A DNA stretch of 64,000 nt, taken from contig JAAILG010000001.1 of the NCBI GenBank assembly GCA_012026655.1, positions 1-64,000 of the forward strand, given 5' to 3'. Source of the DNA: Hydrolagus affinis (Eukaryota). Each line of letters begins with the position of its first letter. Positions within the stretch are counted from its first letter, which is position 1. The position numbers and the translations under genes are program-made. Under the pieces are notes generated by a model that saw nothing but the letters and a program-made list of their open reading frames with translations, did not search any database and had not been told where the DNA came from. Below are positions 1 through 64,000 of this stretch, in pieces.

Positions 1-163
1 GTGCCTTCTGTTCCACCCCGAATTCTTCGACCTCCCCTTCGTGTTTCACCCCTTCCCGAACACTCCCCTCCCAGCTCGGGTCACACTCCCCCTGTGCAGC
101 GCCTTGGGACGTCCTCCCGACGTGAAAGGCGCTCTATAAATGTAATTTGTTGTTGTTGTTGTT
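1..163 (+). mobile_element. L2-type LINE 3' end with (TTG)n tail
   Basis: GCAGCGCCTTGGGACGTCCTCCCGACGTGAAAGGCGCTCTATAAATGTAATTTGTTGTTG; the same tail recurs at about 6800, 9890, 14000, 33570 and 50400. Confidence 0.75.
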
Positions 164-172
164 TAGAAGATG

Positions 173-270
173 TAATAATAATAATCCTTGCATTTGATAT
201 AGCGCCTTTCATGTCAAGACGTCTCAAAGTGCTTCACAGAATATACTGTAAAGCGAACTGACTGTACATT
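173..270 (-). mobile_element. SINE 3' tail fragment
   Basis: Reverse of the SINE tail ...GAAGCACTTTGAGACGTC...ATATCAAATGCAAGGATTATTATT. Confidence 0.75.
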
Positions 271-456
271 TAAGGCGCGATTATTATAATGGTCAATGTT
301 TATTATAATCATTATTATTATTTTAATGCCATTACACATGTGAAGGGAATAATAATTATTATAATAAATTCACTCCGCTCAGCTGCTCAGGTGTTATAAT
401 AATTATAACTCCCTCCCTCCATTATTATTATTATAATTGAGGAGACCTGCAGTCGT

Positions 457-768
457 GGAGTCCTTAGCTCAGTGGTTAGAGCACTTGCCTTACAAGCGAG
501 AGACCTGGGTTCGATTCCAGACAGGTCAGGGCGAAACCTTGGGCAAGTTTTCATTACTCCACACGCCTGATAATAATAATCCCTAAAAAAAAACTATTAG
601 TAAATTGGTGACTTCAATCCACGACTGTTTGTGGGACACTGCTGTGCGCAATTGGCTGCCACGTTTCAACCACAAAAATAGTCAATTCACTTTACAGTAA
701 ATTTTGTGATGCGCTTTGGGACGTCTAGAAGACTGAAAAGCTGCTATATCAAATGCAAGTATTATAAT
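457..768 (+). mobile_element. Full-length tRNA-derived SINE with L2-like tail
   Basis: A box TAGCTCAGTGG, B box GGTTCGATTCC, body and (ATT)n tail shared with copies at 11871, 24668, 39500 and 48165. Confidence 0.85.
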
Positions 769-819
769 AAAATTAAATGGTGGTTCTCTCCTAATTCGAC
801 TCGTGCAACAGGCCCCACC

Positions 820-960
820 TCGCCGCTGACGTCACCACTGGATCGCAGCCAATCGGGATCCTGCCTTTAAAGGCGCCAAACCCGTTTGAACATTTGAAAT
901 GAAACCGTTTTCATTCGAACGAGGCGCCGATTGGCGCGCGGGCTGAGGCATTGGGTTGTA
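820..960 (+). promoter_or_regulatory. Distal cell-cycle promoter module of MKI67
   Basis: CpG-rich. CRE TGACGTCA 827-834, CCAAT 849-853, E2F-like GGCGCCAAA 872-880, CHR TTTGAA 885 and 893, TTCGAA 914, ATTGG 930 and 950, TTGGCGCG 931. Confidence 0.7.
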
Positions 961-1117
961 TTACCACCCCCACAACCGGAATCATTTTTTTTCTCTCGAA
1001 ACGTTTCATTTGGTAGGGACTTTATATGTAATAATAGTCCTTTAAAAAATATAGTCACAAAATAAAAATATGAGGTTTGGGGAATGCAGTGAGGTATGTA
1101 GGGTACGTGGATGGCTG

Positions 1118-1308
1118 TCTCATTCATTCACTCACTCACTGGCTCCATCCCCTACTCACTGGCTCCCTCCCTCCTTCCTTCTCTCAATGGCTCCCTTCCA
1201 CTTTCCCTCCCTCACTGGTTCCCTACTTACTTCCCTCCCTCCCTCCCTCCCTCACTGGTTCCCTACTTCCTTCCCTCCCTCCCTCACTGGTTCCCTGACC
1301 CTCTTCCC
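1118..1308. repeat. Pyrimidine-rich minisatellite (CTCACTGGYTCCCT / CCCT units)
   Basis: Several CTCACTGG(C/T)TCC units separated by CCCT/CTTC runs. Confidence 0.8.
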
Positions 1309-1321
1309 AGCTATAGTGAGG

Positions 1322-1510
1322 ATGAGCGCGCGCAGGTTTGACAGTTGGTCCCCGGTGGGCGGGTAGTACTAGATGGGGCGCGCCTGCGCATTAGTGAGTG
1401 ACTGACTGATTGGGTCTCTGCGCCGCGCGCCTTGTCTCTTCCATTTGAACACCAACGGTTAGTCAATCCCCAAATGGAGCCGAATCAAGTTTAAGAAGAT
1501 TTTGCAAGGC
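1322..1510 (+). promoter_or_regulatory. Proximal cell-cycle promoter module and probable non-coding exon 1
   Basis: CpG-rich. GC box GGGCGG 1357, MYB-like CAGTTG 1342 and CAACGG 1453, ATTGG 1409, CHR TTTGAA 1444. Possible GC donor CAAG|GCAAG at 1508/1509. Confidence 0.65.
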
Positions 1511-3937
1511 AAGAGATTTTCTTCTTATTCATTTTATTTTATAGCATATATATATCAAAACGAAAAAGTACCGGGGTTTTGGTATGAAAGGCTCGTTGGT
1601 AGATTTACAATCGCCAGATGGAACGAAGGCGGCGGGGGTTTCGTAAACTTTAAACTGCCAAGTGTGTGTGATGGGGAAGAGAGTGAGAGAGAAATATCCC
1701 GCCAATTCTTTGCTGCGAGTTTTCCGCCTTTTAGTTTTTTTTTGTCTATTTTCTTACACTTTTTTTTGTCGGGGGGTGGGGGATTTCTTTTCAAGAATTT
1801 TTTTCGTATATTATATATATATTTTTTATATAAAAAAATCTATTTTGTTTGTTTCTTTTGGGAATGCCTTACTTAAAGCGCGTGAATTTGAGGGGAACGG
1901 TGTGGAGGCAGCAGGCTTGAAAGTCGATTGAATTTTTGTTATCGTATTTTAATTTTATTTTGAGAAGTGTGATGTCCACGGGTTGATCTTTTCACGTCTT
2001 TATTTTTTTTTGGAAAGGAGGAGACTGGGTGGAGGGGTGGGCGGAAAGAGCATGCAATTGATCAGTTTTTAAAGGATGGCGATTTCAGAAAAACATCTGC
2101 TTTTGTTTTGTACATAGTCCACCTTCCTGCCATGAGTTGTCTTTGACTTGCTCTGAACTGTCTGTCCTTTTGGCTCTTAAGTTATTTGTTGCACTTCTCT
2201 CTTCCCCCCCCTCCCCCAAACGTCCTCCACGTTTTCTCATTGCAACGCTGCAGTTTACCTGTTTTTTTTGATGGCACTTTCCTTAAACATTTCAAGATGT
2301 CAGTTAGTAGCGTGAGCTCCTTAACTTAAAGGACCCTCCGACAGTATTTGACAAGTATTTGACATGTTTACGTTGGGTGTTCGCCATATTTCGATGGGTA
2401 ATTTAAATCCGATTTGTTTTTAATTGTTAAAGGGCTCCAGGGTGTAACAGGTTTAGCCGCACAGTACTTGACGTTTGTAAGAATTATTTCTATTTATAAT
2501 CATACCATTCACGTTTACATGTCCCATGGGTTCGATGATGAACTCGTGTTAAAGAACAAGAGCAATCGGATACAAACTATTAAGTGCATTTTCCAGTGGC
2601 CAAGATGACAGCACCTGACAATACAGTATTTATATCTCGGTTTTAAATGGGCAAAATGCACAGCAGTTGATTTTCAGCAAGTGCCTGGGCTTTCTGAAGG
2701 CTTCCGCTACCTAATATCAACGGAGACGTATCTTGTTTCTAGTTGGGTGCAAATGTCGGTGCTCCAGGAAGAAGCTCTTCAGCTAAGAATTGTTCAGTGT
2801 TTTAAGTCTACACAGATAGCTGGATGGGGGAAATTAGTAACGTTACATTTGATAAAGTGTATTTCACCTTGGGAGGTCCTCTCAAAGAGTTTTACTGTAA
2901 AGTGTAATGACCTGGGACAGTAACCCACTCCACACAGTCTTATTTAATTTTTCATTGAAGTATGTGCAACAATTTAATTTAACTTAAGGTAAAGTTGATT
3001 TCTTCCTCTTATGTTCCATACCATACAGTATATCAAGTTAATTTCTACTCCCTCCAAAGTATTCCAAGTTTACCAATTTCCAAAATATAGCTGGACTTTT
3101 CACTGTATAATTAGTGAGGATCAGTGCTTTTGTTACTGTTACTAATGAATTTGCCACCTGCATTTTCCAACTATCATTGCTTGAACTGTTATTAAGTGTC
3201 AGGGATTTGCTATTCTGATGTTCAGAACCTTTAAAGCTCACTATAGGGAATGTTTTCATGTTTTATGTGGAATTTTGTTTGATTGAGCCTTAATTTTTAA
3301 TCATTTACTTCTGAGAGTGAGCCATCTCTCAATCTGATTAATTAGGATTAATTTGCAAGACATCTGAGTTAATTATCCATTCACTGTGTGTTTATTTTAT
3401 AACTTGCAATATGTATTCAGATTCATTACATCTGCACTTATTGCTGTTGACGTTTTGTACAAGAAAGTTTTTTTAATCTTAAGATATATGAGAAAGATGT
3501 CTGTTTCATCGTACAGAATTGGACTGTTGTAGCCCTTGGATTTGGCAGGCATCGGAGGGGGAAAAATTCATAGGAAAACTAGTGTATTTTTACATGGGTA
3601 AATTTAAGTTGCATCTTTTAACACTGCAGCATTTTTTCTGAAGAGGTAAATACATTTTGCTACATGCTTTTGAAGTGATGCATTAGATAACTCATCAGTT
3701 CATATCATATGAATGTTATAGAATTGTAGCCAAAGATAATACCTGAAGTAATTGAATTGGCTCCCAAAATAGAATATCTAAGAAGTTGTGTGTTTAAATT
3801 CTATTTTAATATTCAGATTAGGATAAATGTATTTAGATCCCTTTAAGAGTGTTACAAATGTTGCATTGTACTGCTTTTAATATGAAAATACTTGATTTAT
3901 TTTAGGTAAGAAAACATTGTGAAAATATTCAGAAAAC

Positions 3938-4029
3938 ATGCCGCAGTATGGTCAAGTTATTGTTATAAAGCGTACTGGAGCAGATGGGTACCATTTTCCT
4001 TTGACAGCACCTTCCTGCTTGTTTGGCAG
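3938..4029 (+). CDS. MKI67: MKI67 coding exon 1 (start codon; FHA N-term MPQYGQVIVIKRTGADGYHFPLTAPSCLFGR)
   Basis: ATG at 3938, donor GTAATA at 4030. Resembles human Ki-67 MWPTRRLVTIKRSGVDGPHFPLSLSTCLFGR. Confidence 0.95.
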
Positions 4030-7000
4030 GTAATAGTCAGCTGTGTTTACAAGCAATATTTTGTCTTACAAGTTAATTTAAGAGTTTGTGTGTCATGTTA
4101 ATCATTTGTGCTTTTATTTTTTAGGAAAATAGACTGTGACATCCGTATCCAACTGCCTCATGTTTCTAAAGAACACTGTAAGCTTGAAGTAAATGAAAAT
4201 AACGAGGTAACTTTTTTGGTATAATGATTTTGTTTACAGAATAATGGAAGGATACAAACAAAACTTGTTTGGTAATCTTCACTTTGCTTTGGTTAATTCT
4301 GCAGGTTATTCTATCTAACTTGAGTGACGTGAATCCGACTTCTTTGAATGGTAAAGTTATACTTCATTCTGAGCGTCTAAAGCATGGCGATGTATTCACT
4401 ATCATTGATCGCTCTTTCAGGTAAATGTGGAACATTTATATAAAACAACATGGAATTTTTTAGTTACAATACAATTTATATTTCTATAACTTTTTATATT
4501 GGCTGCAGTGATGAAGTACTGCATGTGCAATTACTGGCTGCATTGAACTACGCATATGCAGTGTAGTTTATAAAATCGGATTTTATCCTATGTATATAAG
4601 TTTGCCTGTAACTCGGACTTTGCGTAAGTTGTGTGAGTTTTACTGTTGTGCTTTATCACTTTGAAATGACTTGAAGCACATCACAATTATTACTGTAAAG
4701 TGTAGTAAACAAATTATTACAGCTTTTCTGAGTTTACAATATACAGGCACACTATCTATTTGGAGCATTTAGTGGACATTTCACAATTTAATTTTTTTTT
4801 CCTTTATGGTAGATTTGAATACCCCTTGGATTCGGGGCATTTCACCGACACAAGAATAAAGCGCAATTCATCAAGTCTGAAAAATGAAACTCTACAGGTA
4901 CTATATTTAAATTTGTATTGGCAATAATAATGTTTTCCTCATCTACTGGGTTAAAGCATCAATAAGTATTTTTGTGGCAGGCATGAGTTATGTTGTCTAT
5001 TAGATATGCTACCTAAATGTTAGATTGAAATAAAATACTGATCCTTACACTTGATATAATGTCTGATTAAGTCTGAATTGTCAAAGTGTGTTGAATTTAC
5101 CTATGTGTTTCAAATTGCCATTACCCACATCTTATTCAGGTAGAGTAGGGTCGTCCAACCTTTTTGCTGTTGAGGGCTAGTTGCCAGATTTGAGAAACAT
5201 CCATGGACCACATAAACAATAGTTTTTGTGTTTCCTCTCCAGAAACAATCTAAGAATTATATAGCAATGTTTTAAATTGTGTAACCGCACTACTTAATTT
5301 TACTATTTTAGTTGCATTGCAAAGTTTTGAATAGACAAATGAAAATTCATACAAATTTTAAAACAATAATACGCTTATGTACGTATACGCCAGAATAATC
5401 ATTAATTCCAGCTAAACCATGAAAGTAAAAGAAAATGCACATAATTTAATAGCCCTAACAATGAGCAAAATAATGATAATATCAATTGGAAATAATAACA
5501 CATCAAGTTAATTTTGGTGTATTTAAATCAAAACCTATGATATAACTCATCACATGGATGCCCCTACAGAGATTACTCAACAAAACTAAAACAGATTAAT
5601 CCATTCTTGTAAAACTAACAAAGGGGCAAAGTAATGATGCACTGAATATAGAAAGACTTTTTTTTAACAAAAATCAAGAGTAAACAAAACTGAGTTTGAA
5701 GTAGAGTGTATGTAAATTGGACATACTGTAATCAGAATCTTCTACTTGGCGAATATTTCCTGGACACTTAGAGACACATGAGAAAATTATTCCCAAAACT
5801 TTTTGAGCATAGTGATAAGTCTGAATCACCTCCTGTGACTGGCCTCTGGTTGGCTAGTCCTGTATTCAGGCAGGGAATTAAATCACCCTCAGGCTGGATA
5901 CCGGTCGCCATTTGGACCACCTTGTTGTAGAGCATATTTTACCATTAAAATTTCGTAAAGAACCCTCTGAAGGTGTAAACTTTTCGTAGCACATTACTGT
6001 AATCCTCTCAGTCCTAGTTTGGATATGAATTTTCAAAAATGAATAAACTGTTTCTCAGTTAACATGGTAATGTTTGAATTAACAGGTTCTTCATGTTCAA
6101 CAGGGAGGAGAGCATGGTGTGCAGCCTGCAAAGAATCGTTATTCTATAAGTGGACAAACTTCTGGTTGGTTGTGTTTTTTGTTTTGGGAAACGTACAGTA
6201 CTAATCAAAGATTTTCATCAGTAGTGGTAACCATAAACTTAAATATTGTGAGTCCTCTCTTTCCTAAAGCGTACTGGATTCTCAGACTGTTAAACCATAC
6301 ATCATGTTGCTGCAAGGATCCATCCTTGGCCCCCTTTCTCATTTACATACTTCCTAGTGATGTCATCTGTAGACACGGGGTTAACTTCCACATGTATGTG
6401 GAATGACAGCCAACTCTACCTTTCCACCTCCAGGAGTGACTTCCAATCCCCTAATGTTCTGTCAGCTTGCGCAACTTTGACTCTCACCTCCTCTCTCCAC
6501 CTAGCAGTACCCGCTCCCTCCGCTCTACTGAGTCAGGCCTCGTCCTTGTCCCCTAAAACCTCTGCTCCACCATCGGTGGCCGTGCTTTCAGCCACCACTC
6601 CCCAAAACTTTGGAACTCGCTCCCTCAACCCCTTCGTCTGCACCCCCTCCTTTCCCATCTTCAGGTCACACCTGAAGATTCTTCTCTTCAATCATGTTTA
6701 TGGTCACCTTCCCACTCCTCACTGGCTTGGCCTCGGGCTCCGCCACTTTGAAGCGCTCTGAGAAGTTACCCAGTGTGGAAAGCGCTATATAAATGTAAGT
6801 TGTTCCTCAATTACTGATTACAGCATAAAGTGGCAGCGTGGATTTTGTGACACTATTTTGCAATCTCACATATGCTGATCAATCATATTGATTTTCAAAG
6901 TATTACCAAAATTTTGCACAGTGTACATTAAGCAAGGAGTAGGAAGAATGCTTTAAATTGGCAGAAGGTCATGGTTGTGAAGAAGGGCTCATTGTGCAGT

Positions 7001-10000
7001 TTTCAGTTATCACTAGTTTGTTACAGGATTTAATTCATACAACCAATAATTATTCCTTTTTATATAGTGCCTTGTCACGTTGTCGAGATGTCTCACAGGA
7101 TATACTGCAAAGTGCATTTGAATTGATTCAGTAATTAAAAAGATATGTGTAATTGTGGATTATCGTCCCTTTTCTTAAAAATAAAAAGCTTGCATTTTGT
7201 GGTTTTCTTTAGATTCGGTGTGTGTGGATAGAGTCTTCAATGAGCCAATTAAACCTACAAAAGCTAAATCAGATAACTGGGAAGATGAAGCTCCAAAGAA
7301 GCAGCAAGGATGGAGCTCCGCAGATATCAAAGATGATCGACCAGCAGATAAGGAAGTCTCTCCTTTTTCTCATCTTTATGAAATGTGCAAGAACCAAGCT
7401 CTACACATGCATCAGAAAAAAACAAACCAAGCAAATATTGAATTGTCAACCCCCAAAAACACCAAGACAACAGAGAAACTTCTTGTATTGCCATCAGAAG
7501 AATCTAAAACCAATATTTTTCAAGGCAGAAAGAGTTCGAGGACACCATTAAGATCAAAGAGTATGGGCCAGGCTCCAGTGGAAGAAAGTAAACTGCCAAA
7601 AGAAGATGATTCTGATAAGGAAGTAATGAAGAATTTAGAGGCTTCATTAGTTCAGGATATTCCAAGTAAAGGTTTAGGAAAAACAGCTATTAATAAAAAT
7701 ACAACCCAAAAAAGGTGCAATTCTGTGGGATTAGGAGGATTTACAGAAAATCTCTCTTCAGAAAAAAACATTGTGTTGCTTGAATCTTCAAATGCAGGTG
7801 ATGTTCATGATAAAGCACAAAATGACCACCAAATCAATAAAGATACACCAAAATCTAAGAGAAAGAGTCATCTATTTACTATTCGAAAATCCTTAAATGC
7901 TGATGAAGTCCTGAAGGAAATTCATGATGGACTTGAGTCTTCAATGGGAAAAGAGCAAAGTATTGTTGAGGAAGGGAAATTAGCTGAAAATGATAATACA
8001 TCAGTTCATGTTGCAGAGAAAAAAATATCTGAAACACCCAAGCGGTGTGGCAGACCATCGTTGCGATTCAGTCAAATAAAGGTTACAGAAATGCAAACAG
8101 ATCAACCTCAGTTTGAAACTTCAGAGCCAATAACAGGTGTAAAATCACCTGCAGGTGCAAAAGGAAAAGGGAATTTTTTCTCTTCGCCACCTCTGCTGAA
8201 TGGAAAAGGAGAAGATGGTGCCCCTGAAAACATGATTGAAGTTGAGAGCTTAAAGAAAATGAGTCGGCGATCTAAAAACCCACATAAATTCTTGACTAAT
8301 GAAGAGACTGAAGAAGTACCGTTCTTTGGGAAACAAATGAATAAGTCTTTGGTTGGTGTAGAACCTGATGATTCTTTGACCAGTAATAAACTATCACCTT
8401 CGCTCCAAGGTAAGGTCAAGTTCTTTGGGAACTAGAGATCACAGTATGGTTGATATGGAGCAAACTGATGCAGGATATCCTTGAAGCTGAGCTGGCTCCA
8501 AAGTGTATGGCAATGGAATGTCCAAATTAAGCCAACCTTCTGCGGTAGTCTTGTTAGTCCAGTTCCTGAGCCAGGCTGGCTCGTTGGCAGGACTTGGAAG
8601 GTCAGACTTGTCACTGGGGGCAGAGGATTCTTCCCACTCTGTTAACCCTGCAAGTGAAAACCCCAATCAGTAGGGTGGTCTTAACTGAAAGTTTGCCAGA
8701 TCTTGCTGGCAAACTAAGTGGTTTTGGCTGGTTAAACTCTACTATTACCCAAATGTACATTCTTAAGGTATCCAAAGCTTGAACTCTTACCATCCTGCGT
8801 CTAAACTTTCTGAAATTAGGTAAACAGGATGTGTCCCTCCAGGAAGAGAGTGCACATTCTATTCCATTAAATATCTGGAAGTTGAGCTTTTCATTTGGAA
8901 TTTCTATGTATCTGGGATACATGGAACTTATTTGGTTTGGATACTCTAGCACAAAGATGGGTTTCTGCATGTGAAAAAACATTGTTTCAGTAAATTCACT
9001 CTAAAATAATTTTTTCTTTTAAGTTTTATTAACTCAATTGTTTAAATTTAATTACCGTACGGCCATACTCTTGTATTGTGAATCAAATTGTATTATTTAA
9101 TTATTTCCTGTTAGGTGCGGTATCGGGTTCATCCAGAAAACGCAGAAGTGAAAACCTAGAAAAAAAGGTCTATGAACCAGCTTCTAAGCAAAAGCGAGTT
9201 TCTTTTGGTATAAACCTGTGTCCTGAAGTATTTGACAAACACATGCCACCAAATTCTCCACTTCGAAAAGGAGGCACTCCAAGAAGATTCGGCACTCCAT
9301 TTAGAGTTTCTGCAAAAATAGCATTGAAGCATGCTTTGAATATCGGACTACAATATTGTGAGGTTAGTATGCATGTCAGTCAAACTTTGGCACCCCATGG
9401 TATAATAATGAATAGCTATCATGCAACAACTAACTAGCATGATAAAGTGCTGTATCAAATGCAAGGATTATTATTATTGTAAGTAGTATATCTGAGCCTT
9501 TATAGGGTTGCCAGTTTTACCTTTAGCAGTAAATTACTAAATATATGGTGTTATCTACTGTGACAAATTTCTGTTGTGGATGCCACATGGTAATGTTTGC
9601 ATAGCACCATCCTATGGTTCGAATTGGATACTACAATATAAAATCAATAATATGGTTTGCTAACAGTGTCACCTGGTGGAAACAATCCAATACTGCGGAT
9701 TGTTTTGGAAGTGGAAGCCCGTTCCATAGCATCCTTCCAGAATACTCTCGCTAATGTCCTTCCATCAATGCATAAAGTTAGACTTTGAATGTGTCCATCT
9801 TTCTGTTGACCTGTTCCAATTGTTAATTACCCACTGATAAAATAAGCACTTCCTAGTGTTCATTCTGAAATTGCCTTTTGCAACTCTACAACAACAACAA
9901 AATTGCACTTATATAGCACTTTTCACATCAGGAGGATGTGCCAAAGCGCTGAACAGTTAGGTCAGGACCCAAGCGGGTCGGGGTAGGGGGAAGGAGATGG

Positions 10001-13000
10001 GAGAGAGGGAAGAGTTAGTGGGGCAGCTGAAGGCACAGTCAAAGAGGAAGGTCTTGAGACCAGCCTTGAAGGAGGAAGGGGACAGGCGGGCTGATAGGGA
10101 AACAGTAGGTCAGAGAGATAGGTGGGGGCAACTCTAAACCTATATCCGCTTGTAATGCTATATTGATGCATTCCTAAATTATTCTGGGTTTAGTTTTTAA
10201 TTTCATGTAAAGTTTTATATACCTCTTCATCCCCTCAGATGTTTTCTTTGTCCAATAAGTTAAACAAGGTACAATAGCTTTTAGCCTGTAATGGTCCTGA
10301 ATGTTTCAGGAAATTGCAGAAGATTTTACCTTATTTACTTATTTACTCACATATAATTTGTAGGCAGAATATATGGTTTGAGTGGGAAAAGGAACTTTAC
10401 TTCAATTTTAAGTGAATTTTACATCATTCATAGAGTTCACAGAAAAAGTTGCTTGACTTAACAATTGCAATTATTTTCTTGTTTTTAAAAAGGAATTAAC
10501 TGAACCATGCAAAAGAAGCTCAAAGTTATCTGGTGCCTCTCCAGCCAGATCACCAACTGCAAGAAGCCCTGCACTGGGCAGAGTGTCTCCAGGTGCCAAG
10601 ATCCCCTCCCCAGGCAGGAAGTCACTGACTGCCAAGACTCCCTCCCCAGGTAGAAAGTCACTGGCAGCTCAGAGTCCCTCACCGGAAAGGAATTCACTGG
10701 TTGCCAAGACCCCCTCACCGAGCAGGAAGTCACTGGTTGCCAAGACCCCCTCACCGAGCAGGAAATCACTGGCTGCCAAGAGTCCCTCCCCAGGTAGGAA
10801 GTCACTGGCAGCTCAGAGTCCCTCTCCAGAAANNNNNNNNNNNNNNNNNNNNNNNNNNNNNNNNNNNNNNNNNNNNNNNNNNNNNNNNNNNNNNNNNNNN
10901 NNNNNNNNNNNNNNNNNNNNNNNNNNNNNNNNCCAGGCAGGAAATCACTGGGTGCCAAGACCCCCTCCCCAGGCAGGAAGTCACTGGGTGCCAAGACCCC
11001 CTCCCCAGGCAGGAAATCACTGGGTGCCAAGACCCCCTCCCCGGGCAGGAACTCACTGGGTGCCAAGACCCCCTCCCTGGGCAGGAAGTCACTGACTGCC
11101 AAGAGCCCCTCCCCGGGCAGGAAGTCACTGACTGCCAAGAGCCCCTCCCCGGGCAGGAAGTCACTGGGTGCCAAGACCCTCTCCCCGGGCAGGAAGTCAT
11201 TGGGTGCCAAGAGCCCCTCCGCAGGCAGAAAGTCACTGGGTGTCGAGAGCCCCTCGCCGGGCAGGAAGTCACTGGCTGCCAAGAGCCTCTCTCCAGACAG
11301 GAAGTCATTTACTTCACCAGTCATCAAAAAATCACGTGCAAGCGGACCATTCTCGATCAAGGTATCAGCTACCTTGTCAGCTAAGAGTCCACGTTCTGCC
11401 AAAATGCCCTCTTTATCAGATACCAAGAAGTCTCCTGCAAAGAAATTATCTTCTACAAAGAAATCCTCTCCATCTGCTGCCAAGCAGTTGGCTCGGTCAG
11501 CTTCCTTGGGATCCTTTGATCGTTCATCTTCTGTTCGTGGACGATTCTCTGTCTCTCGTATTAAAACACCTCCTATTCTGTTGATTAAATCGGATTCTCC
11601 CCAAGTTTCGCTAGCTTCTGCATCATCCGAGTTGAAGCAACATCAGCAGACAACAAACAAACCATCAAATTTCAAAAAGACTCCTTCCCGAAAAAGTGCA
11701 AGAAGGAGTTCTTCTCTTGCAGCAGGATTATATTCCAGGAGGCAAAGTGGAGCTTCAGTTGCTAACTTATTAGGTAGGATCATTTCTGGATATTTCATTA
11801 AATATGTATCCATCTATTTATAACCATATCTATGACCATGGATAAAAAGAGTAGCAAATAAGACAAGCAATAACTCAGTGGTTAGAGCAGTCGCATTGCA
11901 AGCGAGAGGACCGATTCCTGGGCATGGTGAAATGTTGGGCAAGTTTCCTTACTCAAAACACCTCTTCAACTAGCAGAAAGTAGGAACCTGGTTGTTAGTT
12001 GATTGGCAGATCGCTTTTCCGGTGGTAATCCCTCCAAAATGATGATGATAATTTGGTCACTCAATCCACGACTGGGATGTGGCTGTGCAATTGGTTGCAG
12101 GGTTTCACCCACCAAATATACAGTCAATTCAATTTACAGTATATTCTGCGAAGCGCACTGAGACATCTTGACAATGTGAAACAGCAGTATATCAAACGCA
12201 AGGATTATTATTTATTATTGTAGAAGAGTGATGGGACATGTGTTGTGGATAGATTGATTAATTATATGGTGAATTGTTCTCTTGTGTTCTTGAGTTATTG
12301 ATTTAAACTTAGCTATTTTTATTTTAGTGAAAAAATCATGGGCACAGGTGGTGAAGGAGGGAGTGGCAAAGTCTGAATTCCGATCTGCTCCGAAGAAGCA
12401 TGGTATGATTCAAAGACGGATTAAGAAGAATTTGTCTTCAAACATTCCAAAGGTTTGTGTAGTATTTAATGGATCATATTGCATAAAATACTATTTAAAG
12501 GGGAAGAATACTTCTAAATACTTCAAAATACTAATATTTCACTTTCATGTATAATATTATCGTGGGTAAGAAATATTTGGTAAGGCAGATGTATTTTGGA
12601 CTGAAGCTATTTACTGGATCAGGACAAATCATTAAGGTTTTCAAATGGGTCTCAAGCCCAAAAAGGTTGAGGACCACTGCTCTAAATCCTTTTTTCCCCT
12701 TTTGATATGTGCTGGAAGGTGCTAAAATAAATTATTTATATGTTTCAAACTAAAAGCTTGTTTGTTTGAAAATCTAGACTTAGCCAAGTGGTATAGGAAT
12801 AACTAACTATTTGTAAAGTTTACTTCTATAAATCTGATTACAAACTTATAACAGTTATTAAATATGACGTTTTATGTTCCACTTTTCATTGCAAGTGAAA
12901 TGGAGGTCTCAGCAACTTGGGACATACTCCTGACATGAAAGACGCCACACAGATGTAATGTTGTTTTGTATTGCAATGGTTTTAGTATCACTTTCATGTA

Positions 13001-16000
13001 ATGTTTATATCTTAACAGACACCCATTAGATCAATGAAAGACCATTATAGTACTGGGCATGCTGCTTCCCCAGCAACAATCATCATTGGCAAAGCACAGG
13101 CTACTATTGTTAAAACAACTGGAATACCTCCACGCATAGTGACAAATGTTTCACTCAGACGTAAAAGCCTAGCAATGGATCAAAGTTTTACAGGTAATCT
13201 AGAGATTTATACATCTTGACATTCATCTGTTTTAGATATCCATTTTCAAGTTTAAGCTGTTGAAAGTTTACCCACATATTTATATTTATAACTGAGTTGT
13301 GATTGTACATGAAATTGATACACTTGTTATTGATACTGCTTGTTATTAATAAACACATATCATATTCGATAGGTGTGGCTGAATTGTTCACGACTCCCAT
13401 GAAGAAAAATCAAAGAGCAAGTACAAGACCATGTATCTCAAATGATGTCGGAAGTTCTCAAGATATCACACACACTCAAGTATCCCAGAATTCATTTGAA
13501 GGCTCAGTTATCAAAACGCTTGAAGAAACTGGTTGGTGTAAAATCACTTTCCATTGTATTGTTTGGTTTGCCATTTATTCTTTTTTGCAGTTACAAATAT
13601 AGCCTTAAATGCCACTGCTGTCCTGACAGAATGTCTATCAGACATCAAGTCTTGGATGAGAGCTAACTCTCCAGTTGAACGTCAATGAGACTGAAGCCCC
13701 GTCAGCGCCTCAGGCACTGACAGCATCACCATCCAAGAATGCACATTCCACCTATTAAGCCTGCCTCACGTCCCCCACCTTGCCCGCCACATCATTGGCG
13801 GGTGAGTCTTCTGCTACCCTGTGCCCACCCTCGAGCTCCATCTTGCGGTCCCTCCTTTGCCTCCTCCAAGCCCTGACTCAAGATCCTCATGTTCGACCAT
13901 GCCCCTGGGTCACCCTGCTTCCTGACCCCCAGCTTGGGTTGATTGTCCAGCGCCTTGGGACGTCCTCCCGACATGAAAGGCAACATACAAATGTAATTTT
14001 GTTGTAGTTCTCTCGCTTTTAAAGCCCATTAAAACATTCATGAAGGTGTAATATCTACACTTGAATTTGTAATTTGCATTTTTAGATTGTAGAGCATTAG
14101 ATGACCATTCTAGTTTTGGCACAATATTTAGACCTGAATCACAGGTCACATAGAATACCATCAATTTCCTTTCTTAATAGTTTGAATTGAACTGTCTTAT
14201 TTTTTTGTAGGAGAAAACACAAGAGATTATTCTCTTAACTTGTTTTGTAGCTGCATAAAATTCCCAAATAGTGCTTGAGTATTGATAAAAAAAATTCTAA
14301 GGAATTAAATATTTCCATGCCTCAGTCACTTCTTGCTTTTTTTTTGTTCTGTTAATATTCTGATCATTTATGATTTTGCAATTTGTTTTAGGTGAACTGG
14401 TCATCTCACCATTAACTGCTCCGGGGAGAGCAAGAAGAACATCTACAGGTTCACCAATGTGCAGAGCTGATTTGTCTTCTAACCCAAAAGAGCTGCATGC
14501 AAAACAAGCAAATATTCCAAAAGTAGTAGAGGAACCAACTGATGATCTAGCGAGTGGATGTACATTATTAACAACCCCCAAAGAAAAGACCAAACCAGTG
14601 GTAGAGTTGAACAGACCATTGAAAACTCCCAAAGTAAAAGGGATACCAGTGGTTGATATAAAAGAAATTATGAAAACTCCAAAAATAAAGAGGGGCCAAG
14701 TGGAAGATTTTGCAGGACAACAAAAAGTGATGGCTGAATTGAAACAAAAAGCTAAAAGTCCTGAGGTTAATTATGTAGGAGTTAAAGAAATGTTTCATAC
14801 AACAAAAGAGATGGAAACTGCTGATTACAGTGGCTTGGGTGAAATGTTCTCTAGTCCTAAAAGAACTAATGAGGCTGTTGAGTCTGAGCTGCTGCAAAGC
14901 TCAAACAGGAGTGGGAGGAAGAGAGCAACAGGCTCATCATTCACATTTGAAAATGCCGAGTGTGAGGATGGACAGAGAGTTGATTCAAAGAAATCTGAAA
15001 CCAAATTGATCAATAAAATGGAGCAGCATGAAAAGGAACAATCAGTAACAAAAGCAGCCCCCAGACGAAGTGGCAGAAACTCGTTTTCGACACTTGGAAT
15101 TAAGGTAAAACAAGCTTGCAGAAACGCTGATTGAAAAGTTAGACTTAGTCACATGGTGTAAGAATAACTTCATAACTGTAAATGAAATGCTTATAAGGTC
15201 TACCGCATGCCAGGAATTTGAACAGACCCCAAAGTGAGAATTTAAATTTTTATGTATCCTTATCTATTTCCTCCTTCACCTTGTACTATGTCTGTGTTGT
15301 CTTTGTATTGCTATTGTTAGACTGTATGACCTGCTGGCAAAGTCCCAAGAGTCCAATTGTCTGAACTTTTCCCTACTATTTGACCTTTCTGAGATAGGAT
15401 AGATGAGATCAGATGGGCTGCAGGGCCTTCGTCATGTGAATCTTTTGTAAGCTTATGTTGAGAAGACCAGGGGCATGCTCACTTTCTGAAATTCACTAAT
15501 TTTGCTATTGTCTGTCTTCTATTACTTTCATAGGCTGCCCACATTTCCAATTGTTTATCTTTAGCTGGGGACCAATTTATTTCTAGTTACAGCTGCAATT
15601 TGGGCTGGATTGAAGAATTGACTGCAAAAAACAATGGTGAACAAAACTTGCACTGATTTTTAAAAAAAAGTGCTTTCATGCCATGATCCCATGCATATTA
15701 CATGTTATTTAAATGATCAATCAAAATGCTAAGACTTATTAGATCAAAATTCATTTTTTTCTAAATGCTGTCCTTTGCAGTTTGATGTTTTAACAATTTA
15801 ATTGTATTTATTTCGGTTTTAATATCTTCCTTGAATCCTTCAAATGGGCCTCTGTTTCTAGCTTTACTGCAAATCTTTATTTCTGAATATTTTTGTTTTA
15901 TTAGCTAACTACAATGCAAGATCAAGATAAGAATACAATGTCGCCTCCATTTTCCAATAAAGAATGTGCACAGCCGTCAAATCAGCTTGAAACTACACAT

Positions 16001-19000
16001 GCATTTTCCAAGCATGATGATGTTGGTATGTTTTTTCAGCCAGTTTAGATTGTGAATTACTATAAATTTTTCATCAAGTGATCTGTTGGTATATTTATGA
16101 AATTAAAACGATATCCAGATATGAGAATTTGATTGTGAGACTATCTGGGAGATGCTCTTGTACCATTGAGAGAGATTTCTTAGTGTTTTCTTTTCGGATT
16201 CAAGCAGTCATTTTGTTCATATAACTAATGACCATACAAGGAACCCAGTATTCAAATCCAACTGAAGTGTTAGTGTCCCCAATGATGTTTTGTGTGGTAT
16301 TGTCATCAAGTCTGTAGTTCAGCTGTGTAAGAATTGATTTAAATTCATGACCCTTAGGTGAAGTAAGGACTGACTCAAATGTTGTACAATTAATATGCAT
16401 GTTTATTAATTCAGGTTAGTAATAGTTATAAGTAATTAAAAGTATTTATCACAGCTTGCGTATCGATGCATAGCTCACTGTGATTTAAGTTGACCAAACC
16501 AAATGCTGTGGGAGGGATAGAGTAGCATGTCCAATTTAATCTCCATATTAATCCAAATATAAATCTATCAAAAGATATCCAAGTATAGTTGTACGGTTTC
16601 CAGTTCGATTTCCGAAAGTTTCCAAGTATTATTATGCTATTCCCAATTCGATATACAAGTACCACTGTACATCTAGAGTTGCTCCACTCAAAGTCTTGAT
16701 CTTCCCATTCTTCTGAAGCTGGAACATGGATTCGCGACTCCATAAGTTCAAATTTCTCCTTTCTCCAGCTTCTTCCTCGAAGGTTTATCCAGTTCATTAG
16801 ATGACCTTTCACAATCTAATGACATTTCATTAGATTGTCCTTTGCAAGATGATTCCTGTGCAAAAACAAATGCAGCACAACTCCCTCTCCAGCTACAGAC
16901 CATTTCTCCATGAGAAAATTACTCATAAGAACTGAAAACAGTTTGTTGATATTAAAGTCTTTTGTTTCTTCCGCAAAGCTAGTCACAACCAGCTCTTATC
17001 ATGTGCAATTGATTACATATGTCTCATATGTGTATATCGCTAATATAATTTGAGATATTATTTAACACATTCATTACGGAATACTACACCAGTATTCAAT
17101 CCAACTAAAGTCTTAGTGTCCCCAATGATGTTTTGTCGTCAAGTCTAGTTTAGCTGGACAAAGGCAGGAATGGGTCAAATTTAATTTGACATGTTCCTTA
17201 ACCACAAACTGGCCTGTTCTCAAGTATTGCAAAGGTTGCTACCTGAAATCTTTTATGAAACTATGCTGTTTGAAACTGTCTTTTTAAAAAAGTTTAGTTT
17301 GAAGTCCTTTTCACTAGAATAAGATATTGTTTAAAAGCTAATTACTGTAGTTATGTACCAGTAAAAACAATTAACTTATAACGTGCACTTTTTTTATTTC
17401 CTTCTAGTTGAGCTTATGGATTCTGGTGTATCTACACAAGAAGGCTCTGACATGCTTGAGAAATCTCAAAACATCAGTAGAGTGCCAATTATCGGTACAC
17501 CAACAAAAGTGTTTCTACAAAGGAAAGATGAATTAAAACAGCCAGAAGTAAAGAAGGATGAGAAATATGTCCAAATATTACTGGAGAATTATGAAAAGAA
17601 TGCGAAATGTAGTGTAGTCGAGAGATTCGAATCTAAAAATGTGCAGACTGAAGTAAACAAGTTGACATCACCAACACAGAAATCGTTAAAAGAGAAGAAT
17701 GAGCCTGAAAATGTTCAAGGAAGTGCCGTGGAAGAATTGCCATTATCACATGAGAGCATTGCAACAGATGTGGGTATAGTTGGTTATAGTGAAGTAAAAT
17801 TAGATTCACCAACCAGGAGATCATTGAAAGTGCAAAATGTTATCCAAAATTCTCAAACAACTGCATTAAAGGAATTGTCTGCCACAATAAAAAATGCCAT
17901 ACCAGACACGAAAGAGCCTCAAGGGAGACACATTAAAGAAGTCAAATTGACTACACCAAAAAGGAGATCATTAAGGAACAAGAATGAATATGAAAGTGAT
18001 CGAGAAGTTAAAGTGGAAGAATTACTAGCCCCAAAAAAGACCGTCACTCCAGACAAGAAGGGGTCTTGGGATCAACAAACTGAAGAAATAAGTCAGTTAG
18101 TTTCACCGTCATTAAAATTTAGGGAAAAGAGCAAATTCCAAATCCTGGAAGATACTGAAGTGAAAGAATTGCTAATTCCCAACAAGGCTATTACACCAAA
18201 CAAGAAAGAGTCTCAAGATGGAGAAACTGAGGATATAAATGATTTGGTGCCACAAACCCGAAGAACACTGAGCGGAAAGGATGAAAATCTGTATACATGG
18301 AAAAGAGGGACTCAAGATGCACCAGTTGAGTTAACAGAGTTTCCTGTAGCTGTAACTAGAGCACAAAGAGGAAGACCTGCCAAAAAGGCGGTGAATTCTC
18401 CAATTTCCCTTGTGTTGAAAGAATCTGGAAATCTAGAGGGTGAAAATAGTGATGAAATTTCTAATACAAATGATGCATTAATAAAGCAGGAAAAGGGGAA
18501 AGACAACATATTTTGTGAGCCAGAGGAGTTGTCTGAAAAGGACAAACCAGATGAAAATGTCAATGAAGGTGTACTGGCAATGAATGAGTATGAAAAGGTT
18601 ACTCAAGACATTCAATCTGATTCAAATCTTCCACCCAAAAAGAAAATGCCCAGAGGGAAGGCTGCACAGAAAGAAATTGAAAATAAGGGGAAAAATCTAA
18701 AAGAAGTTAAAGTGCAAGAATTGCTGCCTTCGGGTCAACAAACTGAAGAAATGAGTCAATTAGTTTCACCATCAATAAAATTGAGGGGAAAGAGCAAACT
18801 CCCAAACCTTCAAGACACTGAAGTGAAAGAATTGCTAATACCCAACAAGACTGATACACCTGACAAGAAGGCGTCTCAAGCTGGACAACCTGAAGATATC
18901 ATTGATTTGGTGCCACAAACCCGAAGAACACTGAGAGGGAAGAATGCTAATGTTGTGGATCTACAAGAATATTATGCTGCAACAAAGAGTACCTCATCAA

Positions 19001-22000
19001 GAAATGATCCCCATGCTGGACAAATTGAAGAAGTGAATAAATCATTTATGCTAGAATCCAAATTAATAATGGAGGGTAATGAAGCACAGAATCCCCCAGA
19101 ATTTGAGGTAGTAAAAAGTCTAGTTGCTTCAGCACTAAACACAAAAGATGAAAGCGAAGCCCAAGCTCCACAGGTTGATGAATTAGTGGATTTAACTTCA
19201 AGGAAGAAGGAAACTCACAATGTCCAAGTGGAAGTGACAGATTCATCTGCTGCAGCAAAAACCTCCACACAAGGCAAGAGAAATCAAGTTCCACAAGTCA
19301 AGAAAACATCAAATTTAACTTCACGGAAGAGATTGCAAAGAGGAAAGAACAAAATTGACAATGGTGAGGTATCCGAGGTAGAGAAAAATCAGTGCGTCTC
19401 ATTCGAGATGTCCATACAAGGCACAGAAACTAAACATTCTCCAGGACCAGACATACACAAATCCAATACAACAGCAAAAAAATCAAGAGGAAAAAATGCA
19501 AATGTCGACAAGGCTGAAGAAAAAAATACGACTAGCCAAGGAAACATGTATACACGGAAAAGAGGGACTCAGGATGCACCAGTTGAGGATGATCAGGAAT
19601 TGTTTAGCTCAGAAAATGAATTAAAGGATCAGCAAGAAGATGATTGCAAAGTTGAAGTCTCTTCTAGTCAAAAGCAATGCACAAAAGAAGATTCAGCCAC
19701 TTCCAAATCTAGGTCTCTACGAGGAAAGAGAACAAATAAAGAACCCCCTAATGGAGAACTAAAACCCTCTCCTGATTTAGCAAAAAAATCACAAAAAGGA
19801 AGAATCCAAAAAGTGGAAGAAATATGCTTGAAGAGAATTGTACACTGGGATCCCAAATTAGAACCAGTCTGTGCATTAGAATCAGTACAAGGGGCAAGTG
19901 ACGTGACTGAGTTTTCTGTAGCCGTAACTAGAGCGCGAAGCAGAAGACCTGCACGGAAGGCAGTGAATTCTACAATTTCACCTGTGTTGAAAGAATGTGG
20001 AAAAACAGAGAGTGTAAATGGTGACGGAATTTGTAATACAAACAATGCTTTTGTTTTAATAAAGCAGGAAAAGGGAAAATCCGAAGAGAAAGACCACATA
20101 TTTTGTGAGCCAGAGTTGTCTGAAAATGACAAAAATGCTGAAAATGTCAATGAAGGTGTACTGGCAATGGATGAGCATGAAAAAGTTACTCAATGCATTC
20201 AATCTGATTTCAATCTTCCACCTAATAAGAAAGTGCCCAGAGAGAGGGCTGTGCTGAAAAAAGTTCAAAATAAGGGGAAAAATCTGAAAGAGATTAATTT
20301 AAGAAAATCACAAAGAAACAAACCTGAAGAGAACATGAGTGCAACTGCAGGAAAAGTACTGCATATGACTGCTGAAGAGAAAGAAGAATCTCCGTTGCCA
20401 GAAAGGAGGTTGACAAAAGGAAATGGTTCAGTAGTTATGAATAAGAGGGATAAACGATCAAAGGAATCCCCGGTTGAAACATCAGGGCAAACTGAACCTC
20501 AAGTAGATTTAACTGCAGTTGATGTTGAATTATGTGCTGTGACTGAAGAGTTGTCTACACATGCAGAAATACATAAAGAACTAGGAAAATCTAAGAAAAT
20601 GAAAATGCTGCCATCACAGGGGGATGATGAAATCAAAGTCATTCAACCGAGGCGAAACACAAGAACAGCGAAATCTACAATGGCGATTGCAAAGGAATGC
20701 GTGGTGGAAGATGATTGTGCTGCCGATCCTGTTGTGCAAATTATAGAAGAGTCTTTTGAGGTGATTTTAAATGAATCTGTTCCAGCTAAGAAAGAAAAGG
20801 CAGAGAAAACCAAATCTTATAATAAACACGGTAAAAGAAAAATGGAGGATGCTGCAATAGTTCTGCAAGAGGTGAACGAGGGAGGTCTAAAAGATCCTAT
20901 TTCAAAGGATGAAGAACTTGATATCCCTGTCAGGACCTCCAGAAGAGGTGGCCGTGGAACAGTTAAAAATAATCCGGTGATTGCAATCAAGGCGAACGTG
21001 AATATAACTGAAAATGAGTGCAACGTACAGAATTTGGCTAATGCAGCAGAAAACTACAAAGGAACCAGAAGAGGAAATGCTTCCAAAAAGGCAGCTATTG
21101 TTCCAGTTGTTCAAGTAGAAGAAGCTGAGCCAATTAAAAGGATGGGAAAGAAATCCAAACTTGAAATACAAATGAGTGGTTACCAGAATATCCAACTGAA
21201 GACCAGTGGGGCAGAGGATAAATGTGAAGATCATCAAGCTGACCTTCCCTCAGATAAAGTTTCAAAACCAGCCAAGAGGATGACGAGAGCTAATAAAGCA
21301 CGTGGTGTTCCTGATATGGTAGAGGAATCTCTTCAGTTGTCAGCTGAAACATCACTTACATCGGCATCCCAAAGCAGTTCAAAAAGTAATCTGAAAGGAA
21401 AGCGTGCTGCTACAGAAACTGAAGATACTGTAGCTTTTAAAAAGGCCAAAACAAAAGGTAAGGAAACACTCATGTGGCCCTAGAATGTTCGTTGCAGATT
21501 TCAAAATAAATCAATAATAGTAATTGGCTTACAATTCGCAATTAGATTTTTTTGTCAAAGCTGGATTGTGATTTTATTGTTGGTCACTAAAGTACGCAGA
21601 TGTTTGTGTTTGACTTATTGTGTACAGTTGGAATAAAAATTATTTAAAAATTTTAAACCATTGATTTACAATTTGGACATTCATAATATAATATGCATTT
21701 GGTATCGCGCCTTATCACTTCTTCGAGATATCTCAAAGCACTTCACAGAATACACTGTAAGGTGAATTGACTATATTTTGTAGGTAAAACACTGCAGCCA
21801 CATGTGTACAAGCCGTGAATTGAGTCACCAAATTATTGTTATTTTGATCTGAAATCCTATTGGTGTTTCTTTAACTTTATAGAAGCAGTCGTTGGGAAGA
21901 TGACTACCTGTACTAGAAAAATGAAGACTGCAATGAGTACTAAAGAAAGGAGTCCTGAAGCCACAAAACCTCAAGCCAGACGAACTAGATATACAACTAG

Positions 22001-22013
22001 ATCACAAAAATAG
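3938..22013 (+). CDS. MKI67: Proliferation marker protein Ki-67, full spliced CDS (15 coding exons, about 2,880 aa including a gap)
   Basis: Exons joined by hand at GT-AG sites with matching phases: 3938-4029, 4125-4206, 4305-4420, 4813-4897, 6086-6164, 7213-8409, 9115-9362, 10493-11773, 12328-12452, 13019-13193, 13373-13531, 14392-15104, 15905-16025, 17408-21457, 21883-22013. Diagnostic motifs: N-terminal FHA, KRVSFG..L.PE.FD...PPNSPLRKGGTP, NLLVKKSWAQVVK, STGHAASPATIIIGKA, GVAELFTTP. Confidence 0.96.
4125..4206 (+). CDS. MKI67: MKI67 coding exon 2 (FHA: KIDCDIRIQLPHVSKEHCKLEVNENNE)
   Basis: TTTTTAG acceptor, GTAAC donor, FHA CDIRIQLP.VSK.HC motif. Confidence 0.95.
4305..4420 (+). CDS. MKI67: MKI67 coding exon 3 (FHA: VILSNLSDVNPTSLNG...LKHGDVFTIIDRSFR)
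   Basis: TGCAG acceptor, GTAAAT donor, FHA NPT.LNG and LKHGDV.TIIDRSFR motifs. Confidence 0.95.
4813..4897 (+). CDS. MKI67: MKI67 coding exon 4 (FEYPLDSG...KNETLQ)
   Basis: Polypyrimidine tract plus TAG acceptor, GTACTA donor. Phase 2 to 0 fits both neighbours and completes the FHA RFEYP. Confidence 0.9.
5146..5924. mobile_element. Non-autonomous hAT (Charlie-like) DNA transposon in an MKI67 intron
   Basis: Left end TAGGGTCGTCCAACCTTTT, right end TTTGGACCACCTTG. Flanks AGGTAGAG/TTGTAGAG resemble a degenerate 8-bp TSD. Confidence 0.55.
6086..6164 (+). CDS. MKI67: MKI67 coding exon 5 (VLHVQQGGEHG...GQTS)
   Basis: AACAG acceptor, GTTGGT donor. Phase 0 to 1 is what joins exon 4 to the 7213 exon; gives ETLQVLHVQQ. 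Confidence 0.82.
6305..6804 (+). mobile_element. L2 LINE fragment (RT remnant plus 3' end)
   Basis: Frameshifted translation QGSILGP..FLIYILP..VICRHGVNFHMY(xD)DSQLYLS matches the L2 RT YADD region; L2 tail at about 6760-6804. Confidence 0.8.
7045..7130 (-). mobile_element. SINE 3' tail fragment
   Basis: Degenerate reverse copy of the same SINE tail. Confidence 0.55.
7213..8409 (+). CDS. MKI67: MKI67 large disordered exon (1197 nt, phase 1-1; includes SPFSHLYEMCK)
   Basis: Lies in ORF 7197..8435. TTTAG acceptor, G|GTAAGG donor. SPF..LYE motif resembles Ki-67 exon 7. Confidence 0.93.
8740..8960 (-). mobile_element. Possible L1/Tx1-type LINE ORF2 remnant
   Basis: Minus-strand peptide ..MYPRYIEIPNEKL..IECALSSWRD..RRRMVRVQAL loosely resembles the post-RT KYLGI...I...L..W...GR region. 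Confidence 0.3.
9115..9362 (+). CDS. MKI67: MKI67 PP1-binding exon (KQKRVSFGINLCPEVFDKHMPPNSPLRKGGTP)
   Basis: RVSF at 9195-9206 followed by the Ki-67/RepoMan PP1-binding extension. TTAG acceptor, GTTAGT donor. Confidence 0.95.
9888..10135 (-). mobile_element. L2 LINE 3' end
   Basis: (CAA)n then TTATATAGCACTTTTCACATCAGGAGGATGTGCCAAAGCGCTG, the reverse of the L2 tail, then a purine-rich 3' UTR. Confidence 0.75.
10493..11773 (+). CDS. MKI67: MKI67 exon with SP/RK-rich 12-aa tandem array, RGRFSVSRI and start of the conserved domain (SRRQSGASVANLL); spans a 100-N gap
   Basis: ORFs 10583.. and 11200.. read the same repeat on either side of the gap. AAAG acceptor at 10492, G|GTAGGA donor. Confidence 0.9.
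10595..11310 (+). repeat. Coding 36-nt tandem repeat (unit CCAGGCAGGAARTCACTGGGTGCCAAGACCCCCTCC = PGRKSLGAKTPS), about 17 visible units plus gap
   Basis: Counted directly: about 6.5 units before and 10.5 after the N run. Confidence 0.95.
10833..10932. other. Assembly gap (100 N placeholder)
   Basis: Run of 100 N inside the coding tandem array. Confidence 0.99.
11871..12219 (+). mobile_element. tRNA-derived SINE
   Basis: CTCAGTGGTTAGAGC head; body and tail colinear with 457-768. Confidence 0.85.
12328..12452 (+). CDS. MKI67: MKI67 conserved-domain exon (VKKSWAQVVKEG...)
   Basis: Matches the Ki-67 SWADVVKLG conserved domain; phases fit. Confidence 0.93.
13019..13193 (+). CDS. MKI67: MKI67 exon (TPIRSMKDHYSTGHAASPATIIIGKAQ...DQSFT)
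   Basis: Matches Ki-67 STGHANSPCTIIIGKAH. AACAG acceptor, GTAATC donor. Confidence 0.94.
13373..13531 (+). CDS. MKI67: MKI67 exon (GVAELFTTPMKK...TLEET)
   Basis: Matches Ki-67 GIAEMFKTP; phase 1-1. Confidence 0.9.
13640..14007 (+). mobile_element. L2 LINE 3' fragment
   Basis: C-rich body ending CAGCGCCTTGGGACGTCCTCCCGACATGAAAGG...TTGTTG. Confidence 0.75.
14392..15104 (+). CDS. MKI67: MKI67 exon with degenerate short Ki-67 motifs (LLTTPKEK, LKTPK, IMKTPK, VEDFAG, GVKEMFHT, GLGEMFSSP)
   Basis: Lies in ORF 14370..15134. Starts GELVISPL. TTTTAG acceptor, AAG|GTAAAA donor. Confidence 0.92.
15905..16025 (+). CDS. MKI67: MKI67 small exon (LTTMQDQDKNTMSPPF...HDDV)
   Basis: Strong acceptor (TTTTGTTTTATTAG) and G|GTATGT donor. 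Open frame; 121 nt bridges phase 0 at 15104 to phase 1 at 17408. Confidence 0.8.
16246..17157 (+). repeat. ~70-80-bp degenerate direct repeat pair (16246-16325 and 17089-17157)
   Basis: CCAGTATTCAA.TCCAACT.AAGT.TTAGTGTCCCCAATGATGTTTTGT...TCAAGTCT..AGTT.AGCTG occurs twice. Confidence 0.85.
17408..21457 (+). CDS. MKI67: MKI67 giant exon (4050 nt; internally repeated, K/R/E-rich, LR-type motifs)
   Basis: ORF 17383..21483. TTCTAG acceptor, G|GTAAGG donor. Repeated RRSLR/RRTLR/RSLRG motifs. Confidence 0.93.
21683..21840 (-). mobile_element. SINE 3' half in last MKI67 intron
   Basis: Reverse of the SINE tail and body (TGAATTGAGTCACCAAATT). Confidence 0.7.
21883..22013 (+). CDS. MKI67: MKI67 last coding exon (...PQARRTRYTTRSQK*)
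   Basis: TTTATAG acceptor in phase 1, stop TAG 22011-22013, basic TRS-type C-terminus. Confidence 0.88.
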
Positions 22014-22537
22014 ACAGTATCTTTACAACCTGTCTATTGGGAGACTCCAGTAATTTTTTTTTAACATATTTGCCTATCTTCTGTTTTTCCATCTTGTGTT
22101 CTAAATAGATGGGTAATGGCAAATTTAATATCCAGCACGTTGTGTTTTGTTCTATAAATTGCTTGTGGCTGTCTGCAAAAAAAAAGTTACATTGGTATCT
22201 GTTGTAAAATGATCAATGACCTATTCAAATTTATTTTTACATTTACTGTTGAGGAAAGGGTAAAAAACATCAGGTTTTATAATTTGATTAGCAATTGTTT
22301 AATGTTAAAGATGTAAACTCTTCTGACTACACAAGTCTTTCATTTTCTGCCTTTAGGATTAGATCTAGGATTAGAATTGCACATCGATACAAATAGCTTT
22401 GCGAGATTTTATTTTATACACCGAAGTATGACATTTTTTTCTAATCTTAATTGTCTTAATTCTATTTTTAAAGATACAATTGGAATTCTATATCTAAGTG
22501 CTTCAAATTTGTATGCAACAAGAAGTTTAATTTTGAA

Positions 22538-22559
22538 ATTAAATAATCTGTACATTAAA
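22538..22559 (+). terminator. Candidate MKI67 polyadenylation signals (ATTAAA x2)
   Basis: ATTAAA at 22538 and 22554, followed by a T-rich tract, about 530 nt after the stop codon. Confidence 0.5.
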
Positions 22560-23069
22560 TCCTAGCTCTTCTACTTTTATTTTACTGATGAAGATTGCAT
22601 TTTTACATTTTCAATAGAGTGAACTGCTTTTTATGTGGCATTCCAGGAGGGCTGCTGATCATCTAGGGCATAGCCTGCTACAGACAAATATGTAAGCCAC
22701 AGTGGATAGTTAGCACTATAAACAGTGAATGTTTGCTGAGGTCAGACAAAAGATAATACCTTTTTAAAGTTTGTTCACATGCTGATACTGAACTTGCAGG
22801 ATTCTCTGATCCAAATGCAGATGTATGCATCATTCAAGCTATTTCACAATTAGGCAGTTTCTCAGCTACATCACATGAATGCTTTGCAGCGTAGCTGCTT
22901 TTAAGCTACAAATTCAGTCATAAACTATATGTTTGTTGGATTCTGTTTAGAGGTGATAGGGGAATTTGAAAAATCTCAACCAAAGAATAATTCCATGCTG
23001 TGTTCTCTTTCTTCCCACACCCCACCACACATACTTAATCAGAATTAAAATATGTGAATTAATTTTAGC

Positions 23070-23630
23070 TACTAATACCTTGCATATGGTATAGCACCTT
23101 ATGTCTTTGAGGTGTCTCAAAGCACTTCACAGAATATACTGTAAAGTGAATTGACTATATATTTATAGATATTCTTTAGCAAGGTACCTAGCAAATTTGC
23201 ATCTCTACCCTCCTGAATTTGGAATTCATGTTATATAGTACATCCCAAACATTTGCATTTAGTGCCCTTCAACCAGAGAAACGTCTTAAAGAGCCTCACA
23301 GAAATGGTGCCAGATGCTGGACAAGGAGTTGAGAAGGACAGATATAGGTAGGTGTGCTCAAACACTAAGGTTTTGAGGTTTTTGAAAACGATGAGGCAGG
23401 GATTTGGCATAACGGCTGAGGTAGGCGATGCAGAAAAGATGTAGTTTTGATTAGGGACTGGATGTAAGGATCAGAGGTGGAAGTGGGCAATGCTGCTGAG
23501 GTGCGGAGTTGGGGGAAGGCAGAATGGGTCATGGTCTGGGTACTAATAATACTTGCATTTGATATAGCGCTTTTCATGTCTCAAAGCGCTTCACAGAATA
23601 TACTGTAAAGTGAATTGACTATTTGTGGGC
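23070..23630 (-). mobile_element. Cluster: SINE tail (23072-23165), L2 3' fragment (~23250-23520), SINE tail (23543-23625)
   Basis: Two reverse SINE tails TTGCAT.TG.TATAGC...TTCACAGAATATACTGTAAAGTGAATTGAC flank a purine-rich L2-like segment. Confidence 0.65.
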
Positions 23631-24821
23631 GAAGATTAGCTGTATATTAACATGTGGGGGACTGCAGCATGCACACCTTGCGTTATTTTGTTCTTTTAAG
23701 TTTTTAATCTTCAAAATTTATAATTTGAAATATCTCACCCAAAATGTGAAATTACATCTTAATGAACGGTGAGCAGTTGTATTACATTAAAAAAAAATGA
23801 AATGCTGCTCAGCCATTCAAATATATGTACTTTATATGGTGTAATCTCTTGGGTAGGGGATCTTACAACTTTAATCCAATTTCATGATTTTGATGATGAT
23901 TCGACAACTCCTTGTTTCACTCTTGTGGTTCAGTGTATCATTAAAACCTAAAATTACATTCCAGCCACATAATTCAATATTTACATGTATATACCAGTCA
24001 ATATATAATTTAGACACAGATATTTATTAGAAATAGTGTTTCCTGTCAAGTGAGACGGTTGCTCATTTTGTTTTCATATACAAAATCCCGGTATAAATTT
24101 TTTAAAAAAACTTTTTTAACTGAATAATATCAAACCAAACAACCGAAGGTGATGAGAAAATTGGCAGCAGTTAACTGTAATAAAGAACACATTAGCGATA
24201 ATTGTAAAATATAGGTATTGAAATGCCAATTTCAGAGAAAAAAATACAAATCTCAATATTTTAATAGCTGAGAAATGATGAGTGGATGTTCAGTAGTCAG
24301 CTTTTTTAGTTTATGATCTTATCTGTGAGGATGTATATTTTTGACCATATAAAATGTCAAGCATGCTACTCTCCTGTAACATAAAGTGAAACAACAGCCA
24401 GTATCACGACACTTCATTTACATGACACATTAGCACAGTACTTTAGTTCAAATTCTATGATTCAATTGCAGTAATGAGATGTACTTCATGATTTCAACAA
24501 CCACAAGTGAAGAATACGATGATGTTGATTTTAACTACTCCCTACTTACCCAATGTGCTGTATTGATATTTTTAATCAGAAAAGGTTCAATGTTTGGAAC
24601 AATGTTTCGACAGGTCTGTATTTCATTAATATCATCTTATATTAAGTCATATATGGAGTTCTGTAGGTTAGTGGTTAGAGCACTTGTGTTGCAAGCGGAA
24701 TTCCTTACTCCACATGCCTCCACTTATCTAGCAGTAAGTAGGAACCTGATTGTTAGTCGATTGGCGAATCACTTTTCCGGGAGTAAAAATCCCTTCAAAA
24801 AAAATAGTTTGGTCACTCAAT

Positions 24822-25319
24822 TAGGCCCGTCGATATGGGAAATTTCCGATATGGATATATCGGTTGGCTCATATCGATATATNNNNNNNNNNNNNNNNNN
24901 NNNNNNNNNNNNNNNNNNNNNNNNNNNNNNNNNNNNNNNNNNNNNNNNNNNNNNNNNNNNNNNNNNNNNNNNNNNNNNNNNNCCCTCTCCCCCCCCCCCC
25001 CCTGTCTCTCCCTCCCTCTCCCCCCACCCCTTGTATACCTGTATATTGTATTCGAGGACTACGACTACAATATGGCGGCTTGCATCTCGGTCTGTGCATT
25101 CTGTAGAGATGAGCATTCTGGGTCTTGTAGTTCAGTGCGCGCGCATTCGTATGTACGCGCGCATTCCATGCTCTACGCCCAGGAGGTTGCAATGCCGACG
25201 ACAGGGTACCGATATTTTTTTAATCGAATTTTTCGATATATCAATATATTTTAAATTCCGATATCGGCATATTGATATGAAAATTATATCGGATATAACC
25301 GATATACCGACGGGCCCTA
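24822..25319. mobile_element. Young non-autonomous hAT transposon (MITE)
   Basis: TIRs TAGG(G)CCCGTCG(A/G)TAT / ATACCGACGGGCCCTA. Perfect 8-bp TSD CACTCAAT (24814-24821, 25320-25327). Many subterminal CGATAT/ATATCG motifs with intact CpGs. Confidence 0.9.
24883..24982. other. Assembly gap (100 N placeholder)
   Basis: Run of 100 N inside the hAT MITE, next to a poly-C tract. Confidence 0.99.
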
Positions 25320-28300
25320 CACTCAATCTACGACTGTGTGTTGGACAAACTGCAATTGGCTGACACGTTTCATCCACAAAATATACGGTTACAGTATATT
25401 CTGTGAAGCGGTTTGAGATTTCTCGAAGACGTGACAAGGCGCAATATCAAATGTAAAGATTGCAATTATTATTCTTATATTGTCTTTAATTTGGTACGAA
25501 TTGAAAGACAGTTTTAATTTTTTTTAAAGTTCCCACTAAAAATGTTTTCTAAATTTAGATGTCTTTAATACAGATATTACAGAAGGCAATGAAAAGAAAG
25601 TATGAAAACATAAAATAACTTTAGGTATAATCCATTCAAATCCTGCATAATTGTTTGGGTTGTAATACTATTGCAATTTTCATAATGTTATCTACATATT
25701 GAATCCAAAGTTAAATAATTAAATACTTCAGTATTTATCTTCCAATCTGTGACCTAAAGTAACCTCAGCCTTAACCCTGAAAATAATTTCCAGCCTTGAG
25801 TGCAATATACATATATACTTTTTTTTCCAATTAGTAACTGGATCTTTAAGTTAATTTTTAGCTTGACATTGATATGCTGTTTTTCATAAAAGCCTAATTA
25901 CACAATATGTACACTTTGGCATTCAATTCTGTCCTAGTGGCTTTCTCAAATGATGTTTGTGAAATTTGCAATTTCATATTACAGTTTAAAAATTAAAAAC
26001 TGCAGGAGGCTAGCATTAAAATGAGAATTCATTTCAGGGAAAGCCCCACAGACAAAATTCACCCTAATAGAATTGTGCATAAGGGGCTGCAAATCATGAT
26101 CTATTGTTACACAGGGGAGGGCTTGTCAAAACCAGTATTGTTGGCCTGTAGTTGTATTCACAGTATTAAAACCATCAGCGGAGTCACTGTGGGGAAAAAT
26201 GTGAACATTATCAAAGAACAGTAAATTAGCAAGAAATTAAAGCATATATTTTTGCATTTTCAAAACAAAAGGTCCCTTCATTAGAAACCTTTCTTCAGTG
26301 ACTTAATATTCATAGCAGTAATTTGCATAACTAAATCAATTTCCACTGGTGAGAAAAAGAACAAAGTTTTCGTTAATTTTTTTTTCCTTTGAATGAGCTC
26401 TATCATTTTTGATTAAAATTTTGCACCAGTACTTTAACAGTATAAGTAGTTTAACCTCATTATTTAGCGAGAAGACCTATTGCAAAAATAATATATTTTG
26501 GAAGATTGCTAACTGATCCTTAACAGATCCATACTGAATGATGTTTTAAGCTTGTTTAAAACATTGGCTGTAACAACACTGTATAAGGCATTCATTTACA
26601 GACCTATTGCTATTTATGGTATGGTAGATTTTAACTTCTGTAACAAAGCTATAAATGTCTTTCAGTAAAAATGAAGACAATCTTTTTTTTAAAAAAATAT
26701 TGGTATTCAAAGGAATAAAGCCAAATATATATACATATATATTATAATATGGCATTATTATAAAACCAGTGTTTTATTCACATTTGTGCAAAATGCATTA
26801 GGGGCAAAATTACCTTCAGAAGAAATCAGATTCTTTATCAAAAAACGTGATCTTATCAGTAATTCACATTTCCGTTAATATCAGACCCTGACACATAATC
26901 TGCTGAACATCTCTTGTGCCTCTTGTTTTTACTAAGAGTAACCTGTGGAATATATAACCCGCTGAAAATAGTTTTGTGGAGTAAAGGTAGCACCACATCT
27001 TAATGTTCCTTTAGCTTAAACAAAAATAAAATTCAGCGGATGGATCCTGATATTGCATTCTTTCCGAACAATAACCTTTCAAATTTTTCATGGGAGCTTC
27101 ATCTGTTATTATCTGGTATTATCAACATTTTTAAAACACAATTCAGTACTGTAGTTTAATTTACTGCAGTCATCTTTACGTGGATTACATTTATACATAA
27201 TCTTTTCATTTGATATAGTGCTTTTCACACCCTGACAAAATCAATATGATAAAATCTAATTTGTTACGTAACAGCACATTTTCACCCTTAGATTGCCAGA
27301 ATACAAACTGAATTATCTGAGTAATTCGGGGAATATCAACAGGTTCGTTCACTGTAATATCAGATTTTTTAATGATACCAAGGGAACCTATCAGGAATTG
27401 TTCGACTAAATGCTGATCTTGGACACTTGTGTGTGTGAAGGAAATTAATGTCCATGGGCAGAGCTTGTTTTTTCTTTCTTTTGCTTTTCTTTTGTCTCTA
27501 CAAAATTTATTTTTTTCAACCCACAGAAAAATGACTTGTATCTTTTCCCATTTTTAGCTACAATTCTTTCTATTAATAATCCATAAATAATACATGTTAT
27601 AGCAGAAACATCCTGAAGCCAGGAAAGCTCAGTATATTCACTGGTTAAACACTCTATTACTGTACTTCCTTGTGTGTAATCTACCTGAAGTATAATCTCA
27701 GAGGGGTTAACTTGAATTGCTCACTTCTGAACATGCAATTATATCCATAAGGCTTCAGTGTATAATTCATAGGAGATGTGCTAATTAATCCATGTAATAA
27801 TAATCTAAGTAAATTTAGGGAATATACACATGTGTGAGAGCTTTATAATGGTTCACCAACTCTCGAATATAGTATTCAATGCTATCTTGCAATTTTTAGC
27901 TTCTGGACCTTTCTTTTTTAAGTCATTAAGTACAGCAAATGATTTGATCAACAGACAAGGTAAAGCAAATTGTGACCCAATCTGCTGCTCCAGTGACACT
28001 GCTATTGCGTAGGTTAAACACGAACACATGTTCCAGTGGATAATACTAACTAGACAATCATTTTCAGAAGAAAAGCATTGCAATCAACTGTAAAATAGTA
28101 AAGGTCATTACATAAGAAAACAAACAGAAATGGACCATTTGACCCATCAAGTCTGTTTGACCAGTTTATTAGATTTGGGCAGATCTTTTATTCCCAATGA
28201 CCTGCCCTTTAGAACATACATATGGCAAAAATAGACCAGCATCAACTATAAGAATAGCTGGAGTATAAATCAGCATTTGTATTGGAAAACAACAGGTCCA

Positions 28301-29380
28301 TCTATTTACTGTACTTATTTTAATTTTAAAACATTGCAGAGGAAAGAACAGTAAAGCTCCACTCAAAAAGTAAATCTGTTTTTCATAAACAGTGAAACTT
28401 CCACCAACAATAATGACAAATTTCATGTCGGGGGGAAATCCCAGTCAACAATGTTGAAATATACAACTATTTTACCTCTCAAATCTGTTCTGGTAGGCCC
28501 ATTGTCTTGGTTTACACTAGTTCTACCAACTGTCCTACCTCCCTCCAAATCTAATTCCAAACAGGGATCCAAGTTTTTCGAGTCTGTTCTTATGCTATTC
28601 TACAATATTCTACCATATGTTCTACAATATTTTTGTCAGGCTTTCATTTAGGCAGTGTCAAGAGATGGCTGTTAAGAAACACAATACAAGGTAAATGAAC
28701 AAATATAACACTCCATAAAATTGATTAAATAACCTTGGAAAAAATAGTTTCTTAGAGAATCTTCAACAAACTTTTCCAAGATTATCTTTCTCAGGGTCAC
28801 AACAGATTAAATACAATATAGAATTAACTGGTGTAGGTTATTTGTACCTGTAATTCAATATTATGGCTAGAATGGCTTTTGTCTTTTGCAGAAGGCTGTT
28901 TCCTCCAATTTATTAGACAGACAGACAACTGAAAATCATTGAGGATTCAGACTTGATACATTCCTTTCCATTTCTGCCTCCCATTCCATAAAATCCTAGG
29001 TAGATTTCAGGCACGATTACTGGCAATTTTCAGGAGGATTTTGAGTGAAGGCCTGTTACCAATTCCAGCTGTTAATCAAGAAGATAGAAATGAGTTTCAA
29101 TATTCAATCGCATCTCCACCACAAGAAGCATTCCGACAATATCACTGGTCTCTAGGTGATGCAAAAGACCACTACCAGTTGATGATGTGCCGTTAGGGGT
29201 CAATGGTAAGCGTTTGCCAGTAATCAGTAGCCAGGTATGTGGATTGCCTTTAACAGAACCTTTCAGCTCAGTTTGAAATGCTGAACATGTTCCTGTCAGG
29301 CATGTCTATGGCAGTGACATCAATCCTCTTGTTATGGGTGAATACATTGTCTCCTGACAGGTAACTGTCAAAGGTAAGCT

Positions 29381-29427
29381 CTGATCAGCTGGACATTCTT
29401 CTGATCAGCTGGACATTCTTCCGATCA
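29381..29427. repeat. 20-bp tandem duplication CTGATCAGCTGGACATTCTT
   Basis: Two exact copies plus a partial third. Confidence 0.85.
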
Positions 29428-32319
29428 AATGGTCAGGCATGTCTTGTTAAACCTTTCTTCTCTTACACCTGTATTTTATGTGCTTCCCAGGAAAAGGGGA
29501 AACATGTCTTCTATATGTATCTAAAACATTTTTTACAAATGCTAATATTCCTGCCAAGCTGTTGCATCTGATTTTGGACCTAAATTCACATAAGTTGACG
29601 ATTCTATAAAACAAGTTTCCCAGTGATTGCTGTATTAACGAGACAGGCAAATACCAGGTCCAACATCCCTGATTGTATATAACTGCAATTATAATAACCC
29701 CAGTATTGTTCTGGGGTTAAGTTGATTGTGTACATATAATACTGCAAATATAACTGATGTTCAATGTTACAGTCTTTTCTTATATCAATAATACAAAAGT
29801 ATAATTTTTTACAAAACTGTTTTAGCATTGTGAGAAAGTGTTAGATTCTGCCTTGTGGATTTTTTTTCTACACAATTGCTTCCCTTTCCATGCTTTGTTT
29901 TTTTTTTGTTCTTACGATATAGACAATTGATGTGTTTTGTCCAAAATATTTCAATAGGGGCCAGAATTTACAAACGTACTGAGCACAACCTACAAAGTTG
30001 CTTCTAAGAACACCAGTGACATTATTCGAATTAATATAAGCTTACAAGTCTTTCAACGAGGATAGAATTTAACATTACTGACCATCAATCTCCCCTTGCA
30101 GATTTGGAAACCCCTTTTTTTCCAAACCTGCCAATTTCCCAGACTGACAGGAACAGAAAAGCCGGATTCAAATGAAGAATCAATATCTGAGCAATGTTGA
30201 ATGTTTCACTGACTGTTTCACTATCCTCTCACATCAGGAATTGCCATGAGTTTTGTTGTGAGTGCATTCCATTTGCTATTTTTTTCTCTCAGATTTCATT
30301 TTGAAGATATTGTGTATATCCCGAGTGCCTGAGATCTAAAGCTTTTTTTTTGATCCGCTTCCTTAGCAATACTTTAAACTGATGGAATTGCAACTGTTGT
30401 CAAAACTGTTTTTTTTAAAAAATATGCTTTGACTACAAAACACACTACAGAATTCTATCAATCATAAATACAGGTTGAATGTTTTGTTGACACATTATCA
30501 ACAACACTTGCATTAATATTCTACATTCACAGCAATCCAGGTATGTCAGGCTAATGTTGCTTTTTTAAAAAAAAGCATCTCAGTTTCTTTTCATGCCAAA
30601 CTAAGAAAAAGGAAACTTCCTTAGAAAAAGGAAACTTAAGATCTCGGCTCTTGATGTAGCTTGTGATATTATGAATGAAACATCAGTCAGAGGAAACGAA
30701 GTCACATGGAAAAAAAAGGAACACTTATAAAACATTACTGGCAACATTCTTGGAAATTCTTCTGAGTTCTTTGATCTATAAACGGCATGTTAAGTGTCAC
30801 AAATTAATAATGTTTTGAGATCAAGAAACAAGAACCAGTTAGAGTACTCATTTACAACTCATTTGCAGCCATTGTAAGTCTACACTACTCTAGGTAGACA
30901 TTCACTATTGAATTACAGTCAACTCACTGATAAATCACCGAATCTGTGGCAAGTGAAGCTCACCTAGTAAATTGTCCAGTTGTTCCTCAGGACCAGTGAC
31001 AAAGCAATGCCCACAGTAAAACAAAGTCTAAATGCCAGTAGCCTTTATAATGTTACTGAAGAGCAAGTGTTAGATTCTAACAGTATTCATAGGGTGTCAC
31101 GTACATTGTCCCCTGATGTGAAAGGCACTCTACAATTATAATTTTGTTATTTATCTTCTTCTTCTTATTCATTCCCCCTTATTAGGTAACACACATTCAA
31201 TCGTCAAGGTGGGAGCACCTGGTTGTGTTCAACACAGTGGTTTTCAAAGTTGTTCTGTGGTATAGGAAGGTGTGCCTCTGTGTGAATAATCTCCATCCCA
31301 AATTGGAAAGAAAAACAATATCAAGCACTCCACTTCGAAGCAGAGCTTTGATTACCTTCCACCTTTACAAAACACCTGGACTATTGCTTCCGACATACAA
31401 AATACAGTCAGTACCCTTCGCATTAAACATGTGAAGCATTTTATAACATCCTCCTGATGGGAATGTTGTTGTATCAAATGCAAGAATTATTATTACCTGT
31501 AGTATTATTTACCCATTTTAACCCTTTAACCCTGTATATTTATATCAGGCCACAATACTTAACTGGCATAAATGTTGTAAAATATATATTTTTTCAGCTA
31601 CTCTTTATTTTCATGAGTAATCTTACAATAAAAAATAAATAGATGATTGTGCCATCATGCAGTTTTATCGATCTATAAAGATTCTGCACTGGGGTCAAAT
31701 CATATTAAAGAGTAAGAGGAAATGTAGGATAAAGAAATCAGCCTTCTACAAATAAAGTGTCTCACCTTCCTCCTGTTTAACACATCTACATTTGGGTCAA
31801 AGTGAAACATTCTCAAGCCATGTGGATAGATACAATACAAACATAACTCAGTGAATGTAAGTAAATATCTGAAAGTGCCTTTAGGGAAAAAAGTCAATTA
31901 AAGAGCAAGAATGCATTTGATTACCTCATTTAAGAAATGTGTACTTTGTTTTAAAGCTTTTTAGTTATGTTTGGTATCTGCCACATTAAATCTTCAAAAC
32001 GAACCTGTATAAAATGTTCCAAAAGTGATGTTTATTTTCTTAAATCAGTACTCATTTGCTTTAATCAATGTCCCTCTGAACTTTGAGCCTTCTATTTTCT
32101 TCTATCCAGCTCCCAAATTCTCATCAAACTGGTATAATGTTATGTAAGCATTTTTATATGGCTGAACAGAAAACTGAACAGAAATTGTCTCTTACTATTT
32201 CCCCTTTGATCTCAGCGCCACAGTTCAACAACAAACAATTAGTTCCACATTGTCGCTGATGGAAATATTCCTCCCGTAATTTATTTCATTGCTCTCAACC
32301 CTATCTCTTCCTTTACCCA

Positions 32320-33080
32320 AAGCCTGTTTTAATAGACCCATTGTCTCAGTTTACACTAGTTCTACCAACTATCCTACCTCCCTCCTTCCACCTTTCTTGC
32401 TTCCTCTCTTTGTTCAGACTCTGTATCTGTGAATTCTGCTATTAACTTCCCCCATGTTGATAAACTGTGCATTGATGACTCCATCTATATTGAAAGAACC
32501 ACCCGGAAAGCCAAGAAGCAATTTGCCTACATTCCCAGTGATTCATTAATTGACCATGATGTGTTGATATGAATCAAAAAAATAAGCTCAGAATGTGGCT
32601 GCCTGGATGTCTGAGTGTGGAATCAGCACAGAACAAGATACGTAATGCCATAAGTAAACTTGACCATGCTCTATGGAGCAAGAGATACGAACCTGCTTCC
32701 TGTATTCTGTCGCAGATTGTCGCAATCTATCATGCAGATTTCACAGCAAAACAAGATAACTTACACTGAATTTCATGCGCCCACAGGTCTCCAAGGAACT
32801 GGATCCATCTTGTTGAAAATGCAACTCAGTTGGACTGGACATGTCATATGCATGAGTGAAGCACGAACACCAAAGCAAATGTTGTCTGGTGAAACACGAG
32901 ATGGCAAGTGGGCAAACGACTGGCAGGGGGAAAAATTCAAGGACACCTTCAAGCAGAGTCTGTAAAAATGCTGAATAGGTGTAGCATGTCTGGTAGTACA
33001 TATCTGGAACTGGAGTACAGCAGTCTAAACGTGCAGGGAAATGTTTCGAGCAATGATGGATTAATGAGATGGTGCAGAAG
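32320..33080 (+). mobile_element. RTE-clade LINE ORF remnant
   Basis: ORF 32660: TMLYGA...SILLKMQLSWTGHVICMSEARTPKQMLSGE...KFKDTFKQSL matches the RTE C-terminal QLRWAGHV.RM...RLPKQ..YGE...KRFKDTLK motif. Confidence 0.8.
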
Positions 33081-33084
33081 CCAA

Positions 33085-33150
33085 ATAATAATAATCCTTG
33101 CATTTGATACAGCACTTTTCATGTCTTCTAGACGTCTTAAAACACTTTCA
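33085..33150 (-). mobile_element. SINE 3' tail
   Basis: ATAATAATAATCCTTGCATTTGATACAGCAC..., the reverse SINE tail. Confidence 0.7.
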
Positions 33151-33499
33151 AACAGTGAAAGCAGTATCAACAAGCTCAGGGTCAGAACTGCCAGCAACAA
33201 CTTGCTTATCTGACGAAGATAAAGAATACTCTCCCGCTCCCCACCTTGGAGTTATCTGAAGTTGTATAAAATGAATATGTAGACTCAGTCATCTTAAAAA
33301 ACCGAGGAACCCATGAACAAAAACGACTCGCATTTATAGAGTATGCTTCAATTAGGATACATAGATGGGGGTCAGATGCCAGATAATGCTTTGAAACCCA
33401 TGTCTTTCTTTGCTTGTTTTTGCCTTCCATTCTATTAAGTTGCTTCTTCAGCTCTAGCGTTTCAGTTCTAATGAAGATTCTCACTCAAAACATTAACTC

Positions 33500-33580
33500 A
33501 TGATCCTCGTTCGGATGCTGTTTGGGACTTGGGATGCTATCCTGTGTGAAGGTCGCTATATAAATATAAGCTGTTGTTGT
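33500..33580 (+). mobile_element. L2 3' tail
   Basis: CTTGGGATG..GTGAAGGTCGCTATATAAATATAAGCTGTTGTTG. Confidence 0.6.
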
Positions 33581-36500
33581 CGATTGACCTATTGCCATTT
33601 TGAGATTTCTGCTTTTCTTTACTCAACGGATTTCATCATTCCCTTCTTTGCTATCTTTTCATCTCATTTGAACATTGGTTGCATTATACTGCATAGCATT
33701 CTGCAAAGGAAAATGCTAATCTGGTTTGAGATAAACATCACTGCACTTGATAACAGTAGGAACTATTAAAAGTATAATACTCGATAGGTCACAAAGGATA
33801 ATACATTAAGCAGTTAATACATGTACATATCTCATTTGCATCTGGTTTATTTGGTGTGTTGTAGTGCATATTTGCTTTGTCAAATGCTATATTTTGTTGG
33901 AATAATTTCACATCTTGCCTTATAGATGGGCCCAGTTTGCTTGTCACTCAGAATTCTGTGGCTTTGTGACTGAAATACATAAAAGCCTAAGGTGTTTGTT
34001 TGGTTTGTTTCGATTTATTTCAACCTTTTTCTCCTTTGCAATCCTCTGGTGGATCCTTACTTTGTTTATTACAAATTAAAGTTCAGCTGATTGTTTACCA
34101 GACTCTGGGCTCTGTGTGTATTTCTTTAGCGGATCCCTTTTCATATTGCGGTCCAGGATTCATTTGCAAGTGGCCCTCATCTGCATGAGAATTATACAAT
34201 TAACTTTTGATTAACCACCTAGTTCGCGAAAGCCACAGTGTATAGGATATTCTGCATTTAAATAAATTCCCTAAATTAGGAGCAGATCTTCCATTAATCT
34301 ATGACCCACACTAAACAACAACACTGGGTGATAATCAGGGTCAAAACAATAGACCCAGCAGCAGGGCTAGAATGTCATCTTTAAATATAACAGCCAAGAT
34401 AAAGGCTTCCAGATTGCACCTTATCGTAACACAAAAAAAAATCAAAGCACTCTCTTGTCTGTGGCAAAACGCCAGAGCCCAGTGTCTAGAGCTACCATTG
34501 TTTGAGAGCACAGCCCTCGCCAGATTTGCATTCAGAGAGACAGTCCTAACACACATTACATCACGTACAGCACTTATCTCTGCTTCTGACAATAATTATC
34601 AGCAAGAATGTACTCAGAATGACTTTTTTGTGATATTTATGCATCACAGACACAAGGAAGGTGAGATAACAGCATTATGAAAAAGAAGAGTCTCAGAAGG
34701 CATTGCTCAGTGCTGGTGCACTTCGATTAAATTTACTCTGACACTCTGGTGCTGCTGAACAAGTAGAAAAAGACTATAAGGCTTTTATTTAGTGTAATAA
34801 TAGCTACCAACACATTTCTCTCTGAAAGATAAGATCCTTTGTCAAAACAAACAAAAGAATCTGTATTAAACATTATCTGAAGAATATATATGAGGAAACT
34901 GTAAAACCTGAGCTTTTATTAACAAATGATCTGTTTATTTGACATTCAAAAATAAAATGGTGCCCTATTCTACACAGTTAAAATTGAACTAAGTAGCAAA
35001 AATGGCAATGCAATATTGTAGGATAGACTAATGTTGTAGGTTTTGTGTGTCATTATTTTGTTTTCATGTTGGAAAACAAGTGAAATAATCAGACTTCATT
35101 CTTGCTTGTAGTTAGGCAAATGTCAGATAAGTATTAATAATGAGACGATTACCACTTTGTTACCAGGCAACACTGTACAAAGTTTATTCATTATGCTAAT
35201 CATACTTTCAATTTTCCCCCAGTCATTTGTTTATATCACTTGCATGTGTGTGTTTTTCCGCCTAAAAAAATAAATGCTGAAAATATTAATATGAGATACT
35301 GTAATGATTAGCTGGGTGTCTTATACATTCATTTTTTTAATCAGACCAAAATATAAATAAGGAAACCTTTCTGTAACGTTTGGTGAAACTATTGCTCCTG
35401 AAAGATAGATGTAACAATATTGGAAAAACTGTTATTGTAGGGATGAGAACATGCAGTGCTACCAGGGTGTGAATACAAAGGGTTGAAAATTAATACCTTC
35501 ACAAGGTTATTGGAGAATAATGCACACAATGTTTGTTTTCACACTGACTTAATAATTTATCAATAAGAGAAATGACCCTCATAGCTGGTAAGAAAATAAA
35601 TTTAATTAATTGCAGGAATTAAAGCTATAATATGTTTGTTTTATATAACACAATGTAAGAATAATTGTGGAGAATGTTTCGGATAACATTTTAAGCACCA
35701 ATGCTGGGCTAATTATTCCAGCAGCAGGAAATTATGACCAAATTAAAACAATACGTTGGAGACTGGTTACATAAAGCCCCTGCGGTAAATGCTTCAATTA
35801 CATTTGAGAGTCCTTTTTTTTTAGCAGACCTTGTCTGAAAAGGTTTAAAATGTCTTTATGGTAGCAGTTGTCATGCCTTAGAAAAATCACATGCAGTAAA
35901 AAGTCAGAATTGTCAGTTCTGAAGACACTGCTTGTTCCATTGGGTAAAGCAGAGAAAGCAGAGCTGGCAAACGATCTTTAGAAAAGGACAGAAACAGCAG
36001 CAGAATGAAGATAAAAAGCACTGCATGCTTTATTCTCACTGAAGGATAGCAACAGTAAATCATTTTGAGAAGAAGTGGAATATCTGATAGGTCATCTGTT
36101 GTATAATGAAAGAATGGGAGACAAGAGAGAAGTTAAAGGAGGAAGGTGATTCAAACTCTCAGGGGATGTTAGATTCAGACACATGTTTAGGTGATGAAGA
36201 TGCATATGTAGCTACTGCCATCTGTGTCCTTCATTAGCTCAGGTGAATTCTACCACTTGCATCATAGTCTACATGCAAATTGTATTAACTTTATAAGACT
36301 AATGTCAAAAGTGGCAATGCAAGTACAGAATGTTAGGATTTAGTGTCAAGTCCTAATGGTTTGCTGTTCTGGACCTTAAGTAGCCAAATCTTTATTGAGT
36401 GGTAAACCACTGGGACATTTTAGTCTTTCAGAAGGTTGTTCTGGTTACTACTGCTTTAGTGGATAAAATCCACAAGGACACTCTTTTAACTTGTTTAGAC

Positions 36501-39499
36501 TGTAACCATTCGGTTTTATTTGATTTGGACCCACCAGGGAGGTGGCTAATTTAAACATGTCTGGAGTGGCTTTCATTCTGAACTCGTGCTTGAGAAATGC
36601 AGGCAGGTGATCTTTAAATCGTCCCCTTATCCTGGTCAAAGAGCAGTGAAAGTATTTTACTTTTAATATTCCACATGGACATACTGTTTTCAAATCAATA
36701 CCCCCCCCCCTGCACTTAGATTGAATTGCTTTCACAGACTAAGACTGCAAGCTTCCCGTTCTACTTGGTGAATGTTGTTCAGTCATAAGCACTCTAAATT
36801 TCCCAAATCCAATCTAAAGGGTTTACAGAAGCAACCTAAAGTCTAACAGTCTTCCCAGAGGTCAGAATGCTGTACAGCATCTGAGCATCATGATTATTTT
36901 AGAGTTGTGTTGATACAGGTTTAATGAGGAGGAAAAGGTTTAATTACTGTACCTTTCCGAAGGTTGTTTAATGGAAGAGGAATTGTTGTTTTCAAGGATC
37001 ACAGGTCTATAATTAACAGTGAAAAAACATTACGCATTATTTCGTTATTTTATTTTCAGTGAAGACTTTAAAAAATGTTCTTTGGGATGGTGTACAAGTG
37101 TAATTTTGTTGTTGTTGTTGAAGTGAGTGATTTTAGGGAGGTGGGTAGGTCGGAGAAGGTTGCATGAACAATAATATAATAACTTAAAGCTATAGACAAA
37201 ATTCCGCAATTAATATAAATTCCAAACACAGAATACACTTCCGATTAGAGGTAAATTTTATTTCGGATATGTTAACTGTTCTAGATATATCAATGGCAGC
37301 CAGCTGTTGGTGTCACGGTGGTTGCTGATGGCTGAAATAGAGTATGCAGAAATCTATGAGTTGTGTGTTGTATCCATCCATTGATTGATATTTTTTTCTT
37401 CAGTCGATTATAGGATGGCTATTAAACACACTAAAAAACTTCTTGATTTAATCACCCATAACAATTATTTTTGTAAAGGAAAGAGTGATGAAAAAGCCAA
37501 TCTACATTGACATTTCTAATTTTCTACATATTTCAGCCCATAATGACAAGCACTGTGGCCTGGTACAGTGCAAAAATATTGCTACAACATCTTCAAAGAA
37601 GTTCATGGCAGCTTTCAGATTACGGGTAAAATGCTCACTTAAAAGAAAAAAAAGATTAATCAATCCTCGGCGACAATTTGATCAGGATGTTCCTTCAATG
37701 TTTGAAATCCTTTCTTTTCACAAAATTGATTTGTTGTGTTCATTTTTGGTTTGTGAGAACAACAACAACTTGCATTCATAGAGCGAACCAGAACATCGCA
37801 CGCCAAGATTTGCCCGAAGGTGTAAATGTCACTTCCAACCTGGCAAAGTCCAAAAACACAAGTCAGTAAAATGCCAGCTCGTTCCCCAGGGCCAGTGGTT
37901 TGCTCGCTGCTCTGTTTGCACACTCTTGTCGGCTCAGGATTTACCGCTCTGCAGATCTCACAATCTGAAATTCTCGAACCACAAGCCACATTTATTGCAC
38001 GCATCAGGTTTGTGAATGCTGCATTTTCGACCCCGATATTGCATAGATAGAGTTGTGGGCCTTCATTTTTGTATTTTGCAGGAAAGATAATGCTCCTCCA
38101 ACATATTCCCATCCCCCCAAATAACAGAGGTAAGGGGTGGATCGGATAGGGGTACAGAAAGGCCCCAAATCATAAATATTTGCGAAACAATCAAATCTGT
38201 TGCAAAGCATTCCGTCTTTCATCTCATTAAGTTATTCAGTGTATTCATCCCCTTTGAGGTTTCTTTGTGTAGTATCCATTTGCAAAACGCTTTTAGAAGG
38301 ATATCACTGTGCTGCTCTTGTGTTAAATGTTTGTGGTTGAACAGGGTATGTTACTGCAGGAGTAACAGGAATTCACCGAGGCTGGAAAGCGCATTTACCA
38401 GCATTGATGAGACTGGCTTTTCCAGGCAATGAGTAAACAAATGACATCATTAGACTTACTCCTGATTACACTGTGCGGGATTGGGGTGACTGCACTTTGG
38501 GACTAATCCAGGGGCAGTCACACATGGCAGAACACTGTGTCCTATGAACAAACACTTTCCGATGTTGAAATGTTGCACAAATTTTCATCAGATTCATTCA
38601 TCATCTTCAATTCCTTGGATACCCAACCCTTAATCTAATGTGCTCTGCTAGATCAGCGTAATGCAGCAGCAATATTTACTCAGATCCATATTTTCATGAC
38701 CCTGACACCTCCTGTCAGTTCCCTGCAGCACACATAAGCATGTCTCAAGGTAACTTAAAGGTGTTCACCTTACATCTGATTGGTGTTAATTTCACAAAGC
38801 AACAGTTCATTTTTCCCCCTCCCACGAAGTGTCTTCATTTCACCACTGAATTGTGATAACTTAACATCCAAGTTATTGGTTTTAAAAATGATTTTCTGTT
38901 AAATATTTTGCTTTTACCCTTATGTTTTGTGGTCATTGCTAAAGATAATGCCTTTTACTAAATAGCTGGCATGAACACACTTGTGTTGCATATTTCCGGC
39001 ATAAATTCACACCAGTGCCCTGTTTAATGAATTTATGGAAATCCTTCCACATCCTAGAGGAATTATTCCAGCATAATCTCTGCATATTGGCTTGATGAAG
39101 GCAATCTTTGCCATTCCCAGTTCGCCAGCAGTCACCAAAGAAGCAGCAAAAAATGATCAACAAGTTGCAGAAGTTCTAATTTTCTGGCTTTAAAGTTTAT
39201 GATTGATTTAAGTGAAAGTGGTGACCAGGAATGTCACCGGATCACCAGGGAATCACGGAAATTAATAAAACACTACTTAAAAACGTAAGTAGAAATAGCT
39301 GGGTGACATATTTATTGAGCAAATATTTTGCAAGGCAGAGGAGTGCAGATTACAACCGTTTTAAAAATAACACTGTTCTATTTTCACACCAGCTACCCCC
39401 GTAGATCACCCAAAGTAGCTAGTTAATTAACACCTGCACAAAATAGAAACCAGAAGAATGTCCAAATCTCATTTTTTTTTAAGGGTGGAACCCTTGAGT

Positions 39500-39668
39500 T
39501 AATATTTGTGTGGGAGATACAATCTGTGCGCAATTGGCTGTCGCATTTTGCACACAAAATAAACAGTCAATTTACTTTTTACAGTATATTCTGTGAAGTG
39601 CTTTGAGACGTCTCAAAGACGTGATAAGATGCTATATCAAAATGCAAGGATTATAGTATTTTTATTAG
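39500..39668 (+). mobile_element. SINE 3' half
   Basis: CTGTGCGCAATTGGCTG...ACAGTATATTCTGTGAAGTGCTTTGAGACGTC...ATGCAAGGATTAT. Confidence 0.8.
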
Positions 39669-42600
39669 AGTGGAAGCTAAGCTACAATCACTGAGGACCG
39701 ATGTTGTCTAAATGAAGGAATTCCAATGTTTTCCATTAGATGGCAGTCTTCAGCTTCCTAATGAACAAATTCCTAACTCAAGAAATGAGCCAAGAAGATT
39801 TTTTTTAGAATTTTGTGCAACAGTGGGAAGACTGTCACAAATTCCCTTGCTATTTTATAGTTATTGAACTTTGTGGGAGACTATAGCTCTATTTTTATTT
39901 CCTATAACTCTAGTTTTATTTATTTTCCAGAACACTCTACATATGAGCCCACGTTCATGTCTCAGTGATTTTGAAACCTGGTTTGTTCATTAGTCCAGTC
40001 TTGGATTTATGCCAATATAATAAAACCAAGCTTGAAAAAAAGAACGGAAAAACACTAAACATGAAACATTTCTTAAATCTAAAAATGTTTAGCAACTACT
40101 TCATGAGTGTGTAAGAACCTGTGTTCAATGTTAGCTTACGTTTGTTTAATTGAATAGATTTGCTGTAAAGAACTGAAAACATGTAGGAAAGGGAATTTGA
40201 ATGCAAGGTTAAAAAAAACTATAAAAAGTATTGTACAACAGTAATAGTACATCACCAGAAAGTTTTTTTTAGGCCACTTTGCAGTCACAACTACATGAAT
40301 CTCAAGTGACAATTTGAGCACTATATATTATTAAGAATCTGTGTCCACCTGGGAGAAAGAATCACTGTTGTCATATCACTTTCTATTGAACTTATGTTAA
40401 GCGCCATTTATTGGTTAAAGCAAGCTGAATTCATTTTTTTTCTGAACATGTACAATAAAAATGTAAAAGGCTCGATAAGACAGAACAGGATATGTGAGGG
40501 AATAATTGGCATGTGTCACCAGGGATCCCCCACAGAGGTGGCACAGGCTAACCGTGTTAGATGCAGTTACAGCCACTCCTTCTTCATTCAAAGAGTCATT
40601 CTCTTCTTCAAAACCCCTCTAGTTGAAACATGTAGTCCTCACCCCCGAGTCTGTCGCTTGGGGGAATTCCCTCCTTACGATCAGAAACATCAAACGCCTG
40701 TACATTTGTTCATTTGGGGATTTTGGGGGTTCAGTTTAGGAATGTGCAGCATACTGCAGTACCTCTCTGTCTGGATTCTGACAGCGGGAGGGACCTTCGT
40801 ATTTTTATCAGTTAATTAGAAACCTGAAGGCAGTGGGGGTTTGCCCTGGTGAGCCACCTTCTGCTTTGAGTGTGCTGTGAAACTTTGGTCCTTACTGCTG
40901 TTGGCTGGCCATGATCACTCACAGTAGCCAACCGAGTAGAGTCCCATCTCTCCGTGCTCGCTGCCTTTGATCTGGCTGATATCAAACTATTCTATGCAAC
41001 GAGGGGCTGATCTGCAGGCAGTGGGTACCACAGTAGCCAGCAGTGGCACATGAACAGGACGGATTTCTTACTCCCGCGCATTAAATTCAACCTGAAAACT
41101 GCTGGATGACATCAAGGCAGTACAATTGACTGCTGGTTTAATTAGATACCAGAAATTATAATATTATGTTAAAGAACAAAGAGTCTCCAAAGAAAATATG
41201 TGCTACATATGTGACAGAGATAAATTGGATTATTCAAAATATTCCTGATGAAATATTACATTTTGCTACTAATTATCAATCTGTTTTATCTCTGGACCAG
41301 CTGGGTGGTTGTTACATGCAAGATCTAGCACACCAATGGTCTTTAAACATCTCAGCAACATTTACATCCTTAATTTTGAGAATAAAAAATCTATTTGAGT
41401 CAGCGGGTGTAAATCACAGCTGAGAAGAAAGTCTAATCTTGTTGAATTCCTTCCAAGTTGATCCTTAACTAATGGAATTCTTCGCTGTGTAAATAATGTT
41501 AGAAACAAATTACAACAGAATGCCAATTGTTTTCTCTGACCAAATCCGAAAACACCCTTCTTGAATTTTAGTGTAAACTTCGGTTCACAACAGCCCAGAT
41601 CCCATTCCAACATCCATAACTTTGAACATACTCTATTTCTTCAGAACTTGTCAAATAAGTAAACTAATCAGCTCACAATTGGTGGTTGTGTAACTTTAAT
41701 TTTATAATAAGATGCATTTTCTCCAGAGGCTGACTATATACGGGTTAAAGTTGACCGTGTCTCATATTGAAGCTAAATGTTCAGATCAGGAAAAAAAAAC
41801 ACATGGACAAAAGTCACAGAATGTTAAGTATCAAGGGTTTTATTATTAGAGGATAAACTCCTTCTAATTTTCCACCTAGTTCTTCCAAGTACCATTTGTG
41901 GCCAAGAAGGTAAGTATGCACCTGGTATCCTGCCAAAGCCACTTGAATCAGTCACTAAACATGTGTGCAAGAACGATCTCAAACCTGCCCATTTCCCTTC
42001 TCTGATGCCTGAGGTATTTGAGGGCTGGCAGAGAAAGGCATTGAAGGTGCTTCCTACCTTTGTGTGGTGCAGTGTGTTAGTGCTCCAGTGTGTATCACCA
42101 CCAGCAATTACAGATGTAAAAATACATGTTGCCTGTTTTAATTCATGGCTCGACATACTGAAAAGATGTGTAACAAGTAAATGTATTTGTTCTAATATCC
42201 TTGATTTTAAAGAAAAAAAATACACTTTTGCTTCTGGCTTTGAAGTGAATGTAAAACAAATTGATTAAATTTGTGCACTTTTCAAATTGCTGCTTGTTTT
42301 CTACATCTGCATGTGTCAATCTGTAATTTAATACTATGTAACATGTAAACTGGTTCACTGAAGTGCCCTATAAATGGTGGGGAGACTAAATTCAACACAA
42401 ATCAATCTAATCTAAATTGACGCCAATCTACAATACAAATTGACAAACACAAATGTCTTATGCAAGTGTCTGCACGAGGTTGAATAAAATTCTTCTGTTA
42501 AACATAGGTTTTTTTATATTCCAAGTTTAGGAATCTTTGGAAGTTTGACTGAAACGATTTCTGGAGTCAAAGCCTCAATCAAAGGTTTAATATTTGAGAC

Positions 42601-44589
42601 ATAAGGTTAGAGAAAATAAATGAATATGGACTAAAGAAAACAATAATTTTATTTTCCTGTAATGTAAATAAATGAATAATGATCTGCGTTAAATATTTCT
42701 TTTGGGGTTTAAATAATATTTTCTATCTCTCCTATTAATATCCCTTTGATAATTTGTGCAGAGATAGTCTTTGATTTAAATACCCACATATTATTCCATA
42801 TATCATTGCATTTTTGCATTTTACCCAATCTGAGATCCCAAGCACTGCATCTTTTCTCTTGCCTATGGCTGCCAGCAAATTTTATACAATCCCTTTTCCT
42901 CTGAGTAAATTTGGCCTAACATCTTTGGTCAATCAAGTGTTTTATCCTCCAGAGAAAGTGGAAAAAATCACTTGAAAATGACTGGAAAAAATCTTTGTTC
43001 CATAAGGAGTTTATAAAAGGTGGACTCAAGGTCAGTAAAGTGCTAAATGCTGTTCCTGACTCTCCTGCCAATCCCTTGGTGCTCTAGTTCATTCTCCAAG
43101 TTGATTAGACCAAATAGAGTTGACTACTCTTAAGATAACTCACACAGGGCTTTTGTGTGTCTGTTAGACTCGTGAAAATATACATTTAAGGCTTGGACAA
43201 AGCATATTTCTTTGCTTTGCTTCTCCATGAAGAAAGATGTCCAGTATGTGATCAAGATGCAATACAGCACCAGTTATGTTTAAATGCTAACTATTGTAAA
43301 ATGATTTGAAGCAGAAAAAGCAAATCCCCCAAGGTACATAGAAAAACTACCACTATAACATCTTAGTGCAAACCAAATCAGGGTGAAATAAGCCATCTCA
43401 ACTAACTTACATTTAAAAGCTGTTTGATGCCTTTTATAATCTACAGTGCAGAACTTGATGATTAAAAACATGTTGGAAATACTATGTTTTAAAGATGTGT
43501 TCTGTGGAATAAATATTGTTTTTCTTGGTCATAGCTCCCCACAGAACAGGAAAATTAGTTTCCCATGCATTTGCAGACCTCAAACTGAGTGCTGAGACAA
43601 ACAGAGAGGAACACTTGCATACTGCGAACATTGTATTTTGACACTCTTGGTTACAAAAGGCTTTTGTTTAACTGAGGAATGAACCCGATTTTTTTTTTCA
43701 GTTTCTGTTTTAATAGTTAAAATCAGTGAACTCTAGCAGTATTGTTGATTTGGTTCCATTGTAGCTGGAATACAAAGCGTTGCTTTATTCAAAAAAATTA
43801 AATATTCTGCAAAGATCACTATCTACATAATAATATACTGATCCTCATACATTTTTACATATTTATTACTGTGTTGATAAGCAGATAAGGGAAATAAGAA
43901 TAAAAATGAATCCTTATTAGCAACTGACATTGTATGCACCTATTACTGTATTGTCTGTAATAAAACAAAATGGTTTAGTGCAACATATCACATTCATAAG
44001 ACATTGTGCCATGTTTAACTGTCTATACAGCATTTAGATTTTTGCCTTTTATTGCCATGAGTTTAATTTTATTGCCCCTTTAATTTTTTTTAAATTCAGT
44101 ATTAAGCACAGACGGAGGCTTTTGAAATTCACTGATGTGTTAATTATGACCTTTAGAAACTCCAGCACTCAAGATTAAAGATGAGCTATTGTTTCAAACA
44201 AGTTGGAATGGGTTTGAGAGAGAATAAAGTTACAGGATAAAAGTAGAAGGAAATGAAACATTAATGATTCTTCCAAGTTTAACCTATCTTTGTAAACTTT
44301 TCCAAGTTTCACAAACTGTTGCAGCTGAAATGTATGAGATTTAGTTACACATTACATTGAAGAATACTTGGTGTCCCATGATATATCACATATCAGTATG
44401 CTGCAGAACTCAAATCTGGCAAGTACTTTTATTACAGAAAAGAAATGTAAAATAACAGAAATTCTCTAATACAATATACTGTACTGTTTTTGAACACTAC
44501 ATCTGGAAATTTCATAAATGAAGTATGCTGATCTGGCAATTATATACTGGAAATTGCCAAAAGCCATCATGACAAATTACTAAACACGA

Positions 44590-46950
44590 TGGGGGAAATT
44601 TTCCTGCTGCCGGTCATTAGGGTCTGTGAGAAAGAAATCGAGTGGTAAATCTACCGCTTAACCAGCTCGGGATAAACTGCAGTTTATAGCAAAGCAGCCC
44701 TGGCTTACCTGTGGTGTAGAGTATTTTAGCAACCAAACAGGAGAAGGCAGTGTTAAGCATTAAATAGCACCATAATGGGCATATAATGAGGTCATTACTG
44801 TATATAAGAAATAAATTGGGTGCAAAGTCAGTACCAAAGGAGGAAAATATGGAAAACGGCTCCAAACAGAGTAAGGGAAGCATGTTTTATAGAGGCAGAA
44901 CAGATGCCTTCCTCTTTGCAAAGGAAATAATCTAAAGGAGGACTGTAGCATGTGGCTCTGGCAACCCCAACTCCTAGTAAAGTTATGGAGAAATTTCCCT
45001 GTTGAATGTTATGTCCACTACTCAGTCCACGTGGCAGAAAGAATGGAAGAATGTTCATGATATCAAGTGGTCAGGACCCTGGGCCAATTTAAACACAATT
45101 TGATGTTGTGATGGGAAGATGGTAGGATGAGGATTCTGGAAGGATGAGTTCAATCCTTCTCTTTAATCTTGTGACCCTGTAAACTAAAGAGTCATATTGT
45201 GCCAATGGTGGACCACTTCAGGAGAAGCTCCTAGCTGTCGCAGAGGAGATAATGGCCTAGTTATTCAGTGCCAGCAGTTTTGAGGGTTTGTCAGAGGAAT
45301 ATGTGAGATGCACCAAAGATCACCTTCTGCTAAACCGTTCCCCCAACTGCCTTGCTCTGAGATTTTATTCTTCATGGAGAATCAATGTATAAAAAAATGC
45401 CACTTTTTGTTGTTGTTGATTTGCTTAGTGGGTCAACTTTTATCTGAACTGGAATAAAATATGGAGGTTGCAACTGGAGATGTATCTGTTCTGGAATCAT
45501 TGCCACAAAGTAGAAAATGTTGTGTTGCAGATTGGTTCGGTATGAGAGGAACAGGAGGAACAGCACAATGTGTGGCAGCAATGCACACTATGGTAGAGAA
45601 GAGGATTGGACACACAAATAGTTACCTCCTGTTCATCCATGCTGTGTTAGCTGAAAGGTTAGCTGTACTGGAACAAGCTGATACTGAGAGACTAAGCAGC
45701 TTGGGGGCTTCCATAAAGAATGCTCTTACAGCTGCTATCTCTCAAATGGGTTTCAATCTCTAAGGAGTCATCAATGCTGGTTTTGAAAATGTTGGCAATA
45801 GGTTGCAGTCAACCATGAGGGATGGCTTCAGGGATCTCGTAGATGTGCATTGTTCTGTCCTTAGGCAGTTCACTGTCACCTATGAGCAGATGGCCTTCAC
45901 CAATGGCATGTGCGTGGCCTCAAAGACATAGGGCATAGGAACTCAAGGCATCAGCTCATCTCTTATGGGGCAAACATCCTCATCACATATCCAACATTGT
46001 TCCATTCAAAGGCACAGGCCCTTCATGGTAAACTTCAGTCAATCTGCTTCCTGATATGCTACCCTTGATTCTAACTTAAGTTCTCCTGAATCCCATGAAC
46101 TAGATGTAACTCTAACATCAGAAATGATAGGCCTAGTTGTGCCTCAATTAGTTCAAAGTTGTATTTTATCAAGACTGCTATTGACATAGTTCTCCTTTGC
46201 TGGATCAAATTGGCAAGTTGGCCAGGATACTGTACGTTTCAAACAAAACCAAGATAGTAAGTGGGCATTCCAATAGTGAAAAGAACATTTAATTGTATTC
46301 ATGTAGCTTTGAAAACACTGACTGTCAAAACCTCAGCAGAAAGGTGCTCCATTCCCTAATTGTTCAGGAAGTTCAGGAGAAGGTCTCACATATCAATTCT
46401 CAAGATTGACACAGGAGTCTCAATTTTAGGATTGGTGAGAAATTTTGCCAAAAGGCTTATGATTCTTATTAGTTAATGATTCTTATTATGAATCTCAGAC
46501 CACTGTAGAGAGGAGATACAATGACTGCCATCATGTGTTGTGAATTATCATTGAGTAGCTCATTAATCTGCTGAAATAGGTTTGGTATTTGGTGCTTTCA
46601 TGGTTGACCTATATAATCCAATGTATCAAGGATTATTGCAGACATGTTGTATCCTGTACACAGATCCCTTCATAAAGGTTGAATCTGGACTTGAATGATG
46701 TTTAAGGATGATGATTGGAGGAAGAGGAGTTGCAGACAGTTCTCTGTCTAGAGAACCTATTCTATTCATTGCTCTCCTCCATTAATGCTACAGGGTCTAC
46801 AATTAGAGCAAATACTATTGACAAATTAAAACTTGTTCGCACACTTATCCAAACAGCAGCTGCAGCAAAATGCCCTTTCAATAAGCTGCTCACTAACCAT
46901 TAAATTCTATTTGCACTGTTAAACAGAAAATTGCAATTTAAATTTTAACC
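44590..46950 (+). mobile_element. Decayed PIF/Harbinger transposon (transposase C-terminal remnant ~46440-46750; upstream ORF remnants)
   Basis: Stop- and frameshift-disrupted reading K.Y...LM......QT..ERRYNDCH....IIE..I.LLK...Y.....II..CCIL matches the Harbinger DDE C-terminus (GD.GY..WLMTP..E..YN.AH..TR..IE..IG.LK.RF..CC.LHN). Element boundaries are uncertain. Confidence 0.55.
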
Positions 46951-47503
46951 AAGCAAAAATTCTATGCTGTACAGTAATATTAAAATTACAGTTCTCGTAT
47001 TGCTACTATTTTTTGTCACATATATTTATGCTTGTTACCTTTTGTGTTTTATTCATGTTAAATATTTTAATGGTTTGGGGGATTTTAAGTCATTAAAATG
47101 CCTAAGGTTGAAGTGGTGACCCTTTCTAAGCAATGGCACTGGTAAATTTGGCTTTTTTCCTTCAGAAATACAATTTGAACTCGGGAGTTCTGTGTTATGT
47201 CTTCCTGCATTTGTGATTTGATAATCCGCTTGCCATAGGCATGTTTGTTTTTCTTCAAAACAAAACTATTGGTTCAATGTGTCACATTTACTTGAAACAC
47301 CACAGAAAAGCGTGAGGTTCCTCACTCCCGTGAACTGTTACTGAACTGTTAACCATCAGCAAATCTCCTAATTTCTTTTAATGTACAAGTAAGTGTAAAG
47401 GGCACGATATTTTCCATTGCGCATGCTGTCAAACATCAGTTTGCCTCTCCCTGTCATCTATCTATTAAAATAGATGTATTAAAATAGTTTCAAAACGAAA
47501 CAG

Positions 47504-47763
47504 AGGGGAGCTGAGGAGAAATTTTGTTTACTCAGCGGGTTGTTCGAATCTGGAATGCATTGCCTGAAAAGGTGATGGAGGCCAATTCGATAATAGCTTT
47601 TAAAAGAGAATTAGATCTTTATTTAGGGAGAACAGGTCTGTTAGGTTATGGGGAGAGAGCGGGGCAGGGGGATTGAGTTGCTCTTTTCAAAGAGTCGGCA
47701 CAGACTAGATGGACCGAATGGCCTCCTTTTGTGCCGTAAAATTCTACGATTCTATGATTCTAT
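47504..47763 (+). mobile_element. CR1 LINE 3' end
   Basis: Encodes TQRVVRIWNALPEKVMEANSIIAFKRELDLYL; 3' UTR GGACCGAATGGCCTCCT and (GATTCTAT)n tail. Confidence 0.9.
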
Positions 47764-48164
47764 ATCTTCTTTCCTGTAGATATTTTCCTTGATGTTACAA
47801 CATAGTTTGGTGCAATATTAACTTTAGAAAAGTTAAAGAAGAAAATGTTTCACTGCTAAAACGTGCCTCTGGCAGGTAATAAGAAGTTCTAACCCAATAA
47901 CTAACATTTTTTTAATACAGATGGATCATAAGAAATTTTATATTGTGGCCTAAGATATTTTATTAGTAGGAGAGAAAGAGAAGCCAGTGTAAATGGAGTA
48001 ATGTAACAAAATGTCAGAGTTGTGACCCAATTGCCGACATCAACTAATGTTTTTTAAATCCAGTAAAATGCACATTGTTCGAGGCAAGTTTGTATAACCA
48101 GAAAATATTGAGCTTTGCAAAGGAAAATGCAGAGAAAATCTGATTCAAAATCAAGATAGTTTAC

Positions 48165-48381
48165 AATCGATTGCACGCAGCAGTGTCCCATAAACAGTCG
48201 TGGATTGAAGAGACAAATTTTTTAAAAAGAAATTATTAGCCCTAGAAAAACAATTCGCCAAACAAATAACAACTGGGTTCCTAATTACTGTTCAGTAAAC
48301 AGAGGCGTATGGAATAAGGAATCTTGCCTAACAAGAACCCAGGTCTCTCGCTTGCGAGGCGAGTGATCTAACCACTGAGCT
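48165..48381 (-). mobile_element. tRNA-derived SINE (5' part)
   Basis: Reverse of GCTCAGTGGTTAGA...GCGAGAGACCTGGGTTC...TTCAATCCACGACTGTTT. Confidence 0.8.
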
Positions 48382-49974
48382 TGTAGGACTTCTATATGAT
48401 GACATGGTGATATCATAGCACACAATAGTGTCTGGATGTTAGATGGCTCTGTATAGCTAACAGCTAGGAGTTACACAGACCCAATGCAAACATATAGGGT
48501 GCATCTACATATTTGAAATGCGTTTCTCTTTCAAGGGACCTTATATTTTGCTGAGTGATTTACTGAGTTTTTGTCCTAAAATGTGCTTGGCATAATGTTA
48601 AATTCAGGGAGAGGGCTTCACACCCGAATGGAATTCTCAGCTGACAGCCAGGAGCTAGCAGATTGCAATAGCAACACTCTTATTATTAAATTGCAAATTA
48701 AAGCAGTTTACAGAGAAGACAATTATTGAAAATACGACTAAAAAAAGGTGCTGTTTCAGGAGAACGTATGTAGTGATCAGAACTGACATTATTCTCATAC
48801 TTTGAGCAGTTCTTGTTTTAAGCGTTTCCAATGGAAAACCAGGGTTGAGAGAGAGGGAGATTAGAGGCCTGTGCAAACCCCAGAAAATTACATGTTTCTA
48901 ATTACTAGTGTCCAAATGCTTATTACTGCCAAGTTTTATAATCAAGTCCAAGAATAAAAACCCCACACATAACTTGCAGAAAGTTGCGCTATGCTTGTGG
49001 ATTTTAATTTCAGATGTTGTCAACTCAAGGGCATTTGGACCAATCAATATCTGTCTGTCTGCTGGCACACAGAAAGTTTGCTATTAGGAAAGAGCGGCTT
49101 ACAGCAGGCTGAGCCAATACCATTAGCCCTAGCCTAAGGGCAGTTCTATCCATGAGTTGGGGTAGACACCTGCCCCCACCCCTCCCCCACCATTAAGCTA
49201 ACCACATGGGATGTCATTTGGACATTACAGGCAAAGAGCAGTTCTTTTTTTCTTCTTTTTTCACACCCAGACTTTACTAAATCAATAAATCTGTTCTTTG
49301 CTTATTTGAGAACTTTCCTTCAATATAAGCAAGGACTTACCTTCGAGCAACAAACTCCTACCAGACCAGGTCAGACTTTTTTTTTCTTTCTGGTTTCTTC
49401 CTGGCTTCAATTTAAAAATAATTATAATCTTTTTCTGACAGGCATTGAATGATGTTTTTCTGCCATGATGGATTTCACAGACTAACATTTTAGTAAGAAA
49501 TTATATCTGAATAAATGAAGCCTTACTGTTGAAACATATTATGTTTTTGGAAAACAATGATTTCATTTAACAGGCCTGTAATTTCTCTGATAAGCACAAA
49601 CTAGTTCCATTTTCAGGAAAGCATGCCAAGTACATTTGAGTAATGAGTGACTTAACTGATAGAGTTGTGATTTATTTTTGCATTGATCATCTACCTTCAC
49701 CAGGTGGAAGCTACATTTCCTAAAGGTAACTTATTATCCTGTATTTTAACAAAAACTGAAACTGCAAGGTTGAAGATGAATTCTGAAGCTAAAATAGATC
49801 AAATGGGTCACATCAGAAATTCCGAATTAAGTTTGTTTGGAGTTTGAGATAATTTGTTCTGAATCACATATATTTTTAATAACTATCAGAGTGAAGGAAG
49901 TACATGGTTATGTTAAGATGTGTGCAAAGTATGTCACCTGCATTCCCTAAAGCATTACATTAACAGTTGCAGAA

Positions 49975-50150
49975 AGGGGCTGGTGGTGCTGTGGGTTGGT
50001 GCGTTAATATCTTGCATAGGAGAGTGATAACAAGTGGTTTCACCTCTATGATCTTCCACACTGTGAGCTCGCAATCTCAGTCAGATTGTCTGAGGAGGCA
50101 TTGAGCAGAGGTGAAGCACTTTCCCTGCACAGGGATGACATCCGAAGGCG
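49975..50150 (+). mobile_element. Possible ancient tRNA-headed SINE remnant
   Basis: GGGGCTGGTGG...GGGTTGGT...TTTCACCTCT resembles the head of old vertebrate SINEs such as LF-SINE; similarity is weak. Confidence 0.3.
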
Positions 50151-50754
50151 GAACAAATTTGTGCCGCTTTTGCACACCTCCCAATTGCTTGTTATGGAGA
50201 GCTATTAAGGGAGGTTTGGAAACAGGTCATGTCAGGGAACATTGTATACAGTAGGGATGTGGAGGGGAGGTGGGGGGGAGATGATACGCTTTTAAATAAC
50301 TAACATAACAATTGAAGAGAAAGATAAATGACAGTGGATGATTATGTCTATGAATTGTGCTCCTGACATGAAAGGCGTTATACAAGTGTAATCGTGTTGT
50401 TGTTGTTACATTTGCAGATACAAATTGTAGTTTGGATCTGTAGTTCAAATTCATCTGATTTAAAGTTCCGATATTCAGATGGATACTTTAAACTAAATAA
50501 CATCGCTTCAGCAGGATATCCCTTCAAGCTGTTCTTCAATGACAAAATGTATGTGAATTAAATCTGTATTTCAGAAGCAAAAAGGGTGAAGAATGTGACA
50601 ATTCTTAAAAGATTTGATATGATTACCACATTGAATCTGTCATGAAATGGTGTTTCTCACCCTGGAAATGTCAAACTGAGCATAGAAGAACTGAGTAAAA
50701 AGAGGAATGTAATAATTTTGAATGTTATAATTGTGAACAGTTAATAACTTATTT

Positions 50755-50850
50755 ATTATAATAATCCTTGCATTTGATAAAGCGCCTTATCACGTCTTGG
50801 AGATCCTCGAAGCATCTCACAAAATATACTGTCAAGTGAACTGACTGTAA
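50755..50850 (-). mobile_element. SINE 3' tail
   Basis: ATAATCCTTGCATTTGATAAAGCGCCTTATCACGTC..., the reverse SINE tail. Confidence 0.7.
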
Positions 50851-53256
50851 TATGCTAACTATAGCTAGTCACTAGTCAGTAATATATAGGAATGATCATT
50901 TCAAATACTTCTTTTCATTTAGTGATACAGTATGTATTGAAGTTAAAGAAAGCACAGATTGCAAAGCCAGTCCCATGGTGCTTACTTTGGAATCTACTCG
51001 AAAGTTCCATTGCACATACCACAACAATCCAGCAACCCTAACTAATATAAAGGAATGAACACCACTCACTATTTTTTATGCATTTTCCAAATAAGATGTG
51101 CCCAACATTCAAATTTGAATTTATTGCTGTCAAACCAAAATTTGAATTGAAAGCTGTTTAAAGTATAGTGTGAATGAAAATCAACTGATTGTAATAATAA
51201 TCCTTGTATTTTGTATTATTGAATATGAACTCCTTTCATAGTATTCATGTCAAATACAAAGTTTGGTAGATAACAAAATCACTGAGTAAAAATACAGATC
51301 TCACACTGTGCACTACTTGCCTCCTTTCACATGCAAACAATTTTAAAGATCATGTAACAAAAATCTTATTCTGAAAACACGAACTAAAGGTTCATTTTTG
51401 TTGTTGATTTATAATAACAGGTTAAAATTGAGAAGGAGTGGCCAATATGCAAAAACAAAGATTATGTTCTGAAACAGCATTGCAATTTTGGCAAAACAGA
51501 AAAAAAAACTGCACCAATCACATTGAAGAATGATTGACAGTCTGAGAAGATAGTTGTTTGGAATATGAATCCTGGCTGATTTGGTCCATTATTTTGGTAT
51601 CATCTCCAACCTCCACAAAGGTAAAAACACAGTTAGAATAATTCAATTAGAGGCATAAATAGACGCACAATTTTCAATAATTCAGAATTTTACTAATTAC
51701 TTAACAAGAGTACAGAAACACAAATGCATTATCTTAAGCAGATCAATATTTCCGATTGCAATTGAGAGAAATCTCCTTGACATTCTAATACAGCATGTCA
51801 GATGTACGCAAATAATACTAATGATTGTTTCGAGATTGGCTGATGAAACCCTGAGATGGCCAGCTGAGGGCAGCAAGTGCCTTTTTTTTGATTCAGCCTT
51901 ATTGTAATAGCTTGACTTCTGTGCAGTGATTTTTCTTTTATATTACAGAAGTGCAGATACAGATAAATCTTGGACGCCTTGCCAGTATTTCATGTGTTTT
52001 TTGGTATTGATTTGTTTTAATAAGCATCACTGGATTTTTTTTTGCTAATGGTGGTGTGTCTGGTTTTAAGGGCAAAAGTAATAGAAAACAACCCCAGGGG
52101 GTTCAAGAGTGACCGTATTGCCCTAAGCCCTCAGGGCAATGATGCACACTTGAGGCCACTCTTTAAATTAAGAGAAACTTTTTCTGTCTCCGATGTCTGA
52201 GGATATAAGACCTATATTGATATAGTTTTACATTGACAAAGAATAACTTGCGTATTTATTTTATCTGTGGCGTTTTCACATTATAAAACAAAACGCTAAT
52301 GCACTCAGTTAAATAAACAAATTAAGCATCACAACAAATGTAATTTTTTAAAAGCAAAGCCTCATCAAAATGCATTGTTAGTATACGGAGAAAGGGCTTC
52401 ATATTTTATGAGGCGCCCTACAGCTCTCAAAGGAATGCTACAAATGTTTGTTTTATTGATTTGGAATATGCACTTCTGATATTATAATTGCATCTCTCTC
52501 TTTGTTGTTCTTATTCAGTCTTAAAACTGCAGTGTCTCTGCCCTGCCAATCTGAATTGCAGTAATTGTTCATTTTATCCTTGCATTCAAAATAAACTAAC
52601 TGCCACTCACACGGGGGCTGATTCACAATTTTCTCACCAGAGAAAAGGGATTTTTACTCCTGATAAATCAGGAACTTACCAAAGAAAAAAAAATGGTTGC
52701 AATAAGGGCAACCAGTCACTTTTCAATCCCAGTGTTGGTTTCATATTCAGTGTTTGAAATCCCACCTGCCATTAATCTGTGTACACTAATCCTGAGGTAG
52801 GAATGGAACCGAGGTAAACACATGATACTGATATCAATTCAGGAAAAAATAATTAGAATATAATAATTACAGAAAGGGCACAATCTATTTTTTTTGTATC
52901 CACTTCAATCCGGGAAAAGGCTATGAAGTGGGACATCTAACAGCGACTAAACAACTACCTAATGAGTGTGATAATGTGCTTTACCAGTCCAGCTATTCGG
53001 TGAACCCAAGTGCTGTAACTAATCCAGAAATACAGTAATTGCTTAACCCTTTAAGAACTGGGCTTGCACTTCCACAGCCAAAACAAAATATACCACAGTA
53101 CAGTATTGCAGTTTCCTTAGTTTTCATCAAGTATACAATGAATTAGAAAAGAGGGTTATTTTCACGTGCACTTTATAATGCCTCCAACGCACACTTTAAT
53201 AGAAGATAATTTTGGGGATGGTATGTGAAGGAAAAGAACGTTTTCATTGTGCTCAT

Positions 53257-54141
53257 TGGCCCGTTAACTATTTTGTTTTGGTTGTGGTTGATTTGGGGAC
53301 GGTAGATCACTTCACTGCACTCTTACTGTGAAAGCTGAAAAAAATTACTTTTTCGCACCCCAAAAAAAGGTTATGTTAAACACTGACAGAAATCAAATAA
53401 CATTTCTGTAAAGATCAATTTGTTTCTTTGGGGAAAACTGAGTTGATCTTGTCAGGGTTGCTTTGCAGTCTAGGATACCACATGAGTGGTTTGCGCATGT
53501 TGGTGGTTTCATTCCTCCACAAAACCACCTGTGAAACCTTGTTACTTGCAAACCATTAGGCAGAAGTGACTTAACCTGTTTGTCAATAGCCATTTTCAAA
53601 CTGTGATCCGATTTTTATGTTTGAGCTGCGAATTTTGTCATGACAAAGTTTTCTTTTTTGTTGGGGTGGGGGGGTTGGCGTTGTGGTGAGCAAAAGGTGT
53701 TGCCTTTTTGGACTTATCAAACTGAGGGTTACATTACATTTTGGGCATCCAGTCTTCAGGTGAGCTGCAATATGGTTAGATGCAGAGCAAATCTCCCTCT
53801 ACTCAGCTCCATGGAGTACCATATTGTAACAGTGTGATATTGCACTTCTCATACCAGCCATCCTCTGGCCTGTTCTAATGAAATTGCTACTTTGCTAAAT
53901 TGGTAGTGTAATGTTATGGGGCACTTGATGATGCATTTTCAAAGAGCATAGATATTTACCTAGAACCCTTGTGGTCAACAGATAGAGGAGACTTTCACTC
54001 ACCCTTCTGACCTGGACTAGATTTTAGATCCTGACGTAAAACGCTGCTGCTTAACAATCAGCATTTCCCCTGGCCCCTTAACTATTTTGTTTTGGTTGTG
54101 GTTGATTTGGGGACGTTAGATCACTTCACTGCACTCTTACT
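53257..54141 (+). repeat. 71-bp direct repeat pair (53257-53327 and 54071-54141)
   Basis: The two copies differ at 2 positions. Confidence 0.9.
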
Positions 54142-54399
54142 ATTTTGCATAAAATGCTGGTCCTGTGTGTTCATCCTCCAGTTATAAATTAAACAGAGCT
54201 GAAGGATAATGTGGTCAGTAATTCAAATACTATCCTCATCCTCCGTCCACCCTCCAGGCAATGACAGTTGAAGAAACCAAGGACAGCATAATACTGTGTA
54301 ACAAACCATTAAATATTTTTGACAAATTTCTTTTTGATGTATGAACCCATCACCATTGTCCTTTGCTGAAATAAGTCACTGATCGTAATTTCATTGTGC

Positions 54400-55030
54400 C
54401 ACTCAAAAATGATTGCAGGTCTAAAAAAAGTCATTGTCAAAATGGCTTCAAGTATCAAACTGTACTCCAAGCTGATCTGGGATCTTTCCTCCTTTTCATC
54501 TGTCTTAAATCAAGGTGAAAAGAGAACAAGGCTTAACAAAAATAGTTATTCAACTAGGAAAATTGTGAACTTGGAAACTACATTCAATTTGGCAAGTGTT
54601 GCGAGTGCACATGGCCAATTCAAAATTAGAGACCTGTTGCAGGAGGTTTGGGTGGCTTCACTTCATAAAATGGTCAAATTGTTTGTGCTGAAAACTGCTG
54701 CAAAGCTGCTCTTGTTATTTTCTTATCTAGTTAACACTGAAGCAGATAGCACATGTTGATGAGAGACACAGATGATGTGAATATAAACAGGCTATTTGGC
54801 TTTGACCGTGAGAGCAGAACTAGAGAGGGTAAAGGTTTAACATTTAAAATCTTCAAGCATGACGAGAATTTATTTTTTCTCCAATGTAAGTTCAGTAATG
54901 GATTTACAAAACAGACTCCCAACAAAACCAGTGCTGCTCTGTCGTTTAACTCCCTGAATAAAAAATGTACCTGCATCAGAACAATTGTGTTGGAGAATAC
55001 TGTATAGAGATAGGTGTAGACTGAAATGAA
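54400..55030 (+). mobile_element. Highly decayed CR1 LINE ORF2 C-terminal region
   Basis: DDVNINRLFGFDRESRTREG...FKHDENLFFLQ...SAALSFNSL resembles the CR1 D.V...LF....SRTRGH...F....R..FF.QRV motif. Confidence 0.55.
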
Positions 55031-56769
55031 CAAAATGTCCAATTCAGATTTATGAGTGCTATTGGGTAGGGAACAGAAATTGGGGATTTGGATGGAGGGA
55101 GGGAATTTTAAAGGGTGTTGAGGTTGGGGGTAGGAGGTTGGAGGGGAGACATCAAAGTGTTTGGATTATTTATCCATATAATCAGGAATACTTTTGTGAA
55201 TTACGTGAACATGTACAATGAATTACATGCAGATAACACTTGATTTTTCTCCAAATGTACCCTTTTTGGAATGATTGTGTTGGACATATTTCTACAGCCA
55301 TCTTTAATAATTGATATCAGCTGCTTTGGTTATAAACGTGTAGGCTTTAAGGGCCAAGTGGGAAATGAATTATTATCGTCACTCCCGATGAGGTCACAGC
55401 ATGAAACTATCCATGCAAGAGCCAAAAGGAACATAAAGCTGTCTCGGTCGAACGTAACACTTGCACTTCGAGATATTTCAGTGACTCAGACCCGCAAACA
55501 ATGGCAACACTGTTCTGAGGGAATGAGTGGACGGATTGTGGGATAAATAGGAAGCCACATTCTAGAGCAGAAATTGGGACAATGAAATTTGACAATCGCA
55601 TGTGGACCTCCTATTGGCGAACTACAGATGTATTACATTAAGACTCTAGCCTACATTTAATAAAAAGGCTTCTCTATGGAGATGAAACCCTGAAGAAACA
55701 TAATTTTCAGAAAGGCCAAGGCAGTCTATTGCCATGCCATGATAATCCCAGGTATGTCAATGTTAGTATTTTTACTGGGCCATCAGTAATCAGCCAAAGA
55801 TCAATTAGCAAAGTTACCAGGTGCTCTAGGGAGCAACCAATCCTTTGGAATTAAGTCAAACAACATTGTAATGGAAAGTGCCAAAATAACTCTAGAGCTT
55901 GTTTGTGTGAAAAATCAGAATCCTCTTCGCATTGAGCTCTTCAATGCCTGTTGGTATTCCATGGAGAGAGATCAGAGTCACAAACAAAAACATCACCTGA
56001 CTCCTCCGTTTGCAGTTCCCTTCTCAACTTCATTAAAAATCCTCAATATATTTACCAGAGGCAGCTAGAGACAAAATGTAATTTTAAAAACATAATAATA
56101 ATAAACTGCATGTTGATGAACTCAAATACAACAGCAAGAAATGTTCTGTTGTGAGTCTAAGTGCCTTTGAATTGTGTAGGATCCTAGCAACACAACTCAA
56201 TTCTATAAATGTCTTCAAGCAAATTGCCACATAGAAGTGACTTGTCTAGTTTAAGTACTATGTCTGCAGGACCATTGATTGCGTCTCTGTGATTAGTTTT
56301 ACGGCACAATTACCAGTATCATTTCGTGTTTAGCTGTCAGACAGTACTGGATTTTCAAAATAACTGTAATACATTAGTAAGAGATAAGATTGACTGGAAA
56401 ACCAGTGACACGACTGTCTCAAATGTGCCATTAGCATCACCGGTAACTATTTCCTTTTATAGAAGTACAGTATTTCTAATAGGAAGACACTCCATAATTG
56501 TTTTGCATTGTATTAAGGAGAGCTGCTCCTCTGTAATTAGATCTTCCTGTCATGTGATATACCCCATCAGGGGTGTTTCTTTAAAACCATTATTGTTAAA
56601 CGTTCTCTTCCTGTCATGCAACAAGAAACCATGTGTTTACCACCATCTTCAGAAAGCTCTCACAATGGACCCTGATGGATGCCAAGGTGCTTTGCAGATC
56701 CGATTGAAAGTGTATGATTCCACAGGCTCTCATCAAAATAATAGTTTCATGGAATTTCGATTGCATCAC

Positions 56770-57190
56770 CGATTTGTTTGAGGCAGAATCCATAGGGGAA
56801 CTGGATAAATATCTAAAAGGGGGTCAACTACAGGGGTACGGGAAAAGGGCAGATAAGTGGGATGCAAAGGATTGTTCTTTAAAATAAAATTCAATTGAAA
56901 TTGATTAATTAATCATTAATTTGTTTAAAAAATTGAAAATCTAGCTGTTTGTGGAACAATGCTGTGTGCAAATTGATTGCAGAATTCACCTACAATATTC
57001 ACATTATAATCCTACTGTGCAGTATATTATATACAGTATATATTTATATATCCTGTGAAGGGCTTTGAGATGTCTTGACAATGTGATAAGGCTCTACATC
57101 AATTGCAAGGATTATTATCATTAAAGGAGCCAGCACATTCACTATGGGCCAAATGAATTTCTATGATGTAAATTTCTACTGTTCTGTGGC
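56770..57190 (+). mobile_element. CR1 3' end interrupted by a SINE 3' half (~56935-57122)
   Basis: GAACTGGATAAATATCT...GGGGTACGGGAAAAGGGCAG...GATTGTTCTTT resumes after the SINE tail as AAAGGAGCCAGCAC...ATGGGCCAAATG. Confidence 0.7.
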
Positions 57191-59799
57191 TCTTTTCGCC
57201 AGGTAGCCCATTTTGATGGAGTGAGTGGGAGCTATTTGATTTAGTTGACTGATGTGGTGGTGACAGTGATCGCTTCCAAAATGATTGTGGCTTTTCTAAA
57301 AACTACAGTTTTTAATTTCAAACCTTTGATAAGATGGGAGTTTGTGAAAACTGAAAAGAACACATTTCCCCAGCAACAACTGAAAAAACTAAAACCGAAC
57401 CCGTGTTTAGTTTAACAACAGAAATTTTAGGTGCGGATACACAGCATACCGTATAGATATTGTGGCAACTTACACTTTTGTAACTGCAAAAGCTTTGAGA
57501 AAATAGGTAATGGATTGATAACAAGCAGAGCCCCATTTTGGCAGTGTATGCTCTCCATTTCTTGTTCAGTTGAAGTGGAATCTTGTACAACACAAGTGCA
57601 CTGCAAATTGAAGACTACATTGCTTGACAAAGAAATCCAGTATATTTGCAGCAAGCTGTCAGTGTGTTGATACTGCTAACATGCAGAGGGCAATTTCAGG
57701 CAGCCAGATCATTGCCCTAGTCTTTTTAAGACAGCTCTGAGTATTTAATTCAGATCCTTTTATTTACCTCAGCAGATTAAAAAAAACATTTATTCTGGAG
57801 CACGGCTCTCATATGTAAAGTTTGGAGTAGGGTTTAACAACTATCTATACATTTATTTATGAATATATTTGTTATGACATGAATCCAAAACAAAATACAA
57901 AAACACATAGGTTGTGCACACATTTCTTTTCGGGTTTGTTCCCTTTCAAAATAGTCCACGATCATGTACGTGCTTGCGCACACCCAGAGAAGGTCACCCA
58001 TTGCTTTCGGAAGGCGCCCCGATGTGCATCATACGTGCACATGTTTTTGAGTAGGTGCATTAACACGTACACATTATTGAACAAGTTCTACTTACCCTAC
58101 TTACACAACCCATGTTACATATATGCATACCACATATGTATGAATACATGCATGAATCCATGCATGCATGCATAAAGGGAAGCAAATATATCACATTATT
58201 GCTATAGCTCTATTTGGAAGGCTAAAAACAAATCTACTTCAAATTCAGGTTCAGGTTAAAATACTGAAATCTATCAAATGTTGTACAGATTAACTTATCA
58301 CCTAGTTAAATGGTCTGTCAGTCTGGGATGGTTTGCTTGGCAGGGTGAATTCAAATGCATGCAAATTTCCCCTGTGGCTGACTAGCAAGTATAGTGAATC
58401 TGTCAAATGATGAAATGCAAAAATGCATTAACACAGTTAAAAAAACAATGAAAGAGCTATTTAATATATTAATAACATTTTCACATTTGGGTGACTTGAA
58501 AAATATATGAAGCATAGGCCGAACAGCTGATAATGTGTGAAAATTGCTATAGAATCATTGTAATTATCCCATGTATGTTTGGCGATTCGCAGATTGCCCT
58601 TAAACAATTAACAATTCTAAATCAGAAAAACATTGTGCCGCTCCGTGCAATACATTGATAGTTTCACTGAAATCTGTGGTCTGAAAACTTTACATATTAA
58701 CTTCATCAAATCTCTTAATCGCGTGTCAGCAGTTCACCTGCAATAGATTTGGTGATTCTGTTTTTAAAGCATCTTTGTTTCAGTTTTAAGTGCTTTAGCG
58801 CTCATAATGTGTGGGCTGCGGGAATTAATTTCCCATTATTTCTCAACTAAAACACACTCTGATTCGGGGGAGAAGGGAATGGAGAGAAATAACTGTGCTT
58901 TGCGTTATATGACAGAATTGGGCGAAATATAGGGTCGCAGAAAAAGTAATAAAAGTGGGTATTCCGTAAATGAAACCAATAAAAATAATCCCAGCAATCA
59001 TATACTGTATAGAACAGTGGTGTGTACATTTCTTCTTATGTGGTAGAATAACATTTCACGCTGACGCATTTGAAAGGTATGACAGGCCCATTAACATTTC
59101 ACAAGAACTACATTGTTTGTTTAAACCAATCCTAAATTGCTAACATTGATGAGGAAATGTCAAGACCTGCAGTGGTATGTGGGTACCTATTAGATGAGAG
59201 GCAGCCTTTAATAGGAGCACAATGATTCCATATTTCTGTGATTAATTACCAGGACCACCTACTGGTCACATAAATGGAAATCTGCACTGACCTCCTTACA
59301 AACTTTTTACAGGACAGCATTCTACTTTTTTTTAAAACATAAAGAGTTGGTCTTTTCGCTCTGTGATATCAACCTTTACGCTCATGCATGTAAGGCTGAT
59401 GTAATCCCATGAGGTTATGTAAAATGAGGGCTATAATCACCATTTTGTATTACAGAAGACCTGGGATATAATGAAGACCAATTTTCCAGGGCAAAAAAAT
59501 ATGTTATATGATGAACTGTACGGAAAACATGTCTCAAATTAAAAAAAATTGCAAAGGGTCGTGAGTGATAGCAAAAGGTGCTTGCTGCTCCCAGCTACTG
59601 AGTGCTGGCCATTGTAATAATGGTTTCACTGAAAACCTGTTTGTTTTTTAAAACTGGGACATTTCCACTCCCAAGGGCAGTCCGTGGCCTGGGTCCTTCT
59701 TCCGACTTGTGAACGAAAGCACACATGTCCCTGCTGGCAGTTTTTTTCATTGGGCCAGTGGCAAATCAGGGAACCTTCTCATTGATGAGACTACATTTG

Positions 59800-59862
59800 C
59801 TACAACAACAATTTGCATTGATACAGCGCCCTTCACGCAGGTTGGAGTCTCGGAGTGCTTAC
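59800..59862 (-). mobile_element. L2 3' tail
   Basis: ACAACAACAATTTGCATTGATACAGCGCCCTTCACG, the reverse L2 tail. Confidence 0.55.
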
Positions 59863-62800
59863 TTTGCTACGTAGTAAATGCCTGAAAATGGAAAATGAAA
59901 TACCCCCCGTGAATTCTACCAGTATGTAATAGATAGATTTACACGGGCTGGAGTGCCCTTCAAGTAGGAACCACAGCTCTAGGCTGAGATTCTATTCAAA
60001 CGCTGTTTAGGATTATGATATTTTATGCATCTTTTAATATGATTGGAATTTTTGTCCCTTTAACCTGTTTTGAATGATTACATATAGTATATGTGTGTAA
60101 TTTGTTTTACAATGCAATACTTCAGTGCTGCAAGGCTCTTTAAAATATCTGATGAAAAGGCATACAGTAAACAACTCTAATGCACGTCAAGCATATCTGA
60201 AAAAGTTTTCAAAACTCATTAAAATAAGCACAGACACAATGGAGCCATTAATTTACTGTAACAAAACACTTCCATTTACAAGTGTGTTTTAATGTATTTT
60301 TAATTAAATTAATGTTGCATTTAACATTTTTACTTTGCACGCAATTCAATAAATATTTAATCTTGACTAAATGACTCATATATGTAAATTGAATGTAGAG
60401 CCTCGATTCTGAAAAGGAAAAAAAAATCTTGGGTGGTGGGGGGCGGTGGACTAATTTGTGCTGTTTTGTTAAAAGATTTCTAAACATAGAATCCTGTAGG
60501 TAACTGGTTGTGTTTCACTCCGACCCCACTGGAATTCTACTCGGATGTCAATTTCATTCCCGATTTCGGTGAAGGGATCCTTCCGATGCCTACCAGGAGG
60601 TTAGTATCTGAGTGGATTTCCAGCGGGCTGGCTGAGAGATGGATCCCACTACGTGAGGGATTTTATTTCTTAAAAACCCTGTTATTGGTCGATGCATATT
60701 GCCATTTATCTTTGAGGTAGAGACCGTGCCACTGGTTGCTTCTTATCATTGTTAAAACTGAGTGAAATCATTGCAGATACTATACGGTTAATCATGGATT
60801 GCTCCCTTCTGTCTGCTTTCAAATACTGAATCTACTTTTGCTATTTACGCAGCGGGATTTATTCCAAGTCTGTTCTTGCAACCATTTGTCCTGCAGTCTA
60901 ACCTGCAACTCTGTAATGGAATAACTATTAAAGTGGTACTATGAAATTGCTTGTTTGTCCTTCCACTGCAGCTCAATGAATGCAAAGCAAAGTCAACTTC
61001 CCTGTTAAACAACGTGCAACCTCCTATTTTCCATTCATTACTCTGGAACTCTTTGGCATCGGAGTGCAATGTGGTCTCATTTGTTCAACTGATTGCTGCA
61101 GTTTTCTTTCCAGGCTCTGCTGTTAACGGTCTTTTTATCTCTCTCAACCTGGCATCAGCATGGTGTGTCTGGAAGGCCTACTGAGAGACGAGGACATGTT
61201 TGTGGCAGGTGAAATTTTATGTCCAGGCAACCATTCTAACAGGCAGCGTCAGCCGCCCGAGGCGCTATGGCTTCACACTCTTTTGCTCCACAGCTCTAGC
61301 TTATTCCTTGTCTCTGTAGAGCTCCTTCTAATGTCTACACACCAGCAAACAAAGCAGATGGGATGGTGGAAAATGAATAATTAGCCTCTGCACCAGTGAG
61401 TTCAAGCTAATACTCTGAACCAGGTATGACATCAAATCATTTCCAGGGGGACAACAAATGTCATGATGGAGATGAGAATTTTTCAGATGCCTCTTGTCAG
61501 AAGCAAACACAAGAAAGGTTTTAACTCTTCTACTAGTCTGCAAGTCCCAGAGGCTGTGTTCGTTGGCTACAGGATGGAAATCCCTTCTTTCTCTGCGTAG
61601 CCCTGCAATGGCCATCACCAGAAGGACTGATCCCTCTGGGCCCAGATTTTCCACTCAGGGCATGAAGATTTTTTTTTACAAAGCACAGGGAAAGTACCAG
61701 CTATTTGTGTCTATTATAGAAATAAAAAAAACTGCCTACCATGAAAAGAGAGAGAGAGAGAGGGAGGCACTTGAATAAATCAGTTGCTATTGGCTGTGCT
61801 GAGAGATACCTGCAATTTGTTTATTGCCTGAATTTAACTTGAATTTGCATATCATTTTTGTTTACTAACCATATAAATCTTACCATAGGCACAGCTGCTG
61901 GCTTCCCTCTCGTTGTGTGGCCCCATGATTTATTTAAGAGATGAAGCTTTGCCCAGGCAAATGGGGACAGAAGCAAAACTTGCTTGTACGTAAAACCTGC
62001 TGAAATGCACCTGAGATTAAAAGACCGGATGAAAACAGAAGGACCTAAGTGCTTCCAGTATTACACAATAATAGAAAAAAATGTGTTTCATTGTTTTCTT
62101 TTGTTGATGGCAACGGAGGTGTAAATAATAAGGCAGGGATATGTTCTGCATTCTAAAAAATGTAACATATTGACTGGAAGAACATGCTAAAAATCTACCA
62201 AACCATAACCCCCTATTTAGAGCTCATTTATAGCAGCCATCTGTGTTTAAATTGGCACACAGAACCTGAGTAAACATAAACAAGGGATTTTTTTTTTGCC
62301 AGTCTTTATTATTTGTTCAGAAATAATCAAGAGGCAAACATATTTTAAACAACTAAATTTAAGAATAAGCCCCCCAAAAAGTAAAGTGCAGACGAATAAC
62401 GGACAGAAGGTGCTTAAATTTTAGGTTGATGAAAAATGTGATGTTTTACAAAGCTTAGTAGGCTAGCAATAGTATAATAAAGTGGGGAACATTGTGTGTT
62501 TTATAGTACTTTTACATGAACATTTTTTTAGACGATTCACAATACAGTACATTCTTAAACTACACTAGAGCAATCCAGATTGCTGATTGTGAACAGTATG
62601 GGAATACATGGTGGAGTTCCACGAGCTGACACATGGGTCATGCAATTATTAGACTCTATTAAAAATAATAGAGCAAGTAATTCTTCTAATCAACCCTCAT
62701 GTTTCAGGAATGTAAGCCAAATGGAAAAATGCTTGTTTGAAAAATGTTGACGCGCTTTCAGGTTCACATCTCATGTGAAGGGTAAAATGCTGGGTATAAA

Positions 62801-64000
62801 ATATTCTTGTAAAAGTACCAATCAAATGCTGAGTAAATGTACTGAATCTCTTACAGATAAAACACACCTTTGATAAAGAGATGCAACCTCACCATACCAT
62901 GGTGTTGTTCAGGTATGTGCTCAGAAGGTGTACACAGGGAAAGATCTGTTGATGCAGGGGATAGGATCAGGATATTGAAAATCAATGTGGTGAGGATGTT
63001 AATTTCCGAAGAGCTTATTTAATATCATGTGTTTTCTCTGATTGCTGACCAGGTTTATCCAGAGTATAATTGAGCCATTCAGTCCAGGTTTGAGGCTGAT
63101 CTGTATTGAGATAGACAATTTCATGTACAGCAGGCATAGCAGCGCTAACACTATGTTGGGTAAGGGAGGAGGAAAATCGGTCAGGGTCTCCGGGCTGGGA
63201 TGGAACATATTGAGGATTAAATTCAGATTGTGATGTTCTCCATGTTTGAATACGGTGAAGACGATGAGTGCATTTGGAACCATAGCCCTAGTGAAAAAGA
63301 AATAAAATCTAAACAACAGAAAACAGAATTACATTTGTATAGCACCATTCAGCACTGGGAGAAGCCTTCAGGAGAGGGCAAGAAGGGGGAAATTTACCAA
63401 ATATGATTAGCAAAAGGGGGATTTTACTTTTAACAAGAATGGTGTCTCATTTTGATTGGTGAGGAAGAGTAAATACATAACTGTGGGGAACATGTGTGTG
63501 TGTAAAAAAAAAAGAAACCCTGACTATTATTTGTTTTAAACTTTCGCTTGTATGTAGATTATTTTTAATATTTCAAAATGTTGACGGGAGTATTTCTTGC
63601 CATTTTGTCACTTGACCTCTGATATTGATGCTACCTGACAGGTTTATAGGTCGCCAGGGTGTTGTAAATAAAGCTATCCTACCTAACCTTCAATATATAA
63701 AGAAATATGCATGCAAATATACAAGCTGCCGGAAGCATCACCGAATAATACCAGTTGACCACTTAACACCAACAACATGTCACTGGATACTAAAGTTAAA
63801 TGCATGAATTTGTCAAGATGAAAAATAAACGAACATTATGAATGTACTTTTTTTAAGGCTGATTTACAGTATCTGCACATTTGGTATGAATTACTGCTGG
63901 AATGCTGTAATTCAGCTAATGAGATTAAAGCCAAAGTTTTTTTTTATAAATTTAAAGTGCACAGAACAATTCATCAAGAACACTGCCAATAATCTGATGC

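Follow-up and report, generated by a model that had tools for sequence, protein, structure and literature searches.

The window analysed in this study, a stretch of 64,000 nucleotides (64 kb) from Hydrolagus affinis, contains a complete-looking mki67 gene on the + strand, whose 16 exon blocks align to the Ki-67 protein of Callorhinchus milii with 62–97% identity. Three features expected of a vertebrate Ki-67 were found: an N-terminal FHA domain (Pfam FHA on two exons), in exons that are 87–97% identical to C. milii Ki-67 aa 1–97; an RVxF and a KiR-SLiM for PP1 binding, in agreement with the motif given in the available part of PMC5005033; and, beyond the PP1 motif, the conserved domain, which reads RRQSGASVANLL-VKKSWAQVV across the 11773/12328 splice. 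The features relevant to this study are as follows.

3938 to 4420, + strand: mki67 exons 1–3 (3938–4029, about 4125–4206, and 4305–4420) with the FHA domain (Pfam FHA, exons 2 and 3).
9115 to 9362, + strand: PP1-docking exon, with RVSF at 9195–9206 and the KiR-SLiM (Pfam PF15276, E 1.7e-16).
10493 to 11773, + strand: array exon; after the array come the RGRFS motif and the first part of the conserved domain (RRQSGASVANLL), and the exon was identified by tblastn to C. milii aa 563–1029.
10559 to 10594, + strand: degenerate in-register unit ARSPALGRVSPG ahead of the array, with S-P in place of the array's S-L.
10595 to 10832, + strand: left part of the array, six complete 12-aa units and a part-unit (TRF and in-register reading).
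10833 to 10932, no strand: 100-N assembly gap within the array, with a true length of 29+36k nt if the frame is intact.
10933 to 11313, + strand: right part of the array, a part-unit and 10 complete units (TRF and in-register reading).
12328 to 12452, + strand: exon finishing the conserved domain (VKKSWAQVVKEG), placed by homology and by the loose end of a spliced contig, which matches the exon start.
14392 to 15104, + strand: separate exon, 77% identical to C. milii aa 1173–1415, in which a few Ki-67-motif-like units occur, all short and diverged.

The PP1-docking exon has AG/GT ends and a phase 0 donor, and the array exon follows it as the next exon, in phase. A relative's RNA-like contig shows the donor of the array exon at 11773 spliced to the exon that follows, and the acceptor at 10493 is predicted from sequence and homology. 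The introns at 9440–9478, 9888–10100, and 11874–12170 hold very high-copy interspersed repeats, probably of the SINE type, with a depth of up to millions in a relative's contigs. A second 100-N assembly gap, with palindrome-like GATATC-rich flanks, lies downstream of mki67 at 24883–24982.

The array of 12-aa units that the earlier note had described after the PP1-docking exon was confirmed as 16 complete units and two part-units at 10595–11313, beginning 34 codons into the exon, and the count of at least 17 copies was borne out by 17 visible R(K/N)S(L/F) cores. TRF reported period-36 tandem arrays at 10594–10829 (6.6 copies) and 10936–11307 (10.3 copies); the complete units, with the consensus AKTPSPGRKSLx, lie at 10595–10810 and 10954–11313 and keep an exact 36-nt register in 16 of 16 cases. 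As the part-units flanking the gap differ from each other at position 7, the frame is intact only if the gap measures 29+36k nt, which brings the array to at least 18 units (20 if the gap is 101 nt long).

The same note had placed a CDK site and an Aurora/PKA-type site in almost every unit. This holds for the full S/T-P-x-K/R site (14 of 16 complete units), for a second S/T-P (13 of 16), and for R-x-S-L/F (all 16, with RKS-L/F in 14), whereas the PKA part is weak: PKA favours Arg at −3, the residue at −3 of the RKS serine is mostly Gly, and PKA was rejected as the main kinase. Each unit contributes a charge of about +3 and two S/T-P sites. The visible array of 206 residues contains 46 K/R, 4 D/E, and 29 S/T-P at a net charge of +42, so that CDK phosphorylation alone would reverse the charge, to about −16.

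The array is single-copy in the genome (two matches, both at the mki67 locus), and an assembly artefact was rejected because the array is also present in C. milii and in contigs of relatives. It does not arise by chance, since the array score of the C. milii spacer is 147 and 20 shuffles of that spacer reach at most 7. The array is a low-complexity coding minisatellite with a 36-nt period; it extends the segment that separates the PP1 motif of chimaera Ki-67 from its conserved domain.

Two further observations concern the rest of this exon. Compared with a relative's contig and the C. milii protein, the exon in the window is 84 nt (28 codons) shorter, in frame, at 10531–10547. After the array, at 11533–11550, there is a short G(R/C)FS motif (RGRFSVSRI in the window), which is found in 61 of 67 scorable orthologs and is a predicted further basophilic site; no description of it was found in the parts of the Ki-67 literature covered. 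Homologs of the post-array part of the exon were not found among 3083 candidates, a search limited to 2000 aa and thus weak evidence.

The closest counterpart is the orthologous gene of C. milii (RefSeq XP_007894292 and XP_007894299), in which the 12-aa unit is alike, with 11 of 12 residues identical, and stands at an equal position. The C. milii protein differs in its count of RKS cores, 19 or 22 according to the model, in 28 more residues before the array, and in mostly having Ala at position 12 of the unit, where the window's unit has Gly; one late C. milii unit has S-P in register. Its most positive 100-aa window (+26) begins at aa 707, inside the array, which is the densest positive charge of the protein at this window size, and the array holds 37 of the 91 S/T-P sites and 16 of the 33 full CDK sites.

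The earlier note had asked for a comparison across chondrichthyans and other vertebrates. A search with the PP1 exon returned 346 proteins at E ≤0.001, and the best 150 of these 346, together with one Takifugu protein, were examined; 67 of the 151 were scorable, as the PP1 motif and the conserved-domain motif could both be located, and the remaining 84 were fragments, probable Repo-Man proteins, or sequences in which a motif was unmatched. With a tandem array called at a spacer score of at least 20 (shuffles of five spacers reach at most 7), S/T-P, K/R-rich arrays were found in the spacer between the PP1 motif and the conserved domain in 27 of the 67 orthologs, C. milii included, with periods of 9–28 aa; the spacers of the 67 are 105–1712 aa long. 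The spacer is net positive in all 67, at 0.055–0.243 per residue. Spacers with arrays exceed those without in both median charge per residue (0.188 vs. 0.132) and S/T-P per 100 aa (12.1 vs. 6.8).

Species were assigned to 31 orthologs, 20 of which were chosen after the scores had been seen, so that they are not a random sample; placental mammals are absent from the 31. Arrays are present in many fishes and amphibians, namely C. milii, Takifugu, Coregonus, Silurus, Latimeria, and all 12 named amphibians, and in the turtle Chrysemys. Among the same 31, no array was found in the sharks and rays Chiloscyllium, Heterodontus, and Hemitrygon, or in ten others, namely Cottoperca, Megalops, five lizards, a boa, a bird, and a marsupial. 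The array is therefore not needed.

The arrays of Xenopus tropicalis, Hyla, Latimeria, Takifugu, and Rhinatrema resemble that of the chimaera in occupying the equal spacer and in being basic and rich in CDK sites, but their periods are 9–28 aa and their cores usually read (K/R)(K/R)S-P, where the chimaera has RKS-L. Judged by their sequences, the arrays of other vertebrates are probably separate amplifications. In-register 12-mers of Hyla and Latimeria have 8 of 12 residues in common with the chimaera unit, above 100 of 100 shuffles, although these 12-mers were chosen post hoc and the shuffling disrupts S-P pairs, which makes the control lenient. The Takifugu Ki-67 records vary in the copy number of a 17-aa unit from about 1.5 to 10, through assembly, isoform, or polymorphism. 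Very long spacers (819–1712 aa, net +114 to +231) occur in amphibians and one other protein, the longest in the caecilian Rhinatrema. Genome or chromosome size as the driver of spacer length was rejected (rho 0.35, P 0.07, n=27 named orthologs); in amphibians alone, rho against the size of the gene-bearing contig, a crude proxy uncorrected for kinship, was 0.2 (n=11).

The position of the array allows a comparison with a functionally characterized part of human Ki-67. According to the available part of a preprint (bioRxiv 10.1101/2023.11.23.568026), the human charged patch (aa 496–681) fills the interval between the PP1 motif and the conserved domain; when it is deleted, or when its 37 K/R are mutated, condensation and the clustering of chromosomes at mitotic exit are both blocked, and reverting its 10 phosphomimetic sites to wild type partly restores them. 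The same source reports that clustering by the patch needs RNA, that the patch is active once dephosphorylated, and that its positive charge is said to be conserved in frog and zebrafish. Other sources, also available in part, describe the patch as an anchor of Ki-67 to the nucleolus (PMC13144362) and Ki-67 condensation as being under CDK control (PMC10562473). The chimaera array lies between the same two landmarks, and the equivalent of the charged patch would begin in the PP1-docking exon 9115–9362 and end in the exon 12328–12452. The human patch and the chimaera spacer occupy an equal place, and both are net positive, phosphorylatable, and disordered by composition. They differ in size and regularity: the human patch has 186 aa with 37 K/R and no tandem array described in the available part of the preprint, and the chimaera spacer extends about 480 aa beyond the PP1 motif, with a net charge of +83 in C. 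milii and about 20 near-identical units.

By analogy with the human protein, we consider it probable that the array is an enlarged charged patch under the control of CDK1 and PP1. The suggestion of the earlier note, a strongly basic and multi-phosphorylatable charge switch beside the PP1 site, is thereby supported as a prediction and maps onto the human patch, as far as the available part of the preprint describes it. In early mitosis, CDK1 would neutralise the positive charge of the array. At anaphase, if the chimaera protein behaves as human Ki-67 does, PP1 on the adjacent motif, with PP2A-B55, would strip the phosphates; at mitotic exit the re-exposed basic array would co-condense with RNA, and chromosome surfaces would coalesce. 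The 10 phosphosite rows listed for Xenopus embryo Ki-67 all fall outside the spacer between S376 and S866 (PMC10562473 supplementary file 4, at the 27 of 91 'ki67' places covered), an absence that says little, as trypsin cuts such arrays very short (nearly all peptides of the chimaera array would have 1–6 aa).

The array may alternatively be a nearly neutral minisatellite expansion that was tolerated in a disordered exon, adding charge and sites with no selected function, a serious possibility that we nevertheless regard as somewhat unlikely. The patchy presence of arrays, with their wide range of periods (9–28 aa) and spacer lengths (105–1712 aa), is consistent with such an expansion, as are the variable copy number (19 vs. 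22 cores between C. milii models, and the Takifugu records) and the lack of a significant link to gene-bearing chromosome size (figures given above). Of the steps that separate the units, 13 are synonymous and 16 non-synonymous (omega about 0.5, P 0.06), which points weakly to purifying selection among them but is non-significant as a test of selection. Conversely, the 36-nt register is exact in 16 of 16 units, 11 of 12 unit residues are retained in C. milii, and array spacers are all basic and rich in S/T-P, denser than array-free spacers in both charge (0.188 vs. 0.132) and S/T-P (12.1 vs. 6.8). Neutral expansion is compatible with a region that still serves as a charged patch, and these explanations are not all exclusive.

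The component that separates the chimaera array from the others is the RKS-L site. With the exact Aurora consensus taken as a basic residue at −2 and no Pro at +1, the array offers such a site in every unit, as R-x-S-L/F is present in 16 of 16. The spacer of C. milii has 18 [RK][RK][ST]-hydrophobic sites and each of the 66 other orthologs at most 5; by motif content, an Aurora-type RKS-L site in each unit thus appears peculiar to chimaeras in the 67-ortholog sample. A seed of the form [KR][ST]P[ST]Px[KR][KR][ST]x occurs in 16 of the 66 other orthologs, its last residue being P in 9, T in 4, S in 2, and L in 1, and the degenerate unit before the array has S-P in register, as in the seed. In 14 of 16 units Leu is encoded by CTG, which a single transition separates from CCG, and a CCG-to-CTG-type change is also seen at position 6 of one unit. 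The simplest origin we infer is one founder Pro-to-Leu change in the widespread seed (K/R)-(S/T)-P-(S/T)-P-x-(K/R)-(K/R)-S-P, followed by amplification. The site in every unit is likely a by-product of these two steps and may be an amplified accident.

A more demanding proposal is that RKS-L is a selected Aurora B input, which would place the patch under two kinases and release it as Aurora B quits the chromosomes at anaphase. The R and the S never vary among the 16 units, L or F always follows the S, and the 18 sites of C. milii against at most 5 in the 66 others also speak for it. However, all 16 units encode this serine by TCA, identical at the silent position too, so that the invariance is no proof of selection at the protein level; R and K do double duty in the CDK site, the CDK sites by themselves would neutralise the unit, and other lineages have S-P at this position. 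The available parts of the literature add that Aurora B prefers basic motifs (PMC5874294) and phosphorylates the serine of the neighbouring RVxF motif in human Ki-67 (PMC5005033). On balance, a selected Aurora B input seems unlikely.

The earlier note further proposed that the array may stand in for the mammalian repeat region in perichromosomal-layer or phase behaviour; in such a case it would serve as the long phosphorylated brush. The Ki-67 repeat (KI67R, PF08065; 122-aa unit) and the array are both tandem, CDK-site bearing, and contained in one exon of the Ki-67 gene, and they differ in position, length, and sequence; the note's distinction between the two stands, as searches of both halves of the array exon at E 0.1 yielded no Pfam family. 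The proposed role was not supported: in the available part of 10.1101/2023.11.23.568026, clustering was unaffected when the human repeats were deleted and the patch was required for it, and the gene in the window has a separate, weak KI67R region (match at 14622–14801, E 0.012, 16.6 bits, below the Pfam cut-off of 32.4). Since the array takes the position of the human charged patch, it reads as an expanded patch and not as a stand-in for the repeats. The short and weak repeat region of the chimaera would suit a replacement, and the array, which accounts for some 40% of all S/T-P in C. milii Ki-67, may bear part of the mitotic charge reversal; nonetheless, it lies N-terminal to the conserved domain, which is the wrong position, a 1349-codon exon downstream can serve as a spacer, and Takifugu has an array and Pfam KI67R repeats together, which makes a replacement very unlikely.

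The 1349-codon exon itself matched no Pfam family and contains long internal duplications unrelated to the Ki-67 motif, with offsets of about 221, 526–529, and 419 aa (18091–18271 with about 18754–18934; 18478–18706 with about 20056–20293; 18301–18331 with about 19558). The SPKK/SPRK repeats of H1 tails and sperm histones likewise consist of S-P-x-basic units whose charge is neutralised by CDKs. The array core is S-P-G-R-K in place of S-P-K/R-K/R, and on this comparison the likeness appears compositional.

Expression data from relatives bear on whether the array enters the protein. The RNA support is thin: two raw RNA runs from one sample of a relative placed 4 reads within the array and 9 elsewhere in the exon, in one orientation throughout and with none in the flanking introns, and an RNA-like contig set of another relative covers array units; the junction between the PP1 exon and the array exon was found in no read or contig of these data (4 + 9 reads and one contig set). 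An isoform that skips the array may exist. That the array is mostly spliced out of the main mRNA is extremely improbable: the contig depth in one relative's RNA-like run does fall, from about 100 at 11537–11773 to about 10 within the array, with no coverage of the 270 nt that open the exon, but 3' bias, divergence, and repeat collapse can explain this drop, the window has no AG at the depth break point, and all three C. milii protein models retain the array (19, 19, and 22 RKS cores).

Concerning novelty, the earlier note had allowed that the array might be an already described general feature of fish Ki-67. Arrays are indeed common in the Ki-67 of non-mammalian vertebrates (27 of 67 scorable orthologs), but no paper describing tandem arrays in this spacer was found, subscription papers being outside the scope of the search. 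For Callorhinchus Ki-67 repeats only unrelated papers matched, and for Ki-67 combined with SPKK and histone H1 repeats none was found. The available parts of the review PMC8354752 and of PMC4841783 and PMC4032110 treat only Ki-67-motif repeats. The C. milii array sequences are already in RefSeq; moreover, a repeat finder was run on ghost shark Ki-67, among others, in a preprint available in part (10.64898/2026.06.18.733134), whose Table 1 or supplements may list the chimaera repeat. The chimaera array is thus best described as a variant of the known charged-patch module, and its by-product is the observation that this exon was amplified in many vertebrate lineages.

The human charged patch matters as the switch by which Ki-67 stops repelling chromosomes and begins to attract them. 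Tandem versions of it that are nearly perfect are ready-made model polymers with fixed charge and site spacing and variable copy number, and the chimaera version adds a different kinase motif. With them, the contributions of total charge, site density, and kinase identity to the switch become testable. The chimaera array by itself is a modest variation, and the vertebrate-wide pattern is more useful. Carefully put, the charged-patch exon could be a recurrent hot spot in which vertebrate lineages each amplified their own basic, CDK-switchable units, with patch sizes of about 105 to 1700 residues as the outcome, and in which chimaeras alone swapped one CDK site per unit for an Aurora B site, a reading that we hold as tentative and, as a whole, rather unlikely. 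If true, it would provide a natural series linking patch size and kinase wiring to chromosome clustering.
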